Shown here: in pieces, positions 1 to 64,000 of the stretch | How the letters are laid out: each line of letters starts with the position of its first letter | How positions within the stretch are numbered: the stretch's first letter is position 1 | Assembly: GCA_030390025.1 (NCBI GenBank) | Contig: CM059432.1 | Span: forward strand, 4,774,001 to 4,838,000 | Source of the DNA: Squalus acanthias | Lineage: Eukaryota | Reading direction: 5' to 3' | DNA: 64,000 nucleotides | The notes under the pieces: generated by a model | Database searches by the model: none | What the model was told of the DNA's origin: nothing | The model's input: only the letters and a program-made list of their open reading frames with translations | Position numbers and translations under genes: made by a program

Positions 1-549
1 GCTTTTGCCAAGGGAAGTGTATTTTTGTCTCGGACATAAAATGGCTTCCTTGACACAAAGAGTGATACAAAATGGCCGACTCTGACTTGTTTGGGAAAAG
101 ATAAAGTTGTTTATGACTTCTCATGGAGATGAATTTAAACTTTGCAGACTATGTTGTTTTCATAGTCTGCTAGTACAGAAAAAAAAGGGCTTCTTCTAAT
201 CAACTTGAGATAACCAAGGACTAGTGAAGTAAACAGCCAGCTGCCTTGGCCTTGGTGGGAGAAGAAGAACAGATAGACAGACTCCATGACTGTAGAGATT
301 AGCTAGTCTCATCGTAAGGCATTTCTATTTTTTTAACTTTTAATTTAGCTTACCTTAAACAACATGTCATGTGATATGGAAAGCTTGTATTTTCAGTGTA
401 TAAGGATGTTCCATTTTCTGTGATTTTTCAGAGTGTCATCATAGCCATTGACTGCAGTGCATTCTCCTTGCAAGCAAGTAAATAATAAAGCCTGTCTTTG
501 ACGATACTTTATGTTTCAAGAGTCTTACTCGGAAGTCGAAACTTCGACA
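1..549 (+). mobile_element. Probable 3' part of an LTR, running off the window start
   Basis: TATAA-like motif near 398, AATAAA near 484, ends in ...CGACA at 549 followed by unrelated repeat; the 5' end is not visible. Confidence 0.4.
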
Positions 550-721
550 GCCTGACCCTGCTCACTCGTGCGCGTTATTAACATATGCAAATTGGTGTCC
601 AATGACCCAATGGCATCTTAACAGGACACTGAGAGCCCTTTGGGCATCCCACAACCGCTGCCACGCATGTTCCCCCCGCCTGGCTTCCCTCCCTCTAGGG
701 GGAGTTAAAATTCCCCCCCTT

Positions 722-860
722 AGATTTTTGTTAACCAAAGGTATTGAGGGATGTGGGGCAAAGGCGGGTGGATGGAGTTAGGCCGCAGAACAGCCATGAT
801 CTCACTGAATGGCGGAGCAGGTTCGAGGGGCCGAATGGCCTCCTCCTATTCCGATGTTCC
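722..860 (+). mobile_element. CR1 LINE 3' tail fragment
   Basis: cagccatgatctc...gaatggcggagcagg...gaatggcctcctcct tail shared with many copies in the window. Confidence 0.75.
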
Positions 861-1621
861 CCTAACATTCAAGGCCAGCTTTTGCCAAGGGAACTCAATC
901 GAATCAGTCGCAGTGGGGGGTCATTTTAAACCGAATTCGCCAGGATTGGGTGGATCACCGGTATCACGCGCCACCCAATAATACTCTTCCATTGGGAGTA
1001 AAATCGGACCCGATCTCGTCAGTTTGCCAACAGGCGGGTTCAGCAAAAATTACCCCCAAAATTTGTCCAAACCAGACAAGGGGCAAGGCTGTGGGTGAGA
1101 ATCTTCTTGCAGCCAATGAAAATTAATTGAAAACTTTATTAAATAATGGCCAGACTTCATATGACGCAGAAGTTAGCAGTAAAACATTTTATCAAAAAAA
1201 GACTTTTCATATCTGGCTTACCTTTTAGAAAAATCTAGACAGCCCACTCAAAGACTAGACTGAAAACAGAAAGCAGTGGGACTGCACAATAGATTCATCA
1301 GCTTCTGAAGAGACAAATTCATATTTCGGGTCGAGCCCTTTCGTCACAGTTGAATCTATCCGCGCCATTGTCCTCTCCTAGTCCGAGCGGTCCTGCTCAA
1401 AACCAAGGGTCCCATCCAACGCTCCCTCGACATTGTCTTTGTCGTGCGCGGCCCGTTTATTCCCTTTAAATTTGCTGTGCGGTATCTTAGAGGGAACGAC
1501 TCGTGAGCGGCCTGCGCGGTACCTCCCAGACTGCAGCACGGCCGCGCACGGGCGTAGCTTCGAGGGACGCTTTGGTCCCAACAACTTTTTACAGGATGAA
1601 AGGACGTCGACCTGAAACGTT

Positions 1622-2058
1622 GGCCGGAATTTTCCGGGGTGGTAGCAGACACGATCGGTGGCGGGTCGGTTGTTATTTTTGACAGTGGGTCGGGAACCCG
1701 CTGTCATCCCACCCCCACGCGCCTCTCCCCCACAGGCGCGTCTGTCATCGCGGCGCCGACCCGACCAGCAGCGGCGGGCGACCCAATTGAGATGATTAAC
1801 AGGTAGTTTACAGGCACTTAACAGGCTTTTCCCACTTACTTTTTAAACTTCCCTGCATGGCCACGGGATTCACGGCAGCTCGGGAACCCCGTCTGTCGAC
1901 CTGAGGCGGGAGTTCAGTGGCCATTGCTCCAGCTGATTAATTGACAGCATCAAATGTACAGTAAAAGCTCCCACCTGACAGATGATCACTTTCCTCAGGC
2001 AGAAGCTGTTGCTCAGTCCATTTCCAGCACAGATTCTGCAGGCTGCAAGTTGTAAAGT
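1622..2058. mobile_element. Truncated GC-rich non-autonomous DNA transposon (MITE)
   Basis: Starts GGCCGGAATTT; cgggaacccgctgtca resembles, in reverse complement, the right part of the 5390-6227 MITE. Confidence 0.5.
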
Positions 2059-2061
2059 ACT

Positions 2062-2817
2062 GGCCCAGAAATTCCGTTCACAGCCCTCCCGCGGGCAGAG
2101 GGCTGCGATTTGGAAAAATCTGCGCCTGGACTGGAGGGCTCCCGGGTGGCACAGAGTTCCATTGCTGTGCCTCTTCAAACTGCCGGCGAGCAGTGCTTGC
2201 GTATCCCAGGGGCGCAGGTAGTTCGCAGCGTCCCTGGGATCACGTGGGCCATGGGGAGCCAATCAGAGCAGGGAATCTCCATTCATAGATTTGACAGGAA
2301 GACCTGTCAAATCTATGAATAGAGATCAGCCCCAAAACATAAGTAAAACTTCAAATAAATTTTTTTAAAAACATCACATTTTTAAAATGACTATAAATTA
2401 CATAAATTAACTATTTTAAACAAAAATTAAATTTTTGAAAAAAATAATTAAAGTTTTTAACGGGGCTAAAAATAAACTTACCTTTCTTTAAGTATTTTAA
2501 AATGATAAATCAGTGGGAAAAAAATTTTTTTTTTTACTTTCTTCAACTTTTAGCCTGGTAAAAGCAGGCCTTACGCTTTTACAGGCGCAAGAATTGTAAG
2601 TGTTTTCTGCGGGCGGAGGGTCTCCAAAAAGCGGAACTCTCTGCCCGCAGAGGCCCTTCTCCCGGGCAGCCGGAGGATCTGTCAAGAGCTTTCTTGACAG
2701 ATCGGAAATGCCGGTTTCCAGCGCCTGCGCAGTGCATGCCTGAAACCGGCATTTCCGATGTCCCTACGGGTGAGTACACAGCGCGTACCCACCCGTAGGG
2801 ATCGGAATTTCTGCCTC
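2062..2817. mobile_element. PIF/Harbinger-type MITE, family A
   Basis: TIRs ggcccagaaattccg / cggaatttctgcctc, flanks ACT/ATT; co-linear with 10282-11041. Confidence 0.8.
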
Positions 2818-2989
2818 ATTATCACATGGTTTGTCACATGGTTTGTCAATGTTCCGTCGCCATCTGGCCCGATCTCCGTTAGAAAAATTGCTTTTTTCCA
2901 TTCACGATATACTTTATTTTAAACTTGAATATTCTCATCTGCATCTTCGGTCTCAATAATGTTATTGGCCTTAAAAAACATCTCCATGA

Positions 2990-3190
2990 GAATGTGGAAC
3001 TCACTACCACAAGGAGTAGTTGAGGCAAGTCGTATAGATGCATTTAAGGGGAAGCTAGATACACACATGAGGGGGAAAGGAATAAAGGGTCATGTTGCTA
3101 GAGTTAGATGAAGTAGGGTAGGAGGAGGCTCGTGTGGAACATGATCCAGTTGGGCCGAATGGCCTGTTTCTATGCTGTACATTCTATGTA
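2990..3190 (+). mobile_element. CR1 3' end fragment
   Basis: tggaactcactaccaca...gaatggcctgtttct...attctatg tail. Confidence 0.7.
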
Positions 3191-3259
3191 TTATTGCTGA
3201 TTATTACCATTGCAATGTGCAGTGAGTCAGTGACTCACTAATGTCATGGTAAGGCATGC

Positions 3260-3782
3260 GAGAACAGTGTTCTTGCTCAGGCCAACATCCCCAGCATCGA
3301 AGCTTTGACCACGCTCGATCAGCTCCGATGGACGGGCCACATCGTCTGCATGCCCGATATGAGACTCCCAAAACAAGCGCTCTACTCGGAGCTCCGACAC
3401 GGCAAGAGAGCCCCAGGTGGGCAGAGGAAACGATTCAAGGACACCCTCAAAGCCTCCTTGAAAAAGTGCAACATCCCCACCGACACCTGGGAATCCCTGG
3501 CCCAAGACCACACAAAGTGGAGGAGAAGTATCCGGGAAGGTGCCGAACACCTCGAGTCTCTTCGCCGGGAGCAAGCGGAAGCCAAGCGCAAACAGCGGAA
3601 GGAGCGCACGTCAACCCAAGCACCCCACCCACCCGCCCCTTCAACCACCGTCTGCCCCACCTGTAACAGAGACTGTAGGTCCCACATTGGACTCATCAGT
3701 CACCTGAGAACTCATTTTTAATGTGGAAGCAAGTCATCCTCGGGTTCCGAGGGACTGCCTAAGAAAAGAGAAGAGAAGAAGA
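3260..3782 (+). mobile_element. 5'-truncated RTE-clade (BovB-like) LINE
   Basis: ORF 3305-3721 QLRWTGHI...RLPKQALYSEL...CPTCNRDCRSHIGLISHLRTH (C-terminal zinc finger), A/G-rich tail, 11-bp TSD GTAAGGCATGC at 3249-3259 and 3783-3793. Confidence 0.92.
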
Positions 3783-4339
3783 GTAAGGCATGCACTAATT
3801 AGAGGGTTCATTAGGGATGGGATGGCATTGCTGATGACTCCTTCCATCACTTTGCTGTTGATTGGGAGGAGGCTGATAGGGCGGTAGTTCGCTGGGCTGG
3901 TCTTCTCAGGATTTTATGATTAGGACATACCCAGACAATTTTACAGATTGTCAGGTAGATGCCAATGTTGTAGCTGTGCTGAGAGAGTCAAGCAAGGAGG
4001 GTGTGAGAGCGCTGGAAAAGTACCCTGAAAAATATTTATAAATCTTCACCTTAATTCCTCATTAAGACCTGATAGAGGTCTTTAAGATTAGGGAAGGGTT
4101 TGATAGGGTAGACGTAGAGAAAATGTTTCCTCTCCTGGTAACTTGGTTGCTCAGTGATATACCAGCGGTGCCTCATATCTGCCCATCACATTCTCATTAA
4201 ATTGGTTAGGAAGGACCAATGGTCACAATTTTAAGTTGCACAAGGCCAGGTCTGGGTTGGATGTCAGGAAGTGCTTCTTTTCCCAGAGAATAGTGAACCT
4301 TTGGAACACTATTCTCTGGGAAAAGAACCGAGTGGGGTT

Positions 4340-4752
4340 TAGAAACATAGAAAAATAGGAGCAGGAGTCGGCCATTCGGCCCTTCGAGCCTGCTCCGCCA
4401 TTCAATATGATCATGGCTGATCCTCTATCTCAACACCATATTCCCACTCTCTCCCCATACCTCTTGATGCCTTTTGTGTCTAGAAATCTATCGATCTCCT
4501 TCTTAAATATATTCAGTGACTTGGCCTCCACAGCCTTCTGTGGTAGAGAATTCCACAGGTTCACCACCCTCTGAGTGAAGAAATTTCTCCTCATCTCAGT
4601 CCTAAATGTCCTACCCCGTATCCTGAGACTGTGACCCCTCGTTCTAGACCCCCCCCCCAGCCAGGGGAAACATCCTCCCTGCATCCAGTCTGTCTAGCAC
4701 GGTCAGAATTTTATACATTTCAACGAGATCCCCTCTCATTCTTCTAAACTCT
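4340..4752 (-). mobile_element. CR1 3' fragment
   Basis: ORF 4430-4684 SRTRGHSLRIRG...FFTQRVVNLWNSLP, plus CR1 3' UTR. Confidence 0.9.
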
Positions 4753-5067
4753 ATAAACTATAAACTTTATTGCTCAGCCAACACCCAGGAGTGAACTATG
4801 CCTCACTGAACTCATCAAGTTGTCTTATATCAACCAAAATCGGATTATATTCGTGTTCACTCTACCAGCCGCCAACTAAGATACACGCAAGCTGCTGAGA
4901 GATTGAATGAACCCTTTCTTTCCCAATCTTCAATAAAAACACAAGTCGTGCACTTCAGAATCTTAATTAGTAGCACTTAACACTTGGGTGTGCAAATGAT
5001 TAATAGATAGGGTTAACTAACAAAATGAATAACAGAAGTTATATAGAGATAGTTCATTTTTTTAAAT

Positions 5068-6297
5068 TCATTCATGGGATGTGGGCGTCGCTGGCAAGGC
5101 TAGCATTTATTGCCCATCCCTAATCGCCCTTGAGAAGGTGGTGGTGAGCCGCCGCCTTCTTGACAGCTGAGTGTCTCGCTGGGCCATTTCAGAGGGCTGT
5201 TAAGTGTCAACCACATTGCTGTGGGTCTGGAGTCACACACAGGCCAGACCGGGTAAGGACGGCAGATTTCCTTCCCTAAAGGACATTAGTGAACCAGATG
5301 GGTTGTTACGACAATCCAGTAGTTTCACGGTTACCATTACTGATAATTCCAGATTTATTTAATCTGCCGTGGTGGGATTTGAACTCACAGCCGCAATTTT
5401 GCGTTCGGTGTCGGGATGGGTGCGGGTCAGCTGGTTTCCAGGTTCCGGTCCCGCCCCCAGCTGCCTCCGCTCCACAGACGTGATTTTCCCTTGATTGGCC
5501 TTGTTAAGGCCAATTAACAGGAAACGGGTCTGATGACGTCATTTGATGACGCGTCATCTGCCGGTTTCCTTAAAGGGACCATGCACAATTTTATTTTGAC
5601 TGCTGATTTCTCAGTGTTTGACAGCATTGAGGTGCTGAAAACACTGACGATCACTGCACAAAGGTGAACTCTTGCACCCAGGCTCTCCAATGACTCCCTC
5701 CATATGCTGGAATAGATGGCAGCTGCAGGTGAGATGACACTGGTGAGAGAGGTTCTCCCAATGAGGTGACACTGGACATATAGTTGGATTTAAAAACTTG
5801 TAAGCTAAAGAAATCTGTATATGTATTAAAAATGCAGTAACCAACATTTTCTTTGCTCTGAAACTCACCATGTGCAACATTGCATCCTTCACACCACTTC
5901 TGCAGCTGTCATCTTTTCACAAACATTACAGCAGACTCACAACACGCCACACTTACCTGGCGTGGTGTCCGGACGTCTGGGAACCTGACCCAGAAGCGGG
6001 AAAATCGAAAAACAGGCTGAAAACTACTGACAAGTACCTGTTAATAGGCAGGTAATTGCCTTTAATCCGTTTCCCGCCACTAGGTGTCGGGTCCATTCGC
6101 AAATCGGGGCCCCGACACTTGGGAAGATTGTTTGGAGGTGGATTGACGGCGGGTTCGGGACCCGCCGTCAATCAATAGGACTTTAACCTCTGACCCGCCT
6201 CTCTGAGCGCCGGCAAAATCACAGCCCACATCTCCGTATCATTAGTCCGGGCCTCTGGATTACTAGTCCAGTAACATAACCACTCTGCCACCGTACC
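5068..6297 (-). mobile_element. tRNA-derived SINE (second family), split by a MITE
   Basis: Same body as 41665-42044, 51518-51945 and 61270-61683; B-box-like gttcaaatccc on the minus strand; head resumes after 6230. Confidence 0.75.
5390..6227. mobile_element. Harbinger-type MITE inserted in a SINE
   Basis: Imperfect TIRs gccgcaattttgc / gcaaaatcacagccc; TSD ACA at 5387-5389 and 6228-6230. Confidence 0.75.
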
Positions 6298-6731
6298 CAG
6301 GAATTCAGCAATAACCTGGTTTGCTAATTATCCATTTACAGTTCAGACCAGTGTCTGCGATGATATAAATTACTGAGATTAATTATACTCTTTAGAGAGC
6401 TGACAAGGTAACAGCATTAGATTGAAAGTCTAGTGGGTAGATTAGAGTCATGGGCTGGATTTTGTCAGTGTGGGTGGGCTGGGGCGTGTCAGGTGGAAAT
6501 CGTTTCAGGACCCCAACTCCTAAGTGAAGTGCTGAAAAAGTGGGATTTTCCCCTAATTGGGCAATTGATTTCCTGCGTGTGGGAACACCTGGCCCAATGA
6601 GTCTTTTCATACAGAAAGTCGCCTCTGATGACGTCATCAATGCTGCTGGATTTAAGACCCGCAAGCAGCCTTGCCTCCTCTGGAGTCTGCAAAGGCTCTG
6701 CAAATTGTATGAAGGTGTTGATTTCCCGACA

Positions 6732-8671
6732 ATGTCCACGATTAAGCAAAAGTGTGCACCTCGGTTTGATGAGCCCTCCCTCCAAGCTCTGGTGCACGGA
6801 GCCAGATGAAGGAGGTGCTGTTCCCTTCCTCAGGGAGAAAAAAACCACCCCAGCAGACAAAAGCTGTGTGGCTACAAGTGGCCCAGGAGGTCAACTCCAT
6901 TTCGCTGAGCCGCAGAACCTGGCTGCAGTGCAGGAAGAGGTTTCATGATCTTCTCCGCACAGGAAAAGTGAGTATGACTTTCCCATCACCCTCAATCTGA
7001 TCCCCATCGCCTCTCCTCACCAGCACTCTGCTTTGCCAACCTCTTCCTCCACATGCCACTTGACACTTACATCCCTGCACCCTTACCCATTCCCTCTCTG
7101 TCGAAGGTCACATTCACTTAACTATTTGACCATGCAGCCCTCACACTCCCTATCACTGTGATGCCTGACAACAACAACTTTCAACACACCGGGACGGTCC
7201 TTTGTATCCTTCTAAGCATCTATGCTATGGATTATCTACACTCACTCCTTCATTCTCACTCAAACTCCACTTGTGTCCCTCATTGCGGGAAAAGAGAGCC
7301 CACAATAAGAGGGAAAGAGCGAGGACAGGAGGAGGGCCACCCTCAGTAGCCCAGCTCACCGCCTGAGAGGAGGCGGCCCTGGAAATCGCCGTGATCGAGG
7401 AGGATTCCCAACTGGGGGACTGACAGATGGGCGCATCACAGCAAGCTGGTGACAGAATAGTTTGGCATCTCTCTCATTGATATTGCATGAGTCACTGATA
7501 ATGAATCTGATGCTCTAACAGATTGACTTATGATCATCTGCACTATTCAATGTTCATGTAACATTGACCGCACATCTCTAACTCTTTCCTTTACTCCCCC
7601 ACAGGACCATCGAAAGCTCCCATCCCCACTGTCCAGGAGGAAGAGCCTGAGCTTCCAGACTCCTCAGAGGAAGCTGCAACCTCTGAGGGCGCAGCCTCAG
7701 CAGAATTCAGCGCACCCAGCACCAGCGCAGACACTCACACCTCGGTGGGACCTTCGCGAGATAGAGTAGTGTTGGCACCTGGTGTATCACAGCTCACAAG
7801 TGAGCATCAGCAGATGGTGGAGACAGGGACAGCAGTGGAGAGTCCTCGTCAGAGGGCGCAGGACTCTGCCAGCTCGGCTAAGCTGCATGTCGACCCTGTG
7901 CCTCCTGGACCATCCAGAACAAGAGTGGTCCTGGAACTCCAGGAACAGGTGCAGGAGTCTCTGGCAGGTTTTGTCTCCAGGGTCGCTGCGCGTGTTGAGC
8001 GAATGGAGGAGTCCATCGCGAACATGAGCAGAGCCTTTGTGGAGGCTTTGGCGCATGAACGCATCACCACGGAAAGGATGGCAACCTCCGTGGAAAGGAT
8101 GGCTACAGTAGAGGAGAGGCTGGCTACGGCCATGGAGGAGCTAAGTCGCCAGAGTGTAGAAAACATGGTCATTGTTCAGAATAGACTGGCATCTCTTGAG
8201 GAGTGATGGTCAGCTACTGAACATAGAAACCAGACCTTCACGGAAGTCCTCTGGAGTAGGACTTCCAGTGCAGAAACGGGTCCTCATGGCCCCCCTGAAG
8301 TGCAGCAAGGTGCTGTCAAGCCACTTGCTAGCTCTGAAGTGGGGCTGACCCATGAGAGGGATGTTGGTGGCAGACAACAAGGAAGTGGGGGCTCCTCTCC
8401 AAGTGCTCAAACGACCATGCCACTGCAAAGCCCTCGGTCAGAGCCCCACCAGAGTCCTCACCCAACTGAGATGGGCGTCTCATCCCCTGCATAGCCACGG
8501 GAGCAGCTGACTGTTGCCGAGCCCTCACAGGTTCACAACCCCAGAGGACGCCTGCCAAAGATGTCAAGACAGGAGCAGCAAGAAAGTGAGCAAGGGGCCT
8601 CCACATCTGCTGAAGCCACAGGGGAAGCACCACGTAGGAGTACGCGTAAGAGGAAGATCATGCACAAGTAG
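6732..8671 (+). pseudogene. Harbinger Myb/SANT-like DNA-binding protein gene, 3 exons, disabled
   Basis: MSTIKQKCAPRFDEPSLQALV...W..VAQEV...RTWLQCRKRFHDLLRTGK then gtgagt; frameshift near 6807, exon-2 acceptor AG changed to GG, several in-frame stops. Confidence 0.85.
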
Positions 8672-8929
8672 TCACAAGGGTAGTCACTTGGGTGTTATGT
8701 TGTGTTTATTTTTGAAATGCCACCAGTTGCTTGTTGTGATAAAAAATTCTGATGGCAAACTGTTGAAGTTGTGGCCTGTGTCATTTCGCAAATGGGACTT
8801 CCACATTGAGGTCTTAGAGCGACTTGCAATTGTCAGTATGGTGGTCAGAGTGATAGGAATCCGCAGGTTCTTGTCCATTGTCGATGCTCTGGTAAGAAGG
8901 TGCGAGGCAAAAGTGCTTGATTGTATAGG

Positions 8930-9156
8930 CTAAGCAAATGTGACCAACAGGAGTGCGTCCCTTGCATCCCGGGCAGCAATGTGGTCGCGCTCTGGCGCTT
9001 TCTGGCCTGTGCATCTTCAGGTGGGTGACTAGCAGCTTGGCGCTCCTGTTGATGCTCCTGCTGTTGTTGCTGCTGTTGCTCATGGTTCTGCTGCTGCCAC
9101 GGCTGGTCTTCATCCGAATCTGATGTCCAGGAGGAAAGGAATTAAATGGTCGCCAT
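8930..9156 (-). pseudogene. Internally deleted Harbinger transposase remnant (N-terminus joined to C-terminus)
   Basis: MATI...DSDEDQP + Gln-rich tract, then in another frame RDHIAARDARDALLLVTFA*; no DDE core; assignment from position and recalled HARBI1-like termini. Confidence 0.6.
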
Positions 9157-9687
9157 GCTTCTGGTATATGCCTCAGTTGAGGAAGCGCTCAGTCAAGGTG
9201 GCGAGAGGGGTTTCCCAGGAGGCCACACTGGAGATGGGTGTCAGGCTCCAAACTTCCACAACACTGAGTATGCCTGCTAAAAGTTCCCCCAGACCTGAAA
9301 CAACAAAGATCTGCCACCTGCAAATGATCATTGGTGAAAACTCCTTTGTAATGGTGGAGCTGCAGCTGTTAGTAAGCAATCCACTAGTGAGGCCGCCAGG
9401 ATTACCTGGCGTGTTCCAGAGGAAGCGTGAGGGATGGGGGGAATGACTAAAAATCGGAAAGGCCTTTCAAAATGGGATTATAGAGGCTATTAAGTGGTTG
9501 TTAAGGGCCTTAAGGGCCTATCCCGCCTCTTGGAGGCGGGATGGAAAGGGGGTCAGAAAACACGCTTTTGGGAAAATTGCTCGGAGGCAGGATGGAGGTG
9601 GGATTGGGCCCGCCCACCATTTTTGGCGATTTTAACAACTGACACGCCTCCAATCCCGCCTCCTCGGGCCTGGCAAAATCGAGCCCA

Positions 9688-11885
9688 CAGAGTCATAACG
9701 GTACAGAAGGAGGCCATTCGGCCCATCGAGTCCGTGCCGGCTCTCTGTAGAGCTCAGTCCCATTCCCCCGCTCTATCCCCGTAGCCCTGCAAGTTTATTT
9801 CCCTCAAGTGCCTCTCCAGTCTCCCCTTGAGAACATTGAGTGTCTCCACTTCCACCACTTCCGTCGGCAGCGAGTTCCAGGCCCTCACCACTCGCTGCGT
9901 AAAAAGGTTTTTCCTCACATCCCCCCTGTATCTCTTGCCCAAAACCTTAAATCTGTGTCCCCGAGTCCTTGTACCATCAACTAGTGGGAGCAGCCTTTCC
10001 CCGTCTAGCCTATCCAAACCCGTCATAATCTTGTACACCTCTATCAAATCACCCCGCAACCTCCTTTGCTCTAATGAAAACAAATCCAGCTTCTCCAACC
10101 TGTCCTTGTAGCTAAGGTCCCCCATCCCCAGAACCATTCTGGTAAATCTCCTCTGCACCCTCTTGAGGGCCTTCACATCCTTCCTAAAGTGTGGTGACCA
10201 GAACTGGACGCAATACTCCAGTTGTGGCCTAACCAGCGCGTTATAAAGGTTCAGCATAACTTCTCTACTTTTGTACTCAATGGCCCAGAAATTCGGCTCC
10301 CTGGCTTCCCGCGGGGGTAAGGATCCCGCGCGCACCTACCTACCGCACCTGCCGTTGACCTCTGGGCCCACGGGGACTTCGGCTCCTGGGCCTCCTGCAG
10401 CTGCCAGCGCGCAGTGCTTGTGTGCCCCAGGGGCGCAGTTAGTGCGATGCGTCCCCTGGGATCACGTGGGCCCTGGAGAGCCAATGGCAGCAGACCATCT
10501 TTCATTCATAGATTTGAAGACCTGTCAAATCTGTGAATTGAAATCGGCCCCAAAACAACACCTAAAATTCAAATAAATTTTTTTAAAAACCATCACATTT
10601 TTAAAATAACTATAAGTTAAATAAATTAACTACTTTAAACAAAAATTTAAATTTTTGAAAAAATTAAAATACTTTTTAACAGTGCTAAAAATAAACTTAC
10701 CTTTCTTTAAAGTATCTAAAAAAGATAAACCTGCTAAAAAAAATTTAAGTTGTAATTAATTAACCACTTACCTTGTTGAAAACGGGTCCTGCGCCTCCTT
10801 TTTAAAAGCGCAGCTTCTTCAATACTTACCTTCCCGGAGAAACCTGAAAAAAAACCTAAGTTCGCTGCGTGCGCGCAGCCTCTCCCGCGCACGTGGTTCA
10901 CCTCTGAACCCCTCCCTTCACGAGACCGGAAGTTCCGGTTTCCCGCGCATGCGCAGTGCATGCAGGAAACCGGCACTTCAGGAGGCCTTACGGGTGAGTA
11001 CACAGCGCGTACTCACCCGGCAAGTGCCGAATTTTTGGCCCAATACCTCTATTTATGAAGCCCCAAGATCACATATGCTTTGTCAACCACTCTCTCAATA
11101 TGTCCGCCACCTTCAGGGACCTATGCACCATCTCAAGGGCAATTAGGGATGGGCAATAAATGCTGGCCTTGCCAGCGACACCCACATCCCATAAACAAAT
11201 TAAAAAAAACTCCCAGGTCACTCTGTCCCTACACACTCTTTAAAACTGTGCCATTAAATGTATATTGCCTCTCCCTGTTCCTTCTGCCAAAATGCATCAC
11301 CTCACACTTCTCTGTATTAAATTCCATCTGCCACTTGTCTGCCCATTCTGCTAGCCTTTCCACGTCCTGTTGCAGCCGATTGGTATCATCCTCACTGTCT
11401 ACCACACCCCCAAGTTTGGTGTCATTGGCAAATTTAGAAATTCTATTCTGTATTCCAATATCCAGGCCATTTATATATATATCAATAAAGCAGTGGCCCC
11501 AGCACTGACCCTTGGGGAATACCACTGTCCACCATCCTCCAGTCTGAAAAACAGCCATTTACCACAACTTGCAGTTTTCTATCCTTAAGCCAATACCTTA
11601 TCCAAACTGCCACTGACCCACCTATTCCATGAGCCTCAATTTTGTTAACAAGCCTCCTATGTGGTACTTTGTCAAACACCTTCCTAAAATCCATGTAGAC
11701 AACATCCATTGCCTTCCCTTCATCAATCCTCCCTGTTACTTCATCAAAAAATTCAATTAGACTAGTCAAACACAATCTGCCTTTTACAAATCCGTGTTGG
11801 CTCTCCTTAATTAGCTTAAACCTCTCCAAGTGCCCGTTAATTTTTTCCTTGATTATTGTTTCTTAAACGTTACTCACCACTGATG
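9688..11885 (-). mobile_element. CR1 LINE (RT to 3' tail), interrupted by a MITE
   Basis: ORF pieces QHGFVKGRLCLTSL, KFANDTKL, LVRPQLEYCVQFWSPH, RTRGHRFK. Confidence 0.93.
10282..11041. mobile_element. PIF/Harbinger-type MITE, family A
   Basis: 15-bp TIRs with 2 mismatches; perfect TSD AAT at 10279-10281 and 11042-11044; removal restores the CR1 sequence ttgtactcaatacctct. Confidence 0.9.
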
Positions 11886-12094
11886 CCTGTAGTTGCTAGG
11901 ATTGTCCTTACACCCTTTCTTGAACAATGGTGTCACCAGTCTATGTGCTGGAGGTTAGCAATGTTTTCAGATCTTACACAGCCTCACCTTCATAAGCTGT
12001 GTGTTGGAACTGGGTCTCTCGCCTTCCTCTGGGGCGATGGTATTGGCTTCTGGGGCATTGGGTAATGAACTCCTTCTGCAGCAGTGTTAATGTT

Positions 12095-12308
12095 TCAAAT
12101 CATGAACGGGTTTTTGATCGAGTAAATCGCGAGAAACTGTTTCCACTGGCAGGAGGGTCGGTTAGCAGATATAAGCTCATTGGCAAAAGAACCAGAGGGA
12201 GGAGATGAGGTGAATTTTTTAAGCAGCGAGTTGTTGTGATCTGGAAGACGCTGCCTGAAAGGGCGCTGGAAGCAGATTCAATAGTAACTTTCAAAAGGGA
12301 ACTGGATA
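12095..12308 (+). mobile_element. CR1 fragment
   Basis: FDRVNREKLFPLAGGS motif and degenerate continuation. Confidence 0.75.
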
Positions 12309-12420
12309 CACAATCAAAAGTACAAAAGCAAAATACTGCGGATGCTGGAAATCTGAAATAAAAACAGAAAATGCTGGAAATACTCAGCAGGTCAGGCAGC
12401 GTCTGTGGAGAGAGAAACAG

Positions 12421-12457
12421 AGTTAACGTTTCAGGTCGATGACCTGTCGTCAGAAAT
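12421..12457 (-). ncRNA. Minimal type I hammerhead ribozyme motif (Penelope-associated)
   Basis: Minus strand reads auuu CUGACGA c agguc auc gaccu GAAA cg UU aacu; stem I is weak. Confidence 0.6.
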
Positions 12458-13006
12458 CGCCCTTTCATCAACCTGAAACTATGGGCTCGATTTTGCCAGG
12501 ACCAAGGAGGCGGGATTGGAGGCGTGTGAGGTGGTAAAATCGCAAAAAATGGCGGGCGGGGCCGATCCCGCCTCCATCCCGCCTCCGAGCAATTTTCCCA
12601 AATGCGTGTTTTCTGATCCCGTTTCCATCCCGCCTCCAAGAGGCAGGATAGGCCCTTAAGGCCCTTAACAACCAGTTAAGTGCCGCTCTAATCCCATTTT
12701 GAGAGGCCTTTCTGATTTTCCCACTTTTCCCACGTCCTGCATGTCTCCCCTGGAACACGCCAGTGAATCCTGGCGGCCTCACAAGTGGATTGCTTACTAA
12801 CAGCTGCAGCTCATTAAAAAGGAGTTTTCACCAATGATCATTTGCAGGTGGCAGAACTTTGTTGTCTCAGGTCTGGGGGAACTTTTAGCAGGCATACTCA
12901 TTGCTGTGGAAGTTTGGAGCCTGAGACCCATCTCCAGTGTGACCTCTGGGAAACCCCTCTCGCCACCTTGACTGAGTGCTTCCTCAACTGAGTATATACC
13001 AGAAGC

Positions 13007-13230
13007 ATGGGAACCATTTATTTCCTTTCCTCCTGGACAACAGATTCGGACGAAGACCAGCCGCAGCAGTTGAACCATGAACAACAGCAGCACCAACAGC
13101 AGCAGCAACAACAGGAGCGCCAAGCTGCTGCTCACCCACCTGAAGCTGTACAGGCCAGAAGGCGCCAGCGCGCGACCACATTGCTGCTCGGGATGCAAGG
13201 GATGCACTCATCTTGGCCAGATTTGCTTAG
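13007..13230 (+). pseudogene. Internally deleted Harbinger transposase remnant
   Basis: MGTIYFLSSWTTDSDEDQPQQ-polyQ...RRRQ, then in another frame RDHIAARDARDALILARFA* (13171-13230); same junction as copy 1. Confidence 0.6.
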
Positions 13231-13489
13231 CCTGCACAATCAAAGACTTTTACCTCACACCTTCTTATCAGACCATCGACAATGGCTAAGAACCTACGGA
13301 TTCCTATCACTCTGACCACCATACTGACAATGGCAAGTCGCCCTAAGCCCTCAATGTGGAAGTCCCATTAGCAAGATGACACACGCCACAACTGCAACAG
13401 TTTGCCATCAGAGTTTTTTTATGACAATAAGCAACTGATGGCTTTTCAAAATTCAACACAACATTACACCCAAGTGACTACCCTTGTGA

Positions 13490-15457
13490 CTACTTGTGCA
13501 TTATCTTCCTCTTACGCGTGCTCCTACGTGGTGCTTCCCCTGTGGCTTCAGCAGATGTGGAGGCCCCTTGCTCACTTTCTTTCTGCTCCTGTCTCGATAC
13601 CATTGGCGGCCATCCTCTGGGGTTGCAAACCTGTGAGGGCTCGGCAACAGTCTGCTGCTCCTGCGGCTGTGCAGGGGTTGAGACGCCGATCTCAGTTGGG
13701 TGGGGACTCTGGTGGGGCTCTGACCGAGGGCTCTGCATTGGCATGGTCGTGTGAGCGCTTGGAGAGGAGCCCCCACTTCCTTGTTGTATGCCACCAACAT
13801 CCCTCTCATGGGTCAGCCCCACTTCTGAGCTAGCAAGTGGCTGGACAGCACCTTGCTGCACTGCAGGGGGGCCACAAGGACGCGTTTCTGCACTGGAAGT
13901 CCTACTCCAGAGGACTTGCATGAAGGTCTGGTTTGTGTGCTCAATAGCTGACCATCGCTCCTCAAGAGATGTCAGTCTATTCTGAACAATTACCATGTTT
14001 TCCATACCCTGGTGACTAAGCTCTTCCATGGACGTAGCCATCCTCTCCTCTATGGTAGCCAGCCTTACCATGGAGGTAGCCATCCTTTCCAAGGAGGTTG
14101 CCATCCTTTCCGTGGTGATGCGTTCATGCGCCAACGCCTCCACAAAGGCTCTGCTCATGTTAGCGATGGACTCCTCCATTCGCTCCACACTCGCAGCGAC
14201 CCTGGAGACAAAACCTGCCAGAGACTCCTGCACCTGTTCCTGGAGTTCCAGCACCGCTCTCCTTCTGGATGGACCTGGAGGCATAGGGTCGACATGCACG
14301 GAGCCGAGCTGGTAGTGTCCTCTCCACTGCGACGAGGACTCTCCACTGCTGTCCCTGTCTCCATCATCTGCTGATGCTCACTTGTGAGCTGTGATACACC
14401 AGGTGACAACTCTACTCTATGTCCCGAAGGTCCCACCGAGGTGTGAGTGTCTGCGCTGGTGCTGGTGCTGGGTGCCCTGAATTCTGCTGAGGTTGCGCCC
14501 TCAGAGGTTGCAGCTTCCTCTGAAGAGTCTGGAAGCTCAGGTTGTTCCTCCTGGACAGTGGGGACGGGGGCACTCGATGGTCCTGTGGGGGAGTAAAGGA
14601 AAGAGTTAGAGATGTGAGGTAAAGGTTGCATGCACATTGAATAGTGCAGATGATCATAAGTCAATCTGTTAGAGCATCAGAATCATTATCAGTCACTCAT
14701 GCAATGTCAATGAGAGAGATGCCAAACTATTCTGTCACCAGCTTGCTGTGATGCGCCCGCCTGTCAGTCCCCCACTTGGGAATCCTCCTCGACACCGGCG
14801 ATTTCCAGGGCCGCCTCCTCCCAGGTAGTGAGCTGGGCTACTGAGGGTGGCCCTCCTCCTGTCCTCGCTCTTTCCCTCTTATTGTGGGCTCTCTTTTCCT
14901 GCAATGAGGGACACAAGTGGAGTTTGAGTGAGAATGAAGGAGTGAGTGTAGAGAATCCATAGCATAGATGCTTAGAAGGAGACAAAGGGCCCTCCCTGTG
15001 TGTTGTAAGTTGTTGTCATTGCGTCACAGTGATAGAGAGTGTGAGGGCTGCATGGTCGAATAGTTAAGTGAATGGGACCATAGAGAGAGAGGGAATGGGT
15101 AAGGGTGCAGGAATGTCAGTGTCAAGTGGTATGTGGAGAAAGAGGTTGGCAAAGCAGAGTGCTGGTGAGGAGAGGCGATGGGGATCAGATTGAGAGTGAT
15201 GAGAAAGTCATACTCACTTTTCCTGTGCGGAGAAGGTCATGAAACCTCTTCCTGCACTGCAGCCAGGTCCTGCGGCACATAGAGATGGCATTGACCTCCT
15301 GGGCCACTTGCAGCCACACAGCTTTAGTCTGCTGGGGTGGCTTTTTTCTCCCTGAGGAAGGGAAGAGCACCTCCTTATTAGATCTTGCTCCCTGCACCAG
15401 AGCTTGGAGGGAGGGCTCATCAAAGCGAGGCGCACACTTTTGCTTGCTGGTGGACAT
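13490..15457 (-). pseudogene. Harbinger Myb/SANT-like protein gene; exons 15457-15218, 14898-14739, 14582-13490
   Basis: GT-AG introns in compatible phases (0, 1); exon 1 is an intact 80-aa Myb/SANT-like domain; exon 2 EKRAHNKRERARTGGGP; TGA at 14766-14764; 1-nt deletion near 14299; C-terminal coiled-coil-like ERMATS repeats and basic RRSTRKRK; about 497 aa when repaired. Confidence 0.85.
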
Positions 15458-15962
15458 GGTCGGTAAATGAAGTCCTTCATACAATGTCCAAAGCGTTTCC
15501 AGTCTCCAGAAGAAGCAAAGCCGCTTGCAGGCCTTAAATCCAGCAGCACTGATGACATCATGGGAGGCGACTTTCTGTATGAAAAGACTCATTGGGCCAG
15601 GGGTTCCCACACGCTGGAAATCAAGTGCCCAATTAGGGGAAAATCCCACTTTTTTCCCACTTCACATCGGAGTCGGGGTCCTGACAGGAAAACCACCTGA
15701 CATGCCCCAGCCCGCCCCCAATGGCAAAATCGAGCCCACTAACTCTGTTTCTCTCTCCACAGATGCTGCCTGACCTGCTGAGTATTTCCAGCATTTTCTG
15801 TTTTTAATACAATCAAAAGTACTTCATTGGCTGTAAAGCGCTTTGGGACGTCCTGAGGTCGTGTCAGGTGCTATAGAAATGCAAGGTTTTTTCTTTCTTA
15901 AATCCCAGAATACTGGGATAAACAACTGTGCAAATGCAGTCAGTGGAGGCAATGCTATCCAA

Positions 15963-16096
15963 TAGCAAAATACCGCAGATGCTGGAAAACTGAAACAACA
16001 ACAGAAAGCGCTGGAAAAACTCAGTAGGCCAGGGCAACATCCGTGGAGAGAGAAACAGAGTTAACGTTTCAGGTCGAAGACCCTACGTCAGAACTG
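15963..16096. mobile_element. Penelope-like terminal fragment with a degenerate hammerhead motif
   Basis: Same arm as 12324-12457; minus strand agtt CUGACGU agggucuucgaccu GAAA cgUU aacu, with a core A changed to U. Confidence 0.65.
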
Positions 16097-16282
16097 AGAA
16101 AAAAAGCAGGAAATGAAACGGATGAGGTTGGGAGGCTGGGGGAGGGAATGAAAAAACAAAAGGGGAGGTCTGTGAGGAGTAGAGACATTAAGAGATGCTC
16201 AAGGCGAGACGAGATGGTAACAGGACAGGTTAAGAAACAAAAGATGGCTCAGAAGTGTGAAATGCGCTGGCAGAATGAAAGA

Positions 16283-16434
16283 CGCGGAGATGCCGGTGTT
16301 GGACTGGGGTGGACAAAAATGAGAAGTCGCACAACACCAGGTTATAGTCCAACAGTTTTATTTGAAATTACGAGCTTTCGGAGCGCTGCTCCTTCGTCAG
16401 GTGCAGGTACAGTGAGGGAATACAAATCGATTAC
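16283..16434 (-). mobile_element. Penelope-like terminal fragment (second family) with a hammerhead motif at 16367-16404
   Basis: ggagatgccggtgttggactggggtggacaaa...; minus strand gcac CUGACGA a ggagc agc gcucc GAAA gc UC guaa. Confidence 0.7.
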
Positions 16435-16537
16435 AAAGTATATATATCATGATGCGGAGATGCCGGTGTTGGACTGGGGTGGACAAAATTGAGAGGTCGC
16501 ACAACACCAGGTTATAGTCCAACAGCTTTATTTGAAA

Positions 16538-16580
16538 TCACAAGCTTTCGGAGCTATCGATTTGCTCCTTCCTCAGGTGA
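16538..16580 (-). ncRNA. Minimal type I hammerhead ribozyme motif
   Basis: Exact mirror of 16647-16689. Confidence 0.7.
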
Positions 16581-16646
16581 AGTAAATTAGATACAGAATC
16601 TCCAAAGCATATATATATGCTTTGGAGATTCTGTATCTAATTTACT

Positions 16647-16689
16647 TCACCTGAGGAAGGAGCAAATCGATAGCTCCGAAAGCTTGTGA
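16647..16689 (+). ncRNA. Minimal type I hammerhead ribozyme motif
   Basis: ucac CUGAGGA a ggagc aaaucgaua gcucc GAAA gc UU guga: stem I ucac/guga, stem II ggagc/gcucc, palindromic AAGCUU in place of stem III. Confidence 0.7.
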
Positions 16690-16707
16690 TTTCAAATAAA
16701 ACTGTTG

Positions 16708-17468
16708 GGGGGAAAAATTCAGCTGCTTGCGCCTCCCGTTAGCGCCTTAAGTGGGCGCTAATGGGGCGTAAAGCAGCTAACGCCCGGGCGCAGCGCCGCC
16801 CACGCCTCCCGAAAAATTTAGTGGGAGGTTAGCGGCGGCGGCAGCCGGTAGCGCCCTGTGGCGCTGCGCCGCCGGCGATGACGTCATCGCCGTGCGCAGC
16901 ACCCCGCTCACGCCCCGGCCGTGATCTTCAGTCGCGCCCCCTGATTTACCGCCAGACGCTATGTCCGACGGGTTCAGGGAGGCGTACGTGCGGCCGGGGC
17001 GGCGATATTTAAAGCGGAGGTGGCAGGCGGCCATTTTTGTTGCTGGCCGCCTGCCAGCACCTGCCCCCGGCCCCCGTGAAACCCCCCCACCGTGAAGTGC
17101 CGGCTGCGCTCCATGAGCCCGGCACTTCTCTTGAGTGCCGGGCTCTTTTGCCGGCACTCCCGATCCCTGGGGGCCCAGCTGGGCCCCGGTTCGCGCTGCG
17201 CAGGGTCCCTCCCCTTTAAGAAGGGGAGGAAGGCCTGCAATACCACGGCGCGACGTGCCGCAGCGCGTGGCGCTGCGGCACGTAGCGCCAGGATATTCAC
17301 TCGCAGCGCCCCAAGAGGGATGCGGGGTGCTTCCAGTTGCGCCCCGCTTCCCTCTTGGGGCGCAACCACTGAAGTTCCGGCGCGGGGCCGCTAATTTTTT
17401 CGGGGCGCTAAAAGTCGCGCCCCGGCGAGGTTAGCGCCCCAAATGGGGCGCGACTCAATTTTTACCCC
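16708..17468. mobile_element. GC/CpG-rich Harbinger-type MITE, family B
   Basis: TIRs gggggaaaaatt / aatttttacccc, TSD TTG; similar to 62082-62712 and to the ends of 18366-19261. Confidence 0.9.
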
Positions 17469-18070
17469 TTGGACTATAACCTGGTGTTGTGCGACCTCTC
17501 AAAAGTATATATAGACAGAGAACAATGTGTCCGTCAGGGAGGCATTACATCAAAGACATAGCAGAGTACAGCTAAGACAATGAGGTGGAGTCACAGGGGG
17601 TCCAACGTGTCAAATGCTGCAGTCTGCAGTTAAGCTTTTTACTTTTTTTTAAAAACTGGAAATCACATCTGTGAACCAGACAACGATGTCGAGTCACGTC
17701 CTGTAGCGTGACATGAAACCGAGATCCCAGAATGAAAGACAGCTGCCATGGGAGGCAATGCTATGTTGTATTCTGATTTGTGTGCCTTCAAGAATTGCCA
17801 AGCTGTCATCCCAGAAGTCCCACGTATTTCTTAAGATGAAGCAGTGCCTCATTTTGCATTTCTTCATACCAGCTTCAATTAAGCACTGTCTAAACCTTAA
17901 TTAAAAATGTGGGCGAACAGGAAATCCTCCTGTCATTGTCATTCGTGCTTTCTTTGTGTTGACTAAATCTGTTTTCATTGGAAGACAATCCATCATCTCT
18001 GCTGTCAAGATCACTTGAATTTGGTGACTCAGTCCTGCCATTTATTGTGGCTTCAAGTGGCTTTTGTTTG

Positions 18071-19435
18071 TGTCAGCCGTGGCTCAGTGGGTCGCACTCA
18101 CTCTCACCTCAGAAGGTTGTGGGTTCAAGTCCCACGCCAGGGACTCGAGCACAAAAATCTAGGCTGACACTCCCAATGCAGTGCTGAGTGAGCGCTGCAC
18201 TGTCGGAGGTGCCGTCTTTCAGATGAGACGTCAAACCGAGGCCCCGTCTGCTCTCTCAGGTGGACGTAAAAGATCCCAGGGCCACTATTTCGAAGAAGAG
18301 CAGGGGAGTTATCCCCGGTTTCCTGGCCAATATTTATCCCTCAATCAACATCACTAAAACAGATTGGGGTAAAAATTCACTTGGTTGCGCCTCCCGTTAG
18401 CGCCTTAAGAGGGCGCTAATGGGGCGCAAAGCTGCTAACGCCCGGGCGCAGCGATGTTTGCGCCGCTCGAGAACTTAACTTGAGATTGTGCGGCGGCGCT
18501 AAAACTTACCGCTGCGACCACCTGCGCACGCAGATTGTGACGTCATTCCATGGTGCAACGCCCTTGTGGCGCCCCGTAGCGGAAATTGAGTGGCGCCCCC
18601 TGCCTTACCGCCTGGCGCTTCCAACGACCGGAAGACTGGAACGCTATCAATCGCTGTGGGGCTGGGGGGGGGGGCGCTATTTAAAGGGGGCCTCTTCCTG
18701 TCTTTTATTGTTGGTGGCATTTTTGAACTACGCATTCTGAGAGAGAGAGGGAGAGACTTCTGGAGAGATTCAACGTTGTGTGAAGGAGTTTTGGGTACTG
18801 AGCAGCACTTTGCAGGTTCATTTTGATTTGCCATTCCTTGTATCGATTTAGCAGAGATTGTGGGAGCTGAACTCTGAGCTCTTTGCCTGGTACTCTCCAT
18901 TGTTCTTTCCAGCACATTTGATGTGCAAGTCTCTCCAGGCCGAGATTCAAGGCAGCAATGAACAGGATGTGGATGGAAAGCAAGATTAACCATCCCCTTT
19001 AAGAACTGGCCCGTGCCATTGTGTGTGTGTTCCATTGCTGACTGACATTACATGAGCTTCGCCAGCGCTCCGAGTTAGCGCCTCACTGCTCGGCCTTTGC
19101 GCCTTAAGAGAGGTGTGCAGCGCCTGCTTTAGCGCTCCACTCACCTCCCGGGGCGGTAAAAGTGAAGTTTCCTGTCAGTGCCGATAATTAGCGCCAGGCG
19201 CTAATATTTGCGTCCGGACGATATTTGCGCCCCAAATGGGGCGCGACCTAATTTCTACCCCATTATCTGGTCATTATCACATTGCTGTGGGATCTTGCTG
19301 TGTGCAAATTGGCTGCCGCGTTTCCCACATTACAACAGTGACCACACTTCAAAAAAGTACTTCATTGGCTGTGAAGCGCTTTGGGACGTCCTGCGGCTGT
19401 GGAAGGCGCTAGAGAAATGCAAGGCTTTGTTTTCT
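18071..19435 (+). mobile_element. SacSINE1-like Deu-SINE, split by a MITE
   Basis: tRNA-like head (tggctcagtgg, ggttcaagtcc), Deu-like core ggaggtgccgtctttcagatgagacg, L2-like tail. Confidence 0.85.
18366..19261. mobile_element. Harbinger-type MITE with family B termini
   Basis: TIRs ggggtaaaaatt / aatttctacccc; TSD ATT at 18363-18365 and 19262-19264; removal restores SINE aaaacagattatctgg. Confidence 0.9.
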
Positions 19436-19751
19436 TTTTAAAAACATCTAAACACCCGATAATTCAAAGTTGTTTTCGTTGCATGAAAAATAGGAATTAT
19501 CCAGCGATTCAAACTAACCAAGGAGATTGAGATAGTAATGTTAAAAAGAAACACAGGAATGTTTGAATTAACCGGTAATTTGAATGAACAGAGTTTGCAT
19601 TAAAAGGAGTGAAGAAAGAAAGAATTTGCATTTCTATAGCGCCTTTCACAACCTCCGGATGCCCCAAAGCGCTTCACAGCCCTTGAAGTATTTTTTTGAA
19701 GTGTCACTGTTGTAATGTAGGAAACGCGGCGGCCAATTTGCCACACAGCAA

Positions 19752-20225
19752 GATGCAGCGTTGGTTTATCAGACTGATACCCGAACTCCAAGGGTTAAGT
19801 TACGGGGAGAGATTACACAAACTAGGGTTGAATTCCCTGAAATTTAAAATCTAAAGGGGTGATTTGATCAAAGTTTTCAAGATATTAAGGGGGGCAGAGA
19901 GGGTAGATAGAGAGAAACTATTTCCTCTGGTTGGGGATTCTAGGACTCGGGGGCATAGTCTACAAATTAGAGCCAGACCTTTCAGGAGCGAAGTTAGGAA
20001 ACACTTCTACACACAGGGTGGTAGAAGTTTGGAACTCTCTTCCGCAAACGGCAACTGATGCTAGATCAATTGTTAATTTTAAATCTGAGATTGATAGATT
20101 TCTGTTAACCAAAGGTATTAAGGGATATGGGGCAAAGGCGGGTATATGGAGTTAGGTCGCAGATCAGCCATTGAATGGCGGAACAGGCTCGAGGGGCTGA
20201 ACGGCCTCCTCCTGTTCCTATGTCC
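19752..20225 (+). mobile_element. CR1 3' fragment
   Basis: VDREKLFPLVGDSRTRGHSL, VVEVWNSLP, 3' UTR. Confidence 0.9.
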
Positions 20226-21039
20226 CATGTTACTACAACCAGCAGTGCGACAAACAGCAATCCTAACATTATCAATGCATATATGTTCTTCAGTGCTTGC
20301 TTCTGAGCGAGGTTTGGTCCTGTTTCAGGAAGCACTTATTGAAATTCAGAATTATCCTGGCAGTGGCTTTTGTCTCATAGAATATTACAGTAACTTTTTA
20401 GTAATGCACCTTTATGCCGCTAGGTATTGCAAATAAAGGACTTCTTCCTCCTTCGTGTAGTTGAATGGTTTTCCCCTGTTTTTGTAATTATTTTACATTG
20501 TGCAAGCGACAGAGTAAATGACAAAATCCAACTAAAAGTATTAAGTTGCCTTTGAAGTAGTTCTATTGAGAAAGAAAGACTAGACTTGCATTCAAAAGCG
20601 CCTTTAACAACCTCAGGACATCCCAAAGCGCTTCGCAGCCAAGGAAGTACTTTTTCTAAGGGTAGTCACTGTTGTAGTGTAGGAAACGCGGCTGCCAATT
20701 TACGCACGGTGATAAATGTCTGTGGGTGGTGAAACGGGAAGTGTAGGCACCATCGACTTTGATTGTATAATTATTGGAATTAAAGTTTGTTATGAAGCTT
20801 GCATGACTTTAATGGAATGCAATCTACCAAAGATATGTTTAGCCTGATGTAATGGGTGCGATGCAACAAAAAACACACGACCTGGTTTGGCCCCTTTAAC
20901 TTGTGTAGATGTTCATTTATTAAGCTTTTGCTTGACGTAGAACAATAACAGTAGGAACAGGAGGAGGCCATTCAGCCCCTCGCGCCTGTGCCACCATTCA
21001 ATGAGATCATGGCTGAGCTGTATCTTAACATCATCTTAA

Positions 21040-22372
21040 ATTCTTAAGGGGCTTGACAGGGTAGATGCTGAGAGGCTGTTTCCCCTGGCGAGGGAGTCTA
21101 GAACTAGGCTTATATTCGCTAGAGTTTAGAAGAATGAGAGGGGATCTCATTGAAACTTATAAAATTCTAACAGGACTAGACAGACTAGACGCAGGGAGGA
21201 TGTTCCCGATGGCGGGGGAGTCCAGAACCAGGGGTCACAGTCTAAGGATAAGGGGTAAGCCATTTAGGACTGAGATAAGGAGGAATTTCTTCACCCAGAG
21301 AGTGGTGAACCTGTGGAATTCTCTACCACAGAAGGCAGTTGAGGCCAATTCATTAAATATATTCAAGAAGGAGTTAGATATATTTCTTAAGGCTAAAGGT
21401 ATCAAGGGATATGGGGAGAAAGCAGGGACAGGGTACTGAATTTGGATGATCAGCCATGATCTCATTAAATGGCGGAACAGGCTCGAGGGGCCGAATGGCC
21501 TACTCCTGCTCCTATCTTCTATGTTTCTATGTTTCTATGTTAACTAGGGGGTCACAGTCTCAATTAAATAGGTTAGTGAGGACCAGGGGTCACAAATTTA
21601 AGATGTAGAAGGCCAGATCTAGGTTAGTAAGTCATCCTCGGTTCCGAGGGACTGCCTAAGAAGAGAAGAGATGTCAGGAGGTGGTTCTTTTCCCAGAGAT
21701 TGGTGGACCTCTGGAACAGGATGCAGTCCCGTGCGGTGGACGCGGACTCGCTGAATTCCTTCAAGCGAGAGCTGGATTTGTTTCTGGCTGGGGCGGAGAT
21801 CACCTCTTACAGAAGGTAGGCACTGCAGGGAATTCAGGGCCAGAGTGATCTCCTGGACTAGTTTCGATCGCCTAGATGGGTCGGAGAGGAATTTCCCAGA
21901 TTTTTTTCCCAAATTGGCCTGGGGTTTTTTATCTGTTTTTTTGCCTCTCCCAGGAGATCACCTGGTTTCGGGCGGGGTGGGGAGTCTATATGTTGTGATA
22001 CACAAGGTATCGCAATTGTGTGGGACAGGCTGGATGGGCCAGAGGGTCTTTACCTATCCGTCATTGTTCGTATGTTCGTTTGTCTCAGGATAAGGGGTCA
22101 GCCATTTAGGACTGAGATGAGGAGAAGGTTCTTCACTCAGAGGGTGGTGAATCTTTGGAATTCTCTACCCCAGAGGGCTGTGGAGGCTCAGTCATTGAAT
22201 ATATTCAAGACAGAGATCGATAGATTTTAGGATACTAAGGAAACCAGGAGATATGGGGCTAGTGGGGGAAGGTGGAGTTGAGGTAGAAGATCAGCCATGA
22301 TCTTATTGAATGGCGGAGCAGGCTCGAGGGGCTGTATGGCCGACTCCTGCTCCTATTTTTTATGTTCTTTTG
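21040..22372 (+). mobile_element. Nest of CR1 3' fragments with a small RTE tail at about 21628-21670
   Basis: Outer CR1 interrupted by a CR1 at ~21108-21541 (flanking AACTAGG duplication) and another CR1-like 3' end at ~21565-22080. Confidence 0.8.
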
Positions 22373-22411
22373 TTCATCGACCCGCCTTGGTACCCTTAAT
22401 ACCGTTACCTC

Positions 22412-22606
22412 CCTAAACCTCTCCACCTCTCTCTCCTCTTTTAAGACGCTCCTTAAAACCTACCTCTTTGACCAAGCTTTTGTTCACCTGTCCTAAAATC
22501 TGCTTCTGTGTCTCAGTGTCAAATTTTGTTTGATGATCGCTCCTGTGAAGCACCTTGGGACTTTTTACTATGTTAAAGGCGCTATATAAATGCAAGTTGT
22601 CGTTGT
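22412..22606 (+). mobile_element. L2 LINE 3' tail
   Basis: cctaaacctctcc...aaaacctacctctttgaccaagc...aaaggcgctatataaatgcaagttg. Confidence 0.8.
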
Positions 22607-22844
22607 AACACTATAGCCCCTATTCGCCAACATTTTCATCCATTTAATGGCCCAGAATGTGCTGTAACCAGTCAACGAAGGGCGCCCGCCGTTAGTTAGA
22701 CTTGCCCCTTGCCCGTTTAATGTCGATGATATCTTGCGCTGCAAGTTGCTGGAAGTGGGAGGTGCAAACAGGGCATCTGGGATCTGAATGAAGAGAGGAG
22801 GTTTACCAGGATGGTATCAGGGTTGAGGGACTTCAGTTCTGTGG

Positions 22845-23103
22845 GGAGGAGAAGCATCCGGAAGGCGCCGAACACCTCGAGTCTCTTCGCCGGGAGCAAG
22901 CGGAAGCCAAGCGCAAACAGCGCAAGGAGCGTACGTCAACCCAAGCACCCCACCCACCCACTCGCCCCTTCAACCACCGTCTGCCCCACCTGTGACAGAG
23001 ACTGTCGGTCCGGCATTGGACTCATCAGTCACCCGAGAACTCATTTTTAGCGTGGAAGCAAGTCATCCTCGGTTCCGAGGGACTGCCTAAGAAGGAAGAA
23101 GAA
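22845..23103 (+). mobile_element. RTE 3' fragment inserted in a CR1 fragment
   Basis: TVCPTCDRDCRSGIGLISH and AAG tail; CR1 sequence on both sides. Confidence 0.88.
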
Positions 23104-24104
23104 GGCGAGATTGGAGAAGTTGGGATTGTTCTCCTTAGAGCAGAGAAGGTTAAGGGGAGATTTGATAGAGGCGTTCAAAATCATGAGGCGGTTTTGATAG
23201 AGCAAGTAGGGAGAAACTGTTTCCTCTGGCAGGTGGGTCGGTGACCAACGTGCAAGTGACAATACATGCAAGGGTAGATGGGGCCTCTGTTTAACGTCTC
23301 ATCCGAAAGACCGACAGTGCAGCGCTCCCTCAGTACTGGAGTGTCAGCCTAGATTTTGTCGGAAACACGGCAGCCAATTTGCGCACAGCAAGCTCCCACA
23401 AACAGCAACGTGACAATGAACAGATAATCTGTTTTAGAATCATAGAATGGTTACAGCACAGAAGGAGGCCATTCGGCCCGTCAAGCTCGTACTGGCTCTC
23501 TGCAAGAGCACTTCAGCTAGTCCCACTCCCCCGCCCTTTCCCTGTAGCCCAGCAAATTTTGTTTCTTCAGGTACTTATCCAATTGCCTTTTGAAAGCCAT
23601 GATTGAGTCTGCCTCCACCACCACTGTGAAGCTGTCAAACACTGACAATCTGTCTTCTAACTTGAGTCCTTCTACTCAGACTCAGTTAGAGAGCTCTCCA
23701 TCCAGAAAGCAGAGGCTGCAGCTTTTGACAGCTCAGCGGCCATTCTGCTTTCTGTGCCGGTGAGCTGAGGGACTCCCGAGAACTGAAGGGAGGAAGCCTG
23801 GAGGAGAAAGTAAAGGTAAGTAAAACTTATTAAAACACTTTACACACACCAAACACACTTACCTCTGCACTCATGCACCCATCACTCACCTGTACACCGG
23901 ACATCTCGACCCCTCCAAGCCCTGCAGACCGACGGTCCGCCTCGCTAACTTGGCGTGGTTTGGAGCCGTCGGGCAGCCCACACCTCAGGGCTAAAAATAG
24001 GGATTAGCCAAAAACTGCCTGTTAACTACCTGTTAACAGGCAGTTAATTGGTACTAATCCCCTTCCCGCCTCGGGGAGGCGGCTCCCAGCACAGGTCGAG
24101 TACC

Positions 24105-25215
24105 TAGTGTTTTATAAAGGTTCATCATAACTTCCTTGTTTTGTACTCTGTGCCTCTATTCATGAAACCCAGGATCTCATAAGCCTTTTTAACTGCTTTC
24201 TCAACCTGCCCTGCCACCTTGAATGATTTGTGCACATATACCCCCAGGTCTCTCTGCTCATGCACCCCCTTTAGAATTGTACCCTTTAGTTTATATTGCC
24301 TCTCCTCATTCTTTCTACCAAAATGTATCACTTCACACTTTTCTGCGTTAAATTTCATCTGCCACGTGTCCACCCATTTCACCAGCCTGTCTATGTCTTC
24401 CTGAAGTCTATCATTCTCCTCCGCACTGTTCACTATACTTCCAAGTTTTGTGTCATCTGCAAATTTTGAAATTGTGCCCTGTACACCCACGTCCAAGTCA
24501 TTGATATATATCAAGAAAAGCAGTGGTCCTAGAACCGACCCCTGGGGAACACCACTGTATACCTTCCTCCAGTCTGACAAACAACCGTTCACCACTACTC
24601 TCTGTTTCCTGTCACTTAGCCAATTCCGTATCCATGCTGCCACTGTCCCTTTTATTCCATGGGCTTCAACTTTGCTGGCAAGCCTATTATGTAGCACTTT
24701 GTCAAACGCCTTTTTGGAAATCCATCAACCGCATTGCCCTCATCAACCCTCTCTGTTACCTCATCAAAAAACTCGATCAATTTGGTTGAACACGATTTGC
24801 CTTTAACAAAGTCATGCTGGCTTTCCTTAATTAATCCATACTTGTGCAAGTGACTGTTAATTTTGTCCCTGATTACTGTTTATAAAAGCTTCCCCACTAC
24901 CGAGGTCAAACTGACTGGCCTGCAGTTGCTGGATTTACCTTTATACCTTTTTTTGAACAATGATGTAACATTTGCAATTCTCCAGTCCTCTGGCACCACC
25001 CCCATATCTAAGGAGGATTGGAATATTATGGCCAGTACCTCCGCGATTTCCTCCCTCAATTCCCTCAGCATCCTAGGCCCATCCCACCTACTCCTGGTGA
25101 CTTATCTACTTTAAGTACAGCCAGCCTTTCTAATACCTCCTCTTTATCAATTTTTATCCTATCAAGTATCTCCACTACCTCCTCCTTCACTATGTCTATG
25201 GCAGCATCCTCTTCT
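24105..25215 (-). mobile_element. CR1 RT fragment
   Basis: VPEDWRIANV, GVPQGSVLGPLLFLIYINDL, KFADDTKL. Confidence 0.93.
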
Positions 25216-25448
25216 TTTTTAGTGATGCTGGTTGAGAGAGAAATATTGGTCAGGGCACCAAGGAAGAACTCCACCTGCTCTTCTTCGAAATAGTGCCACG
25301 GGACTTTTTACGTCCACCTGAGGGGGCAGACGGGGCCTCGGTTTAACGTCTCATCCGAAAGACGGCACCTCCGACAGTGCAGCACTCCCTCAGAACTGCA
25401 CTGGGAGTGTCAGCCTGGATTTTTGTGCTCAGGTGTCTGGAGTGGGAC
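25216..25448 (-). mobile_element. SacSINE1-like fragment
   Basis: Reverse-complement Deu-like core. Confidence 0.8.
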
Positions 25449-26369
25449 TACAACTTAATGGCAGACAACTTCGAAGGCCTGAGCGAAAGCAAGGCGCTAG
25501 AAAAGAAAAAGGGTTGTGAAAATGTCTGTCAATCTTGATCGGGAAGTAGACAGACTGCTGTCTAGTATCGTCTAACTTCCTATCCCACGGTGGCTGAGAT
25601 GTAGGTGTGACTGGCTCGGAGCTTTTGTGTTCTGCACACTAGTTTTAACCGGTCTGTGCATTCATAAGCAGGACGGCGAACCTTCGAGTGCCAATATCAG
25701 GTTCACAGTTGGTGAAGCAACAATAGTTTATACAAAAGCCATTCAGAAAGTGAAAAAGGTTTATTGATACACAGATGCCAACCATTCATAACACTGTCTG
25801 TGATCTGTAGGACAGAAAAAGGGCTGAGCATTTCCATTTTTCTGTCAGGATTGTGCATATAAGGGTAACGGATTAAATATAATTACCTCGTTCTTCACAG
25901 GTCCCAAGAATTCTGTATGCGCTGTGAGCTGTTGTTTTTGTTCTAAACTGTTTGAATGAGTCAGCTCAGACGAGCCACAAACTGAAATCATTGCTTTTAG
26001 TTGGGGATCCGGTAATCGGGCTACTTCTCTCCCTCCCCCTCTTTGGTACTTTGGGACATCCTGAGGTCGTAAAAGGCGCTATCTAAATGCAAGTTCCTCC
26101 CTTTCTGCCCGCGCGTCTCTTTTGATCAGCCACATGGAAAAGTGCGAGAGAAACGCCGGTTGATTTACCATCCTCTCGAAAAATGATACAGAGCCAGCTG
26201 GGAGTGGCAGCGCTTAGCAAAAGTGGAGCGCTGGCAGGGCGACAGCACAAGGAGGGTCTATCTGAGTCACCGTTGCACATGTTCAACAGATTTGGCAGCC
26301 GATTACTCGCCCTCCCTCCAGCCTGGGAACGGTGGATGGAGTAGTTCAGCAAAAGGAGAAGGAAAATAT

Positions 26370-26910
26370 AACAACAACTTGCATTTATATACCGCCTTTA
26401 ACATAGCAAAACTTCCGCAGGAGCGATTATCAAACAAGGTTTGACACCGAGCCACATAAGGAGATTTTAGGACAGGTGACCAAAAGCTTGGTCAAAGAGG
26501 TAGGTTTTAAGGAGCGTCTTAATGGAGCAGAGAGAGGCGGAGAGGTTTAGGGAGAGAGTTCCAGAGCTTGGGGCCCAGGCAGCTGAAGGCACGGCCGCCA
26601 ATGGTGGAGCGATTATAATCAGGGATTCACAAGAGGCCGGAATTGGAGGCGCACAGAGATTCTCGGAGGGTTGTGGGGCTGGAGAGATGGCGGGGGTGGG
26701 GGGGGGGCGAGGCCAGGGAGGGATTTGAACACGAGGATGAGAATTTTACAATGGAGGCGTTGCCAGGCCGGGAGGCCAATGTAGGTCAGCGAGCACAGTG
26801 GGGTGATGGGTGAACGGGACTCGGTGCGAGTTAGGGTGCGGGCACTAAGCAGAGGTTAGGATGAGCTCAAGTTAACGGAGGGCGCGAGGTGCGAGGCCGG
26901 CCATGGGGAG
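26370..26910 (-). mobile_element. L2 3' fragment
   Basis: aacaacttgcatttatat tail; LHWLP and GGRAFSCLGPKLWNSL motifs on the minus strand. Confidence 0.85.
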
Positions 26911-27594
26911 CATATAGTTAAAAATAAGGCATATTTTTATGGTAGATTGTCACACTTGGTTTTCAGTGAAGAATCCTAGGAAATTTGCCAGAAAGCCACA
27001 ATCACCACTTCTCCTGTTTAAAGTTGCATGTCAGCAAATTAAAGGGAAACTGACAACTCAGCAATGTTGATCGTGCAGTATCTGCGCCTGTCAGCAGTGA
27101 GGTAGGTGTGCGCTGCTTATACAAACAGAGGCTCCGCACAAATATCCATTTCAGCAAATTATTGTAATGCTTTAGTCTTTTTTTATTAAACACTGCATTC
27201 AGAAATGTTGACAGCAAAAATTTGGAATGGAATCTGGTCTCGGTCGTGGTGTCAGAGAAAATAAAACACTCTGACTTTGTCTTAACCTTCGCACGGTGCG
27301 AGGAATGGAAATTGACTGGGACTATAAGCTTGAGCGATGCAATTTCTGATTGGCCAATGCTAAAACGCAACTGCCACCACAATAGTTTCGAACCTCGTTA
27401 TGCCAACCGTGGAAAATCATGCACAGAGCATTATAAAACACAACTTAAAGAGATGGGGATTTCCAGTTAACCAGGACATGTTCAATGTAATCTAATGCAC
27501 CGTGCTATCAACTGTGACAGCATCATGTACAAAGGAAGTCAATGAACCAAGTACATGTGTATCTGACTATAAGATTTAGACATAAAGTAAGAAA

Positions 27595-28603
27595 GATTTT
27601 GCATTTATATAGCGCCTTTCACAACCTCAGGACGTCCCAAAGCGCTGAACAGCCAATGAAGTACTTTTTGAAGTGTAGTCACTGTGGTAATGTGGGAAAC
27701 GCAGCATCCAGTCTGCGCACAGCAAGCTCCCACAAACAGCAACGTGATAATGATCAGATCATCTGTTTTTTAGTGATGTGGGCTGAGGGATATATATTGG
27801 CCCCAGGACACTGGGGAGAACTCCCCTGCTCTCCTTCCAAATATAGAATCATAGAAGTTTACGGCACAGAAAGAGGCCATTCGGCCCATCCTGTCTGTGC
27901 TGGCTGAAAAAGAGCTCTCCAGCCTAATCCCACTTTCCAGCTCTTGGTCCGTAGCCCTGTAGGTTACGGCACTTCAAGTGCATATCCAAGTACTTTTTAA
28001 ATGTGATGAGGGTTTCTGCCTCGACCACCCTTTCAGGCAGTGAGTTCCAGACCCCCACCACCCTCTGGGTGAAAAAAGTTCTCCTCAACTCCTCTCTAAT
28101 CCTTCTACCCATTACTTTAAATCTCTGCCCCCTGGTTATTGACCTCGCTGCTCAGGGAAATAAGTCCTTCCTATCCACTCTATCTAGGCCCTCGCATAAT
28201 TTAATACACCTCAATTAAGTCTCCCCTCAGCCTCCTCTATTCCAAAGAAAACAACCCCAGCCTATCCAATCTTTCCTCAGAGCTAAAATTCTCCAGTCCT
28301 GGCAGCATCGTCATAAATACCTCTGTACCCTCTCTAGTGCAATCACATCTTTCCTGTAACGTGGTGACAAGAACTGTACAGAAATAGTGCCAAGGTATCG
28401 TTTATGTCCACCTGAGGGGGCAGATGGTGCTTCAGTTTAATATCTCATCTGAAAGACGGCACCTCCGACAGTGCAGTACTCCCTCAGTACTGCACAGGGA
28501 GTGTCAGCCTAGATTTTTGAGCTCAAGTACCTGGCATGGGGCTTGAACCCACAACCTTCTGACTCAGAGAGCAAGAGTGCTACCCACTGAACCACAGCTG
28601 ACA
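27595..28603 (-). mobile_element. SacSINE1-like SINE with a nested CR1 (about 27843-28380, minus strand)
   Basis: SINE halves join across a CR1 3' fragment (FFTQRVVGVWNSLPE). Confidence 0.85.
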
Positions 28604-28765
28604 CCTGCACCTGCCCAAAGCCAGCGGGGGTCTTTTTTAACATACGCACATTGGGTCCTACTGACGTCACCAAGACCCCAGTGCAGTTTTAACTTGGCGT
28701 CCAAAGCGGTACTGAGTTTCCCACCAGACCAAACCCGGTGGGGGGAGAGGATCGGGGTCAGAAGT

Positions 28766-29880
28766 TGAAGGGATATTTACTAGTCCTAGCCCCTTTGGGG
28801 TTATCCCTTTTCAGGCGTATTTCTCAGACGTTCAGTTTCGACTAAAGTTTGAGGTAGCCGAATCCTAAAGACGCTTAATTGGGTCTAAAGGTCTGGGCTA
28901 TCTCTCCCTAAAGGAAAGGAACAACCCAGGAATGTTACAGTTCTCCAGATAGCACTTTTATTAAGTTTAGCTAGACTGTAACGTCCCGGATATTATGAGG
29001 GTCCGGAGAACTCCTTCAGAATTATGCAACTCTTCACCAAAGAGTGTGCAGAGATTGAGTTATCGAGTTATTGATACAGAAGACTTATGTGAGACAATTC
29101 TAAAAATATATAGAGATTTATTAAAAGAACCGACATGCAATTTACAGTTGGTGAATCAGTCAATCGCAACGTTAACAGTTCTAAAAAGAGAAAAAATACG
29201 ATCTTTTTAACAGAGAATCTTACTTTTAAATCTTAACTTCGCTACAGTATTACAGTTCTTAAAGTTTTCTATACAGGATATCCATCAATATCAAATACCT
29301 TTGATCCCCGAGGTACAAAGAGTTGAAGACCACAGAGCCGCCTCTGAAGCCGAGAATCGCTATGCCCGATTAAAGCTACTCTGATATCCCATTTGAGACT
29401 TCAATATTTATACCCTTTTCCAGTTGTATTTCCTTTAAAGTTTCTGCTGATGCAAGTTAATTATCCCCATTCATCGTTCTGCTGACCTCTGCAATTCTTT
29501 ACTGCTACATCAGCTTGTAATATTCCAGAATCTTGTCTTTCTCCAGGTGTTCTGGGGTCACCATATAAAACAGTGTGAAGGGAAGATGTCATCTTTACGA
29601 GGGCAGATGTTCCTTATCTTATGTGCCATCTTTACGAAGTTTAAATTAAAGCACCTTATCCAGGGTGGAACACTGTTTTTTTCCCCAAAGGTCAGTTTGT
29701 CGGAGCCATGCACCTTCTGTTTCAATAAGTTATTTATTCAGGGTCAACAACTGTCTTATCTCAGTGGCCAGAATTCTTTCACAGCTATTTCATAGTTAGG
29801 TTTCTGAATTTCCAAACCCAGTTTGTCATGTTTTGAAGAATTTATAAGGTAGAGTTCCTTATATAGTATATTCCTTCACA
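28766..29880 (-). mobile_element. Solo LTR, 1115 bp
   Basis: Ends tgaagggatat... / ...atattccttcaca; TSD AAGT at 28762-28765 and 29881-29884; minus-strand TATAAA at 29412-29407 and AATAAA at 28962-28957. Confidence 0.75.
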
Positions 29881-30062
29881 AAGTGGCCCCAAAAAGGTAA
29901 GTTATTACATTTTTAAAAAAATCTTTCATTGTGGGGCTAGAAGAGCACAATTGCTCCAACAGGTCCGGTGATAAATGCTTTGGCCTCCCCCGCCGCGGAC
30001 TCAGGTCCCTTCCCGATCGCGCGACCCCACCCTCATCCGTGGGGCGGTCCCGACAGTGAACC

Positions 30063-31092
30063 CAACAACAACAGCAACAACTTGCATTTACCCAGCGCCT
30101 TTAACGTAGTAAAACGTCCCAAGGCGCTTCACAGGAGCGATTGTTAAATTAAATTTGACACTGAGCCACTTAAGGTGATATTAGGGCAGGTGACCAAAAG
30201 CTTGGTCAAAGAGGCGGGTTTTAAGGAGCGTCTTAAAGGAGGAGAGAGAGGTAGAGAGGCGGAGAGGTTTAGAGAGGGAATTCCAGAGCTTAGGGCCCAG
30301 GCAGCTGAAGGCACGGCTGCCAATGATGGTACGTGTTGTTGCCTCCCAAATCCGTGCCCGTCTTTCCCGCAACTCCATGTTTGAATCCCTCCAATCAGGT
30401 TTCCGCCCTTGCCACAGTACCGAAGCGGCTCTCCTCAAAGTCACAAATGACATCCTTTGTGACTGTGACAAAGGTAAACTATCCCTCCTCGACCTTCGTG
30501 ACTTGTCTGTAGCCTTTGACACGGTTGACCACTCCATCCTTCTCCAACGCCTCTCCACCGTCGTCCAGCTGGGTGGAACTGCACTCGCCTGGTTCAATTC
30601 TTATCTATCTAATCGTAGCCAGAGAATCACCTGCAATGGCTTTTCTCCCACTCCCGCATCGTTACCTTTGGTGTCCCCCAAGGATCTATCCTTAGCCCCC
30701 CTCCTATTTCTCATCTACATGCTGCCCCTTGGCGACATCATCCGAAAACACAGCATCAGTTTCCACATGTACGCTGACGACACCCAGCTCTACCTCACTA
30801 CCACTTTTCTCGACCCCTTCCACGGTCTCTAAATTGTCAGACTGCTTGTCCGACATCCTTCTATTGCCTGAGCCCTAAGCTCTGGAATTGCCTGCCTAAA
30901 CCTCGCTACCTCTCTTTCCTCCTTTAAGATGCTCCTTAAAACCTACCTCTTTGACCAAGCTTTTGGTCATCTGCCCTAATTTCTCCTTATGTGGCTCGGT
31001 GTCAAATTTTGTGTCTTCTAATACACCTGTGAAGCACCTTGGGACGTTTTACCATGTTAAAGGCGCTATATAAATACAAGTTGTTGTTGTTG
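30063..31092. mobile_element. L2 fragments: minus-strand tail 30063-30325 joined to plus-strand RT and tail 30326-31092
   Basis: QSGFRPCHSTEAAL, AFDTVDH, YADDTQLY. Confidence 0.9.
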
Positions 31093-32114
31093 ATTAAAAT
31101 CGGGGGAGGCCAAGTCACTGAATATATTTAAGGAGGAGATGGATAGATTTCTAGACACAAAAGGCATTAAAGGGTATGGGGAGAGAGCAGGAATATGGTA
31201 TTGAGATAGAGGGTCAGCCATGATCATATTGAATGGCGTAGCAGGCTCGAAGTGCCGACTGGCCTACTCCTGCTCTTATTTTTCTATGTTTCTATGTTTC
31301 TAAGAGGTCAGAATTGGAGGAGCGCAGATATCTCGGAGGGTCATAGGGCTGGAGGAGGTTACAGAGATAGCGAGGGGGGGGCGAGGCCGTGGAGGGATTT
31401 GAAAACAAAGATGAGAATTTTAAAAGTCGAGGTGTTGACGGAACGGGAGCCAAAGTAGATGAGCAAGGCAGTGGCAGAGGGACAGCGGTTGGGGTGGAGA
31501 GGGGTAATGTGGAGATGGAAGAAGCCGCCTTAGTAACAGATCAGATATTGGGAGAACAAGCTGAACGTGTGTGGCGGGGGGGGGGGGGGGGGCAGCGAAA
31601 CAAAAGGATACGGAAGCTCACGATAACTCCTTCTAACTTTTAAAAGGTCCTCACTGTTACACATTATCGGTGTTTAAACCGGCTAATTACAGCCGCGAAT
31701 TGTCGTCTAAAAAGATTGTCAGAATGTGTTTCTGGAATAACTTTAAGAGTTATTACTGCTGGTAATTTGTTAAACTGGAAAAGCATTTGAGAAACTTGTT
31801 CTAAATTAAAGTTCTTCGCTTGTGTGTCCTGGTTACTGTTTAGCAAGTTGCGGTATCTTATTACAAGTTTCAGTGACAGGGTAGATTCTTCTCTCTCGCT
31901 CTGCGTCTTGACTATGCCTCAATGTTTTGTATCTGTTTATACTCCAAAGACAGATGTTTTGCCCTGGAGGGAAGGTAAGACTCAAACCTCTGCCAGAAAC
32001 CAGTCCGACTGGTTCGGCAGTCAGGCAACCGCATCTTTGCTGTTACAAAAGCTGAATTGTTCTGTGACCGACATTATCGTAAAGATTCGGAAAATATCAG
32101 ATTTACAAAGAGAG

Positions 32115-32600
32115 AAAGAACTTGCATTTCTATCGCGCCTTTTGCGACGTCCCAAAGCGCTTTACAGCCAATGAAGTACTTTTTGAAGTGTAGTCACTGT
32201 TGTAATGTAGGAAACACGGCAGCCAATTCGCGCACAGCAAGCTCCCACAAACAGCAATGTGATAATGACCAGATAATCTGTTTTAGTGATGTTGGTTGAG
32301 AGATAAATATTGGCCAGGACACTGGGGAGAACTCCCCTGCTCTTCTTTGAAATAGTGCCGTGGGATCTTTTACATCCACCCGAGAGAGCAGACGGGGGCC
32401 TCGGTTTAACGTCTCATCAGAAAGACGGCACCTCCAACAGTGCGGCACTCCCTCTCTACTGCAAAGGAGTGTCAGCCTAGATTATGTGCTCAAGTCCCTG
32501 GACTGGGACTTGAACTCATGACTTGAGCACAAAAATCTAGGCTGACACTCCAATGCAGTACTGAGGGAGTACCCAACTGTCGGAGGTGCCGTCTTTCAGA
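32115..32600 (-). mobile_element. SacSINE1-like SINE plus a short inverted SINE piece (32520-32600)
   Basis: Deu-like core present in both orientations. Confidence 0.8.
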
Positions 32601-32849
32601 AGTGATGTTGAGGAGCACGCTCAGGGGCTGGAGTGCTACTCAACATGCGCTCCCTGCAAGCGTGACTCCCCCATCGGTAGCAGCAAATCACAGAATGACC
32701 CCTTGTAAATGCTCCCAGTGCAGAGTTGCAGATAAACACCACCAACAACTTATATTTATATAGTGCCTGAACATAGTAAAACGTCCCAAGCCGCTTCACA
32801 GGAGCGAAATCAGGTGAAATTTGACACCAAGGCATATAAGGAGATATGA

Positions 32850-33720
32850 GGAGGAGGAAGCTCCAGGATTATCCCCGTCCTCAATGACGACGGAGCCCAG
32901 CACGCAAGTGCAAAAGACAAGGCTGAAGCGCTTGCAACCATCTTCAACCAGAAGTGCCGAGTGGATGATCCATCTCGGCCTCCTCCTGAGGTCCCCACCA
33001 TCACAGAAGCCAGTCTTCAGCCAATTCAATTCACTCCACGTGATATCAAGAAACGGCTGAGCACACTGGATACAGCAAAGGCTATGGGCCATGACAACAT
33101 CCCGGCTATCGTGCTGAAGACTTGTGCTCCAGAACTAGCCGCACCTCTAGCCAAGCTGTTCCAGTACAGCTACAACACTGGCATCTATCCGACAATGTGG
33201 AAAACTGCCCAGGTATGTCCTGTCCACAAAAAGCAGGACAAATCCAACCCGGCCAATTACCGCCCCATCAGTCTACTCTCAATCATCAGCAAAGTGATGG
33301 AAGGTGTTGTCAACAGTGCTATCAAGCAGCACTTACTCACCAATAACCTGCTCACTGATGCCCAGTTTGGGTTCCGCCAGGACCACTCGGCTCCAGACCT
33401 TGGTCCAAACATGGACAAAGGAGCTCAATTCCAGAGGTGAGGTGAGAGTGACTGCCCTTAACATCAAGGCAGCATTTGACCGAGTGTGGCATCAAGAAGC
33501 TCTAGTAAAACTGAAGTCAATGGGAATCAGGGGGAAAACTCTCCACTGGCTGGAGTCATACCTAGCACAAAGGAAGATGGTTGTGTTTGTTGGAGGTCAA
33601 TCATCACAGCCCCAGGACATCGCTGCAGGAGTTCCTCAGGGCAGTGTCCTAGGCCCAACCATCTTCAGCTGCTTCATCAATGACCTTCCCTCCAACATAA
33701 GGTCAGAAATGGGGATGTCC
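32850..33720 (+). mobile_element. CR1-group LINE RT fragment (distinct family)
   Basis: LAAPLAKLFQYSY, NYRPISLLS, QFGFR, AFDRVWH, GVPQGSVLGPTIF. Confidence 0.9.
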
Positions 33721-34014
33721 ATAATTGTCCACAGTACTCCAGCTGTGGCCTAACCAGTGATTTATAAAGCCTCGTTGCTTTCATATTCTATTCCTCTATT
33801 TATAAACCTGAGCAACTCATGAATTTTCCATGAGTTACTCACGGAAAGGGTAATCAGGTGTTGCAAATGTCCCGTAAATTTAATGTTTCATTCTTTTAAG
33901 TGAATCAACACCACAAGAATGATGGATGCTTTTATTTTATAAAGACAGCAAACAAATAGATTCTAACAGCACGGAGATGCCTTTTGCTTTTTTTATGGCT
34001 TCCATTCTCTCCTT

Positions 34015-34790
34015 ATTACACAAGTTAGGGTTGTATTCCCTAGAATTTAGAAGGTTAAGGGGTGATCTGATCGAAGTTTTCAGGATATTAAGGGCAACAA
34101 CAATAACAACAACAACGTGTATTTATATAGCGCCTTTTACGTAGTAAGACGTCCCAAGGCGCTGCACAGGAGTATTTTAAGACAAAAAATTTGACACTGA
34201 GCCACATAAGAAGAAACTAGGACAGGTGACCAAAAGCTTGGTCAAAGAGGTAGGTTTTAAGGAGCATCTTAAAGGAGGAGAGAGAGGTAGAGAGGCGGAG
34301 AGGTTTAGGCAGGGAATTCCAGAGCTTGGGGCCTAGGCAACAGAAGGCACGGCCACCAAAGGTTGATCGATTATAATCAGGGATCCTCAAGAGGGCAGAA
34401 TTAGAGGAGCGCAGATATCTCGGGGGGTTGTGGTAGATAGGGTGGATAGAGAGAAACTATTTCCGCTGGTTGGGGAGTCTAGGACTAGGGGGCATAGTCT
34501 GAAAATTAGAGCCAGACCTTTCAGGAGTGAAGTTAGGAAACACTTCTACACACAAAGGGTGGTAGAAGTTTGGAACTCTCCTCCACAAACAGCAATTGAT
34601 GCTCGATCAATTGTTAATTTTAAATCTGGGATTGATAGGTTTTTGTTAACCAAAGGTATTAGGGGATATGGGCCAAAGGCAAGTTTATGGAGTTAGGTCG
34701 CAGATCAGCCATGATCTCATTGAATGGCGGAACAGGCTCGAGGGACTGAACGGCCTCCTCCTGTTCCTATGTCCTACATTCCTATGTTCC
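34015..34790 (+). mobile_element. CR1 3' fragment with a nested minus-strand L2 tail (about 34095-34432)
   Basis: LGLYSLEFRRLRGDLIEVF continues as DRVDREKLFP after the L2 piece. Confidence 0.88.
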
Positions 34791-35169
34791 TATTTTAGGT
34801 CTTATCATCTTTTCCTGCTTGTGACAAACCTCAAACTTGTTCCTCACCAGCGACCCCTCACAGCGCCTCAAGCTGCAAATGATCTCATTAAGATTAATGT
34901 GCTTTTATCTCCCATTCTCATCTGTAACAGGAGGATTTATGGTCGAATGTGGTTACATGAAACAAAAGAGGCTTCAGTTTAAGATTTTTTTTCTCTTTAG
35001 CAAGGTTCTCATGTTATCTTATCTGAGCTGACTGTGAGAAATGTCTAGGCGGTGCAGTGATTCCATTTGCGTCAGCTCTTTTGCAGGTCATTAGACACCT
35101 GGGCTGTCTGATATTTGTACTGCAAAAACCTACATCTCCAGCTCAACTGGCTGCACAGGATTAACATAA

Positions 35170-35692
35170 ACTTGAGCTCATCCAAAACTCCCAACTATAC
35201 GAACTCGCACCAAGTCCTGCTCACCATCACCTCTGTGCTCACTGACCTACAGTGGCTCCCAGTCCGGCAACACCTCGATTTTAAAATTCTCATCCTGGTT
35301 TTCAAATCCCACAATGGCCTCACCCCTCCCTATCTCTGTAATCTCCTCCAGCCCCACAAGCACCCCCCCCACCCCCGCCCCCCGAGATATCTGCACTGCT
35401 CTAATTCTGGCATCCTGCGAATTGCAGATTTTAATCGCTCCACCATTGGTGGCCGTGGCTTCAGCTGTCTAGACCTTAAGCTCCAGAATTCCCTCCCTAA
35501 ACCTCTCCGCCTCTCTCTCCTCCTTTAAGACGCTCCTTAAAACCTACCTCTTTGACCAAGCTTTTGATCACCTGAAGTAATATCTCCTCATGTGGCTCAG
35601 TGTCAAATTTTGTTTGATAACTCTCCCTGTGAAGCGCCTTGGGACATTTTACTGCATTAAAAGCGCTGTCTAAATACAAGTTTTTGTTGTTG
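35170..35692 (+). mobile_element. L2 3' fragment
   Basis: LQWLPVRQHLDFKILILVFKS and L2 tail. Confidence 0.85.
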
Positions 35693-36974
35693 ATTAATGT
35701 AAAATCTAACTAAATAAAGAAAGAAAGACTTGCATTTCTACAGCACCTTTCACAACCTCAGGGTGTCCCAAAGCGCTTTACAGCCAATGAAGTACTTTTT
35801 GAAGTGTGGTCACTGTTGTAATGTAGGAAACGCAGGCAGCCAATTTACGCACAGCAAGCTCCCACAAACAGCAATGTGCTAATGACCAGATCATCTGTTT
35901 TAGTGATGATGGTTGAGGGATAAATATTGGCCAGGACACCGGGAGAACTCCTCTGCTCTCCTTCGAATAGTGCCATGGGATCTTTTACGTCCACCTGAGC
36001 AAGCAGACAGGGCCTCGGGTTTATAATGAATAAACAAAAGTGTTCAAAGAAAGTGAGAAAAAAAACCACATAATGGTTGCTTAATGCCACAGTGTCAGTG
36101 TGGCTCAGTGGGTAGCACCCTCGCCTCTGAGTCAGAAGGTTGTGGTTTCATAGTCCCACTCCAGAGACTTGAGCATAAAAGTCTAAGCTGACACTCCAGT
36201 GCAGTGCTGAGGGAGTGCTGCACTGTCGGAGGATGAGACGTTAAACCGAGGCCCCGTCTGCTCTCTCAGGTGGACGTAAAAGATCCCATGGCATTATTTC
36301 GAAGAAGAGCAGCTAAGTTATTGCCGGTGTCCCTGCGCCAATATTTATCCCGCAACCAACATAACAAAAACAGTCTATCTGATCTTTATCACATTGCTGT
36401 TTGTAGCCAGGGATGTTCAAGAGGCTACAAGCATAGAGTTCTGCTTAGTGGTGAGATTGGGAAATCTATCGACATTCCTCACTCACACTGCTGCAACAAA
36501 CACAGCATAACCTGTTCATTCAACAGGCTGTAACGAGAAGCAATGAGTAGAATACTCATTAAAATCAGGGATGCTCAAGAGGTCAGAATTAGAGGAGCGC
36601 AGATATCTCGGGGTGGGGGGGGGGGTGGTTGTGGGGCTGAAGGAGATTACAGAGATAGGGAGGGGGCGGGGTCATGGAGGGATTTGTAAACAATGATGTG
36701 AATGTTGAAATCGAGGTGTCGCTTAATGGGAAGCCAATGTAGGTCAGTGAGCACAGCGGGGATGGGTGAACGGGACCTGGTGTGAGTTGAACTTCAGAAC
36801 CACCCATTCACCCCGACAGCACATTTGCTATTTTAATCTGTGCTGTATGAGAACAAGGGCTGGAACGAGAGTTGGAAGTTGCGCTGCTCTTTATTTTCAA
36901 TGGTGACTCAGGAGCACCTGTACTGTTGCTCATTGATGTGGGAGCACTGTTGACATTTTTCCTTTGATATTAGA

Positions 36975-37423
36975 GGACGGGTCACATTGTCCACATGCCC
37001 AATACGAGACTCCCAAAACAAGCGCTCTACTCGGAGCTCCGGCACGGCAAGAGAGCCCCAGGTGGGCAGAGGAAGCGCTTCAAGGACACCCTCCAAGCCT
37101 CCTTGAAAAAGTGCAACGTCCCCACCGACACCTGGGAATCCCTGGCCCAAGACCGCACAAAGTGGAGGAGAAGCATCCGGGAAGGCGCCGAACACCTCGA
37201 GTCTCTTCGCCGGGAGCAAGCGGAAGCCAAGCGCAGACAGCGCAAGGAGCGCACGTCAACCCAAGCACCCCACCCACCCGCCCCTTCAACCACCGTCTGC
37301 CCCACCTGTGACAGAGACTGTAGGTCCCGCATTGGACTCATCAGTCACCTGAGAACTCATTTTTAATGTGGAAGCAAGTCATCCTCGGTTCCGAGGGACT
37401 GCCTAAGAAGAAGAAGAAGAAGA
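36975..37423 (+). mobile_element. RTE 3' fragment
   Basis: ORF 36995-37366, (AAG)n tail, flanking AGAGG; empty site visible at 40878-40882. Confidence 0.92.
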
Positions 37424-38270
37424 AGAGGTATAGCAGTAGGGATTGGGCTGCAGACAGCAAAACTAGTGCTGGTATACAGAAAGAATTTGACAAATAGCAC
37501 GGGCGTGTCAATGGGAAAGCAAAGATTTCTCACAGATAGCGTGCACACTAACAACTGTGACTCAGTGAGTAGCAGTCTCGCCTGAGTCAGCTGGTTGTGG
37601 GTCCAAGTCCTGCTCCAGGGACTTGAGCACAAAAATCTGGGTGTGCAGTGCTGAGGAAGTGCTGCACTGTCGGAGGTGCTGTCTTTCAGATGAGACATTA
37701 AACCGAGCCCTTGTCTGCCCTCTCAGGTGATCGTAAAAGATCCCACGACCACTATTTTGAAGAAGAGCAGGGGAGTTCTCCCCGGTGTTTTGGCCAATAT
37801 TTATCCCTCAATCAACATCACTAAAAAACAGATTATCTGGTCATTATCACATCACTGTGTGTGGGAGCTTGCTGCGTGCAAATTGGCTGCCGCGTTTCCC
37901 ACATTACAACAGGGACTACACTTCAAAAAGTACTTCATTGGCTGTAAAGCGCTTTGGGACGTCTGGTGGTCGTGAAAGGCGCTAGAGAAATGCAAGTTTT
38001 TCCTTCTCATGTGATTATTTTTTTCACCTGGGTGTTGCTCACCGCAGTGTCCAGGAGATGAATCTTTAATCTCTGGAGAACCCTATTTACACTCTGGCGG
38101 TATTCTAAAAAATAACCCCATCACAGCAACAACAACAACTTATATAGCACCTTTAATGTAGTAAAACGTCCCAAGACGCTTCACAGGAGTGATTATAAAA
38201 CAAAATTTGACACCGAGCCACATAAGGAGCTATTAGGGCAGATGACCAAATGCTTGGTCAAAGAGGTAGG

Positions 38271-39341
38271 TTCAACCTCCGTCACCTCCAGTCCAGATCC
38301 AAGGTCGTCCCATCCTCTGTCGTCGAATTACAGTATGCAGACGACGCTTGCGTCTGCGCACACTTGGAGGTCGAACTACAAACCATCGTTAACACCTTTA
38401 CCGAAGCGTACGAGAGCATGGGCCTTACATTAAACATCCATAAGACAAAGGTCCTCTACCAACCTGCCCCCGCCACACAGTACTGCCCCCCGATTATCAA
38501 AATCTATGACAAGGCCTTGGACAACGTGGACCACTTTCCATACCTCGGGAGCCTACTGTCAACAAGGGCAGACGTCGATGACGAAGTCCAACACTGCCTT
38601 CAGTGTGCCAGTGCAGCCTTCGGTCGCCTGAGGAAGAGAGTGTTTGAAGACCAGGACATCAAACTCGGCACCAAGCTCATGGTCTACAGAGCAGTAGTAA
38701 TACCCGCCCTCCTGTATGCCTCAGAGACATGGATCATGTACAGCAGGCACCTCAAAGCACTGGAGAGGTACCACCAACGCTGCCTCCGCAAGATCCTCCA
38801 AATCCATTGGCAGGTTAGGCGCACCAACATCAGTGTTGTCGCCCAGGCCAACATCCCCAGCATCGAAGCTTTGACCACGCTCGATCAGCTCCGATGGACG
38901 GGTCACATCGTCCGCATGCCCGATACGAGACTCCCAAAATAAGCGCTCTACTCGGAGCTCCGACACGGCAAGAGAGCCCCAGGTGGGCAGAGGAAGCGCT
39001 TCAAGGTCACCCTCAAAGCCTCCTTGAAAAAGTGCAACATCCCCACCGACACCTGGGAATCCCTGGCCCAAGACCGCACAAAGTGGAGGAGAAGTATCCG
39101 GGAAGGTGTCGAACACCTCGAGTCTCTTCGCCGGGAACAAGCAGAAGCCAAGCGCAAACAGCGGAAGGAGCGCACGTCAACCCAAGCATCCCACCCACCC
39201 GCCCCTTCAACCACCGTCTGCCCCACCTGTGACAGAGACTGTAGGTCCCGCATTGGACTTTTCAGTCACCTGAGAACTCATTTTTAATGTGGAAGCAAGT
39301 CATCCTCGGTTCCGAGGGACTGCCTGAGAAGAAGAAGAAGA
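38271..39341 (+). mobile_element. RTE-clade LINE fragment (end of RT to 3' tail)
   Basis: LQYADD, MGLTLNIHKTK, FPYLGS, LLYASETW, C-terminal zinc finger; stop at 38940. Confidence 0.95.
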
Positions 39342-40896
39342 AGAGGTATAACAGTAGGGATTGGGCTGCAGACAGCAAAACTAGTGCTGGTACACAGAAA
39401 GCATTTGACAAATAGCACGGGCATGTCAATGGGAAAGCAAAGATTTCTCACAGATAGCGTGCACACTAACAACTGTGACTCAGTGAGTAGCAGTCTCGCC
39501 TGAGTCAGCTGGTTGTGGGTCCAAGTCCTGCTCCAGGGACTTGAGCACAAAAATCTGGGCGTGCAGTGCTGAGGGAGTGCTGCACTGTCGGAGGTGCTGT
39601 CTTTCAGATGAGACATTAAACCGAGCCCTTGTCTGCCCTCTCAGGTGGTCGTAAAAGATCCCACGACCACTATTTTGAAGAAGAGCAGGGGAGTTCTCCC
39701 CGGTGTCCTGGCCAATATTTATCCCTCAATCAACATCTCTAAAAAACAGATTATCTGGTCATTATCACATCACTGTGTGTGGGAGCTTGCTGTGCACAAA
39801 TTGGCTGCCGCGTATCTCACATTACAACAGGGACTACACTTCAAAAAGTACTTCATTGGCTGTAAAGCGCTTTGGGACGTCTGGTGGTCGTGAAAGGCGC
39901 TAGAGAAATGCAAGTTTTTCCTTCTCCTGTGATTATTTTTTTCACCTGGGTGTTGCTCACCGCAGTGTCCAGGAGACGAATCTTTAATCTCTGGAGAACC
40001 CTATTTACACTCTGGCGGTATTCTAAAAAATAACCCCATCACAGCAACAACAACAACTTATATAGCACCTTCAATGTAGTAAAACGTCCCAAGGCGCTTC
40101 ACAGGAGTGATTATAAAACAAAATTTGACACCGAGCCACATAAGGAGAAATTAGGGCAGGTGACCAAATGCTTGGTCAAAGATGTAGGTTTTAAGGAGCG
40201 TCTTAAAGGAGGAAAGAGAGGTAGCGAGGCGGAGATGTTTAGGGAGGGAATGCCAGAGCTTAGGGACTTGGCAGCTGAAGGCACGGCCGCCAATTGTTGA
40301 GCGATTAAAATCGGGATGTTCAAGAGGCTACAAGCATACAATTCTGCTTCGTGGTGAGATTGGGAAATCTATCGACATTCCTCACTCACACTGCTGCAAC
40401 AAACACAGCATAACCTGTTCATTCAACAGGCTGTAACGAGAAGCAATGAGTAGAATACTCATTAAAATCGGGGATGCTCAAGATGTCAGAATTAGAGGAG
40501 CGCAGATATCTCGGGGTGGGGTGGGGGGGGGCGTTGTGGGGCTGAAGGAGATTACAGAGATAGGGAGGGGGCGAGGCCATGGAGGGATTTGTAAACAATG
40601 ATGTGAATGTTGAAATCGAGGTGTCGCTTAATGGGAAGCCAATGTAGGTCAGTGAGCACAGCGGGGATGGGTGAACGGGACCTGGTGTGAGTTGAACTTC
40701 AGAACCACCCATTCACCCCGACAGCACATTTACTATTTTAATCTGTGCTGTATGAGAACAAGGGCTGGAACGAGAGTTGGGAAGTTGCGCTGCTCTTTAT
40801 TTTCAATGGTGACTCAGGAGAACCTTTACTGTTGCTCATTGATGTGGGAGCACTGTTGACATTTTTCCTTTGATATTAGAGGTATAACAGCAGGGT

Positions 40897-41352
40897 CTAT
40901 TTAAGAAAGGAGGGAGAGAGAAAACGGGGAACTACAGACCAGTTAGCCTGACATCAGTAGTAGGGAAAATGCTAGAATCTATTATGAAGGACTGGGCTTG
41001 ACAGGGTAGATGCAGGGAGGATGTTTCCCCTGGCTGGGGAGTCTAGAACCAGGCGTCACAGTTTCAGAATAAGGGGTCGGCCATTTAGGACTGAGATGAG
41101 GAGAAATTTCTTCACTCAGAGGGTGGTGAATCTTTGGAATTCTCTACCCCAGAGGGCTGTGGAGGCTCAGTCGTTGAGTATATTCATGACCGAGATCGAT
41201 AGATTTTTGGATATTAAGGGAATCAAGGGATATGGGTATAGTGCAAGAAAGTGGAGATGAGGTAGAAGATCAGCCATGATCTCATTGAATGGCGGAGCAG
41301 GCTCGAGGGGCCGAATGGCCGACTCCTGCTCCTATTTCTTATGTTCTTATGC
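40897..41352 (+). mobile_element. CR1 fragment, internally deleted
   Basis: GNYRPVSLTSVVGKML joined to MFPLAGESRTR...LWNSLP and 3' UTR. Confidence 0.88.
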
Positions 41353-41475
41353 TCCTAGGGTGGGGCTGCAGACAGCAAAACTAGTGCTGGTGCACAGAAA
41401 GAATTTGACAAATACCACGGGCGTGTCAATGGGAAAGCAAAGATTTCACACAGATAGCGTGCACAGTAACAGCTA

Positions 41476-42295
41476 TGACTCAGTGGGTCGCACTCTCGTC
41501 TGAGTCAGGCGGTTGTGGGTTCAAGTCCCACTCCAGTGACTTGAGCACAAAAATCTAGGCTGGCGCTTCCAGTGCAGTACTCAGCAACGCTGCACTGTCA
41601 GAGGTGCCGTCTTTCAAATGAGATGTTAAACCAACGCCCCTGTCTGCTCCCTCAGGTGGATGTAATGTTGGATATGTTACTGGACCAGTAATCCAGAGGC
41701 CTGGGCTAATGATCTCAGAGACGTGAGTTCAAATCCCACCTCGGCAGCTGTGGAATTTAAATTCAGTTAATTAAATAAATTTGGAATAAAAAAGCTAGTA
41801 TCAGTAATGGTGGCCATGAAACTACCGGATTGTTGTAAAAACCCATCTGGTTCACTAGTGTCCTTTAGGGAAGGAAATCTGCCGTCCTTACCCGGTCTGG
41901 CCTATATGTGACTCCAGACCCACAGCAATGTGGTTGACTCGTAACTGCCCCTCTGAAATGGCCTAGCGAGACACTCAGGGGCAACTAGGGATGGGCAATA
42001 AATGCTGGCCTAGCCAGTGACGCCCACATCCCATAAAAAAAAAATCTGACGGCATTATTTCGAAGAAGAGCAGGGGAGTTGTCCTGGGGCCAATATTTAT
42101 CCCTCAATCAACATCGCTAAAAACAGATTATCTGGTCATTATCACATTGCTGTTTGTGGGAGCTTGCTGTGCGCAAATTGGCTGCCGCGTTTCCCACACT
42201 ACAACAGTGACTACACTCCAAAAAGTACTTCATTGGCTGTAAAGCGCTTTGGGACGTCCTGAAAGGCGCTATACAAATGCAAGTTCTTTCTTTCT
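41476..42295 (+). mobile_element. SacSINE1-like SINE with a nested second-family SINE (about 41665-42044)
   Basis: Both SINE bodies recognisable; inner copy ends cccacatccca + A-run. Confidence 0.85.
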
Positions 42296-42732
42296 TTCCC
42301 TAGTTCAGCAAGTGACGGTTAACTCTGCGAGTTTGAAAATCCATTGGTTACTGATATCCCAATAAGTGTTGGGGTGTGCCCACCTGGGATACACCCCCAA
42401 ACCCCCTTGGTGCTATGGGGACAGGGGAGGTCACCTGAATGAAATAGCCTGGGCAGGTTCCAAGGGGTGGACTAACGCAAGTGCTTACAGGGTCTGTGCC
42501 CAGGAGCCCCAGCTAACTATGGGGCCTCCTGGTAAAACGCGCCATAACACAGAAAGACCACATAGAACCACTGGCGCTGTTTCACTTCACTGCAGTATAA
42601 TGTGTTGTGATTTGCATTATTATTAGTGCAGTGTGTACACTTTCTACAAGCCAATATCTTCATGCATTTTATGACATGTTCAGAATGATACCGGAGCTAA
42701 ATGGGTTCAATAATGAACACAGTTTGCGTAGA

Positions 42733-43590
42733 CTAGGGCTTGTTTCCCCTCGAGTAGAGAAGATTAAGGGGTGATCTAATTGAGGTGTTTAAAATGATCA
42801 AAGGATTTGCTAGGGTAGAGAGAGAGAAACTATTTCCTCTGGAGGGGAGAGTCCAGAACAAGGGGGCGATAACCTTAAAATTAGAGCCAGGCCGTTCAGG
42901 GTTGATGTCAGGAAGCACTTCTTCACACAGAGGGTGGTTGAAATCAGGAACTTGGGATTGCTAGATTTTTGTTGGGCGAGCATATTAAGGATTACGGACC
43001 CAAGGCGGCTAGATGGAGTTAAGATACAGACCAGCCATGATCTAATTGAATGGGGGAACATTCCACCCTAGGTAAACTTGAGGTCATCCAAAACTCGGCT
43101 GCCCGTGTTCTAACTCGCACCAAGTCCCGTTCACCCATCTCCCCTGTGCTCGCTGACCTACATTGGCTCCCGGTTAAGCAGCACCTCGATTTCAAAATTC
43201 TCATCCTTGTTTTCAAATCCCTCCATGGTCCTCGCCCCTCCTTATCTCTGTAATCTCCTTCAGCTCCACAACCCCCTCCGAGATATCTGCGCTCCTCTAA
43301 TTCTGCCCTCTTGAGCATCCCTGATTATAATCGCTCAACCTTTGGTGGCCGTGCCTTCAGCTGCCTGGGCCCTAAGCTCTGGAATTCCCTGCCTAAACCT
43401 CTCCGCCTCTCTACCCCTCTTTCCTACTTTAAGACGCTCCTTAAAACCTACCTCTTTGACCAAGCTTTTGGTCACCTGCCCTTAATTTACCCTGATGTGG
43501 CTCGGTGTCAAATTTTGTTTGATGAATGCTTCTTGGGACTTTTTATTACGTTAAAGGCGCTATATAAATGCAGGTTGTTGTTGTTGTTGC
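42733..43590 (+). mobile_element. CR1 3' fragment followed by an L2 3' fragment
   Basis: CR1 to about 43052; L2 IQNSAARVLTRTKSRSPISPVLADLHWLP from about 43060. Confidence 0.88.
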
Positions 43591-43616
43591 CCATTCCCAT
43601 TTCCACAGATAGAGGA

Positions 43617-43846
43617 ATGGAGAAAAGGCCTCAGAACCTCTGGGCATGAGGACCTGTGGGCCTCTCCTCTCTGAGGTCATACAGTGGCAAGAGAGGCTGC
43701 TGGTGAGGTCAAAGGGCATGCTCCCTGTAAGGTCAGCCAGGTGGCGTGGACGGAGGTGGCAGCGGTCCCGATACGACACTTCTGTGACGCCATGTGCTGG
43801 CGAGCAGTGCCGCCAGAAGTACAATGACCCGACCAGGGCAGGCAAG
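43617..43846 (+). pseudogene. Decayed Myb/SANT-like exon of another Harbinger-type family
   Basis: AWTEVAAV and GEQCRQKYNDPTRAGK followed by gtatgg, the same exon end as the ...RTGK|gt exon of the large elements. Confidence 0.6.
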
Positions 43847-44019
43847 GTATGGCCCCTTTTGACTACGGGGGTTTGAAGTAGGCCGAGGCCGGTGGTGTCA
43901 GCTCACCGTGCGGTGAGGTACAGCGCCCCCTTGTGTTTTTTGTTCAGGTGGTCAGCAATCCAGCCCAAGGCAGTTTCTGAGGATGGACTATTCGAACCTG
44001 TTGCCGTACACGATGAGTA

Positions 44020-45495
44020 GTACCCCATTCCTGCTTTCTCGCCATACCTCTTGATCCCCCTAGTTGTGAGTATTATATCTAACTCCCTTTTGAATATATT
44101 TAGCGAACTGGCCTCAACAACCTTCTGTGGTAGAGAATTCCACAGATTCACCACTCTCTGGGTGAAGAAGTTCCTCCTCATCTCAGTCTTAAATGGCTTC
44201 CCCTTTATCCTTAGACTGTGACCCTTGGTTTTAGTTTTCCCTAACATTGGAAACATTCTGCCCGCATCTAATTTGTCTAAACCAGTCAGGATTTTAAACG
44301 TCTCTATAAGATCCCCCCTCATTCTTCTGAACTCCAGAGGATACAAGTTCAGTTGATCCAGTCTTTCTTGATATGTCAGTCTGGCCATCCCAGGAATCAA
44401 TCTAGTGAACCTTCGTTGCACTCCCTCAATAGCAAGAATGTCCTTCCTCAAGTTAGGAGACCAAAACTGCACACAATACTCCAGGTGTGGCCTCACCAAG
44501 GTCCTGTACAACTGTAGCATCACCTCCCTACTCCTGTACTCAAATCCCCTTGCTAGGAAGGCCATCATGCCATTTGCTTTCTTGACTGCCTGCTGCACTT
44601 GCCTTCCCACCTTCAGTGACTGATGTACCATGACGCCCAGGTCTCGTTGCACCTCCCCTTTCCCTAATCTGCCACCATTCAGGTAATAGTCTGCCTCCCT
44701 ATTTTTACCACCAAAGTGGATAACCTCACATTTATCCACATTGTACTTCATCTGCCATACATTTGCCCATTCACCCTGTCCAAGTCACTCTGTAGCCTCC
44801 TAGCATCCTCCTCATTGTTCACACTGCCTCCCAATTTAGTGTCATCCACAAATTTGGAGATATTACAATTAATCCCTTCATCCAAATCATTAATATACAA
44901 TGTAAACAGCTGGCGCCCCAGCACCGAACCCTGCGGTACCCCGCTGGTCACTGCCTGCCATTCTGAAAAGTACCCATTTACTCCTACTCTTTGTTTCCTG
45001 TGTGCCAACCAGTTCTCAATCCACGTCAACACATTACCCCCAATCCCATGTGCTTTAACTTTGCACACCAATCTCTTGTGTGGGACCTTGTCGAAGGTCT
45101 TCTGAAAGTCCAAATACACCACATCTACTGGTTCCCCCCCGTCCACCCTATTGGAAACATCCTCAAAAAATTCCAGAAGATTTGTCAAGCATGATTTCCC
45201 TTTCACAAATCCATGCTGACTTGGACCTATCATGTCGCCACTTTCCAAATGGTCTGTTATGACATCTTTAATAATTGATTCCAGCATTTTACCCACCACC
45301 GATGTCAGGCTGACCGGTCTATAATTCCCTGCTTTCTCCCTCCCTCCTTTTTTAAAAAGAGGGGTTACATTGGCCACCCTCCACTCCTTCGGAACTGATC
45401 CAGAGTCTAAGGAATGTTGGAAAATGATCGTCAATGCATCCACTATTTCCAAGGCCACCTCCTTAAGTACTCTGGGATGCAGACCATCAGGCCCT
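44020..45495 (-). mobile_element. CR1 RT fragment
   Basis: ORFs 44748-45458 and 43903-44751 with the standard CR1 RT motifs. Confidence 0.95.
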
Positions 45496-46249
45496 TCTTC
45501 TTCGCAACAGTGCCACGGGATCTTTTACGTCCACCTGAGGGAGCAGACGGGGCCTCGGTTTAACGTCTCATCCCTAAAGACGATAAAGATTGGGCTCAGC
45601 CCTGATGCCCCCCCATGCCCGACTTAAGTAGGCCTTACCAGTGCCCATGGAACCACGCAAGTCACCACCTTCAGGGGAGGAAAGGAGAAAAAAGAAGAGA
45701 AATTAGTGCTAATTGCTTTCATTGTTAGGTTATTGCTAGTGGCGCCATGCAGCGATAAGCGGTTACTATTTCGCGACATTCATGCACGATCAATCTCAAT
45801 TAAACTGCGTCTTGATTCACGCTGTTTGATATCTTCAGCGGCGATGACAGACAGTCTGAAACTAGATTAGCTTTGGACTGCTGGCAGGACGGTCAATATT
45901 GACAGATAGAATTCATTGGGTTTGCCAGTCAGGAGGTGTACATTTCTGACACGCCCCATGAAGGTTGGTTTTAGATAATGATCTATAGTTGCTGTAGGAA
46001 CAGCTACCCAAATAGTTGCAGTATTGCGTTATTTTCATCCACTTTGTATGTCCAGGGGGGGAACCTTGCTTTTTCAACTGAACTTATGCAATCTGCAGCC
46101 TTGACCTTAGAAATGTTCAAATTTTAAAGGAATGGAAACATTAACAGAAAATTCAAGTCCAGAGTTCCAAATATATGTTTTCAATTCGCCTCTGTGTCCA
46201 CTGGCGATGGTCCACTGTGTAAAGGGCGGGAAGAGTTATAAAGAATAAA

Positions 46250-46650
46250 AACACTTGCGCCTTTCACCACCACCGGACGTCCAAAGCGCTTTACAACCAA
46301 TGAGCACTTTTGAAGTGTAGTCACTGTTGTAATGTAGGAAACGCAGCAGCCAATTTGCGCACAGCAAGCTCCCACGAACAGCAATGTGATAATGACCAGA
46401 TAATCTGTTTTTTAGTGATGTTGATTGAGGGATAAATATTGGCCCCAGGACACCGGGGAGAACTCCCCTGCTCTTTTTCGAAATAGTGTCATGGGATCAT
46501 TTACGTCCACCTGAGAGCAGGCGGGGCCTCGGTCTAACGTCCCATCCGAAAGACGGCACCTCCGACAGTGCAGCACTCCCTCAGCACTGCGCTGGGAGTG
46601 TCAGCCTAGATTTTTGTGCTCAAGTCTCTGGAGTGGGACTTGAACCCACA
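46250..46650 (-). mobile_element. SacSINE1-like SINE
   Basis: Deu-like core and tail. Confidence 0.85.
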
Positions 46651-47384
46651 ATGATCTTAAAAGTGTCGTTTCGATTTATTTTTAAGGGTCGTTCACGTTT
46701 AAAAAAAAATTAAAAAGCATTTTGGGGATTGGATTGTAAGTTCACTGCAGTGAATCATTATGTAGATGGGCACACCCATGGGATAACATGATACCGAATC
46801 CTATTACTGTATGTTGAAGTACTGTCTATTGCACCTATGCTCTGATAAATTCAATATTGCTTTTGTTACGTGGCATGCTAAATTAACAAAACATATTTGA
46901 AAGTTATATCATAAGGACCATATCATGTTATGCCTGCAGAATGGAAACCAAAACCGTCCTTTGTTCAAACACTAGTGGTTGCTACCGAGATTCAGCCTGG
47001 CCGAGGGAGAGCCTGGTATGCAGATTCTGAGGATAAAGTTCAAAAGCAATGTTTGGATCCGTTTAACGAGCTGCGTAGTTATGGTTACAGGGGTCAAAGG
47101 TTATGTTGTCAGAGGTGCAGCTGGGTAATGAGAAACTCAGTGTTGCTAAGGCTCATGAGTCTGAATTGTACAGCCAGGCCAGATAAAGGGCAGGGGTCAA
47201 CTTCGGTACTATAGTGGGAGCCCTGCTGGAGGTAGTGTTGGAGCAAGTAACACTCGCAATACGTCAGCTGTTTTATGAACGATCGAAGGTTGCGGGGGAG
47301 AAGGATGTCAAAGCACTGGTGTCAAGGGTAGACAGTTACACAGAAGGAAAGACTTCAGCGTTGAGACTTCCATTGATTCCTTGT

Positions 47385-47840
47385 GTCAGCTGTGGCTCAG
47401 TGGGTAGCACACTCACCTCTGCGGTCAGAAGGTTGTGGGTTCAAGTCCCACTCCATGGACTTGAGCACATAAAGCTAGGCTGACCCTCCCAGTGCAGGGC
47501 TGAGGGAGTGCTGCACTGTCTGGAGGTGCCGTCTTTCGGATGAGACGTTAAACCGAGGCCCCGTCTGCCCTCTCGGGTGGACGTAAAAGATCCCACGGCA
47601 CTTTTTCGAAGAAGAGCAAGGGAGGTGTCCCGGGTCCAATATTTATCCCTCAATCAACATCACTAAAACAGATTATCTGGTCATTAATCACATTGCTGTT
47701 TGTGGGAGCTTGCTGTGTGCAAATTGGCTGCTGCGTTTCCTACATTACAACAGTGACTGCACTTCAAAAGTACTTCATTGGCTGTAAAGCGCTGTGAGAC
47801 GTCCGGTGGTCGTGAAAGGCGCTGGAGAGATGCAAGCCTT
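47385..47840 (+). mobile_element. SacSINE1-like SINE, near full length
   Basis: A/B-box head, core, tail. Confidence 0.88.
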
Positions 47841-47904
47841 TCCTTTTGACTGCTGAGGAGAGTTTAGCGTGATGCTCTCCACCGAGCACTGCTGCCTCTG
47901 AAGA

Positions 47905-48375
47905 AGTGTCTGAAAGGGGTGGAGGAGCAGCGGGATCTGGGGGTACAAATCGCTAAAAGTAGCGACGCAGGTTAACAAGGCCATTAAAAAAAGCAATCCA
48001 AGCGCTGGGGTCCATTTCTGGAGGGATAGACTTGAAAAGCCGAGAAGTTGTGTTGAACTTGTATGGAACCATGGTTAGACCACACTTGGGGCACTGCGAA
48101 CGGTTCTGGTCTCCGTGTTATCAAAAGGATATAGAGGCACTGGAGAAGGTGCCAAAAAAAGATTTACTGGAATGATACCAGGACTGAGAGGTTATACCTA
48201 TCAGGAAAGATTGAACAGGCTGGGGCTTTCTTCTCTAAAAAAGTGAAGGCTGAGGGGTGACCTGATAGAGATCTTTAAGATAATGAAAGGGTTCGATAGG
48301 GTAGACTTTCCCACTTGAGGGGAGTCCAAAACTAGGGGCCATAAATACAAACTAGTCACTAATAAATCCAATAGG
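47905..48375 (+). mobile_element. Old CR1 fragment
   Basis: Degenerate EQRDLG, VRPHL, RLRGDLIE. Confidence 0.75.
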
Positions 48376-48612
48376 CCTTGGCAGGGTGGGGTGGGGGGAG
48401 ATAGCGGGGCGGGGGGAAGGCGAACAGGAGTGGGTATAACTGTGGAGACAAGAGGAGCACGCCTGCTCCTCCTGGCTCTACATTGAGGTCAGTGAAACAA
48501 TGTTTACTTAACTTGTGTAAGAATATATGTCTATTTACATTGGGGTTTTTTGTTAATACAAAACAAAGACAGAGCAGCTAATGCAGCAATTATAGTTAGA
48601 CCACCTGAGTAA

Positions 48613-51332
48613 ATCATAGAATCATAGAATGGTTACAGCACAGAAGGAGGCCATTCGGCCCGTCGAGTCCATGCCGGCTCTCTGCAAGAGCACTTCAGCT
48701 AGTCCCACTCCCCCCGTCCTTTCCCCGTAGCCCTGCAATTTGTTTTCTTTCAGGTACTTATCCAATTCTCTTTTGAAAGCCACAATTGAGTCTGCCTCCA
48801 CCACCCTCTCAGGCAGCGCATTCCAGATCCTAACCACTCGCTGCGTAAAAAAGTTTTTCCTCATGTCGCCTTTGGTCCTTTTGCCAAGCACCTTAAATCT
48901 GTGTCCTCTGGTTCTCGACCCTTCTGCCAATGGGAACAGTTTCCCTCTATCTACTCTGCTAGACCCCTCATGATTTTGAACGCCTCCATCAAATCTCCTC
49001 TCAACCTTCTCTGCTCTAAGGAGAACAACCCCAGCCTCTCCAGCCTATCCACGTAACTGAAGTCCCTCATCCCTGGAATCATTCTCGTAAATCTTTTTTG
49101 CACCCTCTTTAAGGCCTTCACATCCTTCCTAAAGTGCAGTGTCCAGAATTGGGCACAATACTCCAACTGAGGCCGAACCAGTGTTTTATAAAGGTTCATC
49201 ATAACTTCCTTGCTTTTGTACTCTATGCCTCTATTCATGAAGCCCAGGATCCCGTTTGCTTTTTTAACCGATTCTCAACCTGCCCTGCCACCTTCAATGA
49301 TTTGTGCACACATACCCCCAGGTCTCACTGTTCATGCACCCCCTTTAGGATTGTACCCTTTAGTTTATATTGTCTCTCCTCGTTCTTTCTACCAAAATGT
49401 ATCACTTCGCACTTTTCTGCTTTAAATTTAATCTGCCACGTGTCCGCCCATTTCATCAGCCTGTCTATGTCCTCTTGAAGTCTATCACTATCCTCCTCAC
49501 TGTTCACTATACTTCCAATTTTTGTGTCATCTGCAAATTTTAAAATTGTTTCCTGTACACCCAAGTCTAAGTCATTAATATATATCAAGAAAAGCAGTGG
49601 GCCTAGTACCGACCCCTGGGGAACAGTCTGAAAAACAACCGTTCACCACTACTCTCTGTTTCCTGTCCCTTAGCCAATTTCGTATCCATGCTGCCACTGT
49701 CCCTTTTATTCCATGGGCTTCAACTTTGCTGGCAAGCCTATTATGTGGCACTTTATCAAACAGCTTTTGAAAGTCCATGTACACCACGTCAACCGCATTG
49801 CCTTCATCAACCCTCTCTGTTACCTCATCAAAAAACTCGATCAAGTTAGTTAAACACGTTTTCCCTTTAACAAATCTGTGCTGGCTTTCCTTAATTAATC
49901 CACACATGTCCAAGTGACTGTTAACTTTTTCTCAGATTATCATTTCTAAAAGCTTCCCCACTACCGAGGTAGTGTATATGGACTTTAGCAAGGCTTTTGA
50001 TAAGGTTCCACATGGCAGACTTGTCACGAAGTTAAAAGCCCATGGGATCCAGGGCAAAGTGTCAAGTTGGATTCAAAACTGGCTCGGAGACAGGAAGCAG
50101 GGGGTAATGCTTAATGGGTGTTTTTGTGACTGGAAGGCTGTTTCCAGTGGGGTTCCGCAGGGCTCAGTACTAGGTTCCTTGCTTTTTGTGGTACGTATCA
50201 ATGATCTAGACTTGAATATAGGGGGTATGATTAAGAAGTTTGCAGATGATACTAAAATCGGCTGTGTGGTTGATACTGAAGAAGGAAGCTGTAGACTGCA
50301 GGTAGATATCAATAAATTGGTCAGGTGGGCAGAACAGTGGCAAATGGAATTCAATCCGGAGAAGTGTGAGGCAATGCATTTGGGGAGGGCTAACAAGGCA
50401 AGGGAATACACATTAAATGGTAGGACACTGAGTAGTGTAGAGGAACAAAGGGACCTTGGAGTGCATGTCCACAGATCCCTGAAGGTAGCAGGCCAGGTAG
50501 ATAAGGTGGTTAAGAAGGCATATGGAATGCTTGCCTTTATTAGCTGTGGCATAGAATACAAGAGCAGGGGGGTTATGCTTCAACTGTATAAAACACTAGT
50601 TAGGCCTCAGCTAGAGTACTGCGTGCAGTTCTGGTCACCACATTACAGGAAAGATGCGATTGCACTAGAGAGGGTACAGAGGAGATTTACAAGGATGTTG
50701 CTGGGAGAAGAGAATCTTAGCTATGAGGAAAGACTGGATAGGCTGGGTTTGTTTTCCTTGGAACAGAGGAGGTTGAGGGGAGACCTTATTGAGGTGTATA
50801 ATATTATGAGGGGCACAGATAAAGCGGATAGAAAGGACCTATTTCCCTTAGCAGAGGGGTCAAAAACCAGGGGGCACAGATTTAAAGTAATTGGTGGAAG
50901 GTTTAGAGGGGATTTGAGGGGAAATTTCTTCACCCAGAGGGTTGTGGGGGTCTGGAACTGACTACCTGAAAGGGTGGTAGAGGCAGGAAACCCTAACCAC
51001 ATTTAAAAAGTACTTGGATGTGCACTTGGGATGCTGTAACCTGCAGGGCTACGGACCAAGAGCTGAGAAGTGGGATTAGGCTGGATAGCTCTTTGTTGGC
51101 CGGCGCGGACATGATGGGCCGAAATGGCCTCCTTCCGTGCTGTGACTTTCTATGATTCTATTCTATGAAACTGACTGGCCTGTAGTTGCTGGGTTTATCC
51201 TTACACCCTTTTTTGAACAATGGTGTAATATTTGCGGTTCTCCAGTCCTCTGGCACCACCGCCGTATCTAAGGAGGATTGCAAGATTTTCTCCTTAACTT
51301 CCCTCAGTGTCATAGGATGCATCCCATCCGGT
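48613..51332 (-). mobile_element. CR1 LINE interrupted by an opposite-strand CR1
   Basis: RT motifs at 48622-49970 continue at 51168-51332. Confidence 0.92.
49970..51167 (+). mobile_element. Younger CR1 insertion with a 329-aa open RT fragment
   Basis: YMDFSKAFDKVPH...KFADDTK...FFTQRVVGVWN; tail ttctatgattctattctatg. Confidence 0.95.
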
Positions 51333-52360
51333 CACATCACAACTGGTGTTGACCCATATACTGGCAGATAGTGGCGTAGAGTTTCTGTTCGTTTTTCAAG
51401 TGAAATCGACCAAACCAATGTGAAAGATCGGGGAACTTTAAGCGTAAGTTAGGTCGAGCTGGAAACCGGCCCCATCCAGAAAACTGGCCACGCCCCCAAA
51501 TAGTGAGCTTTTAAAAAATGCATTCAAGGGATGTGGGCGTCGCTGGCAAGGCCGGCATTTATTGCCCATCCCTAATTACCCTCGAGAAGATGATGGTGAG
51601 TCCGTGTGGTGAAGGTGCTCCCGCAGTGCGGTCAGGGAGGGAGTTCCAGGATTCTGACCCAGCGACGATGAAGGAACGGCCGATATATTTCCAAGTCAGG
51701 ATGGTGTGTGTGTGACTTGGAGGGGCTTTTGTCGTGTCCGGTGCCTAGGCTGATGTCGGGTGGTCCATCTGGTTTTATTCTTTGCAGCGGTCTGGTACAA
51801 CTGAGTGTCTCGCTCGGCCATTTCAGAGGGGCAGTTAAGAGTCAACCACATTGCTGGGGGTCTGGAGTCACATATCGGCCAGACTGGGCAAGGGCGGCAG
51901 ATTTCCTTCCCTAAAGGATGTTAGTGAACCAGATGGGTTTTTAGGATAAGGATGGCGAGTTCCCGCCGATTGTGCCCGCTTGCAAACCTTCGAGGAAACT
52001 CTTCAAATCAAGCTCGTGTTTTTAGGCTCACAGGCACGAGTCGGCACGTTTTAAAAGCTTTTAATTATTAAAAAATGTTTAATTTACTAAGAAACTGACT
52101 GGTGTATATCAATGAAACTAATAAATGGCTCAGTATAGGTTTTATTTTCAGTGATTTTAAAATCAGATACTCACAGGTGGAGGACTGAAGACTCGGATTA
52201 AAAATGCTTATTTTTGGCGATAAACCCATTTTCAGCTGCATTAATCAAACGGCACCAGGCTACCCCTCTTAAACACATCAAGGAATATTTTTTAATGTGA
52301 GGAAATATACAATCACGTTCTATTACGCTGCCCGATTGCGCTGGTTCGTGGAAGATTTTA

Positions 52361-54410
52361 CAACAACAGCAACAACAACAACTTGTATTTATATAGCGCC
52401 TTTAACGTAGTAAAACGTCCCAAGGCGCTTCACAGGAGTGATTATCAAACAAAATTTGATACCGAGCCACATAAGGAGATATTAGGACAGGTGACCAAAA
52501 GCTTGGTCAAAGAGGTAGGTTTTAAGGACAGTCTTAAAGGAGGAAAGAGAGGTAGCGAGGCGGAGAGGTTTAGGCAGGGAATTCCAGAGCTTAGGGCCCA
52601 GGCAGCTGAAGGCACGGCCGCCGATGGTGGAGCGATTAAAATCAGGGACGCTCAAGAGGCCAGAATTGGAGGAGCGCAGAGATCTCGGGGTTGGGGAGTG
52701 GTGGGGGGGGCGGGGGGGTGCAGTTGTGGGGCTGGAGGAGGTTACCGAGATATAGGGAGGGGCGAAGCCATGGAGGGATTTAGAAACAAGGATGAGAATT
52801 TTGAAATCGAGGCATTGCTTAACCAGGAGCCAATGTAGGTCAGCGAGCACAGGGGTGATGGGTGAACGGGACTTGGTGCGAGTTAGCAGAGTTTTGGATG
52901 ACCTCAAGTTTACGTAGGGTGGAAGATGGGAGACCGGCCAGGAGTGCATTGAAATAGTCAAGTCTAGAGGTAACAAAGGCACGGATGAGGGTTTCAGCAG
53001 CGGATGAGCTGAGGCAAGGGCGGAGACGAGCAATATTACAGAGGTGGAAATAGGCGGTCTTAGTTATGCCAAGGATATGTGGTCAGATGCTCATTTCAGT
53101 GTCAAATATGACACCAAGGTTGCAAACAGTCTGGTTCAGCCTCAGACAGATGTTAGGGAGAGGGATGGAGTCAGTGGCTAGGGAACAGAGTTTGTGGCGG
53201 GGACCGAAGACAATGGAGAAAATTTCTGCTCATCCAATACTGGATGTCGGACAAGCAGTGCGTCAATTTAGAGACCGTGGATGGGTCGAGAGAGGTGGTG
53301 GTGAGGTAGAGCTGGGTGTCGTCAGCGTACATTTGGAAACTGACGCTGTGTTTTCGGATGATGTTGCCAAGAGGCAACATGTAGATGAGAAATAGGAGGG
53401 GGCCAAGGATAGATCCTTGGGGGACATCAGAGGTAACAATGCGGGAGCGGGAAGAGAAACCATTGCAGGTGATTTTCTGACTATGATTAGATAGATAAGA
53501 ATGGAACCAGGCGAGGGCAGTCCCACCCAGCTGGACGACGGTGGAGAGGCGTTGGAGGAGGATGGAGTGGTCAACCATGTCGAGAAGAATGAGGAGGGAT
53601 AGTTTTCCTTTGTCACAGTCACAAAGGATGTCATTTGTGACTTTGATGAGAGCTGTTTCGGTACTGTGGCAAGGGCGGAAACCTGATTGGAGGGATTCAA
53701 ACATGGAATTGCGGGAAAGATGGGCACGGATTTGGGAGGCGACAACATGTTCAAGGACTTTGGAGAGGAAAGGGAGGTTGGAGATGGGGCGGTAGTTTGC
53801 AAGGACGGAGGGGTTAAGGGTTGTTTTTTTGAGAGGGTGCAGATTTGAATCAGAGGGAGACAGTACCTGAGGAAAGAGAAACGTTAACAATGTCAGCCAA
53901 CATGGGAGCCAGAAAAGGAAGTTGGGTGGTCAGCAGTTTGGTGGGAATAGGGTCGAGGGAGCAGGAAGTGGGTCTCATGGACAAGATGAGCGTGGAAAGG
54001 TCAAGAGGGGAGATCGGAGAGAAACTGGTGAAAGATGTGAGTTCAGGGCTAGGGCAGGGGTAAACCTTAGTTTGGCCCGGTGGGCAGGGGAAGGAAGGGA
54101 AGTGGCAGAGGCAGCTGAATGGATGGTCTCAATCTTAGAGACAATGAAGTCCATGAGCTCCTCACACTTGTTGTCGGAGGTGAGGGTGGAGGAGACAGGG
54201 GAGAGGCGTTTAAGAAGACGGTCAGCATTAGAGAATAGTAGCCGGGGGTTATCTTTGCATTCCAGATTGATCCTGGAATAGTGAGCAGTTTTGGCAGACG
54301 AGAGCAGGGCCCGATAGTGCTTTATGTGGTCCAGCCAGATCTGGCGGTGAATGGCTAAACCAGTTGTCCGCCTTATCCGTTCAGGTCTGCGTCCCTTGGA
54401 CTTGAGGGAG
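52361..54410 (-). mobile_element. L2 LINE, about 2 kb
   Basis: NYRPISNLPFLSKVLE, QSGFR, PQGSILGPLLF, YADDTQLY, (TTG)n tail. Confidence 0.95.
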
Positions 54411-55044
54411 CGCTTGTGATTATGCAAACGAGTTTGGGCGGAAACTTGAACCATGATTTCACTTTGGAAAACCAGCACAATTTCAAACTCAATTTGCGCC
54501 CAGATTGCTGATTGCGTCCAAAGCGGAAACTCCCCCCCCCCCCCCCACCCCTTATCTGCTGATCACACTGACACTCCAGGAGGAAAGCCATAGTTCGGGA
54601 ATAGCAAAGATAAAGAAATAACTTGCCTTTCTACAGCCCCTTTCACAACCTCAGGACGTCTCAAAGCGCTTTACGGCCAATGAAGTACTTTTTGAAGTGT
54701 AGTCACTGTTGCAATGTGGGAAACGCAGCAGCGCAGCGTTCCCTCAGAAACTGAAGTGTCGGCCTCAAATTTATGCTCACAACCTTCTGACTCAGAGGCA
54801 TGAGTGCTACCAACTGAGCCACGGCTGACACTTTTGGACAGAAGATCCTACGTCCTTTCTATACGTCCTTTCAAAGTCTTCAGTGGCAAATAGTCTTTGG
54901 AGAGACTGTCAGCCACTGTCAACCAGTCACCATTGAATATTCTCGGTGTTCAACCAAGTGTGGAGGAAGCCAAAAAAAAAACAACAACCGTCTGGTGACA
55001 TGGATGTGGAGCATCTTTCATTCTCTTTAACAGGTAGAAATAGA

Positions 55045-56280
55045 AAGACTTGCATTTCTACAGCACCTTTCACAACCTCAGGATGTCCAAAAGTGCTTTA
55101 CAGCCAGTGAAGTACTTTTGAAGTGTAGTCACTGTTGTAATGTGGGAACCATGGCAGCCAATTTGCACACAGCAAGCTCCCACACACAGCAATGTGATAA
55201 TGATCTGATAATACATACGAACATACGAATTAGGAGCAGGAGTCGGCCACTCGGCCCCTCGAGCCTGCTCCACCATTCAATAAGATCATGGCTGATCTGA
55301 TTACTCCACATTCCTGCCTTCCCCCGATAACCTTTCACCCCCCTTACTTATCAAGAATCTATCTACCTCTGCCTTAAAAATATTCAAAGACTCTGCTTCC
55401 ACCGCCCTCTGAGGAAGAGAGTTCCAAAGACTCACGACCCTCTGTGAGAAAAAATTTCTCCTCATCTCTGTCTTAAATGGGCGACCCCTTATTTTTAAAC
55501 AAAAATGAGAAGTCGCACAACACCAGGTTATAGTCCAACAGATTTATTTAATTTTAATTTATTTAATTTTAAATTAAATAAATCTGTTGGACTATAACCT
55601 GGTGTTGTGCGACTTCTCATTTTTGTCCACCCCAGTCCAACGCCGGCATCTCCACATCATGACCTCTATTTTTAAACAGTGAGCCCTAGTTCTAGATTCC
55701 CCCACAAGAGGAAACATCCTCTCCACATCCACCCTGTCAAGACCCCTCAGGATCTTATATATTTCAATCAAGTCACCTCTTACTCTTCTAAACTCCAGCG
55801 GATACAAGCCTAGCCTGTCCAACCTTTCCTCATAAGACAACCTGCCCATTCCAGGTATTAGTCTAGTAAACCTTCTCTGAACTGCTTCCAACGCATTTAC
55901 ATCCTTCCTTAAATAAGGAGACCAATACTGTACACAGTACTCCAGATGTGGTCTCACCAATGCCCTGTATAACTGAAGCATAAGTTCCCTACTTTTGTAT
56001 TCAATTCCCCTCGCAAATATTGGCCAGGACACCGGGAGAACTCCTCTGCTCTTCTTCAAAATAGTGGCCATGGGATCTTTTACGTCCACCTGAGAGAGCA
56101 GACAGGGCCTCGGTTTAACATCTCCTCTGAAAGACAGCACCTCAGACAGTGCAGCACTCCTTCAGTACTGCACTGGGAGTGTCAGCCTAGATCTTTGTGC
56201 TCAAGTCTCTGGAGTGGGACTTGAACCCACAACCTTCTGACGCAGTAGGCGAGAGCGACCCACTGAGCCACGGCTGACAC
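55045..56280 (-). mobile_element. SINE containing a CR1 (about 55213-56013), which contains a Penelope-like fold-back
   Basis: Three-level nesting; CR1 motif LVRPHLEYCVQYWSPY. Confidence 0.85.
55499..55660. mobile_element. Penelope-like fold-back fragment
   Basis: Inverted arms of about 55 bp around an AT spacer; TATTTTTAAACA duplicated on both sides; same family as 16447-17501. Confidence 0.8.
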
Positions 56281-56689
56281 ACAGAGAGAATCTTGCCTTC
56301 TGACTAGAGTCAGGAGTCAAAGAGCTGGATGTTATTTTTATTTCAAAGACGTGACACATAAAAGTCAAGGGGATTATAATGATGCAATGTGAACTAAATT
56401 CTTCACATTGAGTATTTAGCAAACAAAGTTTGTTTAAGATTTTATTTGAAGCAGTCCTGCCCTTTTAACAAAACAATAATGTTAGCAGCAAAGTCAATTT
56501 AACTGCATATGGCTGGGAACTATTTTCAGCAACAGGCAAGTAGCAACGAGTTACATATTTTTGCAATTAACAATATTACAAAAACAGACACTCTTTAGCA
56601 TAAGTTTGGTTATCTCCTAGCAGGAAGAATATATTTAAAAATGGAGGGGCATCTCCATTATCCTTACTTAATGAAGGTTGTGAGATCAA

Positions 56690-57315
56690 GTCATAACTAT
56701 AAGGTGCATGGGGGGAGATATAGAAGGGATGTCCGAGGTAGATTCTTTACTCAGAGAGTGGTTGGGGTGTGGAATGGACTGCCTGCTGTGATAGTGGAGT
56801 CGGACACTTTAGGAACTTTCAAGCGGTTATTGGATAAGCACATGGAGCACACCAGAGTGATAGGGAGTGTGATAGCTTGATCTTGGTCTCGGACAATGCT
56901 CGGCACAACATCGAGGGCCGAAGGGCCTGTACTGTGCTGTACTGTTCTATGTTCTATGTTCTATGTAAGTCCCACTCCAGAGACTTGAGCACAAAAGTTA
57001 AGCTGACGCTCCCAGTGCAGTACTGAGGGAGTGCTGCACTGTCGGAGGTGCCGTCTTTCGGATGAGACGTTAAACCGAGGCCCCGTCTGCTCTCTCGGGT
57101 GGACGTAAAAGATCCCGCGGCACATGGACCAATATTTATCTCTGAACCAACATCACTAAAAAAAAACAGATGATCTGGTCAGCGCTGTGTGTGGGAGCTT
57201 GCTGCGTGCAGATTGGCTGGCACGTTTCCCACATTACAACAGTGACTGCACTTCAGAAATGACTTCATTGGCTGTAAAGTGCTTTGGGACATCCCGAGTT
57301 CTTTCTTTCTTTCTT
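56690..57315 (+). mobile_element. CR1 3' tail followed by a SacSINE1-like fragment
   Basis: FFTQRVVGVWNGLP, (gttctat)n, SINE core. Confidence 0.8.
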
Positions 57316-57484
57316 TCTAAGCGAAAGGAATGGGCTTTGAGTCCAGGGGAATCACAAACAGAATCACAAGTCCCCTCCTCACCTAAGATGTGGTTACGAT
57401 AATAAAGAAGTAGATATGCTGGAAATACACCACAGCTCCTCCAGCAATTTTAAACCTTTCATTAACTTTTGGGTGTGTCGAACT

Positions 57485-57900
57485 TAGGTTGCCAATTCTG
57501 GGTGGACGAATGCCAGGAGGATTCATCACATGTCCTCCTGTTTTCCAAACGTCCCACTCAGTCAAATAGCCACGTACTGGCGGAGGTGCCATCTTTCGGA
57601 TGAGACGTTAAACTGAGACCCCGTCTGCACCTCTCAGGTAAACGTAAAAGATCCTGCGACCACTATTTCGAAGAAGAGAGGAGGGGAGGGGCTTTATCCC
57701 CGGTGTCCTGGGCCAATATTTATCTCTCAATCATCGCCCATATTTTTGTAACTAACAAATGTAAAGAAAATGGAAAAAAAAACACACACACACACACACA
57801 ATCTTTTTTTAATGCCCCGAAGAATTTTTTTCCACCTGGGTGTTGCCCGCAACCGATTCCTGTCGACTCTAGGACAATCCTGGACGGTTGGCAAACCCTC
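57485..57900. mobile_element. Old MITE with TAGG(G)TTGCCAA-type termini and an internal SINE piece
   Basis: taggttgccaa ... ggttggcaaaccct. Confidence 0.45.
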
Positions 57901-58029
57901 TATAGAAACTTGGAGGTTGTGCCTGTGTGTTCAATGCGACTATTCACACTATTCAGCTCCAAAAACAAAACCTGCTAGAATAATAGACATTTTTCACCAG
58001 AGTTTTTTTTTTCCTTTGATGTTGTGTAA

Positions 58030-58467
58030 GTTACTATTTGGTGGGGTGGCCTCAGGCTCTGGGTTACTATGATTTTTATTTAAGGTTGCCAAGGTGGGGC
58101 CAGATGTTAAGGCAACGCCCTGACTGGTGCAGCATGCACGAGCGGTTTCCACAGCAGCTACCTGAGATTCACCACATTACTCTCTCTCTCTCTTTCTGTG
58201 TGTGCAGAAACCAGCATCCCAAAGACCTCGCCCCCAGGGCAGGGCACGGTCCCTAAACATTTCTCAAAACCTCAGCCGATCTCGTTCCCCGGTCACTCCT
58301 GGGCTTGCTCTCAACAGGTGAAGGTTTTGAGAAGAAAGGACCGGACTTCGTCACCCCAAGGGAGAGGAGGAGGAGGAGAAGAAAACAACACAACCAGCTG
58401 CTCTTGTGTCCAAGTCCTCGGGAAGAAGATTGGGAGGGATAGAGAGAGAGAGAAGGAGACAACAGAC
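58030..58467 (+). promoter_or_regulatory. Probable promoter and 5' UTR of the gene starting at 58468
   Basis: No recognisable repeat, locally GC-richer; GGGGTGG box near 58043, E-box CAGGTG at 58315-58320, purine-rich leader with no ATG seen in the ~250 nt before the start. Confidence 0.5.
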
Positions 58468-58515
58468 ATGGCTTGGGTTACAAGGAGAATTATCCTCTGC
58501 AGCTTTCTCCTAATG
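58468..58515 (+). CDS. Probable first coding exon (signal peptide) of a desmoglein-like cadherin
   Basis: Kozak context GACATGG; MAWVTRRIILCSFLLM then phase-0 donor gtgagg; recalled desmoglein first exons are about 16 codons with a similar M-x-W...R...hydrophobic pattern. Confidence 0.62.
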
Positions 58516-59317
58516 GTGAGGACTTCAGCAACTGCGAGTTCTGGTGAAGTTTTTGGGGTCGTGGTTTCTGCTGTAAACTTGTTCTCTCGCTTCGCTTTGG
58601 TTTTTTTTAAATTTAATTGCATATATATATTTGTATTTCGTTGTACTTTTATTAATGCCACTTTCTCAGTCGAATTGATTTTTAAAAAAAACTGAAGTCA
58701 GGGTTATGTTTTGATTTGTAATCCATTCCTCTAATCCTTTAAACAAAAAAAAAACCCCAGTGCATTGAGCCAAAGGTTGTGATCGATCTCGCTAGCTTTT
58801 TCTGATCATCAGACCTCACATTCTCCAATGTAATATACACCACTCTTTTTTTGATGGTCTTATTGAAAAGGTGCCCCGCCTTGGGTTAAAGCAGAGGTGG
58901 GTTTTTGTCAATGTGTGTTTCCTGGGCGCTGTGTTCCATTAAAAATCCTAAAGGTATGACTGGCCGCTGGCACTGCCTCATTGTTTCATTGCCACGATGG
59001 CTAATTCTGGATTTAAGGAGGCATTCTGCAGAGAAATGGGTTCAGTTGAAAGTGCATGAATAATGACATTTTTTTCTGAGCAATATTAAAGGGAATAATT
59101 AAGAAGTAATATGAAGTTGGCATTATCTTCCCTCCACCATGTCAGCCACTTGTGATTCATGCATGCTATTTCTCCTTCTTTGATAATATTGAAGCTTAGC
59201 CTTATAGTATTTTGAGAGAGCTAAGATCGTATCCTCTGCTTGTCCTGTCCCCCCCCCGCCCCCGGGATCTGAGCAACAACTTGTCATTTTCTTTTTGGGG
59301 ATTTAAAAGTGCATTAG

Positions 59318-59565
59318 GTTTTAATCGCTCTGCCATTGGTGGCCGTGCCTTCAGCTGCCTGGGCCCTAAGCTCTGGAATTCCCTCCCTAAACCTCTCCGC
59401 TTCTCTCCCCTCCTTTAAGACGCTCCTTAAAACCTCCCTCTTTGACCAGGTATCGGCCCGAATATCTCCTTATGTGGATCGGTGTCTCATTTTGCCCTGT
59501 GAAGCACCCTGGGACAATTTTACTACGTTAAAGGCGCTATATAAATGCAAATTGCTGCTGTTGTT
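59318..59565 (+). mobile_element. L2 3' tail
   Basis: IGGRAFSCLGPKLWNSLP and tail. Confidence 0.85.
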
Positions 59566-60096
59566 AGGTTATTATCGGGCTGACCCAGGAAGTTTGCCTG
59601 GTTGACCGTGGTCCCAGGTTCAATTCCTAGTCTGTGCTGAGCTAGCCAATTTCAGCCAAAGCAGTGGTGGTAAGGATTGAAAAAATTGGCCAGGATTCCC
59701 ACTCCAGGACATTGTCTGGTGACCCATGCTGGAAGTTTAAGTGTGTGGATAGTGGGTGTGGGCTGAATTGGGCTGCACTGTAATGATCTTTCCCTGCCCA
59801 CCCGCCCCCCCCCCCCCCATTGTATCGCTTGTCGACTTTCACCCTTACGACCCACCCATTAAAACATGGCCACTTGGGTGTGGGATAGGAGGAAGAGAAG
59901 TTACTGTGCAACGATATTCCAGCAAGGAAGAATACTTCCTTCAGGGGAGGAGGGGAAAAAAACTGTCGGGGAAAAGCGTCAAGAAAAACGTCCTGTATTA
60001 TGAGGAAGAGCAGTACTTGTGTTGGAGGAGCTAAAGATAATTTTGTTGTTGTAGGACTTAAATGTCAAACTGTTACATAGGGTTGTAATAAAGCTA

Positions 60097-60566
60097 TGTC
60101 AGCCGTGGCTCAGTGGGAAGCACCCTCGCCTCTGAATCAGAAGGGTGTGGGATTCAGGTCCTGCTCCAGAGACTTGAGCACAAAAGTCTAGGCTGCCACT
60201 CCCTGTGCAGGGCTAAGGGAGTGCTGCACTGTCGGAGGTGCCGTCTTTCAGATGAGACGTTAGACCGAGGCCCCGTCTGCCCCCTCCGGTGGACGTAAAA
60301 GGTCCCATGGCCACTATTTCAAAGAAGAGCAGGGGAGTTCTCCCCGGTGTCTTGGCCAATATTTATCCCTCAATCGCCATCACTAAAAACAGATGATCTG
60401 GTCATTATCACACTGCTGTTTGTGGGAGCTTGCTGTGCGCAAATTGGCTGTCGTGTTTCCTACATTACAACAGTGACTCCACTTTAAAAAAAGTACTTCA
60501 TTGGCTGCAAAATGCTTTGGGACGTCCGGTGGTTGTGAAAGTCGCTATAGAAATGCAAATCTTTCT
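60097..60566 (+). mobile_element. SacSINE1-like SINE, near full length
   Basis: Head, core, tail. Confidence 0.88.
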
Positions 60567-61269
60567 TAAAAAAAAAATAATATTTTAATTTACTGTTTGA
60601 AAGAAATTGGTTTATTTTTAATTATCATTTTGTTCGGTTGTGTTCAGGTGTATATTTTTTTGGATGTTGGCACCAATCAAGGATCCATCATTTCCCCCCT
60701 GAGTCACGCACCAATTTGAGACCAAAATGGCAAATCAATAGCTCGCTCCAAGGCCTTTGCCGGCGTCGCCCTACGCCAGTTACAAGGAAGTGTGCAGAAG
60801 TGGGATGGACGCTATTCTATTGTCCCCCCCCCCCCCCCCTTCCCCGCCCCCTTCCCTCTAAAGAAGCCACATGGTGTTGCCTATTGGTGCCCCCAATGCT
60901 GCATATTATGTTGTTTTTTAAAAATTAAGCATGTAGGCACAGGAGCGAGATGTCTCTACCGCTGGCAAATGTGATTTTTGTTACACTATCGCAGGATTAC
61001 CAGGACAGTAACATTTGGGAATTGTGAAACATTTTGACTTTTCAGGTGTTGTGGGGAAAAATGTGAAATAGCGCACCTTTTTAAATTTGTCAATTTCACT
61101 AGTTTTAATATTAGCTAACACGTATAGGAATAAGTTATTTATTCCACCTGTGCTAGGTGACAAGAGTTTATTCAACAAATGTATTGGCAACCCCTGGTGT
61201 AAATACTATGATCCGTACTGAGTATTCAGTTTGGTTCCATTTGACCCGGAAGCTTGTAGGTTTTTAAAA

Positions 61270-61683
61270 ATTCATTCACGGGATGTGGGCGTCGCCAGCG
61301 CTTATTGCTCATCCCCAATTGCCCTCGAGAAGGTGGTGGTGACCCACCTTATACAACGGAGTGGCTCGCTTGGCCATTTCAGAGGGACAGTTAAGAATCA
61401 ACCACATTGCTGTGGGTCTGGAGTCACGTATAGGCCAGACCGGGTAAGGACGGCAGATTTCCTTCCCGAAAGGACATTAGTGAACCAGATGGGTCTTCAC
61501 AACAATCTGATAGTTTCATGGTCACCATTACAGATTCTAGCTCTTTATTCCAGATTTATTTAATTAACTGAATTTAAATTCCCCAGTTGCCGTGGTGGGA
61601 TTTGAACTCCTAGTCTTTCAACAGATCATTAGTCCAGGCCTCTGGATTACTGATCCAGTAACATAACCACTATGCTACCGTAC
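61270..61683 (-). mobile_element. tRNA-derived SINE (second family)
   Basis: Minus-strand head tacggtagcatagtggtt ... gagttcaaatccc. Confidence 0.8.
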
Positions 61684-62081
61684 ACACAATCCTTGGCCTT
61701 TGCTGAAGTATCTCCTCTCCTCCAGTGTCCCTGGGTGGATTGGGGCGGGGGGGGTTGGAGGGTGGGGGGCTGGGCGGAAGTCAGCCAGGATCCCCACTCC
61801 TGATCACTCTCGGTGACCTCCTTAACGGAAAGTGCATTTGTGTTGCTATGGAGTGAGGACAGGATCATGGAATAGGGAAATGGAAAAGGAAAGTGTTAAG
61901 AGTTCCGAGAATTAACTTGCGTTTCTGGGTAAAAATAACTTTTTACGTTAATGAACTGAGCATGAGCTGAGCTGTCCTGTGTTGCTCGGATAATTCTACT
62001 CCTGCAGCGACACGCTCCGTATACAATAAAAAGTTAATTGCAGATTCCTGAGCGTGCAGCGTTTTTGTGTCAAGTATCATA

Positions 62082-62712
62082 GGGGGAAAAATTTGGTTTC
62101 TTTGCGCCTCCCGTTAGCGCCCCAAGTTGGCACTAACGGGGCGCAAAGCAACTACCACCCAGGCGCGGCGGCGCCAACGCCTCCCGCGAAATTCAGCGGG
62201 AGTTTAGCGGTAGCCGGTAGCGCCCCGCATTGCTACACCTCCGGCGATGACATCATCACCATGCGCAGCGCCCCACTCGCGCAAACTTGGCTCGTGCCCC
62301 CTGACCTACTGCTGTGTCCGACAGGGTCAGGGGGCGTACTTGCGGCCGGGGCGGCGCTCATTAAAGGGCAGGTAGTGGGCGGCCATTTTTTTTGGGCCGC
62401 CTGCCAGCGCCTGCCCCCTCTGGCCTCCTCCTGCGGGGTGTCGGCCGCGATCGGTCAGCCCGGCGCTCCTCTTGAGTGCCGGGCTCTTTTGCCGGCACCC
62501 CACTCCCCGGTGATCCAGCAGGGCCCCGGCTAGGCCCCTCCCCTTTAATCAGGGGAGGGAGGCCTGCAGTACCGCGGCGCTACTGCACATAGCGCCGCGA
62601 TATTCAATGGGAGCGCCCCAAGAGGGAGGGGGAGCGCTTCCAGTAGCGCCCCGCCTCCTGCTTGGGGCGCTATCATTCAATTTCGGGCGCTAATTTTTTC
62701 GGGTTAGTGCCC
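62082..62712. mobile_element. Harbinger-type MITE, family B, right TIR lost
   Basis: Co-linear with 16708-17468; ATA on both flanks. Confidence 0.85.
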
Positions 62713-62844
62713 CATAGAATCATACAGCACAGAAGGAGGCCATTTGGCCCATCGTGCCTGTGCCGGCTCTTTGAAAGAACTCTCCAATTAGTCCCACTGC
62801 CCCCGCTCTTTCCCCAAAGCCCTGCAATTTTTTCCTTTTTTAAG

Positions 62845-63646
62845 TGATTTTAAAATTCTCATCCTTGTTTTAAAATCCCTCCACGGCTTCCCCCCTCCCT
62901 ATCTCTGTAATCTCCTCCAGCCCCACAACCCCTCCGAGATCTCTGCGCTCCTCCAATTCTGGCCTCTTGAGCATCCCTGATTTTAATCGCTCCACCATTG
63001 GCGGCCGTGCCTTCAGCTGCCTGGGCCCCGAGCTCTGGAATTCCCTCCCTAAACCTCTCCGCCTCTCGCTCCTCCTTCAAACCTACCTCTTTGACCAAGA
63101 GTTTAGTCATCTGCCCCAACTTCTCAAATGTCAAATTTTTTGTTTGACGATCGCTCCTGTGAAACGCCTTGGGACGTTTTAACATAGAAACATAGAAACT
63201 AGGAGCAGGAGTAGGCCATTCGGCCCGTCGAGCCTGCTCCACCATTCAATACGATCATGGCTGATCATCCAAATCCAGTACCCTGTCCCTGCTTTAATCC
63301 CCACAGTACACATATCCCACCCTACCCCCGGAACCCCACGTATTTAATTCCCCCTAACATATCCCATCCTATCCCCATAACCCCACATATTTAATCCCCC
63401 CCTAACACTAAGGGTCAATTTATCATAGCCAAATCAACCTAACCCGCACATCTTTGGACTGTGGGAGGAAACCGGAGCACCCGGAGGAAACCCACGCAGA
63501 CACGGGGAGAATGTGCAAACTCCACACAGACAGTCACCCGAAGTCAGGTTCGAACCCGGGTCCCTGGCGCTGTGAGGCACCAGTGCTAACCACTATGCCA
63601 CCGTGTTGCTATGTTAAAGGCGCTGGGTAAATGCAAGTTGTTGTTG
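62845..63646 (+). mobile_element. L2 3' fragment interrupted by a CR1 tail and a V-SINE
   Basis: L2 tail breaks at about 63180 and resumes at about 63610. Confidence 0.8.
63390..63606 (-). mobile_element. V-SINE (HE1-like)
   Basis: tRNA-like head (tggcatagtgg, ggttcgaacc) plus V-domain-like gtggagtttgcacattctccccgtgtctgcgtgggtttcctccgggtgctccggtttcctcccaca. Confidence 0.85.
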
Positions 63647-64000
63647 GAGATCCAATTTCCTTTTGAAAGTCACTACTGAATCTGCTTCCACCGCCCTTTC
63701 TGGCCGCGCGTTCCAGATCACAACAACTCGCTGCGTAAAAACATTCTCCTCTTCTCCCCACATGAACATTTCCCTTCCAAATTCACACGCCACCCTGAAT
63801 TTCAAATTCAAATCATGCATGCGGGGAAAAAATGTCTTTGCCATTGTAAACATGCCAATTTAAAGTTACCTTTAATTGTACTGAAGCTTGCAATGTGTTC
63901 AGCTACCATTTGACTATCCGTATTAATTTGTGGCGATGAGTATGATGTGACTTTAATTTAGAAACCACACTACTATTGCATCCACTGTTGGAGAAAGGGT

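Follow-up and report, generated by a model that had tools for sequence, protein, structure and literature searches.

Insertions of Penelope-like elements (PLEs) leave a recognizable architecture. In the portions of the literature on which we draw, an adjacent, inverted, 5′-truncated copy and a tail of 30-40 bp are described as characteristic of these elements (Craig et al. 2021, PMC8557442), and a curation guide lists inverted pLTRs and 3′ extensions for them (PMC8969392). The palindromes at PLE head-to-head junctions have been read as products of self-priming, the associated target-site duplications (TSDs) being 8-10 bp; the same source describes TATATATA within a pLTR (Arkhipova et al. 2013, PMC3846280). 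The tail has been explained as the distance between two RT start sites, with both target strands cut and extended, and the AT-rich targets include the element’s own pLTR (PMC11167929). Further, PLEs are recorded as inserting into or next to earlier copies (PMC6765202). Minimal hammerhead ribozymes (min-HHRs) are in turn reported as pairs on opposite strands, 100-700 bp apart (PMC4209133).

In this report, we describe an insertion that looks like a clean example of the PLE pattern: two 5′-truncated PLE 3′ ends joined head to head. Positions 16527-16700 of the window (the whole 64-kb stretch of DNA analysed) equal their own reverse complement over 174 bp, as the first-pass annotation had claimed. 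Two 87-bp arms meet without a spacer at 16613|16614, and the first mismatch flanking them falls at 16526/16701. No other perfect palindrome in the window is as long; across dinucleotide shuffles (n=50) the longest perfect arm averaged 7.8 bp and reached at most 10, as against 87 in the real sequence. The palindrome is the core of a fold-back unit at 16447-17501, which measures 291 bp when a MITE lodged in it is set aside (about 290 bp had been given before) and which is bounded by a 12-bp, AT-rich TSD, likewise borne out as exact (16435-16446 and 17502-17513).

The two arms of this unit are joined at their 5′ ends and differ in length. The long arm (16447-16613, 167 bp, sense minus) has the make-up of a 5′-truncated PLE 3′ end (pLTR). 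The short arm (124 bp, sense plus) holds an upstream region, a hammerhead motif and an AATAAA-like motif in its first part, which runs from 16614 to the MITE at 16707; it resumes at 17472-17501 and stops 43 nt short of the long arm’s end. The last 43 nt of the long arm (16447-16489, minus strand) form an unpaired, one-sided 3′ extension, or tail. Before the MITE arrived the arms matched at 123 of 124 bp, so the earlier statement that perfect arms predate the MITE has to be amended to 124-bp arms with one mismatch. In public contigs, the variant at this sole mismatch is common in the family.

A palindrome of this kind could be an assembly or library artefact, the trace of a fold-back chimeric read. 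Assemblies are known to have difficulty with complex PLE insertions, according to the part of PMC8557442 cited here, and none of the 32 contig pieces listed spans the palindrome’s centre (there are 191,262 further pieces). A chimeric read, however, would mirror the flank too, and the arms differ at one base, with the MITE in one of them only and the tail on one only. Further, an exact TSD bounds the unit, and the empty target is visible in run X8 as the joint 16434>17502, with 12 shared letters. We consider an artefact extremely improbable.

The fold-back unit sits in a nest of four insertions at 15945-17764, with TSDs of 14, 13, 12 and 3 bp, all of them exact. From the outside inwards, the layers are the end of a second hammerhead-bearing repeat, an older copy of the unit’s own family, the fold-back unit and the MITE. 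The outermost layer (15959-17750, minus strand) lies between TSD copies at 15945-15958 and 17751-17764 and bears a motif near 16091 with one core change. Three pieces of this second family are present, at 12323-12455, 15740-15805 and 15959-16110; its hammerhead-like motifs near 12453 and 16091, both on the minus strand, have a palindromic stem III and one defect each.

The target of the fold-back unit was the older copy of its own family, which lies on the minus strand in two parts, 3′ (16284-16446) and 5′ (17514-17727), within a 13-bp TSD (16271-16283 and 17728-17740). Its 3′ part is 88% identical over 132 bp and carries its own hammerhead motif, with core and stem II intact and two of the four stem I pairs broken. 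Contig loose ends at 16283, seen in runs X3, X13 and X8, open with the sequence that lies 3′ of 17740. The older copy starts within the end of an ORF, of which the last 10 residues and the stop remain (17694-17726, minus strand); this peptide may resemble the end of a vertebrate PLE endonuclease. It found no match in the supplements of PMC11167929 or PMC8557442. The 12-bp TSD of the new unit falls in the older copy’s TA run, and this run aligns with the self-complementary TA run at the new unit’s fold-back centre (16604-16623). Thus, one repeat motif appears as both target and turning point.

The innermost layer is a GC-rich MITE of 761 bp (16708-17468), with 12-bp TIRs that match at 11 of 12 positions and a 3-bp TSD (16705-16707 and 17469-17471). 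Short TIRs and a 3-bp TSD are both traits of the PIF/Harbinger type, and by the length of its TSD we take the MITE to be PIF/Harbinger-like. Its CpG o/e is 1.02 (0.53 for the whole window), matching public contigs show no differences over 120 and 88 bp, and on this sequence evidence it looks young. It landed in one arm after the fold-back unit was in place. The first-pass annotation had offered youth or arm-to-arm conversion to account for the similarity of the arms. Youth is favoured by the young-looking MITE, and we attribute the near-identity of the arms to it; gene conversion between arms is unneeded, given a single mismatch in 124 bp and that same MITE. The MITE’s insertion site (16705-16707) lies about 20 nt downstream of the predicted hammerhead cleavage site. 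Two diverged relatives of the MITE, at 18366-19261 and 62082-62703, share 69-72% identity, and the first keeps both termini.

Four features of architecture point to membership of the PLEs: a 5′ truncation with an adjacent inverted head-to-head copy; a one-sided 3′ tail of about 30-40 bp, at 43 nt slightly longer than the published range (36 nt in a second insertion, at 55627-55662); a hammerhead motif in the terminal repeat; and an AT-rich target with a TSD of variable length, in or next to earlier copies. We argue from architecture because no parent RT or endonuclease was found. PLE protein motifs were absent from all 2,070 open stretches that reached 20 aa, and none of the 20 ORFs scanned matched GIY-YIG or a PLE-type family; 7 of the 20 matched RVT_1 only. 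The RVT_1 ORFs (24125-24724, 30194-30832, 32850-33440, 38226-38942, 44748-45524, 49918-50961 and 53171-53929), six of which score above the Pfam cut-off, are probably LINE remnants.

Very probably, then, the unit is a truncated PLE insertion with an inverted pLTR and a tail. We hold with like confidence that it is a single insertion, dead on arrival, which an endonuclease-positive (EN+) PLE made in trans. The complex insertions of EN+ PLEs share with it the head-to-head inverted 5′-truncated copies, the palindrome at the junction, the one-sided tail, the TSD at an AT-rich site and the insertion into an earlier copy. They differ in that here only the pLTR end of each copy is present (167 and 124 bp) and no ORF separates the two, and for this reason the whole insert is a spacer-less palindrome. 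There is also a likeness to PAc, a Poseidon PLE of Anolis carolinensis (Frangieh et al. 2024, PMC11167929), in the tail, in the AT-rich site with cleavage of both strands and in a hammerhead just upstream of the tail. In the account of PAc cited, two RT start sites set the tail, and inverted junctions are not modelled; of the present family no protein was recovered, and we therefore assign it to no clade.

A second fold-back of the same family lies at 55499-55662. It consists of 56-bp exact arms around a 16-nt AT filler, with a 36-nt tail on the right arm (55627-55662) that ends at the same sequence as the first unit’s tail. It has its own AT-rich TSD in a LINE-like repeat, other copies of which run through the site. 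Unlike the first unit, it turns just upstream of the AATAAA-like motif, and it is without a hammerhead. Such units can therefore do without the ribozyme and without the TA centre. Five bases adjacent to its junction differ from those of the other two copies in the window, yet are mirrored in both arms, and its 16-nt middle repeats the end of an arm. The sequence of this one case suggests that the 55-kb copy was made by DNA-templated copying with slippage.

These two insertions bear on whether the inversion belongs to retrotransposition at all. A single truncated PLE copy might have inserted first and been turned into a palindrome later, when the host repaired a break at the TA run by theta-type end joining or by fold-back synthesis. 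The TA run at the centre would suit such a break, and the duplicated AT filler at the 55-kb copy’s junction resembles, we presume, the inserts of templated repair. However, both arms lie inside the exact 12-bp TSD, and in each of the two copies the short arm ends about one tail length before the long arm does (43 and 36 nt). These facts tie the inversion to the insertion event, and we think a later repair event very unlikely.

For a truncated PLE insertion, a course of events can be proposed from the TSD, the target, the end points of the arms, the tail and the order of nesting, all of which are observed directly. The GIY-YIG endonuclease of a PLE would have cut the AT-rich TA run in the older copy’s pLTR, giving the 12-bp TSD. 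Reverse transcription would have begun at the tail end and come to a halt about 167 nt further on, in the TA run that lies upstream of the hammerhead. The 3′ end of the cDNA would then have snapped back and been copied on itself to within 43 nt of its start, which would yield head-to-head arms and a one-sided tail. Another possibility is that each target strand primed a cDNA, at one or the other of the two RT start sites, and that the two products annealed via the TA run. Given the PLE explanation, we consider snap-back self-priming moderately probable, since junctions coincide with self-complementary features and since the 55-kb copy, albeit a single case, mirrors bases that its relatives lack. 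Twin priming with annealing at the TA run is plausible, if somewhat short of probable. The TA run alone is predicted to form no DNA hairpin (-0.1 kcal/mol up to 16618); hence, snap-back priming there would have to be weak or enzyme-assisted. Further, the lone mismatch between the arms is a common family variant, so that a pair of templates would account for it just as well as a mutation acquired later.

The family was also sought in public sequence, by comparing four of 20 listed public runs, all four consisting of assembled contigs, with 16000-17800 at 90% likeness; bins that had no cover in X13 and X8 were given no weight. Summed depth over the arms was 1e5-1e6 in two DNA runs of organism A, with 6.7 and 14.4 over unique flank; contig depth is not copy number, yet these values mark the family as very abundant. 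A scan with a family pattern gave no matches in the metagenome-contig and viral-contig collections; the one match in the genome-contig collection (L001) lies inside a bacterial coding gene and was set aside as chance. The comparison yielded 705 joints. Among the 15 listed are the empty target, one head-to-tail tandem and 13 joints of an antisense to a sense arm. Five of these 13 were fully read across the junction, at five different pairs of points; the other eight contain unread letters and may be alignment breaks between subfamilies. A junction at the unit’s own centre, 16613|16614, cannot register as a joint, and the joint counts omit such centres. The 55-kb copy folds elsewhere and the contigs show other junctions, so in the sequences compared the family has no one defining fold-back point.

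Some of these junctions recur, and this is relevant to a different proposal, namely that the 291-bp palindrome is one member of a non-autonomous family whose copies all centre on the TA run and are re-mobilised whole by PLE proteins. The junction 16554>16673 is a fold-back exactly on the hairpin of hammerhead stem II; it occurs in three of the four runs and in two organisms, with a depth of 1955 in 11 contigs of run X13 (organism C). The junction 16582>16665 has a depth of 393 in X1 and 278 in X3, and 16400>16673 was found in three of the four runs. In organism A the summed depth of some junctions is about 60-400, as against 6.7-14.4 for unique flank. Identical junctions can therefore recur, and they may do so through hot spots or through re-amplification. 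It is possible that 16554>16673 is a self-priming hot spot. Indeed, the recurring junctions lie on a hairpin or on short microhomologies, where hot spots would suffice, and the sole other fold-back in the window (one of one) has a different centre and no hammerhead.

As a bidirectional TATA box, the TA run could start divergent transcripts just ahead of each hammerhead, which would thereby escape antisense pairing; in two subfamilies a similar distance, about 33-38 nt, separates it from the hammerhead core downstream. According to the passages cited from PMC3846280, a pLTR is enough for mobilisation in trans, and an Adineta pLTR was suggested to contain a bidirectional TATATATA. In contrast, the promoter of Penelope in D. 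virilis is described as TATA-less in the part of PMC2377424 on which we rely. A re-mobilised palindromic family is, in our estimation, unlikely. Of the alternatives given in the first-pass annotation, a truncated fold-back insertion of a PLE has gained from the one-sided tail, the head-to-head arms, the AT-rich TSD, the second and different insertion and the other junctions in contigs. The independent ribozyme-bearing retroelement has found no support but keeps a small probability, since some contig junctions recur at depths well above single copy; the only other fold-back in the window differs in its centre.

An important question is what the hammerhead motifs contribute. Our call rests on a minimal type-I descriptor built for this analysis and on published min-HHR features, since no Rfam hammerhead model matched. 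Rfam returned nothing at gathering score over the whole window, and none of its 54 matches at E<=10 over 16200-17600 was to a hammerhead model; the best of these were miRNA-precursor models scoring the hairpin and were dismissed as chance. The descriptor matched exactly twice in the 64-kb window, at 16647-16689 (plus, short arm) and 16580-16538 (minus, long arm), recovering both motifs that had been annotated, with predicted cleavage after 16685 and 16542, respectively. Shuffled controls gave any match in 1 of 100 cases and a match with a palindromic stem III in 0 of 100. The motif at 16647-16689 has a 4-bp stem I, an intact core, an extra A between 9 and 10.1, a 5-bp stem II with G10.1-C11.1 and a loop-less palindromic stem III. 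Variation in the family leaves the core untouched: the two subfamilies in the window differ in loop II and at two variable positions.

All four of the min-HHR traits listed in the cited part of PMC4209133 are present at 16647-16689, and the motif resembles those ribozymes in being of type I, in its short stem I, in the extra nucleotide at 9/10.1, in G10.1-C11.1 and in the palindromic, loop-less stem III. Its stem II has 5 bp, and those of the Schistosoma min-HHR families have 7-8 bp. Opposite-strand pairs are known there at the wider spacing given above, whereas the motifs here, which are predicted from sequence, are 67 bp apart within one perfect duplex. A hammerhead on each strand is an automatic consequence of a palindromic sequence. 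The hammerhead is the family’s normal pLTR motif, and its mirror copy is a by-product. A cooperating pair on opposite strands was considered and rejected: a dimer requires both of its copies in the sense orientation, and what the mirror copy does instead is pair with the motif.

Published accounts, as far as the cited parts go, bear on activity. Single min-hammerhead motifs were uncleaved and dimers were weakly cleaved (PMC4209133), and cleavage as a dimer was noted for PLE hammerheads (PMC6765202). In the Anolis element PAc, cleavage required protein, and insertion in vitro did not require cleavage (PMC11167929). By analogy with these, the present hammerhead would be of the dimer-dependent type. 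In its native context the RNA is predicted to fold into one long duplex (-163.2 kcal/mol, z -28). With an arm alone, stem II has a predicted pairing probability of 0.21-0.25 and stem I one of 0.01, and the ribozyme helices fall to 0.0 when the antisense arm is present in a read-through transcript; the hammerhead is thus predicted to be fully sequestered by that arm. Because it needs a dimer partner and would be paired to the antisense arm in any read-through transcript, the hammerhead is probably silent at this locus.

One arrangement at the locus could supply such a partner, and would thereby favour a re-mobilised family. On the minus strand, the unit and the older copy place two hammerheads in tandem, 170 nt apart. 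However, the stem III that this dimer would form has a predicted pairing probability of 0.0, and two of the four stem I pairs of the older copy are broken, as noted above. The tandem also recalls the non-LTR retrozymes (bioRxiv 10.64898/2026.07.22.740005), which are likewise non-coding, carry type I hammerheads and are related to PLE pLTRs. As described in the portion of that preprint cited here, a retrozyme is a head-to-tail tandem in which two or more hammerheads are intact, whereas the arms of this unit are head-to-head and the older copy that happens to lie in tandem with it is damaged. Retrozyme identity was accordingly rejected, the unit being head-to-head and the older tandem copy failing the hammerhead descriptor. 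In our literature search we found no paper on this family or on a palindromic PLE derivative with a fixed centre; repeat databases were outside that search, and the family may be catalogued in them.

A broader proposal is that self-complementary features of the pLTR, namely the TA run and stem II, set the fold-back points of the family, and that some palindromes, including the TA-centred one, have been re-amplified as a non-autonomous family. We consider this combination improbable. If it were true, the re-amplified centre would be a bidirectional TATA box for two hammerhead-led transcripts, or the source of a long hairpin RNA feeding PLE silencing. A palindrome re-mobilised as a family would represent a novel type of non-autonomous PLE derivative, with a built-in source of double-stranded RNA.

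As a truncated PLE insertion, the unit adds little beyond the described pattern, but it is useful as a natural record of how PLEs make inverted pLTRs. From the sequences at hand we lean towards DNA-templated self-priming as the process behind these inverted pLTRs, because the centre lies in a TA run, a contig junction falls on the stem II hairpin and the 55-kb copy mirrors bases foreign to the family.
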